Below are positions 1 through 64,000 of a stretch of DNA of 64,000 nt, piece by piece. The notes under the pieces were generated by a model, which saw nothing but the letters and a program-made list of their open reading frames with translations, searched no databases and had not been told where the DNA came from. The stretch covers positions 168,093 through 232,092 of the forward strand of contig JBDTZG010000003.1 in the NCBI GenBank assembly GCA_040005235.1, read 5' to 3'. Origin of the DNA: Acidobacteriota bacterium. Its GTDB lineage: Bacteria; Acidobacteriota; Thermoanaerobaculia; Multivoradales; UBA5704. The position numbers were made by a program, and so were the translations under genes. How positions within the stretch are numbered: the first letter of the stretch is position 1; each line of letters begins with the position of its first letter.

Positions 1-438
1 GCCGATCCGGAAGGCTACACCGTGATCCGTAACCTCGTCGGCTTCTTGAGGAACGGCGGTCGTCGGTTCAAGAAGACCCTCTATTTCGGCAACTTCGACC
101 GTCTCGACGCCCTCGGAGGGCCGAAGATGATCGTCGATGTCGGCACCCCCTACATCGAAACCACGATCAAACGCCTGCTCGACCTCTCGGGTCCGACCAA
201 GAACCTGCACTTCCACATCGAGCTGAACGCGGACCAGAAGCTCATGGTCTACCAGATCTTCAACGCCAACAACTCCGCCATCTTCAATATGTCGTCCTCG
301 CTTTACAACGACGACCTGAACGCGGTGGGAGCCGACGTACCAACGCTCGAATTCGGCCTGCCCGGGGTGGCGGATGACGCCTACTACCCGCCGTACGGCT
401 GGCGCTTTCTTAACCTGAAGGTGGTCGGCCGGAAATAA
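1..438 (+). CDS. Hypothetical protein, 5'-partial
   Basis: The frame is open from position 1 to TAA at 436-438, with GC3-rich codon usage. No recognisable motif. Confidence 0.6.
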   Translation, partial: ADPEGYTVIRNLVGFLRNGGRRFKKTLYFGNFDRLDALGGPKMIVDVGTPYIETTIKRLLDLSGPTKNLHFHIELNADQKLMVYQIFNANNSAIFNMSSSLYNDDLNAVGADVPTLEFGLPGVADDAYYPPYGWRFLNLKVVGRK

Positions 439-462
439 ACTTCGGCCTGGCAGCCGGGAGAT

Positions 463-504
463 CGAGGGGCGGAAGATCTCGGGGAACCGAGACTCCGCCC
501 CTCG
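463..504. terminator. GC-rich hairpin after the first CDS (possible terminator)
   Basis: Inverted repeat CGAGGGGCGGA...TCCGCCCCTCG with inner TCTCGG/CCGAGA. No strong U-tract. Confidence 0.45.
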
Positions 505-598
505 GCGCATCCGATCGGTCCCGGCGCGATGCGGTTCTCCCCCAAAAGCCTTCTTTCCCCGGTTTTCCAAGCTAAGCTTCCACCCTGGAAGCATCGCC

Positions 599-1663
599 GT
601 GCGAAAGATCGCCCTTATTCTCGCCTCTTTCTTGCTCGCGTTGGTCGCGGCCGAAGGTGTGATCCGCCTGCTCGGCGCCGCGCCGGAGGTCGGCTGGGTC
701 CGAATCGGTCGATTCCAACTGTCGAAAGATCCCCTGATCGGCTTCGAGCCGATACCCTCCCTCCTCACCACCGAATTCACCAACGACCTGGTCGATTACA
801 CCGGCGCGGCCAACCGCCTGGGTTTCCGCGACCGCGAACACCCGGTGGAGAAGCCGCCCGGCGTGTTCAGAATCCTGGTGCTTGGCGACAGCGTGGGCGT
901 GGGCCTCAAGGTCGAGCGGTACGAACAGACGTTTCCCGCATTGCTCGAACAGAACCTCCGTCAAAACGGCTGGAACGCCGAGGTGATCAACCTATCGGTC
1001 ACCGGTTACAACACCCAGCAGGAAGTCGAGTCTTTCGTCGAAAAAGGGCTGAGATTTTCGCCCGACCTGGTGCTCGTCGCCTACACCCTGAGCGACCGCG
1101 AGCGGCTCGACGGCAATATTATGGAGACGCTGCTTTCGGCGGCGCGCATCGGTCCGGCCCGGACGATGCGGAAGGCGAACCCCTATCTGATTCACAGCGC
1201 GCTCTACCGCTTCCTGTTGTACCGGGTCTTCCGCCCCAAGGCGACTCACACGAACGAGGCGGAATCGAAAGAGTCGGAGCGGGCGCTAGCAGCGATCTCG
1301 GGCGACACCGTGGCGCCTTCGCTCGCGCGGTTGGGGAAGCTCGCCCAAGAGCACCGGTTCCGCGTTCTGGTCGCCGTTTTTCCCTATTTCGTCCACCTGA
1401 CCGACGGCTACAAATACCGAGCCGAACACGCCTCCGCCGCTCGCGAAGCCACCCGCAACGGCTTCGAGGTACTGGACCTGCTGGCTCCGCTGCAGAGATG
1501 CCAGCGCGCCGCCGGCCAGGCGATCCACGTCGACAGCTTCCACCCCAATGAGATCGGTCACCGCTGCGCCGCGGAAGCGATGGGGAATGCGATTCTTTTC
1601 GGCGCCCCGCCCAACCAATGGGCCCGCCACCGCAGGAAACCGCGGCATACCCAGCGGTCGTAG
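599..1663 (+). CDS. SGNH/GDSL hydrolase family protein with N-terminal anchor
   Basis: RILVLGDS block I, INLSVTGYNT block II, DSFHPNEIGH (DxxH) block V, and a hydrophobic N-terminus. Confidence 0.85.
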   Translation: MRKIALILASFLLALVAAEGVIRLLGAAPEVGWVRIGRFQLSKDPLIGFEPIPSLLTTEFTNDLVDYTGAANRLGFRDREHPVEKPPGVFRILVLGDSVGVGLKVERYEQTFPALLEQNLRQNGWNAEVINLSVTGYNTQQEVESFVEKGLRFSPDLVLVAYTLSDRERLDGNIMETLLSAARIGPARTMRKANPYLIHSALYRFLLYRVFRPKATHTNEAESKESERALAAISGDTVAPSLARLGKLAQEHRFRVLVAVFPYFVHLTDGYKYRAEHASAAREATRNGFEVLDLLAPLQRCQRAAGQAIHVDSFHPNEIGHRCAAEAMGNAILFGAPPNQWARHRRKPRHTQRS

Positions 1664-1784
1664 CCGTGGGGTCCGGGCTCGAAGCGCCTCGAAGATCTTC
1701 GCCCTCCTTAGGTCCCTATGGACCGCGCCGTGCCCGACACGCAGATCGAACTGCCGGGCGCGGGCGGAATTTCCGCACGGATTA

Positions 1785-2075
1785 CTAGTACCCCTGAAGA
1801 CTCCGAACCTCGTCGTAGCATCCCCCGCACAGCAACTTGATGCCCGCAAACGCCTCGGATCGTTCGTTCCAATCGCCCGAATGGCCGCCTTCGCGAATTC
1901 GAACTAGTTCGCATGCCGAGCACCAAGCGTCTCCCCGGGGCGAGTCGTCGAAGAAGAAACCAATCCTCTCTCGCGTCCGCAGTGCGCTTACCAGGTGTTG
2001 GCAAACAAACGTCTCCTGCTGCATCCCGTGTTCGGCACATTCGACCAGTTCGCCCATAGGCTCCTTGACAGGCAT
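1785..2075 (-). CDS. Small Cys/His-rich hypothetical protein (putative Zn-binding)
   Basis: Motifs CAEH, CQH, WCSAC and LCGGC in 96 aa. Lies just downstream of tRNA-Thr. Confidence 0.6.
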   Translation of the reverse strand: MPVKEPMGELVECAEHGMQQETFVCQHLVSALRTRERIGFFFDDSPRGDAWCSACELVRIREGGHSGDWNERSEAFAGIKLLCGGCYDEVRSLQGY

Positions 2076-2113
2076 TGGCCAGACAGATTCTCAAGCGGAT
2101 TGGGGGCCTACGT

Positions 2114-2188
2114 TGGAGCCGACGGCCGGGATTGAACCGGCGACCTGCTGATTACGAATCAGCTGCTCTACCGCTGAGCTACGTCGGC
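2114..2188 (-). tRNA. tRNA-Thr(CGT)
   Basis: Reverse complement GCCGACGTAGCTCAG...CTGATTCGTAATCAG...GGTTCAATCCC...TCGGCTCCA folds as a cloverleaf with anticodon CGT and a CCA end. Confidence 0.97.
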
Positions 2189-2228
2189 AATTTGAAGCAG
2201 GAGCGCTTGGGACCGCGAGCGCTGGCGG

Positions 2229-2257
2229 ATTGTAGGGGATCGCCCCGGCGGGCGCAA
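2229..2257 (-). promoter_or_regulatory. Sigma70-like promoter of tRNA-Thr
   Basis: TTGCGC-N17-TACAAT on the minus strand, upstream of the tRNA. Confidence 0.6.
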
Positions 2258-2462
2258 CACGCACCCCGGGGGTGCACAGGCCCCTGCCAAAGTCGCGCCG
2301 CAACCGACTCTCTCGGGCAGCCCCGTCCGATCGCAGGCTACTTCCGAATCTGCACCCCTACCCCCTCCTGAAAGACCTTGTCAAAGCCAGACGGGATCCT
2401 CTCTTGGCCGCCACTCCAACCGTGTTAGCGTCTCGCGCGATGATCCCCGGGACTCAGTCTTA

Positions 2463-3272
2463 ATGCCCTTCCGCCGTGCCCTGCTTCTTGCCTTCCTGCT
2501 GATCGCCCTTGGGCTCGTGTTCGTAGGTCCCGTCTCTTCTTGGGCGGGCAGCCCGGATGCGTATCGCCGCCTGACGCTCTGGGGAAGCCCGTTCGGGGTT
2601 CTAATGCTCTCGACTCTCCTGGTCCCTCGCGGCGGTCCGGGAGGTTCGTTGCACGGTGCTGCCGGCGGCCGGACCGGCAGGGTCGTCGTCGCTGGGTTCG
2701 CCGCGCTGCTGGCCGACCTGCTCTATCTCGGTTACGCCCAGGCATCCCATGCGGCCACCTTTACCTATGGCGCGCAGAAGCTAGCGAACGGCCGGCTGGC
2801 GTGGGTCATGATTTGGGCGCTGCCGATGTGGGTCGCTCTCGGTGTGTTCGCCTGGGAGCGCGCCCTGCGGGCCGGGGTCTACTCCGGCTTGCGCGTGCAG
2901 TTGGGGCCCTTCGGCGCGGGAGCGGTCGCCGCGCTCGCCGGGACGACGCTCGCGCTGCCGGCGATTCTGCCCGGCGGCGAGGTGCGGGACGCCGGATTCG
3001 TCGCGGCCGGGTTGGTGGCAATCATTGCGCGCGAGGCGGTTTGCACGATCCTGTTCGTCCGCGGCGGTTTGCTCACCGCCGGGGTTTTCCGCGGCGTTTC
3101 GATGTTCCTCGAAGCGTTCGTGATCGCCGATTGGAACTCCCTCTACTTTCCCGGATTCCAGGTCGTTTCCAACACCCCCTCGTTCTACCTGGCGCGGGCC
3201 TCAGCGGCCCTGCTCTCCGTCGCGGCGGCGTTGCTTTTGACCCGCTACTCTTCTCGAGAGGTCTCGTCATGA
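2463..3272 (+). CDS. Multi-pass membrane protein
   Basis: 269 aa with many hydrophobic segments. Confidence 0.65.
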   Translation: MPFRRALLLAFLLIALGLVFVGPVSSWAGSPDAYRRLTLWGSPFGVLMLSTLLVPRGGPGGSLHGAAGGRTGRVVVAGFAALLADLLYLGYAQASHAATFTYGAQKLANGRLAWVMIWALPMWVALGVFAWERALRAGVYSGLRVQLGPFGAGAVAALAGTTLALPAILPGGEVRDAGFVAAGLVAIIAREAVCTILFVRGGLLTAGVFRGVSMFLEAFVIADWNSLYFPGFQVVSNTPSFYLARASAALLSVAAALLLTRYSSREVSS

Positions 3273-3302
3273 GCGAGGCGAAGAAGTAAGGCCGAAACTC
3301 GA

Positions 3303-4508
3303 CTACCCCGCGAACGGCCGATCGAGGAATTCCTTCGCCCGGTCGCGGGCGTCGCCGACGCTCTTCATGGCGAGGACCTCGCGGTAGCAGCGGAGCGCCT
3401 CGTCGCGACGGCCGAGGGCGTCGTAGGCCATGCCGCGGCGAAGGCGGCCGACCGCCTGGTAGTAGGCGTCGTAGGTGTGCTCCGAGGCGAGGAACTCAAG
3501 CCGGTCGAGATATTCGAGCGCGCCGTCGTAGCGGCGCTGCCCCATCTCGACCCGGGCGAGCCAATAGAGCGCCTCTTCGGCCACTGCTCCGCTGTAACCA
3601 GGTGCGCCCTCCACCTGGCGCTCGGCGACTTCCTGGAGGATCACCCCGGCTTCGGCCCAGCGCCCCCAGCGGGCGTACATCCGGCCCTCGGCGACGTGGA
3701 ACAGCGAGTTCGTGGGATAGGCCTGCCGCAGCTGCGCCAGCTCGGCCGAGGCGCGCGGGAGATCTCCTTCGAACTGGTCGAGGATCTGGAACAAGGCATA
3801 GCGCGCCTCGGTCTTCGAGAACCGGCTGCGTTCGGCGGCGCGGCGCAGCTCCGCCATGCCGCGCGCCTTGTCACCTTTGGGAAAGAGCCGGGCGATCGGC
3901 CTCAACCACTTGTAGCGCTCGGGCACCGCCTCCACCAGGTAGTCGAAAAGTCCGATGCCGAAGGCGAGGTCGTCGTTGTTGGGGTCGCGCTTCGCCAAGC
4001 GCCGCATGTCTTTAAGTGCCCGGCGCCCGTCGAGTCCCGCGCGCATCCAACTCCCCCGATAGGTGGCGAGGCGCGCCCGGAACGCCGAGGCTCCCGCCTC
4101 GAAGAACAGGCCGTCGACGTCGTTGTCGTTTTTGCGTAACCGGCGTTTGGCCAGATCGAGCGAGCGGTCGATATGGGTGAGGAAATCGGCGTCGAGCGAA
4201 CTGTTTTCCGGATCGATCAGCAGGCGCCACCAGGGGACCAGCGCGCGCAGCAGCGGCCCGGCCGGATGCTCGGGAAAATGCCGCTCGACCTCGGCGAACT
4301 GCGCCTCGGCGGCCGGAAAATCCATCGAGTACAGCCGGTCGAGCCCGGCGAGCACCCGCTCGCGGAAGTAGGGATCGTCGAAGATCGAAGCCGGCCGCCG
4401 CGCTGCCGGTACCGCCGCGGCGCGGGCGGGCGTAACCGCGGATCCGAAGAGGCCGAAAGCGAAGAGGAGGGCGGAAACGAATGCGGTGCGGCGAAGAGCT
4501 GTCAACAC
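3303..4508 (-). CDS. Exported tetratricopeptide-repeat protein
   Basis: Signal-peptide-like N-terminus and TPR-like helices (e.g. RRGMAYDALGRRDEALRCYREVL). Confidence 0.8.
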   Translation of the reverse strand: MLTALRRTAFVSALLFAFGLFGSAVTPARAAAVPAARRPASIFDDPYFRERVLAGLDRLYSMDFPAAEAQFAEVERHFPEHPAGPLLRALVPWWRLLIDPENSSLDADFLTHIDRSLDLAKRRLRKNDNDVDGLFFEAGASAFRARLATYRGSWMRAGLDGRRALKDMRRLAKRDPNNDDLAFGIGLFDYLVEAVPERYKWLRPIARLFPKGDKARGMAELRRAAERSRFSKTEARYALFQILDQFEGDLPRASAELAQLRQAYPTNSLFHVAEGRMYARWGRWAEAGVILQEVAERQVEGAPGYSGAVAEEALYWLARVEMGQRRYDGALEYLDRLEFLASEHTYDAYYQAVGRLRRGMAYDALGRRDEALRCYREVLAMKSVGDARDRAKEFLDRPFAG

Positions 4509-4550
4509 GGGGAAAGCTTACTCTCGTTTGAAGAAAACGGAACTCGGGCG

Positions 4551-5261
4551 CTAGGGTTTGCGCGCCGGGACGGCTCGCAGGACGATCGTCACCTCGCTGC
4601 CGTCCGGCGGCAGCACGCCGTCGCGCACCCGGAAGGTCGTGGTCTTGTTCGTGTAGTCGCGCACCGTGTAGGCGCGATTGCCGATTTTGCTGCCGGGGCA
4701 GGAATAGAGGCAGATCAGGCATCCCGAGTGCGACAGGTGGATGTTGCCTTCGTGGCCGCCGAACCGCATGTCGAATCCGCGCCGGGCCGGGTCGGTGAGG
4801 ACGTCGCCCAACCCGAGCAGTTTCTTGCCGCCCGGCAGGCGAACCAGCACCTCGATCCCCGGCCCTTCGATCAACTTGTCGCTCGCAGGCGATTGTGCGT
4901 CGTTGCGATCGTTCCAGGTCTCCATGCCAAGGGCGTTGCCGGGTTTCAATCCCAGCCGTTCGAGCGCGGCGAGAATCGCCCCGTCCGAGACCCGAGAAAG
5001 AAACAGCGCCGCCCCGGCAGCCCCCCCTTCTTTCCAGACCAGAAGGTGATACCCCGGCATGCCGAAGCCGAGCAGCTCGCGCTCGAACTTGGCGCGGTTG
5101 ACCACCGCGGGAAGCTCGATGCGATCGCGATAGGCCCGGATCAAGCTGCCGCCATCGTCCGATCCGCCCGAAGAGGCCCGGCAAGCGCCGGCCGCCACCA
5201 GGCTTTGAAGCGCGAGGACGAGGACCGCGAAGCGGCGCGTGAGCCTGGACATAGGCATCAC
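4551..5261 (-). CDS. YdjY-like exported protein
   Basis: Signal peptide/lipobox-like segment, ALERLGLKPGN, and GCLICLYSCP Cys cluster. Confidence 0.6.
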   Translation of the reverse strand: MMPMSRLTRRFAVLVLALQSLVAAGACRASSGGSDDGGSLIRAYRDRIELPAVVNRAKFERELLGFGMPGYHLLVWKEGGAAGAALFLSRVSDGAILAALERLGLKPGNALGMETWNDRNDAQSPASDKLIEGPGIEVLVRLPGGKKLLGLGDVLTDPARRGFDMRFGGHEGNIHLSHSGCLICLYSCPGSKIGNRAYTVRDYTNKTTTFRVRDGVLPPDGSEVTIVLRAVPARKP

Positions 5262-6583
5262 GAGCCTTCCGTGGCCGGAGCGGCGGCTCGGTTGCGGACC
5301 TCTTCCGGGGAGCCCACGGCCGCCCGGGCGAGCAGCGACCAGCGCTCGCGCCGGGGCTGGAACGGGAAAAGGCGCTGGGCGAAGCAGAAGAAATCAAACA
5401 GCCTCAGGCGCCAACGGATCGAGAAGGCGGGCCGCGGAAAGACTTCGCCCGCGAGCAGCGAGATGAACGCGCGGTGGATTTGGAGCGGTCCTACGCCGGA
5501 CATGAACAGATCGCGGAACGCCGGATCGTAGAACCGGTCGACAATGCGGAAGAACGCCGAGGAGCTCCCCTCGATGTAGCGAATGTAGCGCCGCCGCGCG
5601 GGATGGGCCTTCCCGCCGGCGATCAGCCCTGCCACCTCTTCGGCGGCGCGCACGGCGCTCATCATCGCCAGGCAGACACCGGTTGAGAAGATCGGATCGA
5701 CGAACGTGGCGGCATCGCCCACCAGAAAATAGCCCGGCCCGGCGTAGGGGGTGCAGCGGTAGGAGAAATCGGCGATCACGCCATTGTTGCCCGAGAATTC
5801 GGCGTTCTGGGTCAAACCGGCGACCAGCGGCGAGCGCTCGATTCCCCAGGCGAGCATGCGGTCGGCCGGCACGTTCGCCTGTCGGGCGCGGTAGTCGTCG
5901 AGCACCAGACCGATCGAGGTCCGCTCCTCGTCGAGCGGGATCACCCAGAACCACCCCTCCTCGCACATGACGATGCGGATGTAGCCGCCTTCCACCCCGG
6001 GCGCGCGCTCGACACCCTTGAAGTGGCCGAAGTAGGCCACCTTCTTCAAGTGCGGCAGAACCCGCCGGAGACCCAGGTGCTTGCCCACCACGGTCGATTG
6101 GCCGGAGGCGTCGATCAGCCAACGGCCCGAGATCGTGCGGCCGTCCGACAGCTCGACCGCCACGTCACCGTCGGCGAGGCGCGGAAAGCCGCGCACGGCG
6201 CACCCTTCGACCACCTCGGCGCCGGCTTCGCGCGCGGCGTCGAGCAGCATCGCGTCGAACGGCCCGCGTTCGAGGTTCATGGCGCGATCCGAACCGGGAA
6301 CCAGGCCGTCGGAGAAGCGGATCGAGCCTCCGTCGCGGCCATGGCCGGTGATGAAATCGGCGCCGAGCTTCGGGATCTGCGGCAGCTTCGCCGCCCGTTC
6401 GGCAAGACCCAGATCTTGGATCAGCTGGAAATTGCGCGGCAGGAGCGATTCGCCGATGTGGAAATGGGGAAACGTCGCGCGGTCGATAACCAGCGCCCGA
6501 AGACCTTTGCGCGCCAGCGTAAGGGCTGCGGTCGACCCACCCGGGCCGGCACCGAGGATCAGGGCGTCGTAGGTTTCGTTCAT
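5258..6583 (-). CDS. FAD-dependent oxidoreductase, halogenase/geranylgeranyl reductase-like
   Basis: GAGPGG dinucleotide fold, FHIGESLL, WFWVIP (WxWxIP), GDAATFVDPIFSTG. Confidence 0.85.
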   Translation of the reverse strand: MNETYDALILGAGPGGSTAALTLARKGLRALVIDRATFPHFHIGESLLPRNFQLIQDLGLAERAAKLPQIPKLGADFITGHGRDGGSIRFSDGLVPGSDRAMNLERGPFDAMLLDAAREAGAEVVEGCAVRGFPRLADGDVAVELSDGRTISGRWLIDASGQSTVVGKHLGLRRVLPHLKKVAYFGHFKGVERAPGVEGGYIRIVMCEEGWFWVIPLDEERTSIGLVLDDYRARQANVPADRMLAWGIERSPLVAGLTQNAEFSGNNGVIADFSYRCTPYAGPGYFLVGDAATFVDPIFSTGVCLAMMSAVRAAEEVAGLIAGGKAHPARRRYIRYIEGSSSAFFRIVDRFYDPAFRDLFMSGVGPLQIHRAFISLLAGEVFPRPAFSIRWRLRLFDFFCFAQRLFPFQPRRERWSLLARAAVGSPEEVRNRAAAPATEGS

Positions 6584-6658
6584 CTCGGACCAAGTCGTTC
6601 CCCGCGCTCCGCGCCGCTGGAGTCGACCCGGGGCGCGAGATGCAGGGAGGGTGAGGGC

Positions 6659-7357
6659 CTAGGCGCGGCGGCTGCCGCCGCCCAAGACACCGGCGCGGAA
6701 CAGGTAGTAGACGACAGTCATCAGCGACGAGACGACCGCCGCGACGTAGGTCATGGCGGCGGCGTTCAGCACCCGATCCATCCCCTCGCGCTCCTGGGGC
6801 AGAATCAGGCCGTTGTCCACCGCGAGCTTCTTGGCGCGGGCCGAGGCGTCGAATTCGACCGGCAGGGTGACGATCTGAAACACCAGCACCGCCGAGAAGA
6901 TCAGAGCGCCGAGCACGACGATTTTCGGCGAGTGGAAGATCAAGCCACCGAGCATGACGAAGTAGCCGATTTTGGAACCGATGCCCGCGGTCGGCACCAG
7001 GGCCGAGCGCAACCCGAGCGGTCCGTAATGGGTCGCATGTTGGATCGCATGCCCCGCCTCGTGGCAGGCGACGCCGACCGCGGCGATCGACCGCTGGGCG
7101 TAGACCGGCTCCGACAGAGCGAGCGTCTTGGTCGACGGGTCGTAATGGTCAGAAAGCGAACCAGGGTGCGCGACGATGCTTACGTCCGAGATACCCCCGG
7201 CCCGCAGCATCTCTGCGGCCGCTTGAGCCCCGGTCAATCCCCGCAGGCTCGGCACCTGGGAGTACTTTTTAAACGCCGACCGCGTGCGCCAGCTCGCCCA
7301 GAGCGAGAACAGGAGCGCGGGACCGACGAAGACGAAATAGATGGGGTCGAAGTACAT
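6659..7357 (-). CDS. Neutral zinc metallopeptidase (YugP-like membrane protein)
   Basis: LSDHYDP, HEAGHAIQH (HExxH), TLPVEFDASARA, AAAMTYVA. Confidence 0.9.
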   Translation of the reverse strand: MYFDPIYFVFVGPALLFSLWASWRTRSAFKKYSQVPSLRGLTGAQAAAEMLRAGGISDVSIVAHPGSLSDHYDPSTKTLALSEPVYAQRSIAAVGVACHEAGHAIQHATHYGPLGLRSALVPTAGIGSKIGYFVMLGGLIFHSPKIVVLGALIFSAVLVFQIVTLPVEFDASARAKKLAVDNGLILPQEREGMDRVLNAAAMTYVAAVVSSLMTVVYYLFRAGVLGGGSRRA

Positions 7358-7510
7358 GGACTTCCTCCTTCGCCGAAGTGTAACAGTTGGCGGGCGACGG
7401 GCATTTCAGGAGGGGAGGGAGGGGCGCGGGTGGCCGTTCGGAGGTTGCCGGAACTACGGCCAGCATGCGCTCCGAAGGCCGAGCTGGTGCTCGGCGGTCC
7501 CGGGAAAAAG

Positions 7511-7927
7511 CTACTCCTCCACGATCTCCCGGCCCCCCTCGCCCGACCTTCGAAGCGAGAAGCGCACGGCTCCGGGGACTTCGAAGGGGAGGCGCTCGGC
7601 CCATTCGATGAGTTTTAGGCCGGGGCCGGCTAAGAGCTCTTCTAAACCGATGGCTTCTGCCTCTTCGGGCTTCAAGCGGTAGAGGTCGGCGTGGATCAGG
7701 CGGCCTTTCGGGCCTTGGTGCTCGCGGATGAGGGTGAAGGTGGGCGATTGGATTTCGTTCGGATCGATGCCGAGGTGGAGGGCGACACCTCTTGCAAGGA
7801 CGGTCTTGCCGGCTCCGAGGTCGCCGTCCAAGAGGAGGGCGGCGTCCGGGGGGAGCGATTCGGCAATCTGGCGGCCGATCGCGACGGTCTCGTCTTCGTT
7901 TGCAGAGAGGAAGCGCCGGGCGGCCAT
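7511..7927 (-). CDS. tsaE: tRNA threonylcarbamoyladenosine biosynthesis ATPase TsaE
   Basis: GDLGAGKT P-loop, SPTFTL, HADLYRL, IEWAE. Start placed at MAARRF. Confidence 0.93.
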   Translation of the reverse strand: MAARRFLSANEDETVAIGRQIAESLPPDAALLLDGDLGAGKTVLARGVALHLGIDPNEIQSPTFTLIREHQGPKGRLIHADLYRLKPEEAEAIGLEELLAGPGLKLIEWAERLPFEVPGAVRFSLRRSGEGGREIVEE

Positions 7928-7932
7928 CGGGT

Positions 7933-9492
7933 TCACTCCTCGGCGAGGCGGCGAGCGGCGGCGGGGAGATGGTCGATTAGGTCGGAGGCGGCGAGCTTCG
8001 CCAGCCCGGGATCTTCGGTCCCCTGCGACTCGACGGCAAGGTCGCCTGCGAGGCCGTGGAGGTAGACGCCGAGGCGGGCGGCGTCGAGCGGTTCGAGGCC
8101 TTGGGCGAGAAGGGCGGCGAGCAGACCGGTGAGGACGTCGCCCGCTCCGCCCGTCGCCATGCCGGAATTGCCGGTCGGGTTGATCCAAACGCCCGCTTCG
8201 CTCGCGATCAGCGTCCGGTGCCCTTTGAGGACGACCACGGCGCCGGTTTCGGTCGCGGCGCGGCGGGCGGCGGCCAGGCGATCGGCTTGCACTTCCGGGG
8301 TGGATAGGCCGAGCAGGCGGCCCAGCTCTCCGGGGTGGGGGGTGAGGATCGCCGGGGCGCGGCGGGCGACGAGGTCGGAGGCGGCACCCGCGAAGGCGTT
8401 CAGCCCGTCGGCGTCGAGTACAAACGGTATTTCGGTTTCGAGCGCGATCCGGCGGATTTCGGCCTGCGCTACGGCACTTTGGCCGAGCCCCGGGCCGATC
8501 GCGAGGGCGGTCTTGCCCCGGGAGGCGGCGAGCGCCGCGTCGGCGGCTCCCGCTCCCAGCTCCCCCTCCGGTCCGGCCGGCAGCGCATGCGTCATCGATT
8601 CGAGCGAGCCGAGGTCGACCGTCGGGAGGATCGGCTCCGGCACGGCGACGGTGACCAGGCCGGCTCCGCCACGCACGGCGGCTTTGGCGGCGAGGATCGC
8701 CGCCCCCGATTTGCCGGGCGACCCCGCGACCAGCAGCGCGTGGCCGGCGCTTCCTTTATGCGCCTCCGCCGCGCGGCGCGGCAGGAGCGGGGCGAGATCT
8801 TCTGGGGTCATCAGGAAGAGATCGCCGTCGGCCTCGTCGATCAGCCAGGGGGGAAATCCCAGCTCGGCGATCGCGAGCGCGCCGCAGGCTTCGGCGGCAG
8901 GCGACAGCACGTGCGGGATCTTTGGCGCTGCGAACGTGACCGTGAGGTCGGCCACAATGTGGGGCCCGAAGAGGTCGGCGCGGCTTCCCGAAAGACCGCT
9001 CGGCACGTCGACCGCGACGATCGGCAGCCCCAGGTCGCCGAGCGCTTCGACCAGCCGGGCGGGGAACCCTTCAAGCGGCCGGTCGAGACCGATGCCGAAG
9101 AGTGCGTCGACCGCCAGGTCATACCCCTTCGCCCGCGCCAATACCTCAGCGGGATCGGAATCGGCGGCCAAGTCCTCGATCGGCAGCCCAAGTTGCCGGC
9201 AGATCGAAAGCTGCATCGCGGCGTCGCCGACAAACTCGCGCCCGCCGAGCACCAGGAAGATCAGCACCTGAACACCGCGCGCGTCGAGCCGGCGGGCGAT
9301 CGCGAGGCCGTCTCCCCCATTGTTGCCCGGTCCGCAGAAGATTGCCGCGGAGGAGGCGTCCCGATAGCGCTCGAAGATCGCTTCGACCACCCCGAGCGCG
9401 GCGTTTTCCATCAATACCAGGCCGGGAATGCCGATCTCGCGGATCGCTCTTTGATCGAGCGCGCGCATCGCCTCGGCGGTCAAAACTTTCAT
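7933..9492 (-). CDS. nnr: Bifunctional NAD(P)H-hydrate epimerase/dehydratase
   Basis: LMENAA, CGPGNNGGDG, DVPSG, AHKG, TPHPGEL, MATGGAGDVL. Confidence 0.93.
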   Translation of the reverse strand: MKVLTAEAMRALDQRAIREIGIPGLVLMENAALGVVEAIFERYRDASSAAIFCGPGNNGGDGLAIARRLDARGVQVLIFLVLGGREFVGDAAMQLSICRQLGLPIEDLAADSDPAEVLARAKGYDLAVDALFGIGLDRPLEGFPARLVEALGDLGLPIVAVDVPSGLSGSRADLFGPHIVADLTVTFAAPKIPHVLSPAAEACGALAIAELGFPPWLIDEADGDLFLMTPEDLAPLLPRRAAEAHKGSAGHALLVAGSPGKSGAAILAAKAAVRGGAGLVTVAVPEPILPTVDLGSLESMTHALPAGPEGELGAGAADAALAASRGKTALAIGPGLGQSAVAQAEIRRIALETEIPFVLDADGLNAFAGAASDLVARRAPAILTPHPGELGRLLGLSTPEVQADRLAAARRAATETGAVVVLKGHRTLIASEAGVWINPTGNSGMATGGAGDVLTGLLAALLAQGLEPLDAARLGVYLHGLAGDLAVESQGTEDPGLAKLAASDLIDHLPAAARRLAEE

Positions 9493-10211
9493 CGGGCCAC
9501 CTCCGAGGGAATCGGCGGCACCCTTCCCCACGATTCGAGCAACGCGCGCGTCCGGGGACATCCGAGGTCGGCGCCCTCAAGGCTCCGGGCGAGGCGGGCG
9601 AGATCGGCGGGGGTGTCGCAGTCGGAGCCGGTAGGAAGCAGCTCGACCCGCAGGCCCAGCTCCGTTGCCCGGGCGAGCGTCGCGGCGAGCACCCGCTCGG
9701 TGCTCCATTCGATCTCGGCGAACAACCGGGGGGAGAGCGCGCGGCGGGCGACCGCGATCAGGTAATAGCCACCGTCGTCGGCCGGGCCGAGCACGACGTC
9801 CGCTCCCGCTTCGACGCGCGCGAACGCCTCTTCTACCGCCGACACGGGGAGCGTCGGATGGTCCGAGCCGAGCGCGGCGACGATTCGATCCGGCCCGCCC
9901 GCCGTTGCCAGGGCGCCGTACAGGCGGGTTCCCAGATCGGCGCCCTGTTGGCGAACGCCGGGAAAGCCGTAAAGATCAGGAATCGACTCCCCTTCGGGCA
10001 GGTCGTCGAGCGCCCAGGCGATGGTGGTCGTAAATGCTCCACCGCGCAGGCGGTCGAGCAGATCCTCGACGAACGCGGCGTGGATCTCAGCCGCCTGTTC
10101 TTTCGAGAGCCCTTCGGGCGGAGCGCCGATCAGCCGGGTCTTTACCCGGCCTGCCCGCGCGGGTTTGGTGAACAGGAGCAGGCGGCGTTCGGATAGGCTC
10201 ACGAAAGCCAT
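9489..10211 (-). CDS. DUF2064/TIGR04282-like glycosyltransferase-fold protein
   Basis: GRVKTRL, QQGADLGTRL, GSDHPTL, VVLGPADDGGYYLI, DCDTPADL. Confidence 0.85.
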   Translation of the reverse strand: MAFVSLSERRLLLFTKPARAGRVKTRLIGAPPEGLSKEQAAEIHAAFVEDLLDRLRGGAFTTTIAWALDDLPEGESIPDLYGFPGVRQQGADLGTRLYGALATAGGPDRIVAALGSDHPTLPVSAVEEAFARVEAGADVVLGPADDGGYYLIAVARRALSPRLFAEIEWSTERVLAATLARATELGLRVELLPTGSDCDTPADLARLARSLEGADLGCPRTRALLESWGRVPPIPSEVAR

Positions 10212-10333
10212 TCTACCTATCGGTCGGAGGGGGTAGCGAAATCGAGATCGAGTTGGAGCTAAAATAGGTGAAGGTTCGGCCCCCAGAGCGGCCGGTAAGC
10301 GTGCGGGAGGGGCCGGGGAAAGAGGGGTGTGCG

Positions 10334-10543
10334 ATGACTCAGTGGGAATACAAGATCATCAACATTCGAAGCGAAAACTACCGGCTCGACCCGAACGCCG
10401 CCGTGCAGATGAACCTGCTCGGCGAAGAGGGGTGGGAGCTGGTCTCGATCACCTCGGTAAACTTCAAGTCCGGCGCGACCGATAACATTGCGATGGTGTT
10501 CAAGCGGCCGACCGGTGCGGCGCCGGCCTCCAGCGCCGCCTAG
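10334..10543 (+). CDS. DUF4177-like small protein
   Basis: WEYK...LGEEGWELVS...FKRP pattern. Confidence 0.8.
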   Translation: MTQWEYKIINIRSENYRLDPNAAVQMNLLGEEGWELVSITSVNFKSGATDNIAMVFKRPTGAAPASSAA

Positions 10544-10758
10544 CGCTTCGGGCGCGTCCGCTTCTTGCGCCAGGCCCAAGCCAGCGCGAAGCCGACGGTC
10601 CCGGCCGCCACCGCAAGCAGCAGCGGCTGCTTTTTCGGCACGATACCGAGATCGCGCGATACCGCGTCGCGTACGGCGAGCGCGCGGCGCTCGGCTTCGC
10701 TGCGCGCTTCGGCGAGCAGCATTTCCGCCCTCTGGCGGCTCTCTTCGAGCGAGCTCAC
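10540..10758 (-). CDS. Small membrane protein
   Basis: 72 aa with a C-terminal TM segment and basic tail. Overlaps the upstream stop codon. Confidence 0.6.
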   Translation of the reverse strand: MSSLEESRQRAEMLLAEARSEAERRALAVRDAVSRDLGIVPKKQPLLLAVAAGTVGFALAWAWRKKRTRPKR

Positions 10759-11225
10759 GGCAGTTCCTCCTCGAAATCATCGTACGGCGGGTCGCTTCGC
10801 CTGGATTTTTTACCTTCGCGAGTTTCGCCGGCATCGGCCGCTTCCGCCGTGGCGAGCAGCCGGCCCTGCACCCAATCGATGTGGTCTTCGAGGCGGCGGC
10901 GGGCGACGCCGATCGGGTTTTCCACCTGGGCGACGCTCTTTTGCCCGAGGGCCGCGAGGCCGGCCGCCACCACGGCGAAGACCAGCGCGACGATCAACCC
11001 CGCAGCCCACAGCGGCAGCCAGGTCGCAAGGCCGGCGATGGCGGCCACCACCAGCGCGCCGACCGCCCAGAAGCCGAGCGCCACCGCGCCGCCGAACAGG
11101 CCGACGCCACGCTTCAGGTGATGACCGGAGCGCGCAAAATCATCCTCCAGCCCCTGAAGCTCGGCGCGTAGCACGTCGAGCCACGATTGACCCAGCTCGC
11201 GGACCAGCCTTCCCCAGCCCCCCAC
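10755..11225 (-). CDS. Phage-holin-family-like (YhjD/YqjE-type) membrane protein
   Basis: Amphipathic N-terminus followed by two TM helices (LPLWAAGLIVALVF). Confidence 0.7.
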   Translation of the reverse strand: MGGWGRLVRELGQSWLDVLRAELQGLEDDFARSGHHLKRGVGLFGGAVALGFWAVGALVVAAIAGLATWLPLWAAGLIVALVFAVVAAGLAALGQKSVAQVENPIGVARRRLEDHIDWVQGRLLATAEAADAGETREGKKSRRSDPPYDDFEEELP

Positions 11226-11228
11226 GAC

Positions 11229-12962
11229 CTAGCCCCCCACCACGAGGCTGCGGGCGACGAAGGATGTCGTGTTGGCGACGTCGTCGCGCAGGCCGACAGC
11301 GACCTTCTGCTCGCCCGGCCGCATCAACAGGCTCAAGGTGTAGGTGTAGTACTTCTGGCCGATCTTCGGCACCTCGTCGTTGGGGATCCGGATCGGCACC
11401 ACCGCCTGCTGTACCTCCGAGACTCCTCCCTGGGAGTCCTGCGCCGCGACGAACAGGCGCGCCGAAGCCTCGCTCTCGGTCTCGCGCGGGATCATGACCA
11501 GCTTACCTAGAGGAATCCGCACGTCGACCGGCACGACGAAGAAACCGTCGGAACGCCGGGTCGGGGTGCCGAAATTGATGTCCACGCCAAGCGGATTGCT
11601 CTGAAACGGGAAGCTGAGCGCGGCGAGCGTGCCGTCGTTCATCTGCGTTTCCGCGGTCTTGTCTCGATAGCCTTCGCGGTTCCTCGCGGTCAGGCCCCTC
11701 TTCTTCAGTTTGACCTTGATCTCATGATACCGGCCGTCGCCCGAATGCTGCGGCGAGTAGCCGAGTGAATAGTAGGTGCGAAAGTCGTCGGCGATCTTTT
11801 CCAGGCCGGGCAGGAAGGCGTTGGTGTTGAAGATCGTTTTGCCGCCGGTTTCGTCGGCCATCAGGCGGATCGAGCTCTGGACGTTCTGGATCTGGATCTG
11901 GTCGATGAACACGCCCTGGCCGGGCGTCTGGTTTTCGGCCGAGATCGAGGAATAGCCGCGCAGACCCGCGGCGTCGATCGTGTAGAACGTGACGCGGTTG
12001 GCGTTGGCGGTCGAGGTCAGCTCGCGGAAGCGGCGCGAGGTGTCGTAGTCGAAGGACTCGGTGATGCCGGTCGTGTCCTTGAATTTCTCCTGTACCGCGT
12101 AATAGACGTCCTGGCCGACGATCAATTGCAGGCCGTCGCTCACATAGATCACGGCTTTCCGGCCCGGCATGCCGGCCAAACCGTTGACGATGTCGCGCAG
12201 AGCGTCGATCGAGAAGGCGAGGTCGTTGTATTGCGATTCGGCGTAGGAGCGGGCGTAGCCGAGCGCCTCGCTCGCGCCCTGCGCGTCCTCGATCCGCTGG
12301 AGCGCGTCGCGCCGCTCGGAATCGGCGCTGGTGCCCTGAGCCGAGATCTTTTCCATCGCCACGAGCTGCGAATTGATCAGGCTGGGATCGCTGGTCAGCT
12401 GCTGACGGACATGCACCGACCGGTCGTAGGAGACCAGCATCATCAGGTCGTCGCGCCGCAGCTTGGTGTTCAGAAACACCCGCAGATCCTTGAGCACCCG
12501 GTTGCGGTTGAACGGCCGAAGGTTGACGTTGTCGACGTAGACGATCAGCACCAGCCGCTGGTCTTCCGGATTCGGCAAGGTCGCCGAGACCTCGGGCGCC
12601 GGTGCCGGGGTTTCCCCGTTGGGCACCACCAGCAGGGGCGCGCCGGTGGTCACCGGCTTGCCTTCGTCCATCGAGAAGAAGTTGGTGATCGCCATCGGCC
12701 GGCCGTCTTCGAAGATCTGGAAATCGTCGCGGTTAAGGCCCTTCACGCGATTGCCCTTCGAATCGGTGACGTAGACGTCGACGTTGACGACGCTGACGTT
12801 CACGGTCTCGCCGATGAAACCGCCGGCCACGTCCGCCGGCTTCGATTTGTCGGCGGGCTTGGCGGCGGGCGGGGGGGCCGGTTTCGCCTGGGCTACGCCC
12901 GACCCCGCGGCGCAGAGGGTGAAGACCAACAGGGCGGCGGCGGTTTGCAAAACTCTCTTCAT
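11229..12962 (-). CDS. Exported VWA-domain protein (Acidobacterial VWFA-related type)
   Basis: VVNVDVYVTDSKG...GLNRDDFQIFEDG, GRKAVIYVSDG, YYSLGYSP. Confidence 0.85.
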   Translation of the reverse strand: MKRVLQTAAALLVFTLCAAGSGVAQAKPAPPPAAKPADKSKPADVAGGFIGETVNVSVVNVDVYVTDSKGNRVKGLNRDDFQIFEDGRPMAITNFFSMDEGKPVTTGAPLLVVPNGETPAPAPEVSATLPNPEDQRLVLIVYVDNVNLRPFNRNRVLKDLRVFLNTKLRRDDLMMLVSYDRSVHVRQQLTSDPSLINSQLVAMEKISAQGTSADSERRDALQRIEDAQGASEALGYARSYAESQYNDLAFSIDALRDIVNGLAGMPGRKAVIYVSDGLQLIVGQDVYYAVQEKFKDTTGITESFDYDTSRRFRELTSTANANRVTFYTIDAAGLRGYSSISAENQTPGQGVFIDQIQIQNVQSSIRLMADETGGKTIFNTNAFLPGLEKIADDFRTYYSLGYSPQHSGDGRYHEIKVKLKKRGLTARNREGYRDKTAETQMNDGTLAALSFPFQSNPLGVDINFGTPTRRSDGFFVVPVDVRIPLGKLVMIPRETESEASARLFVAAQDSQGGVSEVQQAVVPIRIPNDEVPKIGQKYYTYTLSLLMRPGEQKVAVGLRDDVANTTSFVARSLVVGG

Positions 12963-13020
12963 CGGGTCTCTCTTCTCGATTCTCTGACGGCCAAGGGCAT
13001 TATATGAGGCTTGACCGGGC

Positions 13021-14697
13021 TCATTTCGGAGGCGTGATCTCGACCTGCGCCGCGAGCAGGCGACCGCTCGCCGGATCGAAGATCGACAGCACCAGCTTTT
13101 GCCGGATCTTGCGCAGCTTGATCGTCGTGTCGTAGCGCAGGAAGCCGCCCGCCTGCGGCGCCTTGACCGTGGTGACCACCAGCGGCGTCACCGGCACGTC
13201 GGAGCGATTGCCTTTTTCGTCCACCGCCGCGGCGCGCAGCTCCAGCTGCGCTTTGTACTTGCCGTCGATCGGCAGCATCGTGATCGCGTCGACCGGGATC
13301 GCCAGCGTCAAAGGTACGCTGATCTCCCGCTTCGCTGCGGGCTTGATCGCGCCGACCTGGACGGGCATCGATTCGCTCCCCGGCGGGTTGCCGAAGAAGA
13401 GCGCGCTTTCCACCATCAGCGAGACCTCGGTCGACTTCGAAAGGTCCTTGAAAGAGTCGCGGAAACGCACGGTGAGGCCCGACCGCACCGCCTCAACTTT
13501 GATCCGATGCCGGATGTCATCCCCCTGGCGATTCGGGGTGAAGCCGAGCCAGTAGAACGACCGGGTATCGCTGGTCGCCTTTTCGAGCGCGTGGAGCGAG
13601 TTGCCGTTCAAGAGCGGCGTGCCGCCGGTCTGCCGGGCGATGAAATCGAGCGAGTCGTGGAGCTGGTTCTCGCGCAGGTTGAGCGCGCTGGTCGAAGGCG
13701 CCGGCCCTTCCTGGCTCGCGTCGGTGACGCTGCTTTCGAGCCCCGGGACGTCGACCGGATAGATCGTATAGCCGAGCAGGTTCGCGGTATCGGAGAGCGG
13801 CGAAAACAGCTTTTCGCCCTCCGGCACGTCGCGCTCCGAGACCGGGCGGTTCGGATCGTTGATCGCGTAATCGGCCGGCGCGTAGGGCCAGCCGCCGGAG
13901 AGCAACAGCATGACTTTCCGCCCCGGCGGCGAGGCGAAGCCGCGGAGCGTCGTCACCGCGGCCGATACCGAACGCTCGACTTGGCTCGCGAGCCCCTCCG
14001 CGTACTGCAGCTCGTCGATCTCCAGCCGGGTGTTGAGCCGGGTTTCGCGATCGCCGAAGAAACCGGTCACTTGGCGCCGCGAGGTCTCGAAGCTGCGCAG
14101 CTCGGCCACCCGTTCGAGGCCATGGGCGCGGCGCACGAGCGCCTGGTCGAACGCGCGGGACAGGGCGTTGGCGGAGGACGACCAGGTGGAGAGCATGTCG
14201 ACGCTCTTGCCGTCGAACGCCACGATCGCCATCCGATCCTGCGGCCCCAGGCGCGACAGGTTGTCCTTGAACGAGCGGATCACCTTGTCGCGCTGTGCCG
14301 CTATCGAGAAGTAGTCGTCGATGAACACCAGGTAGCTGGTGCCGACGTCGCTGCCCGGAGCGAGGCCCGCGAGGCCGGGCACCGGGGAGCTGGTGGCGGC
14401 GGAGCCTTCGGCGTCCGTCGAGGCCACCGCGATCGCCTGGCCGCCGCGCACCTCGGTGAAGTACTCGATCGGCACCACCTTGCCGTCGACCTTGAGCCGG
14501 AAGTCGCCGGTTTTCAAGTCGGGCACCCGGTTGCCCTGCTTGTCGGTGACGACGACCTCGACGTTGACCACCCGGACTTCGATCAGCTCGCCGAATACCG
14601 CCGGGCCGGCCGATTGTGCCCGCGCGGAAGCGGCAGATAGGAGAACCGCGCACGTCGCGGCAAAGGTCGGTAGGGAAACGGCAATTCGGTGGCGCAT
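13021..14697 (-). CDS. Exported VWA-domain protein (paralog of the neighbouring gene)
   Basis: VVNVEVVVTDKQGN, GRKVMLLLSGG, FYWLGFTP. Start placed at MRHRIAV. Confidence 0.85.
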   Translation of the reverse strand: MRHRIAVSLPTFAATCAVLLSAASARAQSAGPAVFGELIEVRVVNVEVVVTDKQGNRVPDLKTGDFRLKVDGKVVPIEYFTEVRGGQAIAVASTDAEGSAATSSPVPGLAGLAPGSDVGTSYLVFIDDYFSIAAQRDKVIRSFKDNLSRLGPQDRMAIVAFDGKSVDMLSTWSSSANALSRAFDQALVRRAHGLERVAELRSFETSRRQVTGFFGDRETRLNTRLEIDELQYAEGLASQVERSVSAAVTTLRGFASPPGRKVMLLLSGGWPYAPADYAINDPNRPVSERDVPEGEKLFSPLSDTANLLGYTIYPVDVPGLESSVTDASQEGPAPSTSALNLRENQLHDSLDFIARQTGGTPLLNGNSLHALEKATSDTRSFYWLGFTPNRQGDDIRHRIKVEAVRSGLTVRFRDSFKDLSKSTEVSLMVESALFFGNPPGSESMPVQVGAIKPAAKREISVPLTLAIPVDAITMLPIDGKYKAQLELRAAAVDEKGNRSDVPVTPLVVTTVKAPQAGGFLRYDTTIKLRKIRQKLVLSIFDPASGRLLAAQVEITPPK

Positions 14698-14865
14698 TCG
14701 AGAGATCCTCCGGGGAGTCTGGTCGCGGGCCATCACGGCACGAAGGAATCCCCTCCCATTCTTCCGCAAGAAGCGTACCCGCAAACCCTCGTCGGCAGAC
14801 AGACCGTTCGAACCGAAGAAACGTCCCCCGCCGAGGACGCGGCTGCGGATTGTGCCCTCGCTTCC

Positions 14866-15903
14866 TCAGCGACCGGGTCGGCGCAGCAGGTGGCCGACGA
14901 TCCGGCCGCCATGGTCGCGCGAGTTCTCGATGAAGATCCGATCGGTCGTCCGGCCGGCTTGAATGGTACCCGCGACGTAGAGCCCCGGCACGTTCGACTC
15001 GCAGGTCGCAGGATCGAACGCCGGCACCAGCGTCTCGGGTTCGATCGCGATTCCGGAACGGGCGAGCAGGTCCATCTCGGGGCGATAGCCGACCAGAACG
15101 TAAACGGCATCGGCCGGCAGGAGTTGCCGCGCGGCGTCCGCCTCGGCTCCAACGCCGGCGATCTCGACGAACCCCGACCGGAACGCGCGGACCTCCGATT
15201 CGAAGTAGCCGGGGATCGACCCTTCGGCGATCCGGTTCTCAATGTCCGGCTTGAGCCAATATTTCACCCCCGGCTTGGTCGCCGCCCGGCGGTGGACGAG
15301 AGACACTTTGGCACCGTTGCGCCAGAGGTCGAGCGCCGCCTCGACCGCGGTATTGCCGCCGCCGACGATCACCACCGGCTCGCCGTAGTGCAGATAGGGC
15401 TCGAGATATCGGGTGTGGACGTGCGGCAGGTCCTCCCCCGGGACGCCCAAGCGGAGAGGGTTGCCGAAATAGCCGGTCGCAAAGACGACCGCCCGCGCCC
15501 TGCGGATCCGCGGCTCACCGATCCGCGGCGAGGCGGCCTCGCAAACCACCCGGAAATCGCCGCCGGGCTCAAGCGCCACCTCGGACACCGATTCGTGGAG
15601 GACGAACGGAATCTTGTGGTGCTCGACCACGAAGCGGTAATAGGCGAGCGCCTGGCGCCGGGTCGGCTTGTCCTCCGGAATCGAAAACGGAACCTCGGCG
15701 ATCTCCAGCCGGTCCCGGGTGGTGAAGAACTCCATGAACGTCGGGTACCCCTGGATCGCCGCGGTCAACCCGCCGCGATCGATCAGCAGCACCGAAAGCC
15801 CGGCCTTGCGCGCCTCGGCACCGATCGAAATGCCGGTCGGTCCGGCGCCGATCACCAGCAGGTCGAGAACCTCTTCCTTTCCTTCTACGGCGTCTGTGCT
15901 CAA
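14866..15903 (-). CDS. YpdA-family FAD-dependent disulfide reductase
   Basis: IGAGPTG, YPTFMEFFTT, KPTRRQALAYYR, VKYWLKPDIENRI, IFIENSRDH. The TTG start overlaps the thiD stop. Confidence 0.88.
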   Translation of the reverse strand: MSTDAVEGKEEVLDLLVIGAGPTGISIGAEARKAGLSVLLIDRGGLTAAIQGYPTFMEFFTTRDRLEIAEVPFSIPEDKPTRRQALAYYRFVVEHHKIPFVLHESVSEVALEPGGDFRVVCEAASPRIGEPRIRRARAVVFATGYFGNPLRLGVPGEDLPHVHTRYLEPYLHYGEPVVIVGGGNTAVEAALDLWRNGAKVSLVHRRAATKPGVKYWLKPDIENRIAEGSIPGYFESEVRAFRSGFVEIAGVGAEADAARQLLPADAVYVLVGYRPEMDLLARSGIAIEPETLVPAFDPATCESNVPGLYVAGTIQAGRTTDRIFIENSRDHGGRIVGHLLRRPGR

Positions 15904-16715
15904 GCGAAACCCTCCCCACGAGCGAAACGATAGAGATGATCGACCGGGCCGGCGCCCTGCCCCAACGGAACCGCCGCAGCAATAGCGCCACGCAAGTACT
16001 CGATCGCGCCGCCGACGGCTTCGGCCAACGCCTCGCCGCGCGCGAGCCGCGCCGCGATCGCCGAAGAGAGAGTGCAACCGGTGCCGTGCGTCGAGCGGCT
16101 GGCGATCCGGCGGTGGACGAAGCGATGAACCCCGTCCGGCGTCCAGAGCAGGTCGATCAACTCGTCCCCGTCTCCGTGCCCGCCCTTGACCAGAACCGCC
16201 GGGCCGAGCGCTCCTATTTCGGCCGCCGCGGCCAAGCGCTCCGTTTCCGTCGCCGACGGCCGGCCGGAAAGCTCTACCAGCTCCGGCAGATTCGGCGTCA
16301 CGATCGTCGCGTGCGGCAGCAGCTCTTCCCGCAGGGTGGCTACCGCCTCCTCGGAGAGCAGGCGGGCGCCGCTTTTCGCGATCATCACCGGATCGAGCAC
16401 GATCGGCAGACCGGGCCGTGCGTGGAACCGTAGGCGATCGGCCACCGTGCGGACCAGCTCCGGGGTGGCGAGCATGCCGATCTTCACCCCGTCGACCCCC
16501 AGGTCCTCGAACACCGCGTCGATCTGCTGCCCCACGAACTCAGCCGGGGCGCCGTGGACCGCGCGCACCTCGCGCGTGTTCTGGGCGGTGAGCACCACGA
16601 TCGCGCTCATGCCGTAGGCGCCATGGGCGGCGAAGGTCTTCAAATCCGCCTGGATTCCCGCGCCGCCGCCCGAGTCGGACCCGGCGATCGTGAGCAGGCG
16701 AGATAGGGCCGGCAT
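15900..16715 (-). CDS. thiD: Hydroxymethylpyrimidine/phosphomethylpyrimidine kinase
   Basis: IAGSDSGGGAGIQADLKT, DPVMIAKSG, TPNLPE, THGTGCTLSSAI. Confidence 0.95.
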   Translation of the reverse strand: MPALSRLLTIAGSDSGGGAGIQADLKTFAAHGAYGMSAIVVLTAQNTREVRAVHGAPAEFVGQQIDAVFEDLGVDGVKIGMLATPELVRTVADRLRFHARPGLPIVLDPVMIAKSGARLLSEEAVATLREELLPHATIVTPNLPELVELSGRPSATETERLAAAAEIGALGPAVLVKGGHGDGDELIDLLWTPDGVHRFVHRRIASRSTHGTGCTLSSAIAARLARGEALAEAVGGAIEYLRGAIAAAVPLGQGAGPVDHLYRFARGEGFA

Positions 16716-16746
16716 CGGTTCCGCGGCGCCTCCTTGGAAGAAAACC

Positions 16747-17577
16747 TTAGGCCACGCGCCGCGCTGGAGCGCCCGGAACCGAACCCGCCGCCGGCCGGCG
16801 CATCCAGAGCCCGGCGAGGACCACCAGGATGCCGAGGCTTAAGCCCTGGGCAACCGTGAGCCCGCCCAGGAACCGGTCGTCCTTGGCCCGCAGGAACTCG
16901 ACGCCGAACCGTTCGACCGCGAGCAGAGCCAGCACCACGACGGAGGTGGTGCCGGGCCGGAAACGGCGGCGCAGAACGCTCACCCCCACCCACCAGATCA
17001 ACAAACCCAGGGCGGTCTCATAGAGCTGGGTCGGATGGACCGGCACCAACTGAGTATCCGGCACCGACGCCGGCACCGTGTAATGGAAAATCTCGCGCAG
17101 ATTGCCCGCCGTGGTTTCCGGCAACCCATGGGGAAAGATCACCCCGAGCGGACCGTCCGTCGGCCGGCCGTAGTCGTCCCCGACCAGAAAACACCCGATC
17201 CGGCCGATGCCATAACCGAGCGCAAGCCCCGGCATCGCCGCGTCGCACACCTGCCAAGGAGGCAGATGCCGCCGCCGCAGGGTAAAGATCACCGCCGCCG
17301 CGCCGAGGATGAAACCGCCGTACCAGACCAGGCCCGAGCGATCGAACAGCAGATGCCAATCACCGTAGAGGATCGCGTAATAGATCTTAGAGCCCAGGAT
17401 GCCGCCGACCCCCGCCGCGAACACGAGCGCGCTCGCATCCTCGTCGTCGCCCACCCCCTGGTAGATCAGTCCCCAACGCAGCTGAAAGTAGCTGACGAGG
17501 AAGGCTACGACCAGCATCACCCCGAACGGGCTGATCGGAATCCCGAAATAGGGAATCTTAAATAACTCCTGGATCAT
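16747..17577 (-). CDS. lgt: Prolipoprotein diacylglyceryl transferase
   Basis: GLVWYGG, IGRIGCFL-GDDYG, HPTQLYE, RFGVEFLR. Confidence 0.93.
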   Translation of the reverse strand: MIQELFKIPYFGIPISPFGVMLVVAFLVSYFQLRWGLIYQGVGDDEDASALVFAAGVGGILGSKIYYAILYGDWHLLFDRSGLVWYGGFILGAAAVIFTLRRRHLPPWQVCDAAMPGLALGYGIGRIGCFLVGDDYGRPTDGPLGVIFPHGLPETTAGNLREIFHYTVPASVPDTQLVPVHPTQLYETALGLLIWWVGVSVLRRRFRPGTTSVVVLALLAVERFGVEFLRAKDDRFLGGLTVAQGLSLGILVVLAGLWMRRPAAGSVPGAPARRVA

Positions 17578-17619
17578 GCGGCAGCTCCCCGAATCGGCAC
17601 ATCGTACCAGGCCGGTCGT

Positions 17620-18456
17620 CTACCCGCGGCGATTCCGCTCCCGGGCTCGTTCGACGAACTCCGGATGGGCCGGCAGGGTGACCCGAAAGTAGTTTCGTTC
17701 CGCGTCGAAATCGAAAATCGGCGGAGGGGAGCCGTTCTGCGCCATCGCCCGGAAGACTTTCGGGATCCCCGTACCTCGCGCCTCCGCCAATCGAAGCTCT
17801 TTGAGCAACTCACCGATGCGCCGGTTTCGTGCCGGGATCGGCGGCACCTTCGCGCCGGGTTCGAATTGTTTCGCTTCGATCCCGTAGACCGGACCTGGAT
17901 AGCTGATGACCTCGATCCGGTCCGGGTAGAGGTAGACCTTGGTCGGTTCCAGCATGTTCTCGTAGCTCCGATGGTAGATCGCGTTCGCGAGCGATTCCTC
18001 CAACGCGGGCACCGGAAAGCTGGCCCAGCCACGCGTCTCCGGTCGGTCGTCTACCTTCTCGATATGCTGAGTGGACAGACCTGCGAGGTAACGAAGCGCA
18101 TCGCGCAGCTGGCGGTCGAGCGGGCCGCGAAAGACGTGCTCCTCGATCACGTTTCCCGCAGGACCGTCCGGAAAATCGACGACCTCAATCCGCGCACCGG
18201 GAAACCACTCTTCCGGATCGTCGGCGAAGAACAGGAGTGAGATGTTTTTAGGTACCTCATGCCCGTTGATCGGAGCCGAGAGCTGCATCTGACGGTAGAT
18301 CTCGAGAGCATCCGGCTCGTTGAGGAGGTCACTCCGGGCCGCAGAGAGGAACTCGCGAACCATCTGTGAGCGGATCTTTTCTAGCGGAACTCTCGGTGCC
18401 TCCCGCTCCTCGAATGAAATCCAAGTCCTCAGGAGACTGTCCACCGCCTTTGTCAC
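17620..18456 (-). CDS. ATP-binding protein with RecG C-terminal/HATPase_c_4-like domain, probably N-terminally truncated
   Basis: ALEESLANAIYHRSY, DRIEVISYPG, RNRRIGELLKELRLAEARGTGIPK. No N-terminal AlbA_2 domain, and GC3 looks lower than in flanking genes. Confidence 0.75.
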   Translation of the reverse strand: MTKAVDSLLRTWISFEEREAPRVPLEKIRSQMVREFLSAARSDLLNEPDALEIYRQMQLSAPINGHEVPKNISLLFFADDPEEWFPGARIEVVDFPDGPAGNVIEEHVFRGPLDRQLRDALRYLAGLSTQHIEKVDDRPETRGWASFPVPALEESLANAIYHRSYENMLEPTKVYLYPDRIEVISYPGPVYGIEAKQFEPGAKVPPIPARNRRIGELLKELRLAEARGTGIPKVFRAMAQNGSPPPIFDFDAERNYFRVTLPAHPEFVERARERNRRG

Positions 18457-18495
18457 CGCATCTCAAATCTGCAGGTCCGAGCGCCCTACCGGCCC

Positions 18496-21165
18496 TCAGA
18501 CCTCTTCGCCCAAAACCGCGTCGATTTCTTCGAAGTAGTTCTGCGGAACCAGGATCTCGCGCGCTTTGCTGCCTTGGGAGGAGCCGAGCAGGCCGTCGCG
18601 CTCCATCATGTCGATTAGACGGCCGGCGCGGGAGAAGCCGACGCGCATGCGGCGCTGGAGGAAACTGGCGGAGGCCTGGCGTTCGCGGACGACCAGGCGG
18701 GCGGCCTCTTCGTACAGTGAGTCGTCGCCGTCGTCGTCCATTCCCTCGCCCCCTCCGCCGCTCGAGCTCTCGCGGTCGCGCAGGACGTCGGGGTCGAGAT
18801 CGGGCTTGCCCTGCTTCTTGAGCCAGCGGATCAGGCCGGCCGTCTCTTGTTCGGAAACGTAGGCGCCGTGGAGCCGGACGATCCGCGAGCTGCCCGGCGG
18901 CATGAACAGCATGTCGCCCTTGCCCAGCAGCTTTTCCGAGCCGACCTGGTCGAGAATGGTCCGCGAGTCGTGGCGCGACGGGGTGGCGTAGGCGATGCGG
19001 CAAGGGAAGTTCGCTTTGATCGTGCCGGTGAGCACGTCGACCGACGGCCGCTGGGTGGCGACGATCAGGTGGATGCCCACGGCGCGCGCCATCTGCGCCA
19101 GGCGCGCGATCGAGGTTTCGACGTCGGCGGAGGCGACCATCATCAGGTCGGCCAGCTCGTCGATGATCACTACGTAATACGGCAGCGGCTTTAAGTCCCC
19201 GGCGGAAAACGCATCGCCCCCGTCGTCCGACAGGGCGAGCCGCGCGCGCACCTCCGGATCGGCGAGAGCCCGGTTGTAGAACGCGATCGAGCGGACGTGG
19301 ACCTCGGCGAGCAGGCGGTAGCGGCGCTCCATTTCGGCCACCGCCCAACGAAGGGCGTTCGCCGCCTTCTTGGGTTCGACCACCACCTCGGTCTTCAAGT
19401 GCGGAATGTCGGCGTAGACGCCCAGCTCGATCCGCTTGGGGTCGATGAAGATGAACTGCACCTCGTCGCGGCGCGCCTTGTAGACGATCGATGTGATCAT
19501 GCTCTGAAGGCCGACCGACTTGCCCGAGCCGGTGGCTCCGGCGACCAGCAGGTGGGGCATGGTCGCGAGGTCGGCGTAATACGGTTCGCCGTAGATGTCC
19601 GTACCGAGCGCCATGGTGAGCACCGAGGGCGACTTCTTGAACCGCTCGTCGGCAAGCAGGGTACCGAGGCGGATCACCCGGCGGTCGCGGTTCGGAATCT
19701 CGATGCCGAGCGTCGAGCGGCCGGCCATCCGATCGATGCGCACCGATTCGGCTTTCATCGCGAGCGCCAGGTCGTCTTGCAGGTTCACCACCTGGCTCAC
19801 CTTGACGCCGGGCGCCGGCTGAAGCTCGAAGATGGTGATCACCGGGCCGGGGCTGATCCCCTCGATCGTTCCCTCGACGCCGAATTCGGCGCAACGGGTG
19901 CGGATCGCCTCGCCCAGCCGGATCAGCTCAGTCTCGTCGATCTGGGTTCGATGATCTTCGATCTGCAGCAGGTTGACCGGCGGGAGCTCGGAGGTCGGCG
20001 CCTCGGCCGGGAACGGAAGAGACGGCTGCGGCATCGCGGGCGTGGAGGATGCGACGCGGCGCAGCGGCATCGCGGGCGACGGGGTCATCACGGCCGCGGG
20101 GGCCTGCCGGAAGACCGGTCCGGGAGCGGCGACGCGGCCGGGCGGCGGCGCGAAGACCGGGGCGGCCGGCGGGGCCGGCGCTCGCGCCTCCGGCTCGTCC
20201 TCTTCGAACCCGGGCTCGAATGCGGGAGGCGAATCGGGCCGGACGCGGCGGAACGAAAACGCCTGCTCGCCGCTCCGCTCGGTGACCCGCAGCGGCCGTA
20301 ACGGCAAATCGAGCCGATGATCCGGCGCGGACGGGTTGTCCGTAGGGATCGAAGCCGCCGCAACCGCCGCCGTTGCCGAAGCGGGAGCCGGCATGGCGTT
20401 GACCGCCGGACGGCGCACGGCCGGGGGTTGGGCCGGGGCTTTCTGTTGATCGGCGGCCTGCTTGCGCTCTTCGACCACCCGTTGCAGGTGTTTGGTCACC
20501 ACCCGTTGGCGGGCCCGTTCCTTGCCGCGGCGCTCGCGTTTGCGCTCGCGGGCGAGCGCCCGCTCCTCCCAGCGCTTGTTCCACCGTTCGCGCCAGGAGG
20601 CGAGCAGGTTGCCGAGGGTCGACTGGACCGCGAGGGCGGCGCCGATCAATACCGCAAAGCCGAGCAGCAGCGCCGATCCGGCGAAGCTCAACCGGGCATC
20701 CAAGAAAGCGGTGAGCAGGTGACCGAACGCACCGCCCGCCTGGACCAACCCTCCGCGCGGCCAGGCGAAGTTGCCGAGCGTCAAATCGAGCAGGCCGGGA
20801 AGCGCCACGAGCAGCAGCCCCGTGCCGACGCCGCGTCCCACCACCCGTTCCGCCACGTGCTTGCGCAGCCGGCGGAGGCCGGAAACGAGCAGTAGGCAGG
20901 GGATCGCCAGGCAGGCGATGCCGAAGAAACCGAACGCCACCGCCGCGGTATGCGCGCCGACCGGACCGATCAGATTGCGCGCCCGCCCCTCGGACGAGAC
21001 CGTGCGGTGGAGCACGCTCGGATCGCGCGGATCGAAGCTCGCGAACGAGATCGCGAAAAACAGCGCGAACGCGAGAAGCACCAAGCCGAGCAGCTCCCGC
21101 CCCTTCTCTTCGGAAAGGGTCGGACGCTCGGGGCGTTCGGTCGTCTTGGCGAGGGCGACGGACAA
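18496..21165 (-). CDS. ftsK: DNA translocase FtsK
   Basis: N-terminal 4TM region, Pro-rich linker, PHLLVAGATGSGKS, IIDELADLMM, ATQRPS, C-terminal gamma domain. Confidence 0.97.
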   Translation of the reverse strand: MSVALAKTTERPERPTLSEEKGRELLGLVLLAFALFFAISFASFDPRDPSVLHRTVSSEGRARNLIGPVGAHTAAVAFGFFGIACLAIPCLLLVSGLRRLRKHVAERVVGRGVGTGLLLVALPGLLDLTLGNFAWPRGGLVQAGGAFGHLLTAFLDARLSFAGSALLLGFAVLIGAALAVQSTLGNLLASWRERWNKRWEERALARERKRERRGKERARQRVVTKHLQRVVEERKQAADQQKAPAQPPAVRRPAVNAMPAPASATAAVAAASIPTDNPSAPDHRLDLPLRPLRVTERSGEQAFSFRRVRPDSPPAFEPGFEEDEPEARAPAPPAAPVFAPPPGRVAAPGPVFRQAPAAVMTPSPAMPLRRVASSTPAMPQPSLPFPAEAPTSELPPVNLLQIEDHRTQIDETELIRLGEAIRTRCAEFGVEGTIEGISPGPVITIFELQPAPGVKVSQVVNLQDDLALAMKAESVRIDRMAGRSTLGIEIPNRDRRVIRLGTLLADERFKKSPSVLTMALGTDIYGEPYYADLATMPHLLVAGATGSGKSVGLQSMITSIVYKARRDEVQFIFIDPKRIELGVYADIPHLKTEVVVEPKKAANALRWAVAEMERRYRLLAEVHVRSIAFYNRALADPEVRARLALSDDGGDAFSAGDLKPLPYYVVIIDELADLMMVASADVETSIARLAQMARAVGIHLIVATQRPSVDVLTGTIKANFPCRIAYATPSRHDSRTILDQVGSEKLLGKGDMLFMPPGSSRIVRLHGAYVSEQETAGLIRWLKKQGKPDLDPDVLRDRESSSGGGGEGMDDDGDDSLYEEAARLVVRERQASASFLQRRMRVGFSRAGRLIDMMERDGLLGSSQGSKAREILVPQNYFEEIDAVLGEEV

Positions 21166-21452
21166 GGGTTCTGAGTCTCTCGAAATTGTCTGAGCGTTTC
21201 GGTCTTAAGTGCCGACAAATTCTAGCATAGCCGGCCTTTCAAGCGCCGAAAAGCCGGGGCTGCCGGTTACCTGCCGGCTCCTTGCCTCCATCCGACACGT
21301 TTCGCTCTCGTTTCTCGCGTTTCTCTTGGGAGGCACCGGCACCCTGGTGTTCTTCGCGCGAGCGCTGTGATAGACCTTTCACCACAACGTCCCCACTTGG
21401 AAGAAGGGAGCCTCGGCGCGACGCGCGTCCCAGGCGAAGGGTGCGATCAGCT

Positions 21453-23351
21453 ATGAATCATGTCCTGGCGATCAGCCTGGGGCCGGTCCAGGAGTTCCTC
21501 GCCGCGGCGCGCCGGACGCGCGACCTCTGGTTCGGCTCGTGGCTGCTCTCCGAGCTGGCCCGCGCGGCGGCGAAGGCGATCGAGGCGCGGCATCCGGGCA
21601 GCGTCATCTTTCCCGCCGCGGACGCGCTGGCCGACGGCGATGCCACGTTCGCCAACAAGATTCTCGCCCGCGTGCCGGACGATCCGGAGAGTGCGGCGGG
21701 AGCCGCGATCGAGGCGCTCCAGAAACGGCGTGACGAGCTGCGCGAGATGGCGTTCAAGGCTCTCGGCGATCTGAAAGAAACCGAATTCCACCGCGCCGCC
21801 GCCGGGGCGCAGGTCTCCGACCTGATCGAGATCCAATGGGCGAGCGCTCTGGAGTTTGGCGGAGAAGCCGGCTACGCCGACGCCCGGCGGACCGCGGAAG
21901 GAGTGCTCGCGGCGCGCAAGAACCAGCGCGATTGGATTCAACCCCACTGGGGCGCACCGGTGCCGAAGTCCGCGATCGACGGCCTGCGCGAGTCGGTGAT
22001 CGACGAGAAGCTCTTCGAAGGGAATACCGGTTGGGACGCCGAGCGGCTCTACAAAACCTTCGGCGTCGAGGGGGGCGAGCGCCTCGACGGTGTCTCGCTG
22101 CTCAAGCGCCTCGGCCGCCAGAGGGGTCGCCCCCTCGATCATCACTTCGCGAGCACCGGCCACATCGCGGCCTGGCCGCTGCTCGAACGGCTGAGGAAGC
22201 CAGGCGAGGACGAAGGCGCGCGGGCCAAGGTCAAAGTGGCGTGGGACCGCCTGAAAAGTGCGATCGTGGATTCTGGCGTCGACCTCCGCGATCATGAGGT
22301 TTACGCCGCTTCGGACCCTGCCGGAAACCGGGAGGAGCACCCGATCCTCGGCCGGCTGGACGGCAGCCTGCTGTTCGAGGGGCGCCTCGCCGATCTCTTC
22401 CGCGACCGGACGGAGGTCGACGCACAGGGGAAGAGGCGGCCGATCTCGGCGGCGGACCGTCGCCGGCTCGCCGCGAAGCTGCGCGGGGCGCTCGCCGATT
22501 TCCTCAAAGCCGCGGAGCTTCCCGCACCGCTCCCCTACTACGCGATCCTCCATGCCGACGGCGACCGGATGGGTTCCGCCATCGACCACCTCAAAGAGCT
22601 GCCGAGGCATCGGGAGCTGTCGCAGCAGCTGACCGCTTTCGCGGTCGAGGCCCGGAGGATCGTCGAGGCGACACATCACGGCGAGCTGGTCTACGCCGGA
22701 GGCGACGACGTGCTCGCCTTCCTGCCGTTGCACGAGGCGATTCCCTGCGCCCGCGCCCTGGCCGACACGTTTGCCGGGCTGCTCGAAGATTTTCCCGACG
22801 AGGACGACGTCAAGCCGACGCTTTCGGTCGGCCTCGGCATCGCCCACTTCATGGCGCCGCTTTCCCGGACGCTCGAGTTGGCGCGCAGCGCCGAGAAGGA
22901 CGCCAAGGCGGTCCCGGGCAAGAACGCGCTCGCGCTGCGGATCGACAAACGCTCCGGGCCGACGCTCCGCTTGGCCGGGAGCTGGACAACGATCGATCTC
23001 GATCTCGAAAACTTCGCGAAGCTCCACGCCCGGGACGAGATCTCGGACAAGGGGGGCTTCGACCTGCGCGAGCTGGCGCGCCTGATCGAAGGGAGCACCG
23101 GCGACGACCGGAAGAACCTCGAAGATCTCGCCCAGAAGGAGGCGATCCGCATCCTCGCCCGCAAGCAGCCGAAGCATGGCCAGGACGCGGGGCACAGCGA
23201 AGCGGTGCGCAAGAGGCTGCGCGAGATCCTGGAGCGCTCGAAGTCGATCGCCGCGTTCGCCGACCGGCTGATCGCCGCGCGCCTGTTCGGCGAGGCCCTG
23301 GTGCAATCCGGCCGGCCGATTCCCCCGCTCGAACCCGAGGTTGTGGCATGA
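21453..23351 (+). CDS. cas10: Type III-B CRISPR large subunit Cas10/Cmr2
   Basis: SLGPVQEFLAAARRTRDLWFGSWLLS N-terminus, YYAILHADGDRMG, and an intact LVYAGGDDVL palm motif. No HD domain. Confidence 0.96.
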   Translation: MNHVLAISLGPVQEFLAAARRTRDLWFGSWLLSELARAAAKAIEARHPGSVIFPAADALADGDATFANKILARVPDDPESAAGAAIEALQKRRDELREMAFKALGDLKETEFHRAAAGAQVSDLIEIQWASALEFGGEAGYADARRTAEGVLAARKNQRDWIQPHWGAPVPKSAIDGLRESVIDEKLFEGNTGWDAERLYKTFGVEGGERLDGVSLLKRLGRQRGRPLDHHFASTGHIAAWPLLERLRKPGEDEGARAKVKVAWDRLKSAIVDSGVDLRDHEVYAASDPAGNREEHPILGRLDGSLLFEGRLADLFRDRTEVDAQGKRRPISAADRRRLAAKLRGALADFLKAAELPAPLPYYAILHADGDRMGSAIDHLKELPRHRELSQQLTAFAVEARRIVEATHHGELVYAGGDDVLAFLPLHEAIPCARALADTFAGLLEDFPDEDDVKPTLSVGLGIAHFMAPLSRTLELARSAEKDAKAVPGKNALALRIDKRSGPTLRLAGSWTTIDLDLENFAKLHARDEISDKGGFDLRELARLIEGSTGDDRKNLEDLAQKEAIRILARKQPKHGQDAGHSEAVRKRLREILERSKSIAAFADRLIAARLFGEALVQSGRPIPPLEPEVVA

Positions 23352-24598
23352 ATGAAGGCGCGATTTTCCTCATCGAGCCGCGCGATCCGCTGATCGCCCG
23401 CGACGGCCGGCCCGCCCGGCTGGGCGAAGCGCTGGCCACCCTCCCCTTTCCGCCGCCGGGCATGATTGCGGGGGCGGCGCGCACGCGCATGGCCTCGATC
23501 GACGGGGCGTTTTCCTGTGCGGCGGAGGATCTCGACCGGCTGGTCGAAATCCCCGTCCACGGGCCGCTGCTCGCCGAGCTGAAAGAGGACGGAGATGGCG
23601 TGGCCTGCTGGTTCGCGCCGGCCCCACGCGACGCTGTGTTGTTCGGCGATGGATTCGGCGATGGAGTCGGCGGTGGAGTCGGCGACCCGGAGATTCCCAC
23701 CCTCCGGCGGCTGGCACCGCGCCCGGTGCCGCACGGCGCGCTGGCCGGGGGCTTCCGCGGCGAAGGTACGCTGCCGGAAGGTTCCCTTCTGCCCGCGTTC
23801 GCCTCACCCGGCCCGGCAGGAAAGCCGCTCGCCCATCCGCCCGTCTTCTGGCGCTGGTCGAATTTCGCGGCCTGGCTCGGTGCCGAGGGGCAGATCGAAC
23901 CCGCGCCGCTCGGCCTCGGCCGGATCGAACCGGAGCCGCGCGCCCATCTCGCGATCGAACCGGGCGGCCGGGTAGGGCTGGAGGGCCGGGTATTCGAGAC
24001 CCTCGGCCTGCGCTTCCTCGCCGCGCTCCCCGGTGCCGGCCCGCTCGCGAAATTGGCGGTCCGCCGGCTCGCGCTGGGCCTCCGCACTCCCGGGGGCACA
24101 ATCGGCGCGCGCCCGCTGGAGCTGCGCAAGGAACTCGCCCCTCTCGGCGGAGAGCGCCGCCTCGCCCGCTGGCGCCCGGCGACCGGCGCGTCTTGGCCGG
24201 CGCTGCCGCCGGAGATTCGAAAACGAATCGTCGAAACCCGCCGCGCGCGGATCGTCCTGCTCACCCCGGCCGAATTCGAAGAGGGCTCCCGACCCGGCTG
24301 GAACGGCGGCGAGATCCCCGGGCTGGCGGCGAGTGCAGGGGGAGTTACCGTAACAGTCCAAGCCGCCTGCGTGCCGCGCGCCGAGGTGGTCTCCGGCTGG
24401 GATCTCCGACGCGGCAAGGCGAAGCCGACACGCCGTCTGGTCCCCGCCGGCAGCGTCTACTGGGTGGAGCTGTCCGGCACAGGAGACCTCGGCGCCTGGT
24501 GCGACGCGCTCTGGCTGCAACCGGCGAGCGATGCCGAAAGCGCCCGCCGGAACGGCTACGGGCTGGCGGCACTCGGCGTTTGGGAGGAGGAATCATGA
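23348..24598 (+). CDS. cmr3: Type III-B RAMP Cmr3 (Cas5 group)
   Basis: IEPRDPLIARDGRP, LGGERR, LLTPA, VSGWD...KPTRRLVPAGSVY, GYG. Confidence 0.93.
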   Translation: MNEGAIFLIEPRDPLIARDGRPARLGEALATLPFPPPGMIAGAARTRMASIDGAFSCAAEDLDRLVEIPVHGPLLAELKEDGDGVACWFAPAPRDAVLFGDGFGDGVGGGVGDPEIPTLRRLAPRPVPHGALAGGFRGEGTLPEGSLLPAFASPGPAGKPLAHPPVFWRWSNFAAWLGAEGQIEPAPLGLGRIEPEPRAHLAIEPGGRVGLEGRVFETLGLRFLAALPGAGPLAKLAVRRLALGLRTPGGTIGARPLELRKELAPLGGERRLARWRPATGASWPALPPEIRKRIVETRRARIVLLTPAEFEEGSRPGWNGGEIPGLAASAGGVTVTVQAACVPRAEVVSGWDLRRGKAKPTRRLVPAGSVYWVELSGTGDLGAWCDALWLQPASDAESARRNGYGLAALGVWEEES

Positions 24599-25920
24599 GC
24601 CGCATCGCCCCACCTCTGCCGGAGGATCTGTCGACCGCGAGGAAGACGGTCCCCTGGGAACGCGAGATCGAAGTGCAGCTGATCACCCGTTTATTCGGGG
24701 GCGGCGCGAGACCGCGCGAGATCGACGAGCGCTCGTGGATTCGCCCCGCGGCGCTCAAATCGGCGCTCCGCTTCTGGTGGCGGGCTACGCACGCCCACCT
24801 TCCCGAGTACGACTCGCTCAAGAAGCTCAAAAAGCAAGAGGATCTGCTGTTCGGCACCGCGGCGCGCTTTGGCAAGAAGAACGAGATTCTCGGCGGGCCG
24901 GGGTGGCTGTCGGTGGAGGTGTCAGCGGCGGGGGGGAGCCTGGTTCGAGAGGCGTACGACCCTAAGTCAAAGGCCGAGGCCGGCCGTTCCGTCGGGATTG
25001 CTTACTACCCGGCAACGCCGCAGAAAGAGCAAGTAATCCGCCTTGGAGGGGTCGGGAAGGGAAAGGGGGTTCGGTCCCTGATCCGGCTCCGACTCGAACG
25101 ACTCGACCAGGATGCCGTCGGAGAGATCCAGGAGGCCTTGAAAGCTTTCCTCCTGATGGGCGGGGTGGGAGCACGAACTCGGCGCGGCGCGGGATCTTTG
25201 GCGCCTGCGCACGAAGAGGCCGACATCCCGTGTTCCGCCCTAGAGATCGAGCGCTATTTCGCCGAATGGGTGAAAATCGATCCCTCCAGTATTCCGGCCG
25301 GAGTCTTCTCTCTCGCCAGAGCGCAGTGGGTTGTTACTGGGCGTAGCTATGCGACCGGTGAAGAGGCGCAGGAAGCGCTCCTTGATGTGCTGCGTGAGTT
25401 CCGCCAGAAGCGCCTTCACCCCAAGAATTGGGGCAAGGGCGACTATGGGCCAACCCGGTGGCCGGAGCCCTACGCGATTCGAATGGAAGTTGGGACCGGG
25501 TCTCATAAGACCAGCGAGGAACATCGTGAGCAGTTTCCACGCGGAATCCTCGGGCTCCCCATCGTCTTCAAGTTTCATGACAAGGACAAGAATGACCCAG
25601 GACGACACACGCTGGCCGGCGTACGAGAGAATGGCGAAGCCATCTCTCGCTTTGCGAGCCCTCTGCTGCTTCGTCCGATCAGAATCTGGCGGCAGGAGAA
25701 AGGTGAATCGGTCAAAGAGTACCTGCCGGTCGCCTTGTTTACCGAACCGATCCTTCCCTCGGACACGCTTCCTCTCTTGGAGCCCACGCCCGCGGAGGAA
25801 GATCCACGGCCTACCCTTTCTGAGGCGCGCACTTTCTCCGAAACCTCCTTCGCCGAAGCGGCGAAGAACGCCGACCTGCTCGCCAAGCTGAAGACCGCTT
25901 TCCAAGACGGTCTTCGCTAG
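24595..25920 (+). CDS. cmr1: Type III-B RAMP Cmr1
   Basis: LITRLFGGG, IRPAALKSALRFWWRA, GGVGARTRRGAGS, FPRGILGLPIVF, RFASPL. Confidence 0.93.
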   Translation: MSRIAPPLPEDLSTARKTVPWEREIEVQLITRLFGGGARPREIDERSWIRPAALKSALRFWWRATHAHLPEYDSLKKLKKQEDLLFGTAARFGKKNEILGGPGWLSVEVSAAGGSLVREAYDPKSKAEAGRSVGIAYYPATPQKEQVIRLGGVGKGKGVRSLIRLRLERLDQDAVGEIQEALKAFLLMGGVGARTRRGAGSLAPAHEEADIPCSALEIERYFAEWVKIDPSSIPAGVFSLARAQWVVTGRSYATGEEAQEALLDVLREFRQKRLHPKNWGKGDYGPTRWPEPYAIRMEVGTGSHKTSEEHREQFPRGILGLPIVFKFHDKDKNDPGRHTLAGVRENGEAISRFASPLLLRPIRIWRQEKGESVKEYLPVALFTEPILPSDTLPLLEPTPAEEDPRPTLSEARTFSETSFAEAAKNADLLAKLKTAFQDGLR

Positions 25921-25941
25921 AAGAAATAGAGGAAACTGCCC

Positions 25942-26883
25942 ATGCGCACCCGCCTCGTTCTCGTCCATGCGCTCACGCCGCTCCATGCCGGCACCGGCCA
26001 GGCGGCCGGGGCGATCGATCTGCCGATTGCTCGCGAGCGGCCGACCCACATTCCGATCGTGCCCGGCTCGTCGATCAAAGGGGCGTTGCGCGCCCGCGAA
26101 GAGGATGAAAATTGGCGCAAAGTAATCTACGGCCCAGAAACCGAGCTGGCCTCGGAACACGGGGGCGCCGTGCAGTTCTCGGACGTCCACACCGTCCTGC
26201 TGCCAGTCCGAAGCCTCGCAGGGACGTTTGCCTGGGTGACCTCGCGCTACCTTCTTTCGCGCTTCGCCCGCGACGCCCAGGAGGCGGACTTGGCGCTCAA
26301 ACCGGCACCGGCCGCCGCCCGGATGGACGCCTGCGTTCTTGTGCAGGGATCGGTCCTCAAGGTACCGCTAGACCAAACTCAAAGAGTGATCTTGGAAGAT
26401 CTCGATCTCAAGCCGGCCCCGGACGCCTCTCCCGAAGCCGCGACCCTCGCCGCATACGCAGAGACCCTCGGACAGGCGCTCTTTCCGGATCCGCCGGAGG
26501 CTACGGCCGAGCAGAAAGCGGCGAACGCCGCGGCCCAGAAGGATCTGAGCGCCCGCCTCTGTCTGGTCCACGACGACACGATGTCCTACCTGCTCGAAGC
26601 GGCGACCGAAGTCTCGGCCCGGATTCGCCTTGATCCGAAAAAGAAGACAGTCGCCCGCGGCGCGCTCTGGACCGAAGAAGCCCTGCCCACGGAGACGGTG
26701 CTCGCCGGACTCGCGGTCGCGAGCGCGGTGGAACGGGACAACAAGAAGTACATGCCCGCCGATCTCTTCGCGCAAATCGGCAAAGCCGCCAAAGGACTCG
26801 TCCAACTCGGCGGCAAGGCGACCGTCGGCCGGGGCAACTGCCGGGTTCTGATCGTGCCGGCCGCGGCGGGAGGTACAGAGTGA
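25942..26883 (+). CDS. cmr4: Type III-B RAMP Cmr4 (target RNase)
   Basis: TPLHAGTG, IDLPIARE (catalytic Asp present), PGSSIKGALR, QLGGKATVGRG. Confidence 0.95.
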   Translation: MRTRLVLVHALTPLHAGTGQAAGAIDLPIARERPTHIPIVPGSSIKGALRAREEDENWRKVIYGPETELASEHGGAVQFSDVHTVLLPVRSLAGTFAWVTSRYLLSRFARDAQEADLALKPAPAAARMDACVLVQGSVLKVPLDQTQRVILEDLDLKPAPDASPEAATLAAYAETLGQALFPDPPEATAEQKAANAAAQKDLSARLCLVHDDTMSYLLEAATEVSARIRLDPKKKTVARGALWTEEALPTETVLAGLAVASAVERDNKKYMPADLFAQIGKAAKGLVQLGGKATVGRGNCRVLIVPAAAGGTE

Positions 26884-27344
26884 CTCGTGAACAGACGCGC
26901 GCCACGCTCGCTTGGAAGCACGTCGTCGCGGTCGGGGACAAACATGGCAAGGACTCGCCCGGCCGCAAGACTTACGGCACGCTCGCCGGCAAGCTCCCTT
27001 CCCTCCTCCGCTCCGCCGGCTTTTGCCAGGCGGTCCATTTCCTCCGCTCACGCCGCAAGAAGGACGCGAAGCCGAATCAGCCCGACATGGCGGAGCTTCT
27101 GCTCGGCCACCTCGCCGAGCAACTCGGCCAGGTAAGCCAAGGGATCGGCGCGGACATCGAGGCGCTCTGCAAGGCCGCCCGGGAGAGTCCTCTTCCCGTC
27201 TACCTCTGGCTGTCGCGCGAGGCGGTCGCCTGCGCCACCTGGTACGCGAGGCTCGCCAAATCCGAGCTGGAGGTCGAGCCGACCGACGACGCTCCGGAGG
27301 ACAATGCGGCCGAGCCGGAGGCCAAGGCCGAGGCAGCGCCGTGA
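26880..27344 (+). CDS. cmr5: Type III-B small subunit Cmr5 (Cas11)
   Basis: TREQTRA...YGTLAGKLPSLLRSAGFCQA. Helical, and located between cmr4 and cmr6. Confidence 0.9.
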   Translation: MTREQTRATLAWKHVVAVGDKHGKDSPGRKTYGTLAGKLPSLLRSAGFCQAVHFLRSRRKKDAKPNQPDMAELLLGHLAEQLGQVSQGIGADIEALCKAARESPLPVYLWLSREAVACATWYARLAKSELEVEPTDDAPEDNAAEPEAKAEAAP

Positions 27345-28147
27345 GTCTCGAAGGCATCCAGAGTCGTCGGGGGATTTTCGCTCCGCTCAGAACGCCTCCG
27401 CCCACGGCGAATGCCGGGCTCTGGATCGAGAAATACGCCAAGGCGCTCGGTGGCACCGGCTCGCCCAAGGAGCATTTCGAAACGCTCTTTTCGGTGCTAC
27501 CGGACGGCCGCCATCGCGCCCCCGACCTGCCTGCCGCCTACAGCGCCTTCTTCCATCGCTGGCGCGACCACCTGGGGATGCTGCCCCCGGCGACGATCTT
27601 CGCCCGCGCCTCGGCGAGCGGCCGGCTCGCGGTCGGCCTCGGCGCGGAGTCCACGCTCGAAACCTCGATCGCGCTCCATCACACCTACGGCGTGCCCTAC
27701 CTGCCGGGCTCGGCGCTCAAAGGCCTAGCCGCCCACGCCGCGCGCGAGCGGCTCGATCCAGCCTGGAATCCGGAGGACCCGACCGGCCCCTACAACGTCG
27801 TTTTCGGCCGCCTCGAAGAGGCGGGCTTCGTCACCTTCCACGACGCGCTCTGGATTCCCGAGGGGAACGATCCCCGCCTGCCGCTCGACCTCGACGTGAT
27901 GACCGTGCATCATGGCGACTACTACGGCGCCGGCAAGACCCCGCCGACCGATTGGGACGATCCGAACCCGATCCCCTTCCTCTCCGCCCGCGGTTCCTAT
28001 CTCCTAGCCCTCACCGGCCCCCCGGGCTGGATCGAAAAGGCGCTCGAAATCCTCACCGGAGCGCTGGCGGAAGACGGCCTCGGCGCCAAGACAGCGGCGG
28101 GGTATGGACGGATGAAGGTCACGCGGGAAGAAGGGGTCGGGCGATGA
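27341..28147 (+). CDS. cmr6: Type III-B RAMP Cmr6
   Basis: RLAVGLG, LHHTYGVPYLPGSALKG, DVMTVHHGDYY, GLGAKTAAGYG. GTG start overlaps the cmr5 stop. Confidence 0.94.
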   Translation: MSLEGIQSRRGIFAPLRTPPPTANAGLWIEKYAKALGGTGSPKEHFETLFSVLPDGRHRAPDLPAAYSAFFHRWRDHLGMLPPATIFARASASGRLAVGLGAESTLETSIALHHTYGVPYLPGSALKGLAAHAARERLDPAWNPEDPTGPYNVVFGRLEEAGFVTFHDALWIPEGNDPRLPLDLDVMTVHHGDYYGAGKTPPTDWDDPNPIPFLSARGSYLLALTGPPGWIEKALEILTGALAEDGLGAKTAAGYGRMKVTREEGVGR

Positions 28148-28899
28148 AGTGGCGTAGCTGGTTTTTCGGTCTAGTGGCATTGAGCGTCGCGCTCTTGGCC
28201 TCCTGGCTCTCGACGAAAGAGACCGTCCGCCCCCTCTATTCATTCTTCGACGGCACGGGCACCGTGATCGGTTGGTTCCTCTCCTGCCTCACCGTTCTGG
28301 TTGGCGTGGCCGCCTGGTTCGAACGTGCAGCCCTTCGAAGATGGCTCCTCAACCGCCAGTTTCCCCAAGTCGGCGACGACGTTAGAGACTGGCGGAGCCG
28401 GGTCGAGGCTCTGGTAATTCCGGTGAGCCCTCGGCGCGAGCAGCCGGAGTGGTTGATTCGCCATCTCAAGCCGTCTCACGTTTCTTTCCTTTACACCTCT
28501 GAATCCCGAGCGACCGCCGCCGGGCTCGCGAGGGATTTCGGATCTGAGAGCCTTGAGTTCTCGCCTTCCTATCATCAGATAGTCGCCGCAGCGAACGAGC
28601 TCAAGGATCCCAACGATACGCGAGAAGCTCGCACTCAGACGAAATTGTTCCTCGAACGTTTCGACCGTCTCGGCATCCCCCCGAGCCGAGTCTTCGTCGA
28701 TACGACTGCGGGCAAGGTGCCGACTTCGATCGGAGCCTTTCAAGCTGCCGAGGAAGCGGCTGTCGCAACGATCTATATTGTCGGCACAAAGAACGGATTA
28801 ATTCAGGACCCTGGAGATGCGAGCCATGGCCAGCCGAAGTTTGTAAGCAATCCGCTGGCTCGCTCCGAGGATCTTCCGGAAGCTCGCCGCCGCCCATGA
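28144..28899 (+). CDS. Membrane-anchored CARF-domain effector (two N-terminal TM helices plus CARF; Cam1/Cam2-like architecture)
   Basis: Two hydrophobic N-terminal segments, then LVIPVS...PEWLIRHLKP.HVSFLYT and VFVDTTAGKVPTSIGAF (CARF DxT[G/A]GxK-like motif). ATGA-coupled to cmr6. Confidence 0.8.
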   Translation: MKWRSWFFGLVALSVALLASWLSTKETVRPLYSFFDGTGTVIGWFLSCLTVLVGVAAWFERAALRRWLLNRQFPQVGDDVRDWRSRVEALVIPVSPRREQPEWLIRHLKPSHVSFLYTSESRATAAGLARDFGSESLEFSPSYHQIVAAANELKDPNDTREARTQTKLFLERFDRLGIPPSRVFVDTTAGKVPTSIGAFQAAEEAAVATIYIVGTKNGLIQDPGDASHGQPKFVSNPLARSEDLPEARRRP

Positions 28900-29177
28900 C
28901 CCTCGACCTCGCCCTCACCCACGAGCCCCTCTGGCGCGGCCTCGCGATCGAAAACCTGGCGGGCAAACTGACGCTCACGACACCCCCGGCCGTAGCGATT
29001 CCGGTGCTCGCCGCGAACCTTTCGGCGCTGGAAATCGACCCGGAGGAAGTGGTCCTCACCGGCGGCATGGCGATCTGGGCGTATCTGGTCGTGTTCCACC
29101 AACTCCACGGCAGAACGCGGCGGATCGTCTACCGCGACGGCCGCGGGCAGGAGATCCTGGTGGCGGCGCACGGCTGA
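28896..29177 (+). CDS. Csx3/Crn3-like putative ring nuclease
   Basis: 93 aa. VVLTGGMAIWAYLVVFHQLH...IVY...LVAAH resembles the Csx3 core. ATGA-coupled to the CARF gene. Confidence 0.65.
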   Translation: MTLDLALTHEPLWRGLAIENLAGKLTLTTPPAVAIPVLAANLSALEIDPEEVVLTGGMAIWAYLVVFHQLHGRTRRIVYRDGRGQEILVAAHG

Positions 29178-29279
29178 GGGGCCACCCCGTAGCCCCGATC
29201 GAATGTAGAATCGCCCGCGTTCCTGCCGTTCTGCATGGTTCGAGGAGCTGGGTATTCAGTAAAGTAAAAGCAACCCTCG

Positions 29280-29477
29280 TGCCAGTTTTCAAGGCTGGGG
29301 GCGGAGAAATGGGAGGGGGGTTGCGAACGGCGCCCGAAGTTGTTCCTTGACAATCAGTTAGCGAGGTTTCCGGGAGACGAAAAGGAAGCGAAGTGCAGCG
29401 TAAGCGAAGCGAAAGTCGAGAGGTAGCGAAAATCGAGCCCGCAACCGGCGTAGAATCAAGGCCTTGCAGAGGCGGCA
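29280..29477 (+). promoter_or_regulatory. CRISPR leader 1
   Basis: 198 bp directly upstream of repeat 1 and near-identical to 31161-31358. Contains an IHF-consensus match AATCAAGGCCTTG at 29454-29466. Confidence 0.85.
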
Positions 29478-30443
29478 GTCGGAACAGCCCTGATCTGGAC
29501 GAAGGGATTGCGACTTTCGTCTGGCATGCAATAGTCACGATTGACTTTTTGCGGGTCGGAACAGCCCTGATCTGGACGAAGGGATTGCGACTCGGCGAGC
29601 TCCTGGAGGGTCCAGAGGTTGTCTTTGCGCTCGTCGGAACAGCCCTGATCTGGACGAAGGGATTGCGACTGAGCTTGTCGCCTTCTTTTCGGTTCATCGC
29701 CATTTCGTCGGAACAGCCCTGATCTGGACGAAGGGATTGCGACTCCTGGCGACTGCCAAAGCACGGTAGTACCGCGATTCGTGTCGGAACAGCCCTGATC
29801 TGGACGAAGGGATTGCGACGAATCGACTTGCCGGGTGCCTGGTTGGGCGAGAGGTGGAGTCGGAACAGCCCTGATCTGGACGAAGGGATTGCGACCCCCA
29901 CGTGTTGTCGTAGGTGGCGGGATGTTCGTATTTCCAGTCGGAACAGCCCTGATCTGGACGAAGGGATTGCGACATCGTGCCGAGCAGGATTGTGAAGAGC
30001 TGCGTTGGTCGAACGTCGGAACAGCCCTGATCTGGACGAAGGGATTGCGACGTAAAGCTTGGGCGAATCGGCATTAGAGGTCCCTGTAAGTCGGAACAGC
30101 CCTGATCTGGACGAAGGGATTGCGACTTCTTGAGTAACGCGAAGTTTCCGAGACCGAACCCAACGTGTCGGAACAGCCCTGATCTGGACGAAGGGATTGC
30201 GACGGGGACGGGGATATGAACGAGGGTTCGTGTCACCACGATCTCCTCGTCGGAACAGCGAACAGCCCTGATCTGGACGAAGGGATTGCGACGCGAGCAC
30301 CGACACATAGAGGTCAAATGCGGACACAAAGGTCGGAACAGCCCTGATCTGGACGAAGGGATTGCGACTTCGTTGGTGGGAAGCGTTGGCAGTACCGAGT
30401 CAAAAGGTCGGAACAGCCCTGATCTGGACGAAGGGATTGCGGA
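29478..30443 (+). CRISPR. CRISPR array 1: 13 repeats, 12 spacers (37-45 bp)
   Basis: 37-bp repeat GTCGGAACAGCCCTGATCTGGACGAAGGGATTGCGAC with a CCCT/AGGG stem and an ATTGCGAC 3' handle. The last repeat is degenerate. Confidence 0.98.
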
Positions 30444-30775
30444 TCACCGATTTGCCGCGGGATCGGCCTTCCCTCCGCAGGGATCACCCTTCCCTCCGGC
30501 GGGATCACTGTTTTTGGGCCAAAATCACTGTTCCTTCCAGCGGGATCACCGATTTTGGGCCAAAATCACTGTTCCTCCCGGAGGGATCACTGTTTTTGGG
30601 CCAAAATCACTCTTCCCTCCAGCGGGATCGGTGATTTTGGGCCAAAATCGCTGTTCCTTCCGGCGGGATCACCGTTTTTGGGCCAAAATCGCTGTTCCTT
30701 CCCGGGGGATCGGTGATTTTGGCGAAGGATCGCCCCTCCCCCGGGCCGGATCGCTGATTTTGGAGCGGGATCATC
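30442..30775. repeat. Tandem repeat with a 41-bp period (alternating 20- and 21-bp subunits) containing TTTTGG-G-CCAAAA palindromes
   Basis: GATC/AATC anchors at 30482, 30503, 30523, 30544, 30564, 30585 and onward. Confidence 0.9.
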
Positions 30776-30879
30776 CTTGTCGGCGAGTCCGGGGGCACCC
30801 GCAGCCGGGACGATCGCATGACTCTGGCCTTTCGGCGACCGCGCGCTACCCTCCGTCGGCATTTATCGCGTCTTTCGAT

Positions 30880-30987
30880 GTGACCTCTCCCCTGCTCGCC
30901 GTCGGCACCCAGCTCGAAGCGGTGCTCGATCGCGGCAACCTGATGGCGGCGTTCTCGAAGGTTGCGGAGAATTGCGGTTGCGCGGGA
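30880..30987 (+). pseudogene. 5' fragment of a reverse transcriptase gene (RT0-like region)
   Basis: Translates to VTSPLLAVGTQLEAVLDRGNLMAAFSKVAENCGCAG, matching the NL..A..KV..N.G.AG(VDG) start of group-II-intron-like/CRISPR RTs. The match breaks abruptly. Confidence 0.7.
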
Positions 30988-31132
30988 CCGCCTGCGCGAG
31001 CGTCTGACTGCCAAGGTGGCGGAAGACGAGGACAGCGTGCGAATCTACCGCCTCTGCGCCGACTGCCGAGCGAAAGTCGAGATCCTCGGCCGCGGCGGGG
31101 TGACGGAAGATCCTGAGATCTACGTGATCTGA
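30986..31132 (+). pseudogene. cas2: 3' fragment of cas2
   Basis: Translates to DRLRERLTAKVAEDEDSVRIYRLCADCRAKVEILGRGGVTEDPEIYVI*, the typical Cas2 C-terminal half (DSVRIYxLC..C). No start or N-terminal half. Confidence 0.85.
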
Positions 31133-31160
31133 GTTCCTGTAGATAAAGCAGCAAGCGGCA

Positions 31161-31358
31161 TGCCAGTTTTCGAGGGTGGGGGCGGAGGAATGGGAGGGGG
31201 GTTGCGAACGGCGCCCGAAGTGGTTCGTTGACAATCAGTTAGCGATGATTCCGGGAGACGAAAGGGAAGTGAAGTGCAGCGTAAGCGAAGCGAAAGTCGA
31301 GAGGCAGCGAATTTCGAACCCGCAACCGGCGTAGAATCAAGGCCTTGCAGAGGCGGCA
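31161..31358 (+). promoter_or_regulatory. CRISPR leader 2
   Basis: Ungapped copy of leader 1 (13 mismatches in 198 bp by manual count). IHF-like site at 31335-31347. Confidence 0.85.
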
Positions 31359-31780
31359 GTCGGAACAGCCCTGATCTGGACGAAGGGATTGCGACTCCGT
31401 CAGATTCAGATACGCCTCGTTAGGGGCATGGACCGACAAGTCGGAACTGCCCTGATCTGGACGAAGGGATTGCGACAGCCCCCGCCCCCTTCTTCTTCGA
31501 CGGGGCCTCGAATGAGTCGGAACTGCCCTGATCTGGACGAAGGGATTGCGACTCGATCAAGCTCGACGGAAGCGGATCCTGCTGCCGAGTCGGAACTGCC
31601 CTGATCTGGACGAAGGGATTGCGACTTATTAGCAGGCATTCTCTCGCCAACCTTACTATCTCGGTCGGAACTGCCCTGATCTGGACGAAGGGATTGCGAC
31701 TCATACGACAACCACATCGTCAGGCCAATCACACTGTCCAGAGGTCGGAACTGCCCTGATCTGGACGAAGGGATTGCGAG
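31359..31780 (+). CRISPR. CRISPR array 2: 6 repeats, 5 spacers (36-44 bp)
   Basis: Same 37-bp repeat. Repeats 2-6 carry A>T at position 9 (GTCGGAACTGCC), and the last repeat ends in G. Confidence 0.98.
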
Positions 31781-31795
31781 GTCGTCGGCCTACAG

Positions 31796-31851
31796 CCCTC
31801 ACCCCCTGGCCCCCTCTCCCATCCGCACTCCCGCCCGCCCGGGAGAGGGGG
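31796..31851. repeat. REP-like palindrome CCCTCACCCCC..CCCCTCTCCC...GGGAGAGGGG
   Basis: CCCCTCTCCC/GGGAGAGGGG inverted repeat preceded by CCCTCACCCCC. Confidence 0.55.
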
Positions 31852-32001
31852 ACGTCGGCGAGGCGGCTTGCCGGAACGGACCTTTTAGGGCGGCGCGCGG
31901 GGTGGTTCCCTTCTGCCAGGAGGGAATGAGGGCTACCGGACGTTAGGTGGACGGCTGGCTGACGATTTCGATCCCGCGCGAGGGGAGGCGTCGATCGAAA
32001 A

Positions 32002-32289
32002 TCAGGCGAACTGGAGCACGAGCTCTTTGCCGCAGGCTTCCGCGTACTTCCGGAGAGTAGCCAGTGACGGCGAATGCTTCCCGGTTGCGAGAGCGCGCTC
32101 AAGTCGGGCCACCGCAGGCGGCTGAGTACCCATACGTTCGGCAACTTGGGCTTGAGTGAGACCGGCTTCGTGCCGCGCCTTCAAGAGAAGATCGAGGAGC
32201 GCCCCTTCTTCTCTCTCAATGCGCTCGACTTCCTTTCGGACGCCAGGTCGGCGCATGAGCTTGGAAACAATCTGGTCATGGGTTCGCAT
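32002..32289 (-). CDS. XRE-family HTH antitoxin (HigA-like)
   Basis: ARHEAGLTQAQVAERMGTQPPAVARLE, SPSLATLRKYAEACG. Confidence 0.9.
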   Translation of the reverse strand: MRTHDQIVSKLMRRPGVRKEVERIEREEGALLDLLLKARHEAGLTQAQVAERMGTQPPAVARLERALATGKHSPSLATLRKYAEACGKELVLQFA

Positions 32290-32608
32290 TCTTGACCTCC
32301 TTCATCCGCTTTCGCGCGATATCGATCTCTTTCAGCGGAGTTTTCTGTGTTTTCTTGATGAACGAGTGCAGCATCATGACTCGGCGACCGAGCAGCGTGC
32401 AGAAGAAGACCCTTGCAATTCCTTCTTTTCCCTTCAAGCGGAGTTCGAAGAGGCCATCGCCGAAGGCGTCGGTGTAAGGCGGCCCTAGATTCGGTCCGAT
32501 AGCCGTGATGCGTCGCGTCAGGACAACGTACCGAGCGGCGAGGGTATCTGGAAGTTCGAGAATCCGCTCCTGAATCTCTTCGCCGTAGTACTCGATCGAG
32601 TAGTCCAC
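32276..32608 (-). CDS. RelE/ParE-family toxin (HigB/Gp49-like)
   Basis: GDGLFELRLKGKEGIARVFF, LHSFIKKTQKTP.KEIDIARKR. Lies upstream of the HTH gene. Confidence 0.9.
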   Translation of the reverse strand: MDYSIEYYGEEIQERILELPDTLAARYVVLTRRITAIGPNLGPPYTDAFGDGLFELRLKGKEGIARVFFCTLLGRRVMMLHSFIKKTQKTPLKEIDIARKRMKEVKNANP

Positions 32609-32701
32609 GCCGACGAACATAACAAGAATGTTACTTCCGAGCAAGCCAGTCTGTTGAAGGATTTCGGAGCGCGAGTACAACTCTCAGAGGTACAAGCCCG
32701 A

Positions 32702-33661
32702 CTACGCCGCCTCGATCGCCAGCTGGCCGAGGCCGAAGACCGTTCCCTTGCCGACGTGTATCACCTCGGCCGCGCGCAGGAGGGGCGCGAGCGGTTCGAG
32801 ATCGCCGCGGAGGTCGAGCGTGCCCTCGTAACCGCCGAGGGGAGTGTGGGTTTGCTGGCGCTGGCTGTAGCGCTCCACGTCGTGAAAGCGGAGATCGGTC
32901 CCCACGACTTCGAGCGTTCCGGCGTGCTCTAGGAGCGGCTTGAACGTCCAGTCGATTGTTGAGTCCGGCGCATGGAAATGCGCCAGCTCCAGTAGGCGAC
33001 GGATCATGGCGAACGCCAGCGCCCGCGGGCGATCCGGCGGCACCACGCGCTTGTGGTCGAGCAGGCGTACGGGGGTGACGAAACGCAGCCGCACGCGGTG
33101 GCCGTCGCCGGGCAGCGGTTCGTTCGGAAGCGGTGCGCCGCTCGGCGGGATCGGCTCGACCCCTGCGACCGCGAATTCCGCCTTGCGGCCTGCCACCGCC
33201 GCGCCGAGCCCTCCGGCTGCCAGACGCTCGACCGCGGCGAGTGCGTACCTTTGCAGCTCGATCGCCCGGCCGAACAGAAGCAGGTCGAAGCCGAGCGTCT
33301 CGCCTACGGCGAGGGTGGTGGTGGTGCTGCGCGGCTCGAATAGGTACGGGCGCGGCGCAGTCGTCACCCCGGCGAGAAAGCTCAGCGGCTCCAGCGGCTG
33401 CCCAGGGTTCGGCGTCTCGAAAATCCGCGGATAGGGGCACTCGCTTCGCAGCACGCAAGTAGGGCACGGCGCGTCCGGCCCGAAGCTGCAGACCGTCTTC
33501 CTTAGCGCGTGGCCGAAGGCACCGCGAAGAGTCGAGCCGTGAAACGGCGGCAGCCGCGCCGGGGTGAGCGCCCGAAGGGTGATCCGAAAGCGCGCATGGC
33601 GCAGCTCGGGCAGCACGTACGGAAGCCCGGCGCCTGAACCCGCCGTTTCGTTCGCGATCAC
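32702..33661 (-). CDS. cas6: CRISPR pre-crRNA processing endoribonuclease Cas6
   Basis: GSTLRGAFGHALR, C..CPTC....CPY Cys cluster, PRPY, LRFVTP, and C-terminal G-loop HVGKGTVFGLG. GTG start overlaps the rsmA stop. Confidence 0.92.
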   Translation of the reverse strand: MIANETAGSGAGLPYVLPELRHARFRITLRALTPARLPPFHGSTLRGAFGHALRKTVCSFGPDAPCPTCVLRSECPYPRIFETPNPGQPLEPLSFLAGVTTAPRPYLFEPRSTTTTLAVGETLGFDLLLFGRAIELQRYALAAVERLAAGGLGAAVAGRKAEFAVAGVEPIPPSGAPLPNEPLPGDGHRVRLRFVTPVRLLDHKRVVPPDRPRALAFAMIRRLLELAHFHAPDSTIDWTFKPLLEHAGTLEVVGTDLRFHDVERYSQRQQTHTPLGGYEGTLDLRGDLEPLAPLLRAAEVIHVGKGTVFGLGQLAIEAA

Positions 33662-34560
33662 GAATCCGGAGGATAGCGCGCCGGGATCGGCACTTGATGG
33701 ATCGCCAGGAATTCGCCCAGGCCGAGCGCCTCGGCGCGGAGGCCTGGATCGATGCCGGCGGCATCCAGCACCGCCGCGGCGCGCTCTTTTCCCCAGCCGG
33801 CGGCGAGGGCGTTCTTGAGCGTCTTCCGGCGTTGGCCGAAGGCCAGGCGGACCATTGCGATGAACGCGGGCATTTCGGCCGGCGGCAGCGGCGGCGGACG
33901 GAGGTTGAAGCCGACGAACCCGCCGTCTACTTTCGGCGGCGGGCGAAAGCTTCCTTTCTTCACCTGGCCCAACAGGTGGGCGTGGGCGTAGGCCGCGACC
34001 AGCACGCTCATCGAGCCGTAGGCTTCGTCCCCGGGGCCGGCGACCAGCCGCTCGGCCACTTCGTATTGCACCAGCACGGCGGCGCGCGGAACGGCCGCAG
34101 CCCGGGTGAGGATTCGTTCGATCAACGGGGTCGCCACGTTGTAGGGCAGGTTGCCGGCGACCAGCGTCGGGTCGGGCAGCCGTTCCCAGGGGATTTCGAG
34201 CGCGTCTCCGGCGACGATCGACAGCTTGGGCAAGTCGTGGCTCAGGTTGTCCCGGAGCGACTGGCCGCTGCCGAAGGCGCCCGAAGGAGCGAGGAGGCAA
34301 CCTGAGCCACGACCGAACCGACTGCGCAGCGCGAACGCCCATTCCGGATCGACCTCCCAGGCGAGCACCTCGGCTCCGGCGCGCAGCAGCTCGGCGGTGA
34401 GCACCCCCCCGCCCGGGCCGATCTCCAGCACACGCGCCCCGGCGATCGGCGAGAGGAACTCGATCAGCGGCCGGCAGAGAGCGCCGTCCACCAGGTGGTG
34501 CTGGCCGAAGGTCTTTTTGAGCGAAGGTCGTCCCGGGGCCATGGGCCGGGACGGTATCAC
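33658..34560 (-). CDS. rsmA: 16S rRNA m6,2A dimethyltransferase RsmA/KsgA with an in-frame insertion
   Basis: KKTFGQH, VLEIGPGGG, AGNLPYNV, FRPPPKVD, FGQRRKTL, RAEAL. Confidence 0.95.
   Translation of the reverse strand: MIPSRPMAPGRPSLKKTFGQHHLVDGALCRPLIEFLSPIAGARVLEIGPGGGVLTAELLRAGAEVLAWEVDPEWAFALRSRFGRGSGCLLAPSGAFGSGQSLRDNLSHDLPKLSIVAGDALEIPWERLPDPTLVAGNLPYNVATPLIERILTRAAAVPRAAVLVQYEVAERLVAGPGDEAYGSMSVLVAAYAHAHLLGQVKKGSFRPPPKVDGGFVGFNLRPPPLPPAEMPAFIAMVRLAFGQRRKTLKNALAAGWGKERAAAVLDAAGIDPGLRAEALGLGEFLAIHQVPIPARYPPDS
34234..34313. repeat. 80-bp palindromic element, copy A (inside rsmA)
   Basis: Perfect 16-bp terminal inverted repeat GTCGTGGCTCAGGTTG/CAACCTGAGCCACGAC. The core matches 62981-63060 in the opposite orientation. 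Confidence 0.9.
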
Positions 34561-34695
34561 CTTGGCCCTGCCATTCCGGCCAATCTGGCACTTCCGGTTC
34601 GAGACCGCAGGGGATCGAGCCGCACCGCGGGCGACTTCCCCGCGTCCCGCCGGAGCCTCCTGATGGCACTTCGATTGCAGCCGGGGAGCCTCGCC

Positions 34696-35685
<990 letters not shown>

Positions 35686-35710
35686 CCGCTTGAGGCTCCG
35701 CGTTTCTTCC

Positions 35711-36682
35711 ATGGCTCCAATGCCCGGCCCGACCCGAGGTTCGTGGTTCTCCCGGTTCCTGCCGCAAAAGGCTGCGGCGCAGGCTGCGCCCGCGCGGCCC
35801 TCGCGGACGGAGCTGCCGGCGGATCTGATGCGCAAGGTGCGGCGGATCGAAATCGCCACCAACCGCTTGGTGGACCAAGGGGTCGCCGGAGATTTCCATT
35901 CGGTGTTCAAAGGGCGCGGCATGGAGTTTTCCGAAGTCCGGCCCTATCAGCCCGGCGACGACGTCCGCTCGATCGATTGGAACGTCACCGCGCGAATGGG
36001 CGCGCCGTTCATCAAACAGTTCGTCGAGGAACGCGACCTGTCGGTGTTCCTTGCGGTCGACGTCTCGGGAAGCCTGGGCGTCGGCTCGCGCGCGATCTTG
36101 AAGCGCGAGCTGGCGGCCGAGGTCGCGGCGCTCTTGAGCTTTGCCGCCCTGCGCAACCAGGACCGGGTGGGCGCGGCGCTCCTTTCCGATCGGCTGGAGC
36201 TGTTCCTCCAGCCGGCGCGGCGGCGCGCCCAGGTGCTGCGCATGGTGCGCGAGATCCTCGACCGGCCGGCCCACGGCCCCACCGACCTTGAAACGAGTTT
36301 CGCGGCGACCCTCGCGAACCTGAAGCGCCGCTCGGTGCTGTTCTTGATCTCCGACTTCGTCGCCGCCGCCTGCCCGCGCGCGCTCAAGGCTGCCGCGGTG
36401 CGCCACGATCTGGTGGTGATCGAGATCGTCGATCCGCGCGACGTCGATCCGCCGACCACCGGGCCGGTGGTCCTCACCGACTCCGAGACCGGCCGGGTGG
36501 TCCTGGCCGGCGGAGCGAAGTTCGCCCGCGCCCAAGCCGAACGCCGCGCCCGCGAACGGGCCGAGCTGGCGCGGCTGACCGGGAAGATCGGCGCCGACCG
36601 GCTGGAGCTGCGCACCGACCGGCCCTACCTGCCGCCGCTGGTCGCCTTCTTCGAAGCGCGGAAAAAGAGGCTTCGCCGATGA
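35711..36682 (+). CDS. DUF58 domain protein
   Basis: GRGMEFSEVRPYQPGDDVRSIDWNVTAR, DVSGS, ISDF. Confidence 0.93.
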   Translation: MAPMPGPTRGSWFSRFLPQKAAAQAAPARPSRTELPADLMRKVRRIEIATNRLVDQGVAGDFHSVFKGRGMEFSEVRPYQPGDDVRSIDWNVTARMGAPFIKQFVEERDLSVFLAVDVSGSLGVGSRAILKRELAAEVAALLSFAALRNQDRVGAALLSDRLELFLQPARRRAQVLRMVREILDRPAHGPTDLETSFAATLANLKRRSVLFLISDFVAAACPRALKAAAVRHDLVVIEIVDPRDVDPPTTGPVVLTDSETGRVVLAGGAKFARAQAERRARERAELARLTGKIGADRLELRTDRPYLPPLVAFFEARKKRLRR

Positions 36683-37716
36683 GGCGGGCGACCGCTTGGG
36701 GGCTGGCGACCTGGATCGGCCTGGCCGGTGCGGCGGGCGCTCAGACGAACGGCGAGCCGACGCTATCGGCCCATGCGGAATCGGCAGGTCCGGCGGCCGG
36801 GCCCCTCACGGTGGGCGATCGAGCGGTGGTGACGTTGGAGCTGGCGGTGCCGGCCGGCCCTAGTGGAGAAACTACCGGAGAACCGCGGTTTCCCACTTGG
36901 GGAAAGACCTGGGGCGATGCCGAGGTCGTGGGCGTCGGGCCGGTCGAGCGGAGCGCCGGAGGCTCGGGCGAAACCACATTCCGGCAGCAGGTGGCAGTGA
37001 GGGTGTTCCGGACCGGCAAAGTCATGCTGCCGCCCATGGCGGTGGTCGTGCCGCAAGCGGGCGGCAGCCGCACGATGTCCACCCCCGCGAGCTTGGCGCT
37101 CGACGTCTCTTCGGTCATCCCCGGCGATCCCAAGGCGGCGACGCCCAAGCCTCCGGCGGCGCCCCGTTCTCTCCCCTGGGGCCGGCGGTTCTGGTGGACG
37201 TTCGCGGGGATGTCCGCGCTGGCGTTCGCGCTGGGGCTATGGGTCTTCGCCCGTAAGAAGGTAGCCGAGATCGCCGCAGCCGCCCTGCCGCCGCTTGAGG
37301 AATTGGAGCGCGAGCTGGCGCGGATCGCCGCCGGGCTCGGCGGTTCCGAGGGGGCCGCCGCGTCGGCACGCATCGCCGCCAGCCTTTCGAGCGCTCTGCG
37401 CCGCTACCTCGGGCGCGAGCTGGCGTTTCCCGCGCTAGAAAGCACCACCACCGAGATCCAACGGCGGCTGCGCAAGGAGCAGACTCCGGAAGGGATCTCC
37501 CGACCGGGCGTCGATCTTCTCCGCCGGCTCGACCGGATCAAATTCGCGCGCCGCGCGGCCGAGAACCCGGCTCCGCCGGAAGGCTCCGCGAGCGAGGCGA
37601 TGTTTTCCGAGGCGATCGCCGCCGCCCGCTCGGTCGCCTCCGGCATCGACCGGCACCGCCGCCCGACGCCTGCCGAGGCCGCCGTCGGAATCGAACGGGC
37701 GGAGGCCGCGCGATGA
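36679..37716 (+). CDS. Bat-operon membrane protein (DUF4381-like)
   Basis: Signal peptide, one TM segment, LRRYL...ALESTTTE, D.IKFA. Position in the moxR-bat operon. Confidence 0.7.
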   Translation: MRRATAWGLATWIGLAGAAGAQTNGEPTLSAHAESAGPAAGPLTVGDRAVVTLELAVPAGPSGETTGEPRFPTWGKTWGDAEVVGVGPVERSAGGSGETTFRQQVAVRVFRTGKVMLPPMAVVVPQAGGSRTMSTPASLALDVSSVIPGDPKAATPKPPAAPRSLPWGRRFWWTFAGMSALAFALGLWVFARKKVAEIAAAALPPLEELERELARIAAGLGGSEGAAASARIAASLSSALRRYLGRELAFPALESTTTEIQRRLRKEQTPEGISRPGVDLLRRLDRIKFARRAAENPAPPEGSASEAMFSEAIAAARSVASGIDRHRRPTPAEAAVGIERAEAAR

Positions 37717-38729
37717 TTCCGCCCGGCAGTTTTCCCCACCTGAACGATCCGCTCTGGCTACTCGCCCTGCTGCTGATCCCGTGGATCGCCTGGCGCCACC
37801 AGTCCGAACCGTCGCTCGGCGCCTTGCGCACCAGCCGGGTCGTGGGCGACGCCGGGATCGGCGGCGCCTGGCGCCTGCACTTGCCGTTTTACGCCCGGCT
37901 GCTGGCGCTCGCGCTGATGTTCGTGGCGCTCGCCCGGCCGCAGCTGGGCTATGCGGTCGAAGAGAGCAAGACGCAGGGGATCGACATCCAGATCGCGCTC
38001 GACATCTCGGGCAGCATGGCGGCCGAGGACTACCGGCCGAACAACCGCCTGAGCGTCGCCAAACAGGTGGTCGCCGAGTTCATCGATCGCCGCCCTTCCG
38101 ACCGGATCGGCCTGGTGATGTTTGCGGGCAAGGCCATGGCCCGCGCGCCGCTCACCACCGATCGCGACATGCTCCACCGGGTGCTCGCGGCGGTCGACTT
38201 CAACGACACGCCCGACGGCACGGCGATCGGCGTGGCGCTCGCCAACGCCGCGGCCCGCTTGCAGAAGAGCCCGGCTAAAAGCCGCGTCATCATCCTGGTC
38301 ACCGACGGCGCCAACAATGCGGGCGAAATCGATCCGGCTTCGGCCGCAGCGGTGTGCAGCGGCCTGGGGATCAAGGTCTATACCGTGGGCGTCGGCACCG
38401 CGACAGACGGTCCGGTCCTGGTGCCGTTCCCGGTCACCGATCCGTTCACCGGCAAGCGGGTGATCCGCCGAGTGCCGATGATGCTGCCGGTCGACGCGCC
38501 GCTGCTCGGAGCGATCGCCAAGCGCACCGGCGGCCGGTTCTGGAAAGCGACCGACGCGGGTAGCCTGCGCCGGATCTTGAGCGAGATCGACCGGTTGGAA
38601 AAGACGCCCCTCCAGGTCAAGCGCTACGTCCGCTATCGCGAGGCGAATTCGCCGCTGCTCTGGGCCTCGCTGGGATTCCTTCTCTTACCGCTCGCCACCG
38701 CGGGCGCCCGGATCACCGCCGAGCCATGA
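37713..38729 (+). CDS. BatA-like VWA protein
   Basis: ALARPQ, DISGSM MIDAS motif, GTAIG, LVTDGANNAGEIDP. Confidence 0.92.
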   Translation: MIPPGSFPHLNDPLWLLALLLIPWIAWRHQSEPSLGALRTSRVVGDAGIGGAWRLHLPFYARLLALALMFVALARPQLGYAVEESKTQGIDIQIALDISGSMAAEDYRPNNRLSVAKQVVAEFIDRRPSDRIGLVMFAGKAMARAPLTTDRDMLHRVLAAVDFNDTPDGTAIGVALANAAARLQKSPAKSRVIILVTDGANNAGEIDPASAAAVCSGLGIKVYTVGVGTATDGPVLVPFPVTDPFTGKRVIRRVPMMLPVDAPLLGAIAKRTGGRFWKATDAGSLRRILSEIDRLEKTPLQVKRYVRYREANSPLLWASLGFLLLPLATAGARITAEP

Positions 38730-39823
38730 GCTTCGCCGAACCGACCCTCCTCGCCCTGGCGCTGCTCGCCCCTTTAGCGGCCGCCTTGGCGCTCTGGCTC
38801 TGGCGCCGGCGCCTGGCTGCCGACGCCGCTTGGGCGGCTCCCGGTCTCTGGGTGCGCCTGGCGCGCCGGACCTCGCAGAAGCGCATCGGCCTGGCGGTGG
38901 CCGCCCTCGCCCTCGCCGTGTTGGGCGCCGCGCTGGCGCTCGCCCGGCCGCGCTGGGGGATCTCGTCCGAACCGGTCGAGCGGCGCGGCGTGGACGTCGT
39001 GTTCGTGCTCGACTCTTCCCTTTCGATGGCGGCGTTCGACGTCGCGCCGAACCGGCTGGAGACCGCGAAGACTCTTCTGCGCCGGCTCGCCGCCGCGATG
39101 CCCGAAAACCGGCTCGGACTGGTCCAGACCGAAGGCGAAGGGATCGCGCTGTCGCCGTTGACGCTCGACGCCGCGGCGATCGACCTGATGCTCGACACGG
39201 TCGAGCCGGGCTCGCTCTCGGTGCCCGGCACGGAGCTTTCGACCGGCCTGTCCCGCGCGATCGGCCTGTTTCCCGAAGGGGGCGAGCGCCACCGCGCGAT
39301 CGTCCTGCTTTCGGACGGCGAGGATCACCGCGGCGACCTCGACGGCGAGATCGAAAAGCTCAAGAAAGCCGGCATCGTGCTGTCGGCGATCGGCATCGGC
39401 ACCGCCGCGGGCGGCCCGCTCAAGGTTTCGGGAGCCGACGACGGCGAGTCGCCGAATCCCAACCCTGACGGGTTCAAACGCGATCGCGACGGCCAGGTGG
39501 TGATCAGCCGGCTGCACGAAGACGCGCTCGAAAAGATGGCGCACGACACCGACGGCATCTACCTGCGGGCGGCCAACGCCGGTCTCGACCCGGCGCCGAT
39601 CGCGCGGAGGATCGCGGCGATCGGCGGCCGCACCTACGCCAAGGACCAGGTCGAGGCGCTTAAAGAGCGGTTCCAATGGCCGCTCGGCCTCGCCGCGCTC
39701 GCCCTCCTGCTCCACCTCTCGGTGCGGCCGTTCGCCTCCGGATCGCAGACCGAGCGGACGGCGCGCGCCGCCATCCCTCCGGCCCGGGCGCCCCGGGCTT
39801 CCCAGGGGGAGACCGCGCGATGA
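38726..39823 (+). CDS. BatB-like VWA protein
   Basis: ALARPRWG, DSSLSM, LLSDGEDH, ERFQWPL. Confidence 0.9.
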   Translation: MSFAEPTLLALALLAPLAAALALWLWRRRLAADAAWAAPGLWVRLARRTSQKRIGLAVAALALAVLGAALALARPRWGISSEPVERRGVDVVFVLDSSLSMAAFDVAPNRLETAKTLLRRLAAAMPENRLGLVQTEGEGIALSPLTLDAAAIDLMLDTVEPGSLSVPGTELSTGLSRAIGLFPEGGERHRAIVLLSDGEDHRGDLDGEIEKLKKAGIVLSAIGIGTAAGGPLKVSGADDGESPNPNPDGFKRDRDGQVVISRLHEDALEKMAHDTDGIYLRAANAGLDPAPIARRIAAIGGRTYAKDQVEALKERFQWPLGLAALALLLHLSVRPFASGSQTERTARAAIPPARAPRASQGETAR

Positions 39824-40707
39824 AATGGGCCGCCCTGGCGCTCTCCGCCACGCTCGCCTTCGCCGAGCCGTTCTCCCTGCCGTTCGGCCTTCATCTGCCG
39901 CTCTGGGCGGAGCGAATCCTCTGGAATCCGCGCGAGCGGACCGAACGGGCGCTCGACGAGCTGAAGCCTCAAGGCGGCGCCCAGGGAGCGGGAGAAGCCG
40001 ACGAGAAGAGCCGCAAGGCCGCGGCCGGCAGGGCTCTGCCCGCCGCCGAGACCGCCCTGCGACTCTCGCCCGACGACCCGACGGTTCAATACGACGCCGG
40101 CACCGTGCAACTGCTCGCCGGCAAGAACCGCGATGCCGTAAAAACGCTCGACCGCGCGGCGCACGCGGCTCCCGCAACGCTTGCCGCCGACGCGCAGTTC
40201 AACCTCGGCACGGGCAAGCTCGCGGCGGGCGATGCGGCGGGCGCGGTGGAAGCGCTCGAACAGGCGCTGCGCCTCGACCCCCATCACGCGGCGGCCAAGC
40301 ACAACCTGGAGCTGGCCCTGATCGAGCGCGAGAAGGAGCATCTGCGCACCAAGAAGCCGAAAGACGGCTCGAAGGGCGACCGGGCCGGCGATCATGAAAC
40401 CGGCCCCAAGAACGGCGGCGACGAACCGCCTACGGGCAAGCCGAATCAGAAGCCGCAGACGGAAGGGCAGCCGCCCAAGCCGCAACCCGGCCAGGACGGC
40501 CGGCCGCAGCCGGGCCAACGCCCCCAGACGCCCGGGGCCGGCGACGACCTGCTCGACCGATTCCGCGAGCAGCCCGACATGAACGCCCGGGAGGCCGCGG
40601 CGATCCTCCGCTCGGTCGAGCGGCTGGAGCGCGAGCAGCGCCGGGCGGAAGCCCAGAAGCGCGCCCGCGCCGCCGCGGCACAGGACGTCGATTGGCAGGA
40701 TTGGTGA
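39820..40707 (+). CDS. BatC-like TPR protein
   Basis: FNLGT...EQALRLDP...AKHNLELA TPR followed by a Q/P/K-rich tail ending in DW. Confidence 0.85.
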   Translation: MKWAALALSATLAFAEPFSLPFGLHLPLWAERILWNPRERTERALDELKPQGGAQGAGEADEKSRKAAAGRALPAAETALRLSPDDPTVQYDAGTVQLLAGKNRDAVKTLDRAAHAAPATLAADAQFNLGTGKLAAGDAAGAVEALEQALRLDPHHAAAKHNLELALIEREKEHLRTKKPKDGSKGDRAGDHETGPKNGGDEPPTGKPNQKPQTEGQPPKPQPGQDGRPQPGQRPQTPGAGDDLLDRFREQPDMNAREAAAILRSVERLEREQRRAEAQKRARAAAAQDVDWQDW

Positions 40708-40715
40708 CCGCCGCC

Positions 40716-42737
40716 ATGAAACGTTCCCGTCGCACCTCAGGACACTTGGCACTCGCCCTCTTCGCCCTGGCCCCCGGGTTGTTCCTACCGGTCGCGGCGC
40801 GGGCGGCGGCGCAGGTGACCCTTCAGGTCCGCCTGCAACCCGAACGGATCGGCGTGGGCGAGACCGCGACGCTCATCTTCGAAGCGCGCACCGGGCTCTC
40901 CCGGCTCGACCTGCGGCCGAGCTTCGCGCTGGAGAACCTGGAGATCCTCTCGGGGCCCTCGCAGGCCGACGAGATGAGGGTCGAAAACGGTCTGTTCAGC
41001 CGGACGATCCGCCTCAGTTGGAAGGTCCGGCCGCTGGGCGTCGGTCCCGCCCGGGCCCATTCGATCCACGTCGAGCTGGGCGGCCGGGTGGTCGCGATGC
41101 CGACCCAGTCGATCCAGGTGCAGCAGGAACCGACCGGCCAGAACCAGGCCGAGGACGAAGCGCCGTTCGGCGCGGAAGATCCGTTCGAGCGGCTGTTCGG
41201 CCCGATGCCTTGGCAGCGCCCGGCTGCGCCCCGGTCGCCCGGTCCGAACGAGCCGCCGTTGGCGTTCGTTCGCGCCGAGGTGTCCAACGACCATCCGTTC
41301 GTCAACCAGCAGGTGCTCTACACGATCTACCTCTACTCGCGGATCGAGGTCTCTGCCGTCAATCCGCTTTCGACCCCCGAGCTGCGCGGCTTCTGGGCGC
41401 GCGAGATCCCGTTGCCCGAGCGGTTGCCGACCGAGATCGTGTCGCTCGGCGACGTCCGCTACGGCCGGGTCCCGCTCCTGCGCCGGGTCCTGTTTCCGCT
41501 CCGGGCAGGTCTCCACGTCTTCGAGCCGGTGCGCTTCCAGATCGCCACGATGCAGGTGCCGCAAGGGCTTCCCCAGAGCTTCTTTTCGCCCTCCTTCGCG
41601 CGGCCGATGGCGTCCGATCTGTCGACTGCGCCGCTCTCGCTCGATGTCCGGCCGCTGCCCGAAGGGCCGGCCGGCTACCAGGGGGCGGTCGGACCGCTGG
41701 CCCTCTCGGCCACGCTCGAACCGCACGTCCTGCGCGTCGGCGAAGCCGCAACCTTGCAGGTCCGCCTCGCGGGAAGCGGCAATCTCCAGGGGCTGCCGGC
41801 CCCCCACCTCGCTTTGCCCGCGGGGCTGCACTCCCTGCCGCCGCATGAAGGGGGGACGGATCGCTCGAACGGCACGAGCCTCCGCACCTGGACCTACGTG
41901 GTGATTCCAGATCGCGCCGGCACCTTCCACGTGGACCCGCCCGCGGTGCCCTATTTCGATCCGACCGAGGCGGCATTTGAGCGCGCGGAAAGCCCGCCGC
42001 TGGCGCTCGAAGCGCATGCTCCGGCGCCGGTCGTCGCCGCGGCCGGGGCTCCCCGCCCAGGCAGGCCGGCGCGCCCCTCCGCGGCCGGAACCGGCGGCAA
42101 CGCTCAGGGCCGGCGCTCGGCGATCGACTCGGCCAAGAGTGCGCTCGCCGACCCGGGCGCCCTCCCCTGGGTGATCGGCGGGACCGGCCTGCTCGCCCTG
42201 ATCTCCGGCCTCGCCTGGTCCAAGCGCTCCGGGCCGCGGAGCGACGAAACCCTGCGCCGCTTCCGGGCCGAGGTCGCCGCAGCTCTCACCGAGGAGCGTC
42301 CCCGCCGCACCGCGGCGCTGCTCGAATCGGCTTGGGGGCACCTGTTGGCCGCCCGCTGGCAGCTCGACGGCCCCCTCCCCGGCTCCGGTTGGCAGAGCGC
42401 CGCGCACCAGCGAGGCCTGGCTCCGGCGCTCAAGGTAGAGCTCGGCCGGATCGCCGAAGACCTCCACTTCCTGCACACCGCGCCCCAGCTTTCGAGCGCC
42501 GAAGCGTTGCGCGACGAGATCGTCGAACGCTCCCTGCGCCTGGCCGGCGACCTGTCGCGCCCGCGAGGTCATCTGCTATCTTCTGTGCTCAAACAACCGG
42601 GTTTCCGAGTCGATCGAGGGACGACCTCCCGACCATGGCTACGATCATCAGAGCTTTCGATCCCTTCCGGATCTTCCGGCGGTGCACCGCGTGACGCCTC
42701 GGCGGGAGGCGAGCCTGCGCGGCGCGGTCTGCCATAG
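40716..42737 (+). CDS. BatD-like protein
   Basis: Signal peptide, Ig-like repeats, YQGAVG, GSGNL, PYFDP, and a TM segment near the C-terminus. Confidence 0.85.
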   Translation: MKRSRRTSGHLALALFALAPGLFLPVAARAAAQVTLQVRLQPERIGVGETATLIFEARTGLSRLDLRPSFALENLEILSGPSQADEMRVENGLFSRTIRLSWKVRPLGVGPARAHSIHVELGGRVVAMPTQSIQVQQEPTGQNQAEDEAPFGAEDPFERLFGPMPWQRPAAPRSPGPNEPPLAFVRAEVSNDHPFVNQQVLYTIYLYSRIEVSAVNPLSTPELRGFWAREIPLPERLPTEIVSLGDVRYGRVPLLRRVLFPLRAGLHVFEPVRFQIATMQVPQGLPQSFFSPSFARPMASDLSTAPLSLDVRPLPEGPAGYQGAVGPLALSATLEPHVLRVGEAATLQVRLAGSGNLQGLPAPHLALPAGLHSLPPHEGGTDRSNGTSLRTWTYVVIPDRAGTFHVDPPAVPYFDPTEAAFERAESPPLALEAHAPAPVVAAAGAPRPGRPARPSAAGTGGNAQGRRSAIDSAKSALADPGALPWVIGGTGLLALISGLAWSKRSGPRSDETLRRFRAEVAAALTEERPRRTAALLESAWGHLLAARWQLDGPLPGSGWQSAAHQRGLAPALKVELGRIAEDLHFLHTAPQLSSAEALRDEIVERSLRLAGDLSRPRGHLLSSVLKQPGFRVDRGTTSRPWLRSSELSIPSGSSGGAPRDASAGGEPARRGLP

Positions 42738-43860
42738 TCTCGAACCGTACAAGCTCGAACGTTTCCTCGAACGCCGGCGCGCCGGCCGGCAGTTTCCGCT
42801 GGAGTTGTCGCTGGTCGAAAACCTGGCGGAGATCCTGCGCCGGGCCAACGGCTTCGTCCCCTCCGAATCCGGCTCGATCCTGCTCGACGACCCGTCGGCC
42901 AAGCAGACCGACCGGGAGAGCAACAAGCTGACCTTCATCGTCGCGTTCGGCGAGAAGTCCGAGCTGCTGGTCGGCCGGGCGATCCCCGCCGCTTCGAGCA
43001 TCGCCGGCCACGTCTACCTTTCGGGCGAGGTCTACACGACCGCCGAGGCCTCAAACGATCCGTTCTTCTTTCGCGACGTCGACGCCCACACGAAATACCA
43101 GACCCAGTCGCTGATCGCGGTGCCGATCCGCATCGAGCACGAGGTCTGCGGCGTGCTCGAATTGATCAACCGCAAGAACCGCTCGGTCTTTTCCGACCAG
43201 GACAAGAACCTCCTGGAGGTCTTCGCCGGCTACATCTCGATCTCGATCCAGAACGTGCTCGACGGCCGCCAGGCCCAAGAGATCGCCAAGCGCGACAACC
43301 TGACCGGCCTCTACAACGACCGCTACCTCCACGTCGCGATCGCCGACCAGGTCCGGCTCTGCCAGGAATCGGGCGACGACCTGGCGACCCTCTTCTTGGA
43401 TCTCGATTTCTTCAAGCGGGTGAACGATTCTCACGGCCATCTCGCCGGCAGCCAGGTGCTGCGCGAAGTCGGCCGCATCCTCCGCCGCCGCACCGCCGCG
43501 GTGGGCGGCGTCGCGGCCCGCTACGGCGGCGACGAGTTCGTGCTGATCCTCCCCGGCCAGGACCTCGCCGCCGCGATCGACGTCGCGGAAGAAGTCCGCG
43601 CCGAGATCCTCGCCACCACCTTTTGCGATCAGCCCGGCGAGATCCAGCAGGAGGCTCTCCACCTGCGCGGCCTCACCTGCTCCGTGGGGGTGGCGACGAT
43701 CCGCGCCCACGTCCCCGAAGAGCTGTCGTTCGAAGACGCCAAGAGCACCTTGCTGCGCTTGGCCGACACCGCCATGTACGTGGCCAAAGAAACCGGCCGC
43801 AACCGCACCGCGGTGGCCGGCCAGCCGATCCGGCGACGGCCGTTGCAGACGGTTGCGTAG
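42682..43860 (+). CDS. GAF-domain diguanylate cyclase
   Basis: GAF region (SLIAVPI...GVLELIN), DNLTGLYN, DLDFFKRVND, RYGGDEF. Confidence 0.93.
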   Translation: MHRVTPRREASLRGAVCHSLEPYKLERFLERRRAGRQFPLELSLVENLAEILRRANGFVPSESGSILLDDPSAKQTDRESNKLTFIVAFGEKSELLVGRAIPAASSIAGHVYLSGEVYTTAEASNDPFFFRDVDAHTKYQTQSLIAVPIRIEHEVCGVLELINRKNRSVFSDQDKNLLEVFAGYISISIQNVLDGRQAQEIAKRDNLTGLYNDRYLHVAIADQVRLCQESGDDLATLFLDLDFFKRVNDSHGHLAGSQVLREVGRILRRRTAAVGGVAARYGGDEFVLILPGQDLAAAIDVAEEVRAEILATTFCDQPGEIQQEALHLRGLTCSVGVATIRAHVPEELSFEDAKSTLLRLADTAMYVAKETGRNRTAVAGQPIRRRPLQTVA

Positions 43861-43878
43861 GCGGCATCGCGATCACGT

Positions 43879-43907
43879 TTGACTTCCCCCGAGCCCTCAC
43901 GTACGAT
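43879..43907 (+). promoter_or_regulatory. Sigma70 promoter of the tRNA-Val/tRNA-Asp/rpmG unit
   Basis: TTGACT-N17-TACGAT. Confidence 0.7.
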
Positions 43908-43923
43908 CCCGCCCCTCGAAGGA

Positions 43924-43999
43924 GGGAGGTTAGCTCAGGGGTTAGAGCACCTGCCTTACAAGCAGGGGGTCGCGGGTTCAAATCCCTCACCTCCCACCA
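43924..43999 (+). tRNA. tRNA-Val(TAC)
   Basis: GGGAGGTTAGCTCAG...CTGCCTTACAAGCAG...GGTTCAAATCCC...CCTCCCACCA. Confidence 0.96.
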
Positions 44000-44036
44000 C
44001 GGAGCGAATACCTCTCTTTCGATTTCCAGACCATGC

Positions 44037-44113
<77 letters not shown>

Positions 44114-44188
44114 ATCGATCCAAAATCTTTCGGGCCGCCTCCCCGCAGCGGCTCGGACGAGACAGCACTTCCGGAGGTTGCACGACCG

Positions 44189-44344
44189 ATGCGCGACAAG
44201 ATCAAGTTGGTTTCTTCCGCCGGTACCGGCGTCTTCTACACGACGACCAAGAACAAGAAGCTCTCGACCGAGAAACTGCGGCTCAAGAAGTACGATCCGA
44301 AGATCCGCAAGCACGTCGAGTTCGTCGAAGAGAAGATGCGCTAG
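44189..44344 (+). CDS. rpmG: 50S ribosomal protein L33 (Zn-free type)
   Basis: [24 protein letters not shown]...[19 protein letters not shown]. Absent from the ORF track (51 aa). Confidence 0.96.
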
Positions 44345-44463
44345 CCTGGCGTATCGGCACCCCCGGATCTACCGCGCCCCGGCCCGCCCTTGGAATTCTC
44401 CTCGGGCGCCGGGGCGTTTCTGTATTCTGACCCCTCTCGAAACTCCTGAAAGGAGACCCCCTC

Positions 44464-45072
44464 ATGCATACGCTGCCTAGTCTTCCCTACGCCTTCGACG
44501 CGTTGGAGCCTCATATCGACGCGAAAACGATGGAAATCCACCACGATAAGCACCATGCCACCTACGTGGCGAAGCTGAACGCCGCCCTGGAGGGTCATGC
44601 GGACTTGGCGGCCAAACCGCTCGAAGATCTCCTACGCGGCATCGATTCTCTGCCCGAGAGCCTCCGCGGACCGGTCAAGAACCATGGCGGCGGCCACGCC
44701 AACCACACGCTGTTCTGGGAAATCATGGGACCGCACGCGGGGGGCGCCCCCTCGGGCAAGCTCGCCGAGGCGATCGACCGCGATTTCGGCAGCTTCGCCG
44801 CTTTCCAGGAGAAGCTGACCAACGCCGCCGCCAACCAGTTCGGCTCCGGCTGGGGCTGGCTGGTCGCCTCCGGCGGCAAACTGGAAGTGGTCGCCCGGCC
44901 GAACCAGGACAGCCCGTTGATGGAAGGCAAGACTCCCCTGCTCGGCGTCGACGTCTGGGAGCACGCCTACTACCTCCAGTACCAGAACCGGCGCCCAGAC
45001 TACCTCTCCGCTTGGTGGAACGTCATCAACTGGGCGGCGGTCGGCGGTAAATTCGACCACGCCCACGCCTAA
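44464..45072 (+). CDS. Mn/Fe superoxide dismutase
   Basis: [36 protein letters not shown]. Confidence 0.97.
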
Positions 45073-45315
45073 CCTCCATCTTGGGGGGCTCCGAGGGACA
45101 TTTCGGAGCCCCACCCCTCTGCCGCAATTCCAGCCGCGCGAAGACTGAACTTCTAGTTATAGAGAAGTTTGCACCTTTATGCCCAAAAAGAGAGCAGATA
45201 CCTAGCTCTAGATGCGCGCAAATCCAAGTCGCCGCCAATCCTTCCTATCTACACTTCTGGCAACAACGGGACGCATGGGTCGGTCGTGACCCTGCACCAA
45301 CAAGGAGGCTGTGCG

Positions 45316-45639
45316 ATGGCGATCATTGACCGCAGCGTAAGTTTCGGGCGTGAAGAGCGACATCTCACCAAAGTGTTCAAGGCTCTCTCCGACGGCACCC
45401 GTCAAGAGATCCTCCGCCTTCTGGAGACCAACCAGAGGACGGTCGGCGAGATCGTCGGTAATTTCAACCTCTCCCAGCCCACGATCTCGCGGCATCTTTC
45501 GGTGCTCAAGGAAGCGGATCTCGTTTTAGATCAGCGTCACGGACAAAACGTTATTTACCGTCTGAACGACCAGATGCTCTCCACCTCGATGCGCGATTTC
45601 TTCGGCCAGTTCCGCAGCTGTCAAGAGTCGTTGCGCTAG
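45316..45639 (+). CDS. ArsR/SmtB-family transcription factor
   Basis: FKALSDGTRQEIL, LSQPTISRHLSVLKEADLV. Confidence 0.9.
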   Translation: MAIIDRSVSFGREERHLTKVFKALSDGTRQEILRLLETNQRTVGEIVGNFNLSQPTISRHLSVLKEADLVLDQRHGQNVIYRLNDQMLSTSMRDFFGQFRSCQESLR

Positions 45640-45778
45640 AGTCTTTCAGTTGGAGATCAGCCCCCGGGCCGGCAGAGCGTACCCGCCCGCTCGGGGGGCG
45701 GCGTTTTGAGCTCCATCCTGGCGCCCTCGACGCCATCTCGGTATAATCTTCCCTCCAGGGGTATCCCCCTCGTTTTTC

Positions 45779-45855
45779 GGCGGTGTAGCTCAGTTGGTCA
45801 GAGCAAGCGGCTCATATCCGCTGTGTCGGGGGTTCAAGTCCCTTCACCGCCACCA
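45779..45855 (+). tRNA. tRNA with CAT anticodon, probably elongator tRNA-Met
   Basis: GGCGGTGTAGCTCAG...GCGGCTCATATCCGC...CACCGCCACCA with a paired G1-C72. TATAAT lies upstream at 45742. Confidence 0.93.
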
Positions 45856-45869
45856 TCCTGTCCCAACGG

Positions 45870-47404
45870 ATGAACCTACTCGCGACCCTCCGGGATTTTT
45901 TCGCCCGCCCGGAGCTTTCCACGCCCTCTCCCCTGCTGGTCGCCTTTTCCGGCGGCGTCGATTCGACCGCGCTGCTGGCCGGCTTGGCCGCCCTCAGAGA
46001 CCAGGGCTCGGCGTCGATCACGCAGCTCTTTGCCGCCCACCTCGATCACGCGGGCCACAGGGGGGACGCCGGCTCCGCGGAGCGCGCGGGCCGCGCCCAA
46101 TCCATCGCCGAACGCCTGGGCGTGCCGTTCCTGGCCGAGCGCCGCGACGTCGCCGCGCTAAGCCTTCCGAGCGAGAGCTGGGAGAGCGCGGCTCGGCGCA
46201 TCCGCTACGAGTTCCTCGAAGAGGCGCGCGCGGCCTGCGGCGCAGGCCGGATCGCCCTCGCCCATCATCGCGACGATCAGGCGGAGACCGTGCTGCTGCG
46301 CCTGCTGCTCGGCTCTGGGCTTTTCGGTTTGGCCGCGATGCGCCCGGTCCATGGCGCCAAAGTCCGCCCGCTGCTGGGGCTGCCCAAGACGGAGCTGGCC
46401 GCCTATGTTCGATCCCTTAGAATCGCGCCGACCGAAGACCCCTCGAATCGCGAGCTCGCTGCACTGCGCAATCGCATTCGCCACCGGCTGCTCCCCGCGC
46501 TCTGCGAATTCGAGCGCCTGCCCGATCTTCCGGTCCGGCTCTCCCGGCTCGCCGAACGGGCGGCCGGAGCCTCCGACCGGATCTCCTCTCTGCTGGCGGA
46601 ACGCTTTCCCGGACTCCAAACCGAGACGCCGTTTCTCGATCGCGAAGCTCTCCGCGGCCTGCCTCCCGAGCTGCTTCCCTTCGCCCTCGGGGCCCTCCAC
46701 CGGGCTTCCGGACTGCCGCTGCCGCCGAGCCGCAATGCCATCGCGGAAGTCGCCCGGCAACTCGCCGATTCGAGGGGAGAACAGCGGGCGGGAGCGGCCC
46801 TCGGCCGCCGTAGGCGCTGGCGGATCGGCATCGATCGGCTATGGATCGAGACCCTTCTCCCGGCCGAATCGGCCGATCCGTCCGAAATCTCAGGTTTCAC
46901 GTATACTTTTTTGGCTCCGGGACGTATAGAAGTACCGGAGGCGGGCGTGGCGGTGACCCTGCGCCGAGGCGAGCTCGCGGCCTGGATGTTGCTTGGAGAA
47001 ACGGAGCGTGCCGGTTTGGTGCTTCCGCTCGCCGCCGACCCGATGGTCGAAATTCGCAGTCGAAGACCGGGCGACCGACTCCGCCCTCTGGGCGCACCGG
47101 GGACCCGCAAATTGAAAGAGCTCTTGATCGATCGTCACATCGACCCTACCCGCCGCGATTCCCTGCCGCTTCTTTGCGTCGGGGGCTCGATCGCCTGGGT
47201 GCCGGGTGTCGCGATCGACGACCGATTTCGCGTGCGCGGCTCAGAAGAAGCGGTTTGGATCGCCGAGATCGAACCGTTGTCCCGCCCTTTTGAATCGACG
47301 CTCTCGACCGGCAAGCCCCGCGCCACCGGGAATCCCCAGGCGCAGGGCGCCGTTACTCCGATGGAACGCGAGCCCTTTGCGCTCGCCCATGAGGTAGCCG
47401 AACT

Positions 47405-47408
<4 letters not shown>
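45870..47408 (+). CDS. tilS: tRNA(Ile)-lysidine synthetase
   Basis: [38 protein letters not shown], and the C-terminal domain. Confidence 0.95.
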
Positions 47409-49348
<1,940 letters not shown>

Positions 49349-49455
49349 TGGCGTCGACTTTCCTTTTCGATGGAGAATCTCTACGGCGGAGCCTCCGGGC
49401 TCCGCCGTCGTCGCGCCAAGCGGTAGACTGAAGCTCTAACGTTGCTCGTCCACTC

Positions 49456-50397
49456 ATGACGATCGCCCCTCCCGAAGCTCCTCCCCGCCCCTCTTCCCTG
49501 CGACTTCCGCGCGGACGCCGGCTCGATCTGTCGGGCCGGCCGAAGGTGATGGGGATCGTCAATCTCACCCCCGATTCGTTCAGCGACGGCGGCATCCACT
49601 TCGACGCCCAAGATCCGCATCGAGCGGTGGCGGCCGCCCTGGCGCTGCTCGACCAAGGAGCCGACCTGCTGGACCTCGGCGCGGAGTCGACCCGGCCGGG
49701 CGGCGGGGTCTACGGCGAAGGGGCGCGCGCGCTCTCGGCCGAGGAGGAGATCGACCGCCTCCTGCCGGTGCTCGAAGCGCTCCGAGCGGCGACCGACGCC
49801 CCCCTCTCGGTCGATACCCGAAAAGGTGCCGTGGCGCGCGCGGCGCTGCGAGCCGGGGCGGACCTGATCAACGACGTGTCGGCCCTTGGCGATCCCGACC
49901 TAGCGCAAGCGCTCGCCGAGCCCGCCGCCGCCGGCTGCCCGGTGGTCCTGATGCACAGCCGGGGCGATCTTTCGACCATGCAGATCGGCATTCGGTTCGA
50001 CGACGCAGCCGCCGAAGTGACCGCGGAGCTTGGATCGGCGCTCGACCGTGCCGAAGCCGCGGGCATTGCGCGCGAGCGGACGATCGTCGACCCCGGCATC
50101 GGCTTCGGCAAAGGGCGGTGGCACAACCTGGAGCTGATCGGCCGGCTCGACGCACTCGCCTCCCTCGGCCGCCCGATCCTGCTCGGCGCGAGCCGCAAGA
50201 GCTTTCTCGCCCAAGCCGGCGCGCGGCCGGGAGACCGCGTTGCCGGAGCGATCGGGCCGGGCGAACGTCTCGGCGGCAGCCTAGCCGCCGCCGGTTGGGG
50301 CGCTCTGCTCGGCGCCGCGATCCTGCGCGTCCACGACGTCGCGGCGACCGTGCAGTTTCTCGACGTCTGGGCCGCGATCCGCGAGGCGCGCGCATGA
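49456..50397 (+). CDS. folP: Dihydropteroate synthase
   Basis: MGIVNLTPDSFSDGG, GAESTRPG, DPGIGFGK, SRKSF, RVHDV. Confidence 0.96.
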   Translation: MTIAPPEAPPRPSSLRLPRGRRLDLSGRPKVMGIVNLTPDSFSDGGIHFDAQDPHRAVAAALALLDQGADLLDLGAESTRPGGGVYGEGARALSAEEEIDRLLPVLEALRAATDAPLSVDTRKGAVARAALRAGADLINDVSALGDPDLAQALAEPAAAGCPVVLMHSRGDLSTMQIGIRFDDAAAEVTAELGSALDRAEAAGIARERTIVDPGIGFGKGRWHNLELIGRLDALASLGRPILLGASRKSFLAQAGARPGDRVAGAIGPGERLGGSLAAAGWGALLGAAILRVHDVAATVQFLDVWAAIREARA

Positions 50398-51179
50398 GCT
50401 GGACCCGTTTCGTCGAGATGCTCACCTGGCGCGATCCGATCGACATCCTCGCGGTCGCGGTGGTGATCTACAACCTGCTGCTGCTGATCCGCGGAACCCG
50501 TGCGGTCCAGATGCTGCTCGGCCTGGTGTTCGTCGGCGTGGTCTATTACGCCGCCCGGCTCGCCGACCTGCCGACGCTGCAAACCCTGCTCGAAAGCCTG
50601 TTGTTGGTCCTGCCGTTCGCGATCATCGTCCTATTCCAGCAGGAGATCCGGCGCGCGCTCGCGAACTTCGGCCGCAATCCGCTCTGGGGACTCGCGCGTC
50701 AGCAGAAAGCCGCTTCAACGTTCAACGAGGTAGTGCTCGCCGCGACCACCCTCTCGTCGCGCCGGATCGGCGCGCTGATCGTGATCGAACGGCTTCAAGG
50801 CCTACGCAACTTCATCGAGAACGGCGTCCGCCTCGATGCCGCGCTCTCCTACGGCCTGCTGATCAACATCTTCACCCCCGACACCCCTCTTCACGACGGC
50901 GCGGTGATCGTCCAGGACGACCGGATCGCCGCCGCGGCTTGCTTTTTGCCGCTCTCGGCGAACCCCGAGCTGTCGGCGGAGTTCGGCACCCGCCACCGGG
51001 CGGCGCTCGGCCTCACCGAGGAGACCGATTCGCTCGCCGTGGTGGTGTCCGAAGAGACCGGGGTGATCTCGGTGGTGATCGACGGCGAGATCATCCGCAA
51101 CCTGGACGGCAAGGGCCTGCGCAACACGCTGTTTAAATACCTGATCACCGATCTCTATCCGCAGTCGGGAGCCGCATGA
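50394..51179 (+). CDS. cdaA: Diadenylate cyclase CdaA
   Basis: Three TM segments, FQQEIRRAL, PLHDGA, GTRHRAA. Confidence 0.95.
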   Translation: MSWTRFVEMLTWRDPIDILAVAVVIYNLLLLIRGTRAVQMLLGLVFVGVVYYAARLADLPTLQTLLESLLLVLPFAIIVLFQQEIRRALANFGRNPLWGLARQQKAASTFNEVVLAATTLSSRRIGALIVIERLQGLRNFIENGVRLDAALSYGLLINIFTPDTPLHDGAVIVQDDRIAAAACFLPLSANPELSAEFGTRHRAALGLTEETDSLAVVVSEETGVISVVIDGEIIRNLDGKGLRNTLFKYLITDLYPQSGAA

Positions 51180-51865
51180 GCGATCGACGCCGAATCTGGG
51201 GCCTGCGCGTGCTCGCGCTGGCGATCGCGATCGGTATCTGGAGCCGCGTCTCGCTCGAAGAGCGGGAGGAGACGACCGAAAAGCTGGTGGAGGCGGGCGT
51301 CTCCTACAACCTGCCGCGCGGCTATCTGGTGCTCAACCAGGTGCAGAACGTCCTGGTTCGTCTACGCGGCAACCGCAAGGCGATCCGCGGGCTGAATCCC
51401 TACATGGTGGACGTGCAGATCGAGCTCGCCCCCAAGGGTCCCGAGACCGTGACCGTCCAGCTGGGCGCCGACAATCTTTTGATGCCCGAGGACTTGGAGC
51501 TGGTGGCGATCGAGCCGAACGCGATCCAGGTCGAGCTCGACCGCGAAGTGACCCAGCGGGTGTTGGTCGAGCCGCGCCTCAAGGGGAAGCCCATCGAAGG
51601 GACGAAGCTCGGCGAGGCGGAGGTGTTCCCCAACCAGGTGCTGGTCTCGGGACCCGAGAAACGGCTCTCCCGCCTTCTCTCGCTGCCCGCGCAGCCGATC
51701 TCACTCGAAGGGCATGGGGAGACGTTCGAGGAGGAGGTGAGCGTCGTCTCGCCCGATCCGCTGATCCAGGTCGTGCAACCCTCGAAAGTAACGGTCAAAG
51801 TGCCGATCCTCACCCCCGAGCCCAAGCCCGAAATCCCCCGAAAGGCGAAGAAGAAAAGACGATGA
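51176..51865 (+). CDS. CdaR/YbbR-like regulator
   Basis: One TM segment plus YbbR-like beta domains, located between cdaA and glmM. Confidence 0.8.
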   Translation: MSDRRRIWGLRVLALAIAIGIWSRVSLEEREETTEKLVEAGVSYNLPRGYLVLNQVQNVLVRLRGNRKAIRGLNPYMVDVQIELAPKGPETVTVQLGADNLLMPEDLELVAIEPNAIQVELDREVTQRVLVEPRLKGKPIEGTKLGEAEVFPNQVLVSGPEKRLSRLLSLPAQPISLEGHGETFEEEVSVVSPDPLIQVVQPSKVTVKVPILTPEPKPEIPRKAKKKRR

Positions 51866-53229
51866 GCCCCTCCTCCCGCCTGTTCGGCACCGACGGCATC
51901 CGCGCGCCGTTCGGTACTCCGCCGCTCGATCGCCGGACGATCTCCGCCCTCGCCCACGCACTCGGCGCAAAGCTCCGCGCCGCCCGGGCCGACGGCGCCT
52001 TGCCGATCGTCATCCTCGGCGGCGACACCCGAGAGAGCACGCCGGAGATCTGTGCCTGGCTCGCGTCCGGGCTTGTGCCGGAAGGTGTCGAGGTTCGCTA
52101 CGAGGAGGACATCCCGACGCCCGGCATCGCGTACCTCGTCCGCCGACACGGCGCGGCCTGCGGCATAGCGGTATCGGCGAGCCACAACCCGGTGCCCGAC
52201 AACGGCGTCAAGCTGATCGACGGCGAAGGCTTCAAGTGGACGGAAGAGGCGGAAGCCGAGCTCGAATCGGAATTGCTGGCGATCCGCGATGCTCCGGATT
52301 TTGCCCCGAAGGCCGTGACCGCTCTGAAGCGCTACAAGGGTCTGGTCTATGAATACCTCGACGCCCTCTACGGGGATCTACCCGGGAAGAAAACGCTCGC
52401 GGGCTTGAAGCTCGCGATCGACTGCGGCAACGGAGCTGCGTCCGATTTCGGGAACGCCCTGTTCGGTGGCATCGGCGCCACGGTCCAGGTGATCAATGAC
52501 CGGCCAAACGGCACGAACATCAACGCCGGCTGCGGCTCGACCCATCCGGAGGTGGTTGCATCGCGCGTCTTGGAGATCGGCGCCGACATGGGGCTGGCGT
52601 TCGACGGCGACGCCGACCGCTGCATCCTGGTCGACGAGCGCGGCGAGGTCCGCGACGGCGACGCGATCCTCTACCTCTGGGCGCGCGATCTCGCGGCGAA
52701 AGGCGAGCTGCCGCACCGAAAGATCGTCGCCACCTCGATGAGCAACCTGGGCCTGGTGCGAGCCCTCGCGCGCGAAGGCATCGGCGTCGTCCGCTGTGAT
52801 GTCGGCGACCGCCAGGTGGTCGCCACCATGAAAGCCGAAGGGATCGTCCTAGGCGGCGAGCAGTCCGGCCACATCGTCTACCTGAAGGAAGCGAGCACGG
52901 GAGACGGCCTGCTCACCGCCCTCCACATCGCCACCCTGCGAGCCCGATCCGGCGAGCCGCTCTCCCAAATGCTGGCCGGCTTTCGCCGCTACCCCCAGAT
53001 CCTCAGCAACATTCCAGTCCGCGAGAAGAAATCCTTCGCCGACCTACCCGGAGTCGCCGCCGCCGCCGCCCGCGTCGAACAAAGGTTAGGAGACGACGGC
53101 CGGCTCGTTCTGCGCTACAGCGGCACCGAGCCCCTCGCCCGGATCATGATCGAAGGGGCGGACCAGGCCGAGATCACCGCACTCGCGGGCGAGATCGCGA
53201 CGGAGATTCGCGGGGCGATCGGGGCGTAG
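51862..53229 (+). CDS. glmM: Phosphoglucosamine mutase
   Basis: FGTDGIR, SASHNP, DGDADR, GGEQSGH, RYSGTEP. Confidence 0.95.
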   Translation: MSPSSRLFGTDGIRAPFGTPPLDRRTISALAHALGAKLRAARADGALPIVILGGDTRESTPEICAWLASGLVPEGVEVRYEEDIPTPGIAYLVRRHGAACGIAVSASHNPVPDNGVKLIDGEGFKWTEEAEAELESELLAIRDAPDFAPKAVTALKRYKGLVYEYLDALYGDLPGKKTLAGLKLAIDCGNGAASDFGNALFGGIGATVQVINDRPNGTNINAGCGSTHPEVVASRVLEIGADMGLAFDGDADRCILVDERGEVRDGDAILYLWARDLAAKGELPHRKIVATSMSNLGLVRALAREGIGVVRCDVGDRQVVATMKAEGIVLGGEQSGHIVYLKEASTGDGLLTALHIATLRARSGEPLSQMLAGFRRYPQILSNIPVREKKSFADLPGVAAAAARVEQRLGDDGRLVLRYSGTEPLARIMIEGADQAEITALAGEIATEIRGAIGA

Positions 53230-53386
53230 GGGTGCATCGCAGTATCTAAATTCCAGCCCCCTGAGCGATCGGTAATATGCTAGACTTTTGTGGCAAGAAA
53301 TTTTCCAGTGTACCTGCATGCACCAACGGTTTTCGCGGCAGTCCAACCCAACCGGCGCTTGGTTTGGCCAAGAAAGGGAATCCGAC

Positions 53387-53839
53387 ATGACGCAGAAGGT
53401 GGTACCTCAAGTTGCTCCGCATTTCACACTCCCTACGGCACGGTTCATCTCCCTCCACGATCTCGGCGCCCAGGGCCCGGTGATCCTCGTGTTCTATGAC
53501 GCGCGTGGGGCGGAGTTCTGAACGAAGCGCCTGACTGCGTTCGAGGCGAATCTGCCTCAGTATCGTGGTCAGAATGTCCAGGTTCTGGGCATCAGCGCTG
53601 ATAACGATCCAGTCGCCACGGCCAAATGGGCCAGGGAGATCGGCGTCACCTTCCCCCTGCTGTCTGACCACGATGGGGTGATTGCAAGGCAGTTCGGACT
53701 TTTCGACGAGAAGTCGGCACTTACTGCTAAGGCCGTGGCAGTCATCCATGATGGGGCTATCATTCACAAGGAAATTGTAACCAGCACCGAGGTACCAGAG
53801 CGCCTGCTCCCGTGGATGGCCCGCGTGGCGGGCCTGTAG
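53387..53839 (+). CDS. AhpC/TSA (peroxiredoxin-like) protein with an in-frame TGA at the active-site position, probable selenoprotein
   Basis: APHFTLP...GPVILVFYDARGAEF-TGA(53519-53521)-TKRL...VQVLGISAD...FPLLSD...IARQFG. The frame continues to TAG at 53837-53839. Confidence 0.8.
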
Positions 53840-53971
53840 CCGCCCATACGCAGTCCCTGTTTTCTGCCCGGGAATCGGCCCGCCGATGCCGCGAGGCGCT
53901 GTTCGCCTCGCGGCCACCGCGCCGCAGAGCCCCACCACCTGTCGGCGGAGCGCGCGGAGGGCTCTGCCGAA

Positions 53972-54321
53972 GCGCACCATCGGTGAGCTGGACCGCGACA
54001 CCGGTGCGCTGGGCCAGAGCACCAGTGAGCTGAACCGTGAAAGCAGTGTCCTGGGCCAGAGCACCGGTGAGCTGCACCGCAACACCACTGCCCTGGGCCA
54101 GAGCACTGCTGAGCTGAGCCGTAACACAAGTGCCCTGGGCCAGAGCACCGCTGAGCTGGACCGCAACAGCAGTGCCCTGAGCCAGAGCACCGGTGGGCCG
54201 GACCGTGACAGCAGTGCCCTGAGCCGGAGCACTAGTTAGCCGGACCGTGAAACCAGTGCCCTGAGCCGGAGCACCCGTGAGCCGAACCGTGACAGCAGTG
54301 CCCCGAGCCGGAGCACCGGTG
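53972..54321. repeat. 21-bp (42-bp dimer) tandem repeat that resumes at about 58728-58760
   Basis: Units such as GAGCTGGACCGCGACACCGGT/GCGCTGGGCCAGAGCACCAGT. One frame reads as heptads ELDRDTG ALGQSTS. Confidence 0.9.
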
Positions 54322-54372
54322 GGTAGTGGGGTATTAGGCCGGTTGCTACCCGGTTCCCAAGCCTAAAGCAAA

Positions 54373-54399
54373 ACGCCCGGCGATTATCCCGCCGGGCGT
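54373..54399 (-). terminator. Rho-independent terminator
   Basis: ACGCCCGGCG/CGCCGGGCGT stem followed by a T-run on the minus strand, after 54424. Confidence 0.65.
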
Positions 54400-54423
54400 G
54401 GAGTTTGGTTCAGTTGCGGCAGC

Positions 54424-54702
54424 TCACCCGAGATCAAGGCCGATATTGAGGTCTGCCGGATTGATCTTGAGTTGCCTACAAAGGCGCCGGACTAAGTCCC
54501 AACCGCACTTCTGCTCCTCGTCTTCCGGGAGCGGCTCCGTCCACGTTTTCATTCCGTCGCGCTCGAATTCGAGATAGCGGATCTCTGTAGGCCCGCGTGG
54601 CCCCACAAGGCCGCCGGGCAGCGCGGTAACCTTAACCCCCAAGCCCTCCATTTTCTGGACGAGGACGCGAACCGCGGGCGACTGACCAAAAGGGTAGGCC
54701 AC
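54424..54702 (-). CDS. Small protein, putative HicA-like toxin
   Basis: 92 aa with an alpha-beta-beta-beta-alpha pattern ending VRRLCRQLKINPADL. Directly follows a HicB-like gene. Confidence 0.5.
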   Translation of the reverse strand: MAYPFGQSPAVRVLVQKMEGLGVKVTALPGGLVGPRGPTEIRYLEFERDGMKTWTEPLPEDEEQKCGWDLVRRLCRQLKINPADLNIGLDLG

Positions 54703-55047
54703 TTAGGCGGCTTTCCTCTCGCCTTCTGCTACCTTCATCGTAGTTTTTGGTACAGCAACTCGACGCGGAGCCCTGAAGCGAGGCTCACCGCTCGATACTA
54801 CTGAGAGCGTTGCCTTCCGCCATAAATCCCAGTACTCGCGAGGCGCGGACTCAAGCTCTGAAAACGGCTCGATCTCCCTGGCCGCGCACGTAACGGCGTA
54901 GCCGACGATGGCGCGCTCCAACTGGTAAGCCAAGTCCGGCAGTGTCTCGGCCTGCGCGCCAACGTCGTACTGAAGACACTGGCCAACCCAGCACCCGGGC
55001 TCTCTTTCAAAGAGTATTGCGTCAATCTCTATGCTAGGCGTTGCCAT
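54703..55047 (-). CDS. HicB-like protein
   Basis: WVGQCLQYDVGAQAETL...APREYW partial RNase H-like HicB pattern. Confidence 0.6.
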   Translation of the reverse strand: MATPSIEIDAILFEREPGCWVGQCLQYDVGAQAETLPDLAYQLERAIVGYAVTCAAREIEPFSELESAPREYWDLWRKATLSVVSSGEPRFRAPRRVAVPKTTMKVAEGERKAA

Positions 55048-55304
55048 AGCGTTCTCCCCGGCCGGGCAAAGCCTCAAGCGAGAGAAACGACCCAGGCTTG
55101 CCCTGCGGTATGCGGCGAGGTTAGTTTTTAACCCGCTTGACTGTCAAGAGGTAGTTTCTTCAGAGTCCAAGAGGCACACCCTAACTAGCTGGCCTCGTTG
55201 AGTTTAATCAGCTGGGGCGGGGAATTATTCCAGCCGCGCCACGGGTACCGCCGCGGGCCAGCGGGTTGTAGCGGGTGATGAATAGCGGCTGAAGCGGCAG
55301 AACC

Positions 55305-56264
55305 TTAAGCTGCAACCGCCGCGTCGAGCAGGTCGCCCATGCTCCACAGGTTGCGGGTGAGCCCGGCGTTCATCGCGGGAGTCATCCGAACCGAGCGGTG
55401 GATCTTCACCAGGTTGTAGTAGGCGAAGAACAGGGCGAGCGCCGCGCGGAGGTTCGCCTTCTTCCGCGAGAAGCCGTTCGAGAGCCGGGTGAAGCGGCGC
55501 ATGTGCGTCCGAAGCGTCCAGTTGGCCCGCTCGATCCGCGACGTGCCGATGCGGTCATAGTCGGGGGTCCCGGAGATCCAAAACTTTTCCTGACCTATCA
55601 GGCGCGGCGGAGCATACCGCCGCGCCTCTTGACCTCCAACCGAACCGAATTCCTTGACGACTTGGCCGTAATCGACCCGGGCGCCGAAGTTCTTCTCGAC
55701 CGCTTCGGCGTAGCCGCTGAAGCCGTCCGTGCTGAGGTGAAACCGGCCCGTCGTCGCGCCCGCGAGCTTGCCCATGAAGGTATCCGCGTCTTCCGAGGTG
55801 CGCTTGCCAAGGTGCCAGGCGAGAACAAGTTTCGTCTCGCGCGACAGGCCGATGAAGCAATAGGCGTCGCCCGCGTCCGGGGTTTGGATCTTCTTCCGCT
55901 TGACGGTGGCGGCCTTGGCCGAGATGTACGTCCAAATTTCGTCCGCCTCTACGTCGCCCGCTTCTACGCCGGTCACCAGGCCGTCGAGCAGACGCTCGCA
56001 ACCGGGGCCAACGAGCGAGAGCAGCCGGAGAATCGTGCGCTTCTCGGTGCGGGTAATCCGCTCGATCGCCCGGACGCTCGCGCCTTCGCAGAGCAGGGAG
56101 AGAATCAGAAGCGCTCGCTCGCGGGGAATGCGGATCTCGATCGCGGGCCGGTCCTTGGCCTCGGTGAGGATACGGCGGCAGGTGCGGCACCGGAACTTCT
56201 GGCGCCCGTCGCTGGTCTTCCCGAACCGGTTGCAGCTTCCCGCGTGGCAGTGATGGCAGACCAT
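55305..56264 (-). CDS. IS1-family DDE transposase (single ORF, Zn-ribbon plus HTH)
   Basis: CHHC...FGK...QKFRCRTC, GASVRAIER, EADEIWTY, STDG, TSRIERANWTLR, RRFTRLSNGFSRK. Confidence 0.93.
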   Translation of the reverse strand: MVCHHCHAGSCNRFGKTSDGRQKFRCRTCRRILTEAKDRPAIEIRIPRERALLILSLLCEGASVRAIERITRTEKRTILRLLSLVGPGCERLLDGLVTGVEAGDVEADEIWTYISAKAATVKRKKIQTPDAGDAYCFIGLSRETKLVLAWHLGKRTSEDADTFMGKLAGATTGRFHLSTDGFSGYAEAVEKNFGARVDYGQVVKEFGSVGGQEARRYAPPRLIGQEKFWISGTPDYDRIGTSRIERANWTLRTHMRRFTRLSNGFSRKKANLRAALALFFAYYNLVKIHRSVRMTPAMNAGLTRNLWSMGDLLDAAVAA

Positions 56265-56387
56265 GGCGCCTCTCCCTCAGAGATCGCCTGCCGTGCCATA
56301 CTTGGGGTGCGGGTCCGTTGGCTACGGCTGGCGGATTCAAGGCCCCGGGGTCGTTTGCAGCGGCTCCGGGGCCGTTTTGTTCTAAGG

Positions 56388-56454
56388 GGAGAGTATCACA
56401 AGTATATCCTCTGTCAACCACAAATATTGACAGAGGCAAAGATTTTGTTAGACT
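56388..56454. promoter_or_regulatory. Symmetric divergent promoter/operator
   Basis: CCTCTGTCAA-N9-TTGACAGAGG palindrome (56408-56436) gives TTGACA on both strands. TGn-TAGACT on plus and TGn-TACTCT on minus each lie 16 bp away. Confidence 0.65.
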
Positions 56455-56460
56455 GCGGTC

Positions 56461-56652
56461 ATGAAAGAGACCCTGGAAACGCCCCTCAGACCGGCGGGTC
56501 GCACTCAGACTGAACCCGTCCTCTTGCGCTTCGAGCCTTCCCACCTGGAAATCATTGACCACGCCGCCGAGCATCTCGGTCTCGCCCGGGCTTCGTGGAT
56601 ACGGTCCACTCTGCTACGGGCAGCGCGGGAGGTGCTAAAAGAGGCGAGCTGA
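56461..56652 (+). CDS. Ribbon-helix-helix DNA-binding protein
   Basis: VLLRFEPSHLEIIDHAAEHLGLARASWIRSTLL RHH pattern. Confidence 0.7.
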   Translation: MKETLETPLRPAGRTQTEPVLLRFEPSHLEIIDHAAEHLGLARASWIRSTLLRAAREVLKEAS

Positions 56653-56802
56653 TTTAGCTATTGCAATTTATTTGATGTGTTTTCCCTTGCGTCCGTGTAG
56701 AATCCTGTCCCGGAATACTCCGGGAAGCTGCACAAGTTAGATACACCAGCTGGCCGGCTGGGTGAAGGCCGGCCGCTACCGGCCTTGGAAGGGGAGAACC
56801 AA

Positions 56803-57240
56803 ATGGCGAGCCAAAAGAGGGCGGGTAAGGCGCCTGGCTCCAAGAGGAAGGCAGCGCCAACGACCGCGTTTCAGATCGAAACCGAAGACGGAGATGCGCA
56901 CGTCGTCGGGATTGGAAACCTGCGAGTGATGCTCTTCAATGACGACGGGTCGTGGTTCGCGCAAGGGTTGGAGATTGACTACTTTGCGCAAGGTGAGACA
57001 CTGGAAGAGGTTCAAGAAAACTTCCAAGACGGTCTCACGGCCACGATTGATTACCACCTCAAAGAACACGGCAATATTCAGGGAATCCTGCAAGTAGCCC
57101 CGCGCGAGGCGTGGGAGGATTTCTTGGCGAACGTTGCAATCAGCAGGCGCTACTTCCATGTCTCGCTGCATGATGGGCAGCTAGGCGCGCTGTTCGGTGG
57201 AGTTGACTTCTACCAACGAACGGGCCACTTGGCGTCCTAG
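56803..57240 (+). CDS. HicB-like protein
   Basis: DGSWFAQGLEIDYFAQGETLEEVQENFQD...APREAW, preceded by a GGGGAG RBS. Confidence 0.65.
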   Translation: MASQKRAGKAPGSKRKAAPTTAFQIETEDGDAHVVGIGNLRVMLFNDDGSWFAQGLEIDYFAQGETLEEVQENFQDGLTATIDYHLKEHGNIQGILQVAPREAWEDFLANVAISRRYFHVSLHDGQLGALFGGVDFYQRTGHLAS

Positions 57241-57254
57241 GGTTTGCAGCCTAA

Positions 57255-57494
57255 ATGGGGCGCGAGTTTCCGGATTTTGAGGAAATACCGAGAGATCAGC
57301 TCTTGGCGCAACTGCGCGCCGGTGGCGTCGAAATCCGCGAAATCGGCGAGGACATGTACTTGCTGAAGAAAGATACAGCAGGCGGCCTGCGAGAAAAAGT
57401 GTTCAGGCTCCCTCCGCTCACTAGACGGAGAATGATCCAAGAGCTAAGACACCGTTACGAGGTTGACCTGTCGTTCCACGTTCACGTTCATTAA
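57255..57494 (+). CDS. Small protein, putative HicA-like toxin
   Basis: 79 aa with a helix, three strands, then RRMIQELRHRYEV. Follows a HicB-like gene. Confidence 0.45.
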   Translation: MGREFPDFEEIPRDQLLAQLRAGGVEIREIGEDMYLLKKDTAGGLREKVFRLPPLTRRRMIQELRHRYEVDLSFHVHVH

Positions 57495-57539
57495 AACTCC
57501 GGGGCCGCTCGGCTTGCAGCGCGGCGGCCCCGGAGAGTG

Positions 57540-57986
57540 CTACACCCTCTCTCGCTCCCGCTGCGCAGCGAGCCGTAAGGCTCCGGCTTCATCGCGCAGA
57601 AGGACAGGGGCCATCTCCGCCGCAAGCGCCTTGCACTGCCCGGCGCTTCCCAGCGTGGCGATGATCCGCCGCGAAGGAAGATGCACCAGCGCCCGCCCGG
57701 TGTTGCGGTTTGGCCCGCCTTCGGTGCCTCTGAAGATCCCGAACGGCGGGGAAACTGCGCCGCTCGCCTCGATCTCTAAGCCGTCCATGAGAACGACTCG
57801 GAACCGGCCGAAGCGTCGCCACGTGAGCGGCAACGGACGGCCCGCCCGGGCTCGCGCCTTGAGGTAGGCGTCTACCGCCCCGGCGATCCAAGCTCCCGCA
57901 CTGCGGAAGCCTTCCGCCTCTGCCGCTCGCTTCCAGGCGATCGACTGCGGCATGGTCGCCCGCACGGTGAAGGCGGCGAGCTTCAT
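57540..57986 (-). CDS. Hypothetical protein with an RHH-like N-terminus
   Basis: AFTVRAT...WKRAAEAEGFRSAGAWI. ATGA-coupled to the upstream ORF. Confidence 0.55.
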   Translation of the reverse strand: MKLAAFTVRATMPQSIAWKRAAEAEGFRSAGAWIAGAVDAYLKARARAGRPLPLTWRRFGRFRVVLMDGLEIEASGAVSPPFGIFRGTEGGPNRNTGRALVHLPSRRIIATLGSAGQCKALAAEMAPVLLRDEAGALRLAAQRERERV

Positions 57987-58168
57987 ATGGGCCGCTCGCG
58001 GAGGTACCGGCGGGCGTAGGCGCGGGCCAGATCGGCGAGCCACGTTCCCACGTCCGGCCGGTTCTCGTGCTCCGCCAGCGCCTCGAAAGCGCGCTGTTCG
58101 TCGGGGTTTGAGACGACGACCTGGTAAGACTTCGGCCCGGGCTCGATGCGTAGGATTCGGCGCGACAT
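57983..58168 (-). CDS. Small RHH-like protein
   Basis: 61 aa, YQVVVS...AFEALAE...VGTWLADLARAY. Operon-like coupling. Confidence 0.5.
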   Translation of the reverse strand: MSRRILRIEPGPKSYQVVVSNPDEQRAFEALAEHENRPDVGTWLADLARAYARRYLRERPI

Positions 58169-58171
58169 CGC

Positions 58172-58570
58172 CTAGGCCCCGAGCCGGGCATTGAGCCGAG
58201 CGCTGATCACGTCGGCGATCTTGCCCACGTCCCCGGCTTGCGACTCGGCGAGCTGGGAAAGGATGACACCCTCCCGGCTGAGGCTTGCTTCCAGATGCTC
58301 CCGGCCCATGGATTCGAGATATCCCTGCATGAAGCGGAGATCACCGACGACGGCGAGCAGGTTGCCGCGGTCGGTCGGTTCCGTGCCGGGGTGCCACTCC
58401 CGGGCGCATTCCAAGGCACAATCGAAGAGCAGGCGCCCGACGCGATCGAGCGCGGCGGCATCGTCGGGCCGGAACATTTCAAGGAACGTTCGGCGAAAGG
58501 CCGAAAGCTCCTCCCAGGCGTTGGGGTTTTCGTCGTCGGCGGGCGGGATAGACTTCGGGCGGTCGGACAT
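58172..58570 (-). CDS. Helical hypothetical protein
   Basis: 132 aa with an AAGGGG RBS. First gene of a three-gene unit reading inward from the right TIR. Confidence 0.6.
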   Translation of the reverse strand: MSDRPKSIPPADDENPNAWEELSAFRRTFLEMFRPDDAAALDRVGRLLFDCALECAREWHPGTEPTDRGNLLAVVGDLRFMQGYLESMGREHLEASLSREGVILSQLAESQAGDVGKIADVISARLNARLGA

Positions 58571-58886
58571 GGGCAGTTCCCCTTGTTCGGCAAGTCCCCG
58601 GCGGCAGGTGGTACCCTTACGTCGGGGGCGCTTTGTGGTGTGAGAGGGGGCGATTCCCCTCATCTACGCGCGACCGTACCGCGGAAATCTACGGCCGGAA
58701 TAGCAACCGGCCTAATGCCCCACTACCCACCGGTGAGCTGGACCGTCACTGCGGTGCGCCCGCCCGCCGCACGTGTGGGACGACGCCGCTCACCCCTGAT
58801 GGAGGAGCTGGAACCACCGTTCTCTCTCCGCGATATGCTCTTTCTCTCGGGAACAACCCTCACGGCTTGCTACTCAGGAGGTCGGT

Positions 58887-59237
58887 ATGAAGGACCGGTC
58901 CTACGCGGGCAAGATCGACCTCTGGCAGAGCACGATTAAGAACATTCAGCCTTCACTCCCCAACATTCCGGAAGCCGACATACCCTTCTCCGACGCGCAG
59001 CAGAAGGTCGGCGAGCTGCGCGACGTACACGCCGCTTTGCAGATGCTCGAAGGCCAGCGAAAAGAGATGGTCGTGCTCCGGCGCAACCTGGATCAGGAAG
59101 CTCGCCGGGCCATGCGGCGCCTCGCTTCGGTCGCCCGCGGGCACTTGGGGTTCGACAACCCGGTCCTTGAAACGTTCGGCGTCCGCTCAGAAGACCGGAG
59201 CCGGCGGAAAAGGGCGAAGCCCGCGCCGAAGAGCTGA
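58887..59237 (+). CDS. Hypothetical coiled-coil protein
   Basis: AGGAGG RBS, 116 aa, helical, basic tail. Confidence 0.7.
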   Translation: MKDRSYAGKIDLWQSTIKNIQPSLPNIPEADIPFSDAQQKVGELRDVHAALQMLEGQRKEMVVLRRNLDQEARRAMRRLASVARGHLGFDNPVLETFGVRSEDRSRRKRAKPAPKS

Positions 59238-59494
59238 GGTGACACCTCGCGGCAACTCGGTGATCGGGCCGCCGAACTTTGTCGCCTTAAGGCTTGTCCT
59301 ACATCAGGCGTGTTGCCGTTTGGCCATCTCTGACGCCCCGTTCCGAGGGAGCTACGAAGCCGCGAGCCCCTCGACGGTCGTCTCGTCGAGCAGGCCCGGG
59401 TCCTCTGCCCGACCCGCCTCGAAAAGCCGCATTCCCCGCGCGCGGGCTGCGCTCGAAGCACCGCAGCGGCCATCTGGGTCGATGCTCGTCGCTC

Positions 59495-59881
59495 CTCTTC
59501 TACGACGCTATGGGTCGAAAGACTTTCGCCACGGAAAGAGGAAGCTCGAACGGTACAACCTACGGGAGCTACGATCCCTTCGGGCGCCCAACGAGCATCC
59601 AGACGGCCGACGGCAAGACGACGACCCTGGAATACCAAGGCGTGAGGATCGTCAATCGGACACCGAAGGTGTGGAACGGCATCGGGGAAGTCAGGGCCAC
59701 CACTCGAGAGGATTACGACGGTCTCGGCCGGTTGCGGAGCGTTCGCGACCCCCAAAAGACGCTCACGCGCTATGTCTACGACGCAGGCGCGCGGCTCAAG
59801 AAGGTCACCACCAGCCCCCCGTCCGGCCCGCCTCAAGTTCGGTCGTTCAACTACGACGGCCGTGGTCGCATGACACATCTC
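59495..59881 (+). pseudogene. RHS/YD-repeat gene fragment
   Basis: YDAMGR, YDPFGR, YDGLGRL, YDAGARL and YDGRGR repeats, with no proper start or RHS core end. Confidence 0.75.
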
Positions 59882-60166
59882 GCAGAGCAATACATACGGG
59901 TCCGATTCCGTTACCCAGCAAAGGGTCATCGGTGCAATGCGACTGCCGCAACTAGAGCAGTGCTCGTGATCCCAGGCCCCCTTCTCGATCGCCAGGTGAT
60001 TGGAGTCGAACGATCTTCCTTCGTGAGGAATGACGACTCGATGGCCGCCCTCGATCGGGAACCACCTGCTCTGGCCGGTCGTCGCTTCCAACAGCCACGG
60101 TTCTCGCTCACCTCCCGCCGGCACAAACGTAACCAATCCGTCGAGTACCGGGATACGGCTCGGCAT
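59866..60166 (-). pseudogene. Cys/His-rich small protein fragment without its own stop
   Basis: WDHEHCSSC...LLCEMC, then runs into the antisense strand of the RHS fragment. Confidence 0.45.
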
Positions 60167-60211
60167 AAATCGGAGTGACACCAATCCGATAGGTCCATGC
60201 GCTCCGCCTAT

Positions 60212-60400
60212 TTACCTATTTGTGACCGACATCGCCCGCCGGTCGACCGGCTGCTTTGGCCTGTCCGTGTTGCTGCCTTGCGTGAGGTGCCCTAGGTACT
60301 TGCCGCGTACGCCGGCACCGAGTTGCTCGCGCCTCAGTTCCGGAATGTTCTGATCATCCTTGCTCATAGATGCTTTCTTCATATCATGCGGCTCGAAGAC
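60212..60400 (-). pseudogene. BrnT/BrnA-like toxin-antitoxin remnant
   Basis: ...YEESIYEQG* overlapping MSKDDQNIPELRREQLGAGVRGKY...GSN, then truncation. Confidence 0.45.
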
Positions 60401-60420
60401 CTCCCGAAAATCCAACGACG

Positions 60421-61164
60421 CTACCGCGCCATCCCCATCGCCCCTAACATCTCCGCCACCGCCGCCGTCATCCCGATCAGCACCGCGCGCGAGACCAGGG
60501 CGTGGCCGATGTTCAGCTCTTCCATTCCTTCGATTCCCGCGATTGGGCCGACGTTCTGGACGGTGAGGCCGTGGCCGGCGTAGAGGTGGAGGCCGGCGGC
60601 GCGGCCTAGGGCTCCGGCGTGGGCGACTCGGGCAAGCTCCTCGTCGCGGGCGGGGCCGGGGGCGGCTTTCGTGTAGGCGTCGGTGTTGATTTCGAAGCCG
60701 GAGACTCCGACTTCTTTTAACTGTGCGAGCGGCTCGATTTGGCCCGGATCGGGATCGACGAAGATCGAGACGGCGATGCCGGCCGCTGCGAGGCGCTCGG
60801 TCGCCGCTCGGACCCGGTCGCCGTGGAGGCGGAGGTCGAGACCTCCTTCGGTCGTCACTTCTTCGGGGCGTTCAGCGACTAGGGTGACTTGATGCGGCCG
60901 TACGCGAAGTGCCACATCGAGCATCTCGGCCTCCGCGGCCATTTCGAGGTTCAGCTTGCCGCGTACTTGGCGGCGCAGGCGCTCGACGTCGTGATCCTGG
61001 ATGTGGCGGCGATCGGCGCGGAGATGAACGGTGATCCCGGCCGCCCCCGCCGCTTCGGCGAGCAGCGCGGCTTCGACCGGGTCGGGATAGGGGGCCATCC
61101 TGGCTTGGCGCACGGTCGCGACATGATCGACGTTGACGGACAGGCGCACGGACTCCGCGCCCAT
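60421..61164 (-). CDS. pdxJ: Pyridoxine 5'-phosphate synthase
   Basis: LSVNVDHVATVRQAR, ITVHLRADRRHI, TTEGGL, AGHGL, ELNIGH. Confidence 0.96.
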   Translation of the reverse strand: MGAESVRLSVNVDHVATVRQARMAPYPDPVEAALLAEAAGAAGITVHLRADRRHIQDHDVERLRRQVRGKLNLEMAAEAEMLDVALRVRPHQVTLVAERPEEVTTEGGLDLRLHGDRVRAATERLAAAGIAVSIFVDPDPGQIEPLAQLKEVGVSGFEINTDAYTKAAPGPARDEELARVAHAGALGRAAGLHLYAGHGLTVQNVGPIAGIEGMEELNIGHALVSRAVLIGMTAAVAEMLGAMGMAR

Positions 61165-61380
61165 CTAGCGTTCGACCTCCGGCTCCAGACCGGTCGTCTC
61201 TTCCGGCGCGCGGGCGATCAGCACCGTCTGCTCGATCGGCAGCATCGTGCGATGCAGCTTCTCGCCGAAGGTGCAGTTGACCTCGTAATAGCCGCCGTCC
61301 GAGATGCGAACCAGCGTCCCCAGGTGACCTTTCAGGCCCAACAGCTCGTTGTGGATGAATACTTCGGCCGGCAGATCCAT
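61165..61380 (-). CDS. Conserved-looking small hypothetical protein
   Basis: 71 aa beta-rich ORF tightly packed between the regulator and pdxJ. Confidence 0.7.
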   Translation of the reverse strand: MDLPAEVFIHNELLGLKGHLGTLVRISDGGYYEVNCTFGEKLHRTMLPIEQTVLIARAPEETTGLEPEVER

Positions 61381-61403
61381 CGCTTAGTTTTTCAACCTCC
61401 GCC

Positions 61404-62936
61404 TTAGTCGTCGTGAAAGAAGCCTTCGTCCTTGTATTCCTTAAGTTTCCTTTGCAGCGTCCGCAGGCCGATGCCGAGCAGGTCGGCCGCGCGCGCCCGG
61501 TGGCCACCGGTCTTTTCCAAGGTTTCGAGGATCGCCTGGCGCTCGATGTCGGCCATCGTCTTCGGCCCTCCTGGGACCCCCGACCCTCCCAACGCCACCA
61601 TCGCGGGCGTGCCCGCGGCGCCACCGGAGCCCCCGGCGTACACCGGCTCGTAGGAGACTTCCGGACCGGGACTCGAAGTGGCCGGGCTGATCGAGGCTGA
61701 TCCTCCCGTTCCGGGACCATAGGACATCGGCAGCGCCACTCCGGAAGAGTCGCGCACCTCGGGCGGCAGGTCGCGCAGGCCGATCGTGCCGGAAGCCGCG
61801 AAGATGACCATCGATTCGACCGCGTTTTTGAGCTGCCGCACGTTGCCCGGCCAGGGGTAGCGGACCAGCAGCTCCAGCGCCTCGGGGGCAACTTTTTTCG
61901 GCTCCTTGCCGTGTTCTTGGCCGAACGCCTTCAGGTAGTGCTCGAGCAGCAGCGGGATGTCGGTCGGCCGTTCGCGCAACGGCGGGATGCGCAACGTGAC
62001 GACCTTCAGCCGGTAGTAGAGATCCTCGCGGAAGCGCCCTTCGGCGATCTCCTTTTCCAGATCGCGGTTGGTCGCTGCGATCAGCCGGAAATCGACGTCG
62101 ATCAGGTCGCTGCCACCGACCCGCATGACCCGCCGTTCTTCGAGCACGCGCAGCAGCTTCACCTGCAGCTCCGGGTAGAGCTCGCTGATCTCGTCCAGGA
62201 ACAGCGTGCCGCGGTGGGCCAGCTCGAACTTGCCGATCTTCCGCGCCACGGCGCCGGTGAACGAACCGCGCTCGTGGCCGAACAGCTCGCTCTCCAGGAT
62301 GTCGCTCGGGATCGCGCCGCAGTTGATCGCCAGGAACCGCTCGTTGCGCCGCGGGCTCACCCGGTGGAGGGCATTGGCGACCAGCTCCTTGCCGGTGCCG
62401 CTTTCGCCCTGGATCAACACGGTCGAACGGGTGGGGGCGACCAGCTTCATCTGCTCGAACAGCCGCTCCATCGCCTCGGATCGGCCGATGATGCTCTCGA
62501 AGCCGTAACGCTTGTCGAGCTGCTCGCGCAGGACCGTGACCTCCTGGCGGAGCTGGTCCTTCTCGATCAGGTTCATCGCCCGCTTGCGCAGCTCGTAGAG
62601 GTCGACCGGCTTGGTCAGATAGTCGTCGGCGCCCACCCGCATCGCCTCGACCGCCGACTCGATCGAGCCATAGCCGGTAACCAAGAGGACCGCCAGCTCG
62701 TAGCCCCGCTCGCGCACCTGGTTTAAAAACGCGAGGCCGTCGACGTGGGGCATGCGCAGGTCGCAGATCGCAAGCCTCGCGCCGTCGTTTTCTTCCAGGA
62801 ATTCGAGCGCTTTGCGCGCATCGTCGAAGGTGCGGACGGCCAAGCCCGCCTTTTCCAAGGCGATCGCCATCGATTCGCGGGAGCCGGTTTCATCGTCGAT
62901 GACGAGAACGAGAGGACGGTCGGGAGCTGAGGCCAT
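61404..62936 (-). CDS. Sigma-54-dependent response regulator (NtrC/AtoC family)
   Basis: REC domain (VIDDE, DLRMP, KP), GESGTGKE, GSFTGA, WPGNVR, Fis-type HTH. Confidence 0.95.
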   Translation of the reverse strand: MASAPDRPLVLVIDDETGSRESMAIALEKAGLAVRTFDDARKALEFLEENDGARLAICDLRMPHVDGLAFLNQVRERGYELAVLLVTGYGSIESAVEAMRVGADDYLTKPVDLYELRKRAMNLIEKDQLRQEVTVLREQLDKRYGFESIIGRSEAMERLFEQMKLVAPTRSTVLIQGESGTGKELVANALHRVSPRRNERFLAINCGAIPSDILESELFGHERGSFTGAVARKIGKFELAHRGTLFLDEISELYPELQVKLLRVLEERRVMRVGGSDLIDVDFRLIAATNRDLEKEIAEGRFREDLYYRLKVVTLRIPPLRERPTDIPLLLEHYLKAFGQEHGKEPKKVAPEALELLVRYPWPGNVRQLKNAVESMVIFAASGTIGLRDLPPEVRDSSGVALPMSYGPGTGGSASISPATSSPGPEVSYEPVYAGGSGGAAGTPAMVALGGSGVPGGPKTMADIERQAILETLEKTGGHRARAADLLGIGLRTLQRKLKEYKDEGFFHDD

Positions 62937-62980
62937 AAAGGTCATTTTGGCACGTTCCGGCGATCCGCGCGCGCCCACGG

Positions 62981-63060
62981 GTCGTATTTCAGTTCGCCTC
63001 CTCGCTCCTTCGGGCGCCTTCGGCAGCAGCCAGTCGCTGCGGACCAAACTGAAACACGAC
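62981..63060. repeat. 80-bp palindromic element, copy B (intergenic)
   Basis: GTCGTATTTCAGTTCG...CAAACTGAAACACGAC with core GCCTCCTCGCTCCTTCGGGCGCCTTCGGCAGC shared with copy A. Confidence 0.9.
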
Positions 63061-63101
63061 CCCAGCCTCGGCCCCCCCGTATCGTAGACTCCCCCACCAC
63101 G

Positions 63102-64000
63102 ATGACCCTCCCCTTCGGCCCACCCCCCGGCGAGCACGTCGAGAGCTTGCAGGGCGCGATCGAGCGGATCGTCTTCCACAACCCCGAGAACGGCTGGACC
63201 GTCTTGCGCCTCTCGGTCTCGGGAGAGCGCGAGCCGACGACCGTGGTCGGCGCCCTCGCCGGGGTTCGCGCGGGCGAGACGCTGAGGCTGGAAGGCAAAT
63301 TTCTCAACGATCCGAAGTTCGGCCGCCAGTTCCGGGCGCACTCGTTCCAGACCGTCGCCCCCTCGACCCTGACAGGGATCGAGCGCTATCTCGCTTCCGG
63401 AATGATCCGCGGCGTCGGCGCCGAGATGGCGAAGCGGATCGTCGCGGTGTTCGGGCTTGAAACCCTCGACGTGATCGAGCGCAGCCCGGAACGCCTGACC
63501 GAAGTCTCCGGCATCGGCCGCAAGCGGAGCGCCGACATCCGCAAGGCGTGGGACGAGCAGCGGGGCATCCGCGAGCTGATGGTGTTTCTCCAGTCGCACG
63601 GCGTCCAGACCGGCCACGCGGTGAAGATCTACAAGCGCTACGGCTCGGACGCGCTCGCAGTGGTGCGGGAAGATCCGTTCCGCCTGGCGACGGACGTCTT
63701 CGGCATCGGCTTCAAGACCGCCGACCGAATCGCGTTCGCCCTCGGGCTGCCGGCCGACGCGCCGCGCCGATTGGAGGCCGGCCTGCTGCACGCGCTCGCC
63801 GAGGCGAGCGATCGGGGGCATCTGTATCTGCCGAGAGAACGGCTGTTCTTCGACGCGGCGACCCTGCTCGGCGGAGTGGATCCGGAGCTGCTCGCCCGCG
63901 CGCTCGGGGTGCTCGCGGCCGACGGCCGGGCGGCGGTCGAAGCGAATCGCGAAGCGGGACAAGGGGCCGAGACCGCGGTCTATCTCGCGGCGCTTCACGC
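63102..64000 (+). CDS. recD2: RecD2 (RecD-like) helicase, 3'-partial
   Basis: MTLPF...LQGAIERIVFHNPENGWTV, FGRQF, IERYLASGMIRGVG, DPFRLATDVFGIGFKTADRIA. Runs off the window, so it is absent from the ORF track. Confidence 0.93.
   Translation, partial: MTLPFGPPPGEHVESLQGAIERIVFHNPENGWTVLRLSVSGEREPTTVVGALAGVRAGETLRLEGKFLNDPKFGRQFRAHSFQTVAPSTLTGIERYLASGMIRGVGAEMAKRIVAVFGLETLDVIERSPERLTEVSGIGRKRSADIRKAWDEQRGIRELMVFLQSHGVQTGHAVKIYKRYGSDALAVVREDPFRLATDVFGIGFKTADRIAFALGLPADAPRRLEAGLLHALAEASDRGHLYLPRERLFFDAATLLGGVDPELLARALGVLAADGRAAVEANREAGQGAETAVYLAALH

Follow-up and report, generated by a model that had tools for sequence, protein, structure and literature searches.

We found that positions 30880-31132 (+ strand) of the DNA analyzed here are very probably the pseudogene scar of a lost adaptation module, in a type III-B CRISPR locus that probably still interferes with its 17 spacers and adds none. 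The start of a CRISPR-associated reverse transcriptase (RT) gene is followed, out of frame, by the end of a cas2 gene. The identities of both pieces, the junction between them, the missing genes and the lack of a second type-III-like cas1 in the assembly could all be established. The whole stretch analyzed, 64,000 nucleotides in length and referred to as the window, lies on contig C18 of a genome (G000) that comprises 140 contigs and is 100% complete by marker genes.

Identity of the Two Gene Remnants

The RT gene remnant (30880-30987, + strand) was delimited by translation, tblastn and alignment A1. It starts with GTG at 30880, holds the first 36 codons of the gene and reads VTSPLLAVGTQLEAVLDRGNLMAAFSKVAENCGCAG up to position 30987, ending in ...VAENCGCAG with GGA (30985-30987) as the last RT-like codon. 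The frame shifted by +1 reads ...DRLRERLTAKVAEDEDSVRIYRLCADCRAKVEILGRGGVTEDPEIYVI up to a stop codon at 31130-31132, and the D of DRLRERL in this frame is encoded by 30986-30988. The cas2 remnant (30986-31132, + strand), recognized by TIGR01573, PF09827, tblastn and alignment A2, consists of codons 44-91 and the stop codon.

The two remnants meet in a junction of 9 nt (30980-30988, + strand, GCGCGGGAC) with a +1 frame shift. In a codon-level comparison with RT and cas2 of loci L017, L018, L019, and L041 these nucleotides fitted RT and cas2 equally well. The breakpoint and any microhomology are accordingly fixed only to within these 9 nt, and the frame switch that the first-pass annotation had placed at 30986-30987 is correct within this interval.

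The Cas2 piece matched the TIGR01573 cas2 profile (E 1.9e-5; 24.9 bits, cut-off 24.5; profile positions 48-88 of 96) and, below the cut-off, the Pfam Cas2 profile PF09827 (E 6e-4; 20.4 bits, cut-off 23.8; positions 44-73 of 74). By tblastn it was 76% identical over 50 aa to cas2 of L018 and L019, two loci from the same genus (E 2e-22 and 2e-20, respectively). The remnant covers residues 44-91 of the 91-aa Cas2 in alignment A2. Residues 1-43 are absent from it, including the aspartate of VSYD (MLILVSYD... in orthologues), which we take to be the catalytic residue of Cas2. A match to the whole domain in PF09827 or TIGR01573 was not obtained with the window remnant, and we regard the piece, judging by its sequence, as derived from Cas2 and not as a Cas2 protein. 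The cas2 stop (31132) is situated 17 nt upstream of leader 2, the homology of which begins at 31150. The scar thus directly precedes the leader, as had been noted previously, and its Cas2 piece occupies the position of cas2 in L018 and L019, 17-20 nt before the leader.

The RT piece, searched as 36-aa and 72-aa fragments, matched no Pfam or NCBIfam family because the fragment stops before the start of the RVT_1 domain, and its identity was therefore taken from orthologues. In tblastn it was 71% identical over 38 aa to the RT N-terminus of L017, 69% over 42 aa to that of L019 and 59% over 51 aa to that of L018 (E ~1e-13 in all cases). The invariant columns A29, A30, F31, V34, G39, C40, and G42 of alignment A1 are kept in the window. 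The RVT_1 domain (PF00078) with its YADD motif was not found in the window remnant; YADD is present in the L041 orthologue. In relatives the N-terminus is orthologous to RTs that carry RVT_1 and are located beside cas1 and cas2. The RVT_1 matches of these ORFs had E values of 3e-18 in L017, 7e-34 in L023, and 0.0017 (below the cut-off) in the short L018 stump, while the Cas1 profile matched ORFs of L019 and L023 (E ~1e-68, C-terminal two thirds) and the Cas2 profile matched with E ~1e-23. The matches of both pieces are well above chance level.

Altogether, the proposal of the first-pass annotation that an RT N-terminus is joined out of frame to a Cas2 C-terminus was borne out by the translations, the TIGR01573 match and the tblastn orthology. 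The TBLASTN search that it had suggested for both peptides returned Cas2 and RT orthologues; the profile assignment is direct for the Cas2 piece and runs through the RVT_1 domain of the orthologues for the RT piece.

The Intact Module in Related Genomes

A DNA search with positions 30772-31400 gave matches in 29 of 61 related genomes (G000 included), and twelve regions were taken for tblastn. In addition, 92 genomes of the family were searched at the protein level with the RT of L023 as query, which separated the RTs into orthologues with 56-100% identity and group-II-intron RTs with at most 40% identity. The only RT found in the window genome in that search, on contig C11, falls among the group-II-intron RTs. 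RT orthologues were found in 23 places, 12 of them with a full RT without stops and 11 partial (one ending at a contig end).

In L033 (genome G089) the module consists of separate, adjacent genes for an RT of 319 aa, a Cas1 of 330 aa and a Cas2 of 91 aa, a layout shared by L030. L041 (G004), which is from within the genus, has an intact RT of 326 aa with YADD and an intact cas2, with cas1 split between two frames. An RT-Cas1 fusion was not present in L033 and L030, where a separate cas1 ORF of 330 aa follows the end of the RT, nor in L041. The loss of an adaptation module from a type III locus was therefore correctly recognized in the first-pass annotation, but what was lost corresponds to three adjacent genes in the relatives and not to an RT-Cas1 fusion. 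The order in L023, i.e., array, RT, cas1, cas2, leader, array and cas6, matches that of the window, except that cas6 is inverted in the window relative to its orientation in L023 and L031.

Alignment to the intact loci, which had been proposed for mapping the breakpoint, placed it within the 9 nt given above and showed that the window lacks a segment of ~2.0 kb (1970 bp when measured on L033 and 2021 bp on L041). The missing span extends from RT codon 37 to cas2 codon 43 and includes the whole of cas1.

The genome nearest to that of the window by flank identity is G003. On the two contigs examined it contained no RT or Cas2 remnant, and it was rejected as a source of the pre-deletion allele: its CRISPR region is differently built, it has another toxin-antitoxin pair and its cmr genes are ~74% identical to those of the window. 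Comparison of the window with G003 (L025 and L026) gave ~74% identity for cmr (26000-28134), 92% for the leader and 92-95% for cas6, rsmA/ksgA and the downstream genes (32692-36000). These identities suggest that the effector module and its flanks do not share the same history.

The Surrounding Type III-B Locus

The effector genes cmr2/cas10 (21282-23351, profile match), cmr3, cmr1, cmr4, cmr5, and cmr6 are located at 21282-28147 on the + strand. With near full-length NCBIfam and Pfam matches (TIGR02577, PF09700, TIGR02580, TIGR01881, TIGR01898, and TIGR01894/RAMP), the type III-B (Cmr) set is complete and uninterrupted. Two likely accessory genes follow at 28144-29177 (+ strand), a membrane protein with a weak CARF match (TIGR02710, E 3.8e-4) and a weakly Csx3-like ORF (28896-29177; Cas_csx3 E 0.011 to 0.015, below cut-offs) that is 76% identical to an ORF beside cas6 in L031.

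Leader 1 (29269-29477, + strand) precedes CRISPR array 1 (29478-30443, + strand), which has 13 repeats. It contains 12 spacers of 37-41 nt and, next to a degenerate repeat, one of 52 nt. The scar is followed by leader 2 (31150-31358, + strand) and array 2 (31359-31780, + strand), in which 6 repeats of 37 nt alternate with 5 spacers that are 36-44 nt long. The leaders, delimited with repeat family D3 and alignment A3, are 93% identical, and leader 2 contains a TTGACA block that is conserved in the genus. This block is a candidate promoter element by its sequence; a consensus promoter scan of 29100-31500 returned no sites. An HTH and Gp49-like pair (toxin-antitoxin, - strand) lies between array 2 and cas6 (32702-33622, - strand; PF10040, E 1.8e-13), which is 46-53% identical to cas6 of L022, L023, and L031. 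Beyond cas6 is rsmA/ksgA.

Both arrays are read on the + strand, judging by the end of the III-B repeat, ATTGCGAC, and by the degeneration of the terminal repeats. This repeat ending presumably serves as the 8-nt crRNA tag AUUGCGAC. A search of the whole assembly found the 37-nt III-B repeat only in the window.

Between array 1 and the scar we found a 41-bp tandem array (30455-30763) of ~6-7 copies, each unit holding the palindrome TGATTTTGG-G-CCAAAATCA. It was rejected as a regulatory feature of the RT gene, as the palindromic core also occurs in tandem, with 41-, 62- or 82-bp spacing, on six other contigs of G000 (C85, C54, C42, C121, C58, and C87), with 22 sites in all when up to 3 mismatches are allowed. 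The repeat belongs to a dispersed, minisatellite-like family and is not specific for the locus. L019, which is from the same genus, has a different 42-bp tandem repeat of 7.3 copies (2219-2523 of L019, G002 contig C81) that is rich in palindromes and immediately precedes the RT stump, a position equivalent to that of the 41-bp array in the window.

A Single Deletion or Several Steps

The ancestral III-B locus would have carried an RT gene (~320 aa, group-II-intron-like), cas1 (~330 aa) and cas2 (91 aa) between array 1 and leader 2. Loss of ~2.0 kb, from RT codon 37 through cas2 codon 43, would then have joined RT codons 1-36 out of frame to cas2 codons 44-91. We infer that this happened in one deletion event, as the first-pass annotation had assumed and as the length of the missing segment most simply suggests. 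One step and several are not separable on the present material, because a pre-deletion allele from a very close relative was not found among the genomes searched.

A second, tiny cas2 fragment is relevant to this question. Positions 32651-32680 (+ strand) encode LLKDFGARVQ, corresponding to codons ~21-30, and were identical to cas2 of L018 at 29 of 30 positions in blastn (E 1.8e-7); tblastn matched the site to Cas2 residues 10-38 (E 0.001). The fragment has the orientation of the scar and lies beyond the right end of array 2, between the Gp49-like ORF, whose 5' end it overlaps in antisense, and the cas6 stop. Its presence suggests that the listed TTG start of the Gp49-like ORF (32680) is too far upstream. 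It is not derivable from the scar by one simple deletion and points to a more complex history.

The junction may accordingly have arisen in more than one step, through deletions, duplications or recombinations between repeated units of cas2, leader and array, a history that we consider possible but rather unlikely. It would account for the position of the second cas2 fragment 1.5 kb to the right, past array 2 and the toxin-antitoxin pair, and for the orientation of cas6, opposite to that in L023 and L031. A leader together with its first repeat has been duplicated in the window (31150-31396 is a 93% copy of 29269-29515), and relatives have several cas2 fragments beside leaders (the second site in L017, L020, L021, L027, and L028). 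However, the RT and Cas2 pieces retain their order and orientation, the missing length equals the length of the module minus the two pieces, and neither piece contains an in-frame stop or an additional indel.

Spacer Acquisition and cas1 Elsewhere in the Genome

Together with the ~2.0 kb, the locus has lost the whole of cas1, the N-terminal aspartate of Cas2 and the motifs of the RT, YADD among them. As neither piece keeps a catalytic part, the locus cannot make its own integrase. No cas1 was found within the 64-kb window, in agreement with the first-pass annotation, and the only Cas1 of the genome is encoded on contig C68. A Pfam search of the whole assembly gave one Cas1 and one Cas2, both on C68, and for RVT_1 a strong match on C11 (E 2e-39) and a weak one on C35 (E 1e-4, below the cut-off). 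When the assembly was searched by tblastn with the intact trio, Cas1 was 36% identical (C68), a group-II-intron-like RT 38% (C11) and Cas2 41.7% (C68), and the remnant itself was the only Cas2 match at the level of an orthologue (61.7% identical). Thus the search for a cas1 acting in trans, which had been suggested earlier, did reveal a cas1-cas2 pair, but one of type I-C; another cas1 of type III-like kind was not found in the whole assembly. With the genome in 140 contigs, a module on unassembled DNA is possible. The RT ORF on C11 (95096-96143, L006) runs off the end of the contig and is 38% identical to the CRISPR-associated RT; copies of this type of RT, of near-identical length (457 aa), are frequent in relatives.

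Contig C68, which is outside the window, carries a complete type I-C system (cas3, cas5c, cas8c, cas7c, cas4, cas1c, and cas2) and an array of at least 20 repeats of 32 nt, unrelated in sequence to the 37-nt III-B repeat. All 19 I-C spacers are 33-37 nt long, compared to 36-44 nt for the III-B spacers, if the 52-nt spacer next to the damaged repeat is set aside. Nearest to the leader, the III-B spacers measure 40 and 41 nt in array 1 and 44 and 39 nt in array 2. A newly added repeat is copied from the first, leader-proximal repeat. In array 2 this repeat has A at position 9, as throughout array 1, while repeats 2-6 have T. Together with the 93% copy of the leader and first repeat this suggests either that no acquisition has taken place since the change or that the leaders have recombined. 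Repeat substitutions have been read as a sign of rare acquisition in the part of the 2025 classification considered here (PMC12669027).

The III-B arrays might nevertheless not be frozen, if Cas1 and Cas2 of the I-C system, perhaps with Cas4, added III-B spacers in trans. This we regard as improbable. The I-C system is complete, with Cas1c above the curated cut-off and both Cas4 and Cas2 present, and the route stays open at low odds because cooperation in adaptation between CRISPR types has been described in other bacteria (PMC8092290, 10.1101/2024.10.25.620265, as far as these sources are drawn on here). On the other hand, the repeats are unrelated in both sequence and length (37 vs. 32 nt), the leader-proximal III-B spacers of 39-44 nt are outside the I-C range of 33-37 nt, and repeat 1 of array 2 is unlike the five that follow it. 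All three observations are consistent with a lack of recent III-B acquisition, whether in cis or in trans. The "frozen" state claimed in the first-pass annotation fits these observations; given the I-C cas1-cas2 on C68, the practical loss of adaptation is presumed.

The Junction in Separately Assembled Contigs

An error by the assembler, i.e., the joining of two unrelated pieces, or a binning artefact, is very improbable, even though the genome is fragmented into 140 contigs and the region is flanked by repeats. Logan contigs of two public runs cross the junction with 0 differences from the window, one from run X1 (30412-31218, 807 nt) and one from run X2 (30475-31178, 704 nt), each with at least 192 nt on either side of the junction. 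Both flanks also come from one CRISPR locus and are in the same order as in relatives. The two runs are from the same study, may include the source sample and are not fully independent, and what was compared are separately assembled contigs, not raw reads; in run X2 parts of the arrays were uncovered and the depth was uneven. Because the separately built contigs cross it without difference, the junction is not an assembly chimera, and a joining error by the assembler of this genome is excluded. The check for a chimera that had been called for thus came out in favor of the junction.

Interference and a Self-Derived Spacer

Since the effector genes, cas6, leaders and arrays are intact, the III-B system probably still makes crRNAs and interferes, and interference using the 17 spacers held is probably retained. 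Cas10 has GGDD at residue 473, and an HD dipeptide is absent from its first 120 residues. This is compatible with a predicted complex that cleaves RNA and signals by cyclic oligoadenylate. The earlier description of the system as interference-competent is thus plausible from the uninterrupted ORFs, the full-length profile matches and GGDD.

Only one of the 17 III-B spacers matched the own genome. Spacer 3 of array 2 (31553-31588) matches contig C122 (108118-108154) at 36 of 37 positions, with one base missing, inside a gene for a pseudouridine synthase of the RluB/RsuA family. The spacer has the sense of the mRNA, and its crRNA would therefore not pair with the rluB-like transcript. This fits a past acquisition from host nucleic acid, possibly RNA; a single self spacer proves nothing about whether the template was RNA or DNA.

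Decay of the Module across the Family

The intact L033 trio was compared by tblastn to 26 distinct loci, window included, which form a biased sample because they were chosen for matching the remnant or the RT. The trio was full-length in single frames in 8 of the 26 loci (L030, L031, L032, L033, L034, L036, L037, and L038). In three it was full-length but frameshifted, in cas1 for L023 and L041 and in both cas1 and cas2 for L042. Seven loci had an RT N-terminus joined to a downstream part of the module, and all breakpoint pairs were different: RT 36 to Cas2 45 in the window, RT 123 to Cas2 1 (in frame) in L018, RT 67 to Cas1 6 in L019, RT 211 to Cas1 206 in L017, RT 200 to Cas1 136 in L046, RT 236 to Cas2 1 with ~300 bp between in L039, and RT 79-270 to Cas2 57 in L022. 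Only cas2 or cas1-tail fragments were left in five loci (L020, L021, L024, L027, and L028), and the remaining three were otherwise incomplete (L035 with RT only within the flank, L043 cut by a contig end, and L044 with a frameshifted RT and nothing downstream in the flank). An uninterrupted trio was not seen in the loci examined from the genus of the window (G000, G002, G003, G004, and G006), and in three further genomes of the genus the search with the L023 RT found no orthologue of it. By these comparisons, the break-up of the module across this acidobacterial family appears to be repeated and independent.

Two of these loci deserve separate description. In L018 (G006 contig C323) positions 1157-1819 contain an in-frame hybrid ORF of 220 aa, in which ~125 RT residues are fused to a complete Cas2 of 91 aa. 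In L027 (7060-7235, G002 contig C44) 33 nt are 97% identical to 30861-30893 of the window, the region of the RT start. The scar of L027 consists of this RT-start stretch, ~35 nt, cas2 codons 1-36, a leader shortened to ~55 nt and the array. Cas2 fragments beside leaders, noted above for the second site in L017 and for L020, L021, L027, and L028, are from either the 3' or the 5' part of the gene.

It is extremely improbable that a small functional protein of Cas2 or RT origin is made from the 56-codon ORF at 30962-31132 or from the longer frame at 30286-31116, for although both frames are open and L018 illustrates that a hybrid can remain so, long spurious ORFs are common in this G+C-rich DNA, the fragment lacks half of the Cas2 fold and no RT/Cas2 hybrid is conserved, since those of the relatives all differ.

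As a tentative and rather doubtful explanation of the family pattern, RT-cas1-cas2 in the type III-B loci may have been destroyed repeatedly by independent deletions and frameshifts, with effector genes, leaders and arrays kept, because of selection against RT-assisted acquisition, which would capture host transcripts and carry a risk of autoimmunity. The rluB-like sense spacer would then be a trace in the harmless orientation.

Comparison with Known Systems

The scar documents and dates how a type III CRISPR system lost the ability to learn while keeping its memory. A state without adaptation is common in genomes, but seldom are both ends of the lost module still readable. Across the family, the 7 internal deletions, 3 frameshifted and 5 fragment-only modules vs. 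8 intact ones (n=26) form a natural data set in which a possible cost of RT-linked adaptation could be examined. For annotation the scar is a warning, as the open frames on it are not genes. By itself it is a fairly ordinary and well-documented gene-loss event of a known kind; the repeated break-up across the family is what is added, and this is modestly interesting. Among the papers searched, we found no description of this scar or of recurrent RT-cas1-cas2 decay in Acidobacteriota, and other papers or the supplementary tables of RT surveys may list truncated copies.

Escherichia coli strains that have no I-E cas genes are reported to retain remnants of cas next to the leader. Acquisition of spacers from RNA by the type III-B RT-Cas1 of Marinomonas mediterranea was reportedly described in a study from 2016. 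In this bacterium RT-Cas1 and Cas2 acquire spacers from RNA and DNA, in either orientation (PMC5576922, in the part cited here). What it has in common with the present loci is a group-II-intron-like RT that accompanies Cas1 and Cas2 and is encoded next to a type III-B locus with arrays. The systems differ in that M. mediterranea has an RT-Cas1 whereas RT and Cas1 are separate in the relatives studied here, and in that the module of the window is reduced to 36 + 48 codons.

In type III loci, both RTs fused to cas1 and RTs encoded next to it are known (Silas et al., 2017, PMC5513706; Toro et al., 2018, PMC6013744), and RT clades 9 and 13 are not fused to Cas1 (Toro et al., 2018, PMC6013744). RT-linked adaptation has been reviewed (PMC8730458). 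Like the unfused RTs of the first two studies, to the extent described in the sections used, those of the relatives are type III RTs followed by cas1 as a neighboring ORF. The words "truncat" and "degraded" are absent from both PMC5513706 and PMC6013744, and "pseudogene" is used once, of other genes.

Finally, subtypes III-G and III-H and type VII have an effector module and arrays without an adaptation module, according to the portion of the 2025 classification cited (PMC12669027). The locus in the window resembles them in having effectors and arrays without its own cas1-cas2. It differs in that whole subtypes lack the module in those cases, whereas the loss in the window is recent enough to have left both ends of the module in place.
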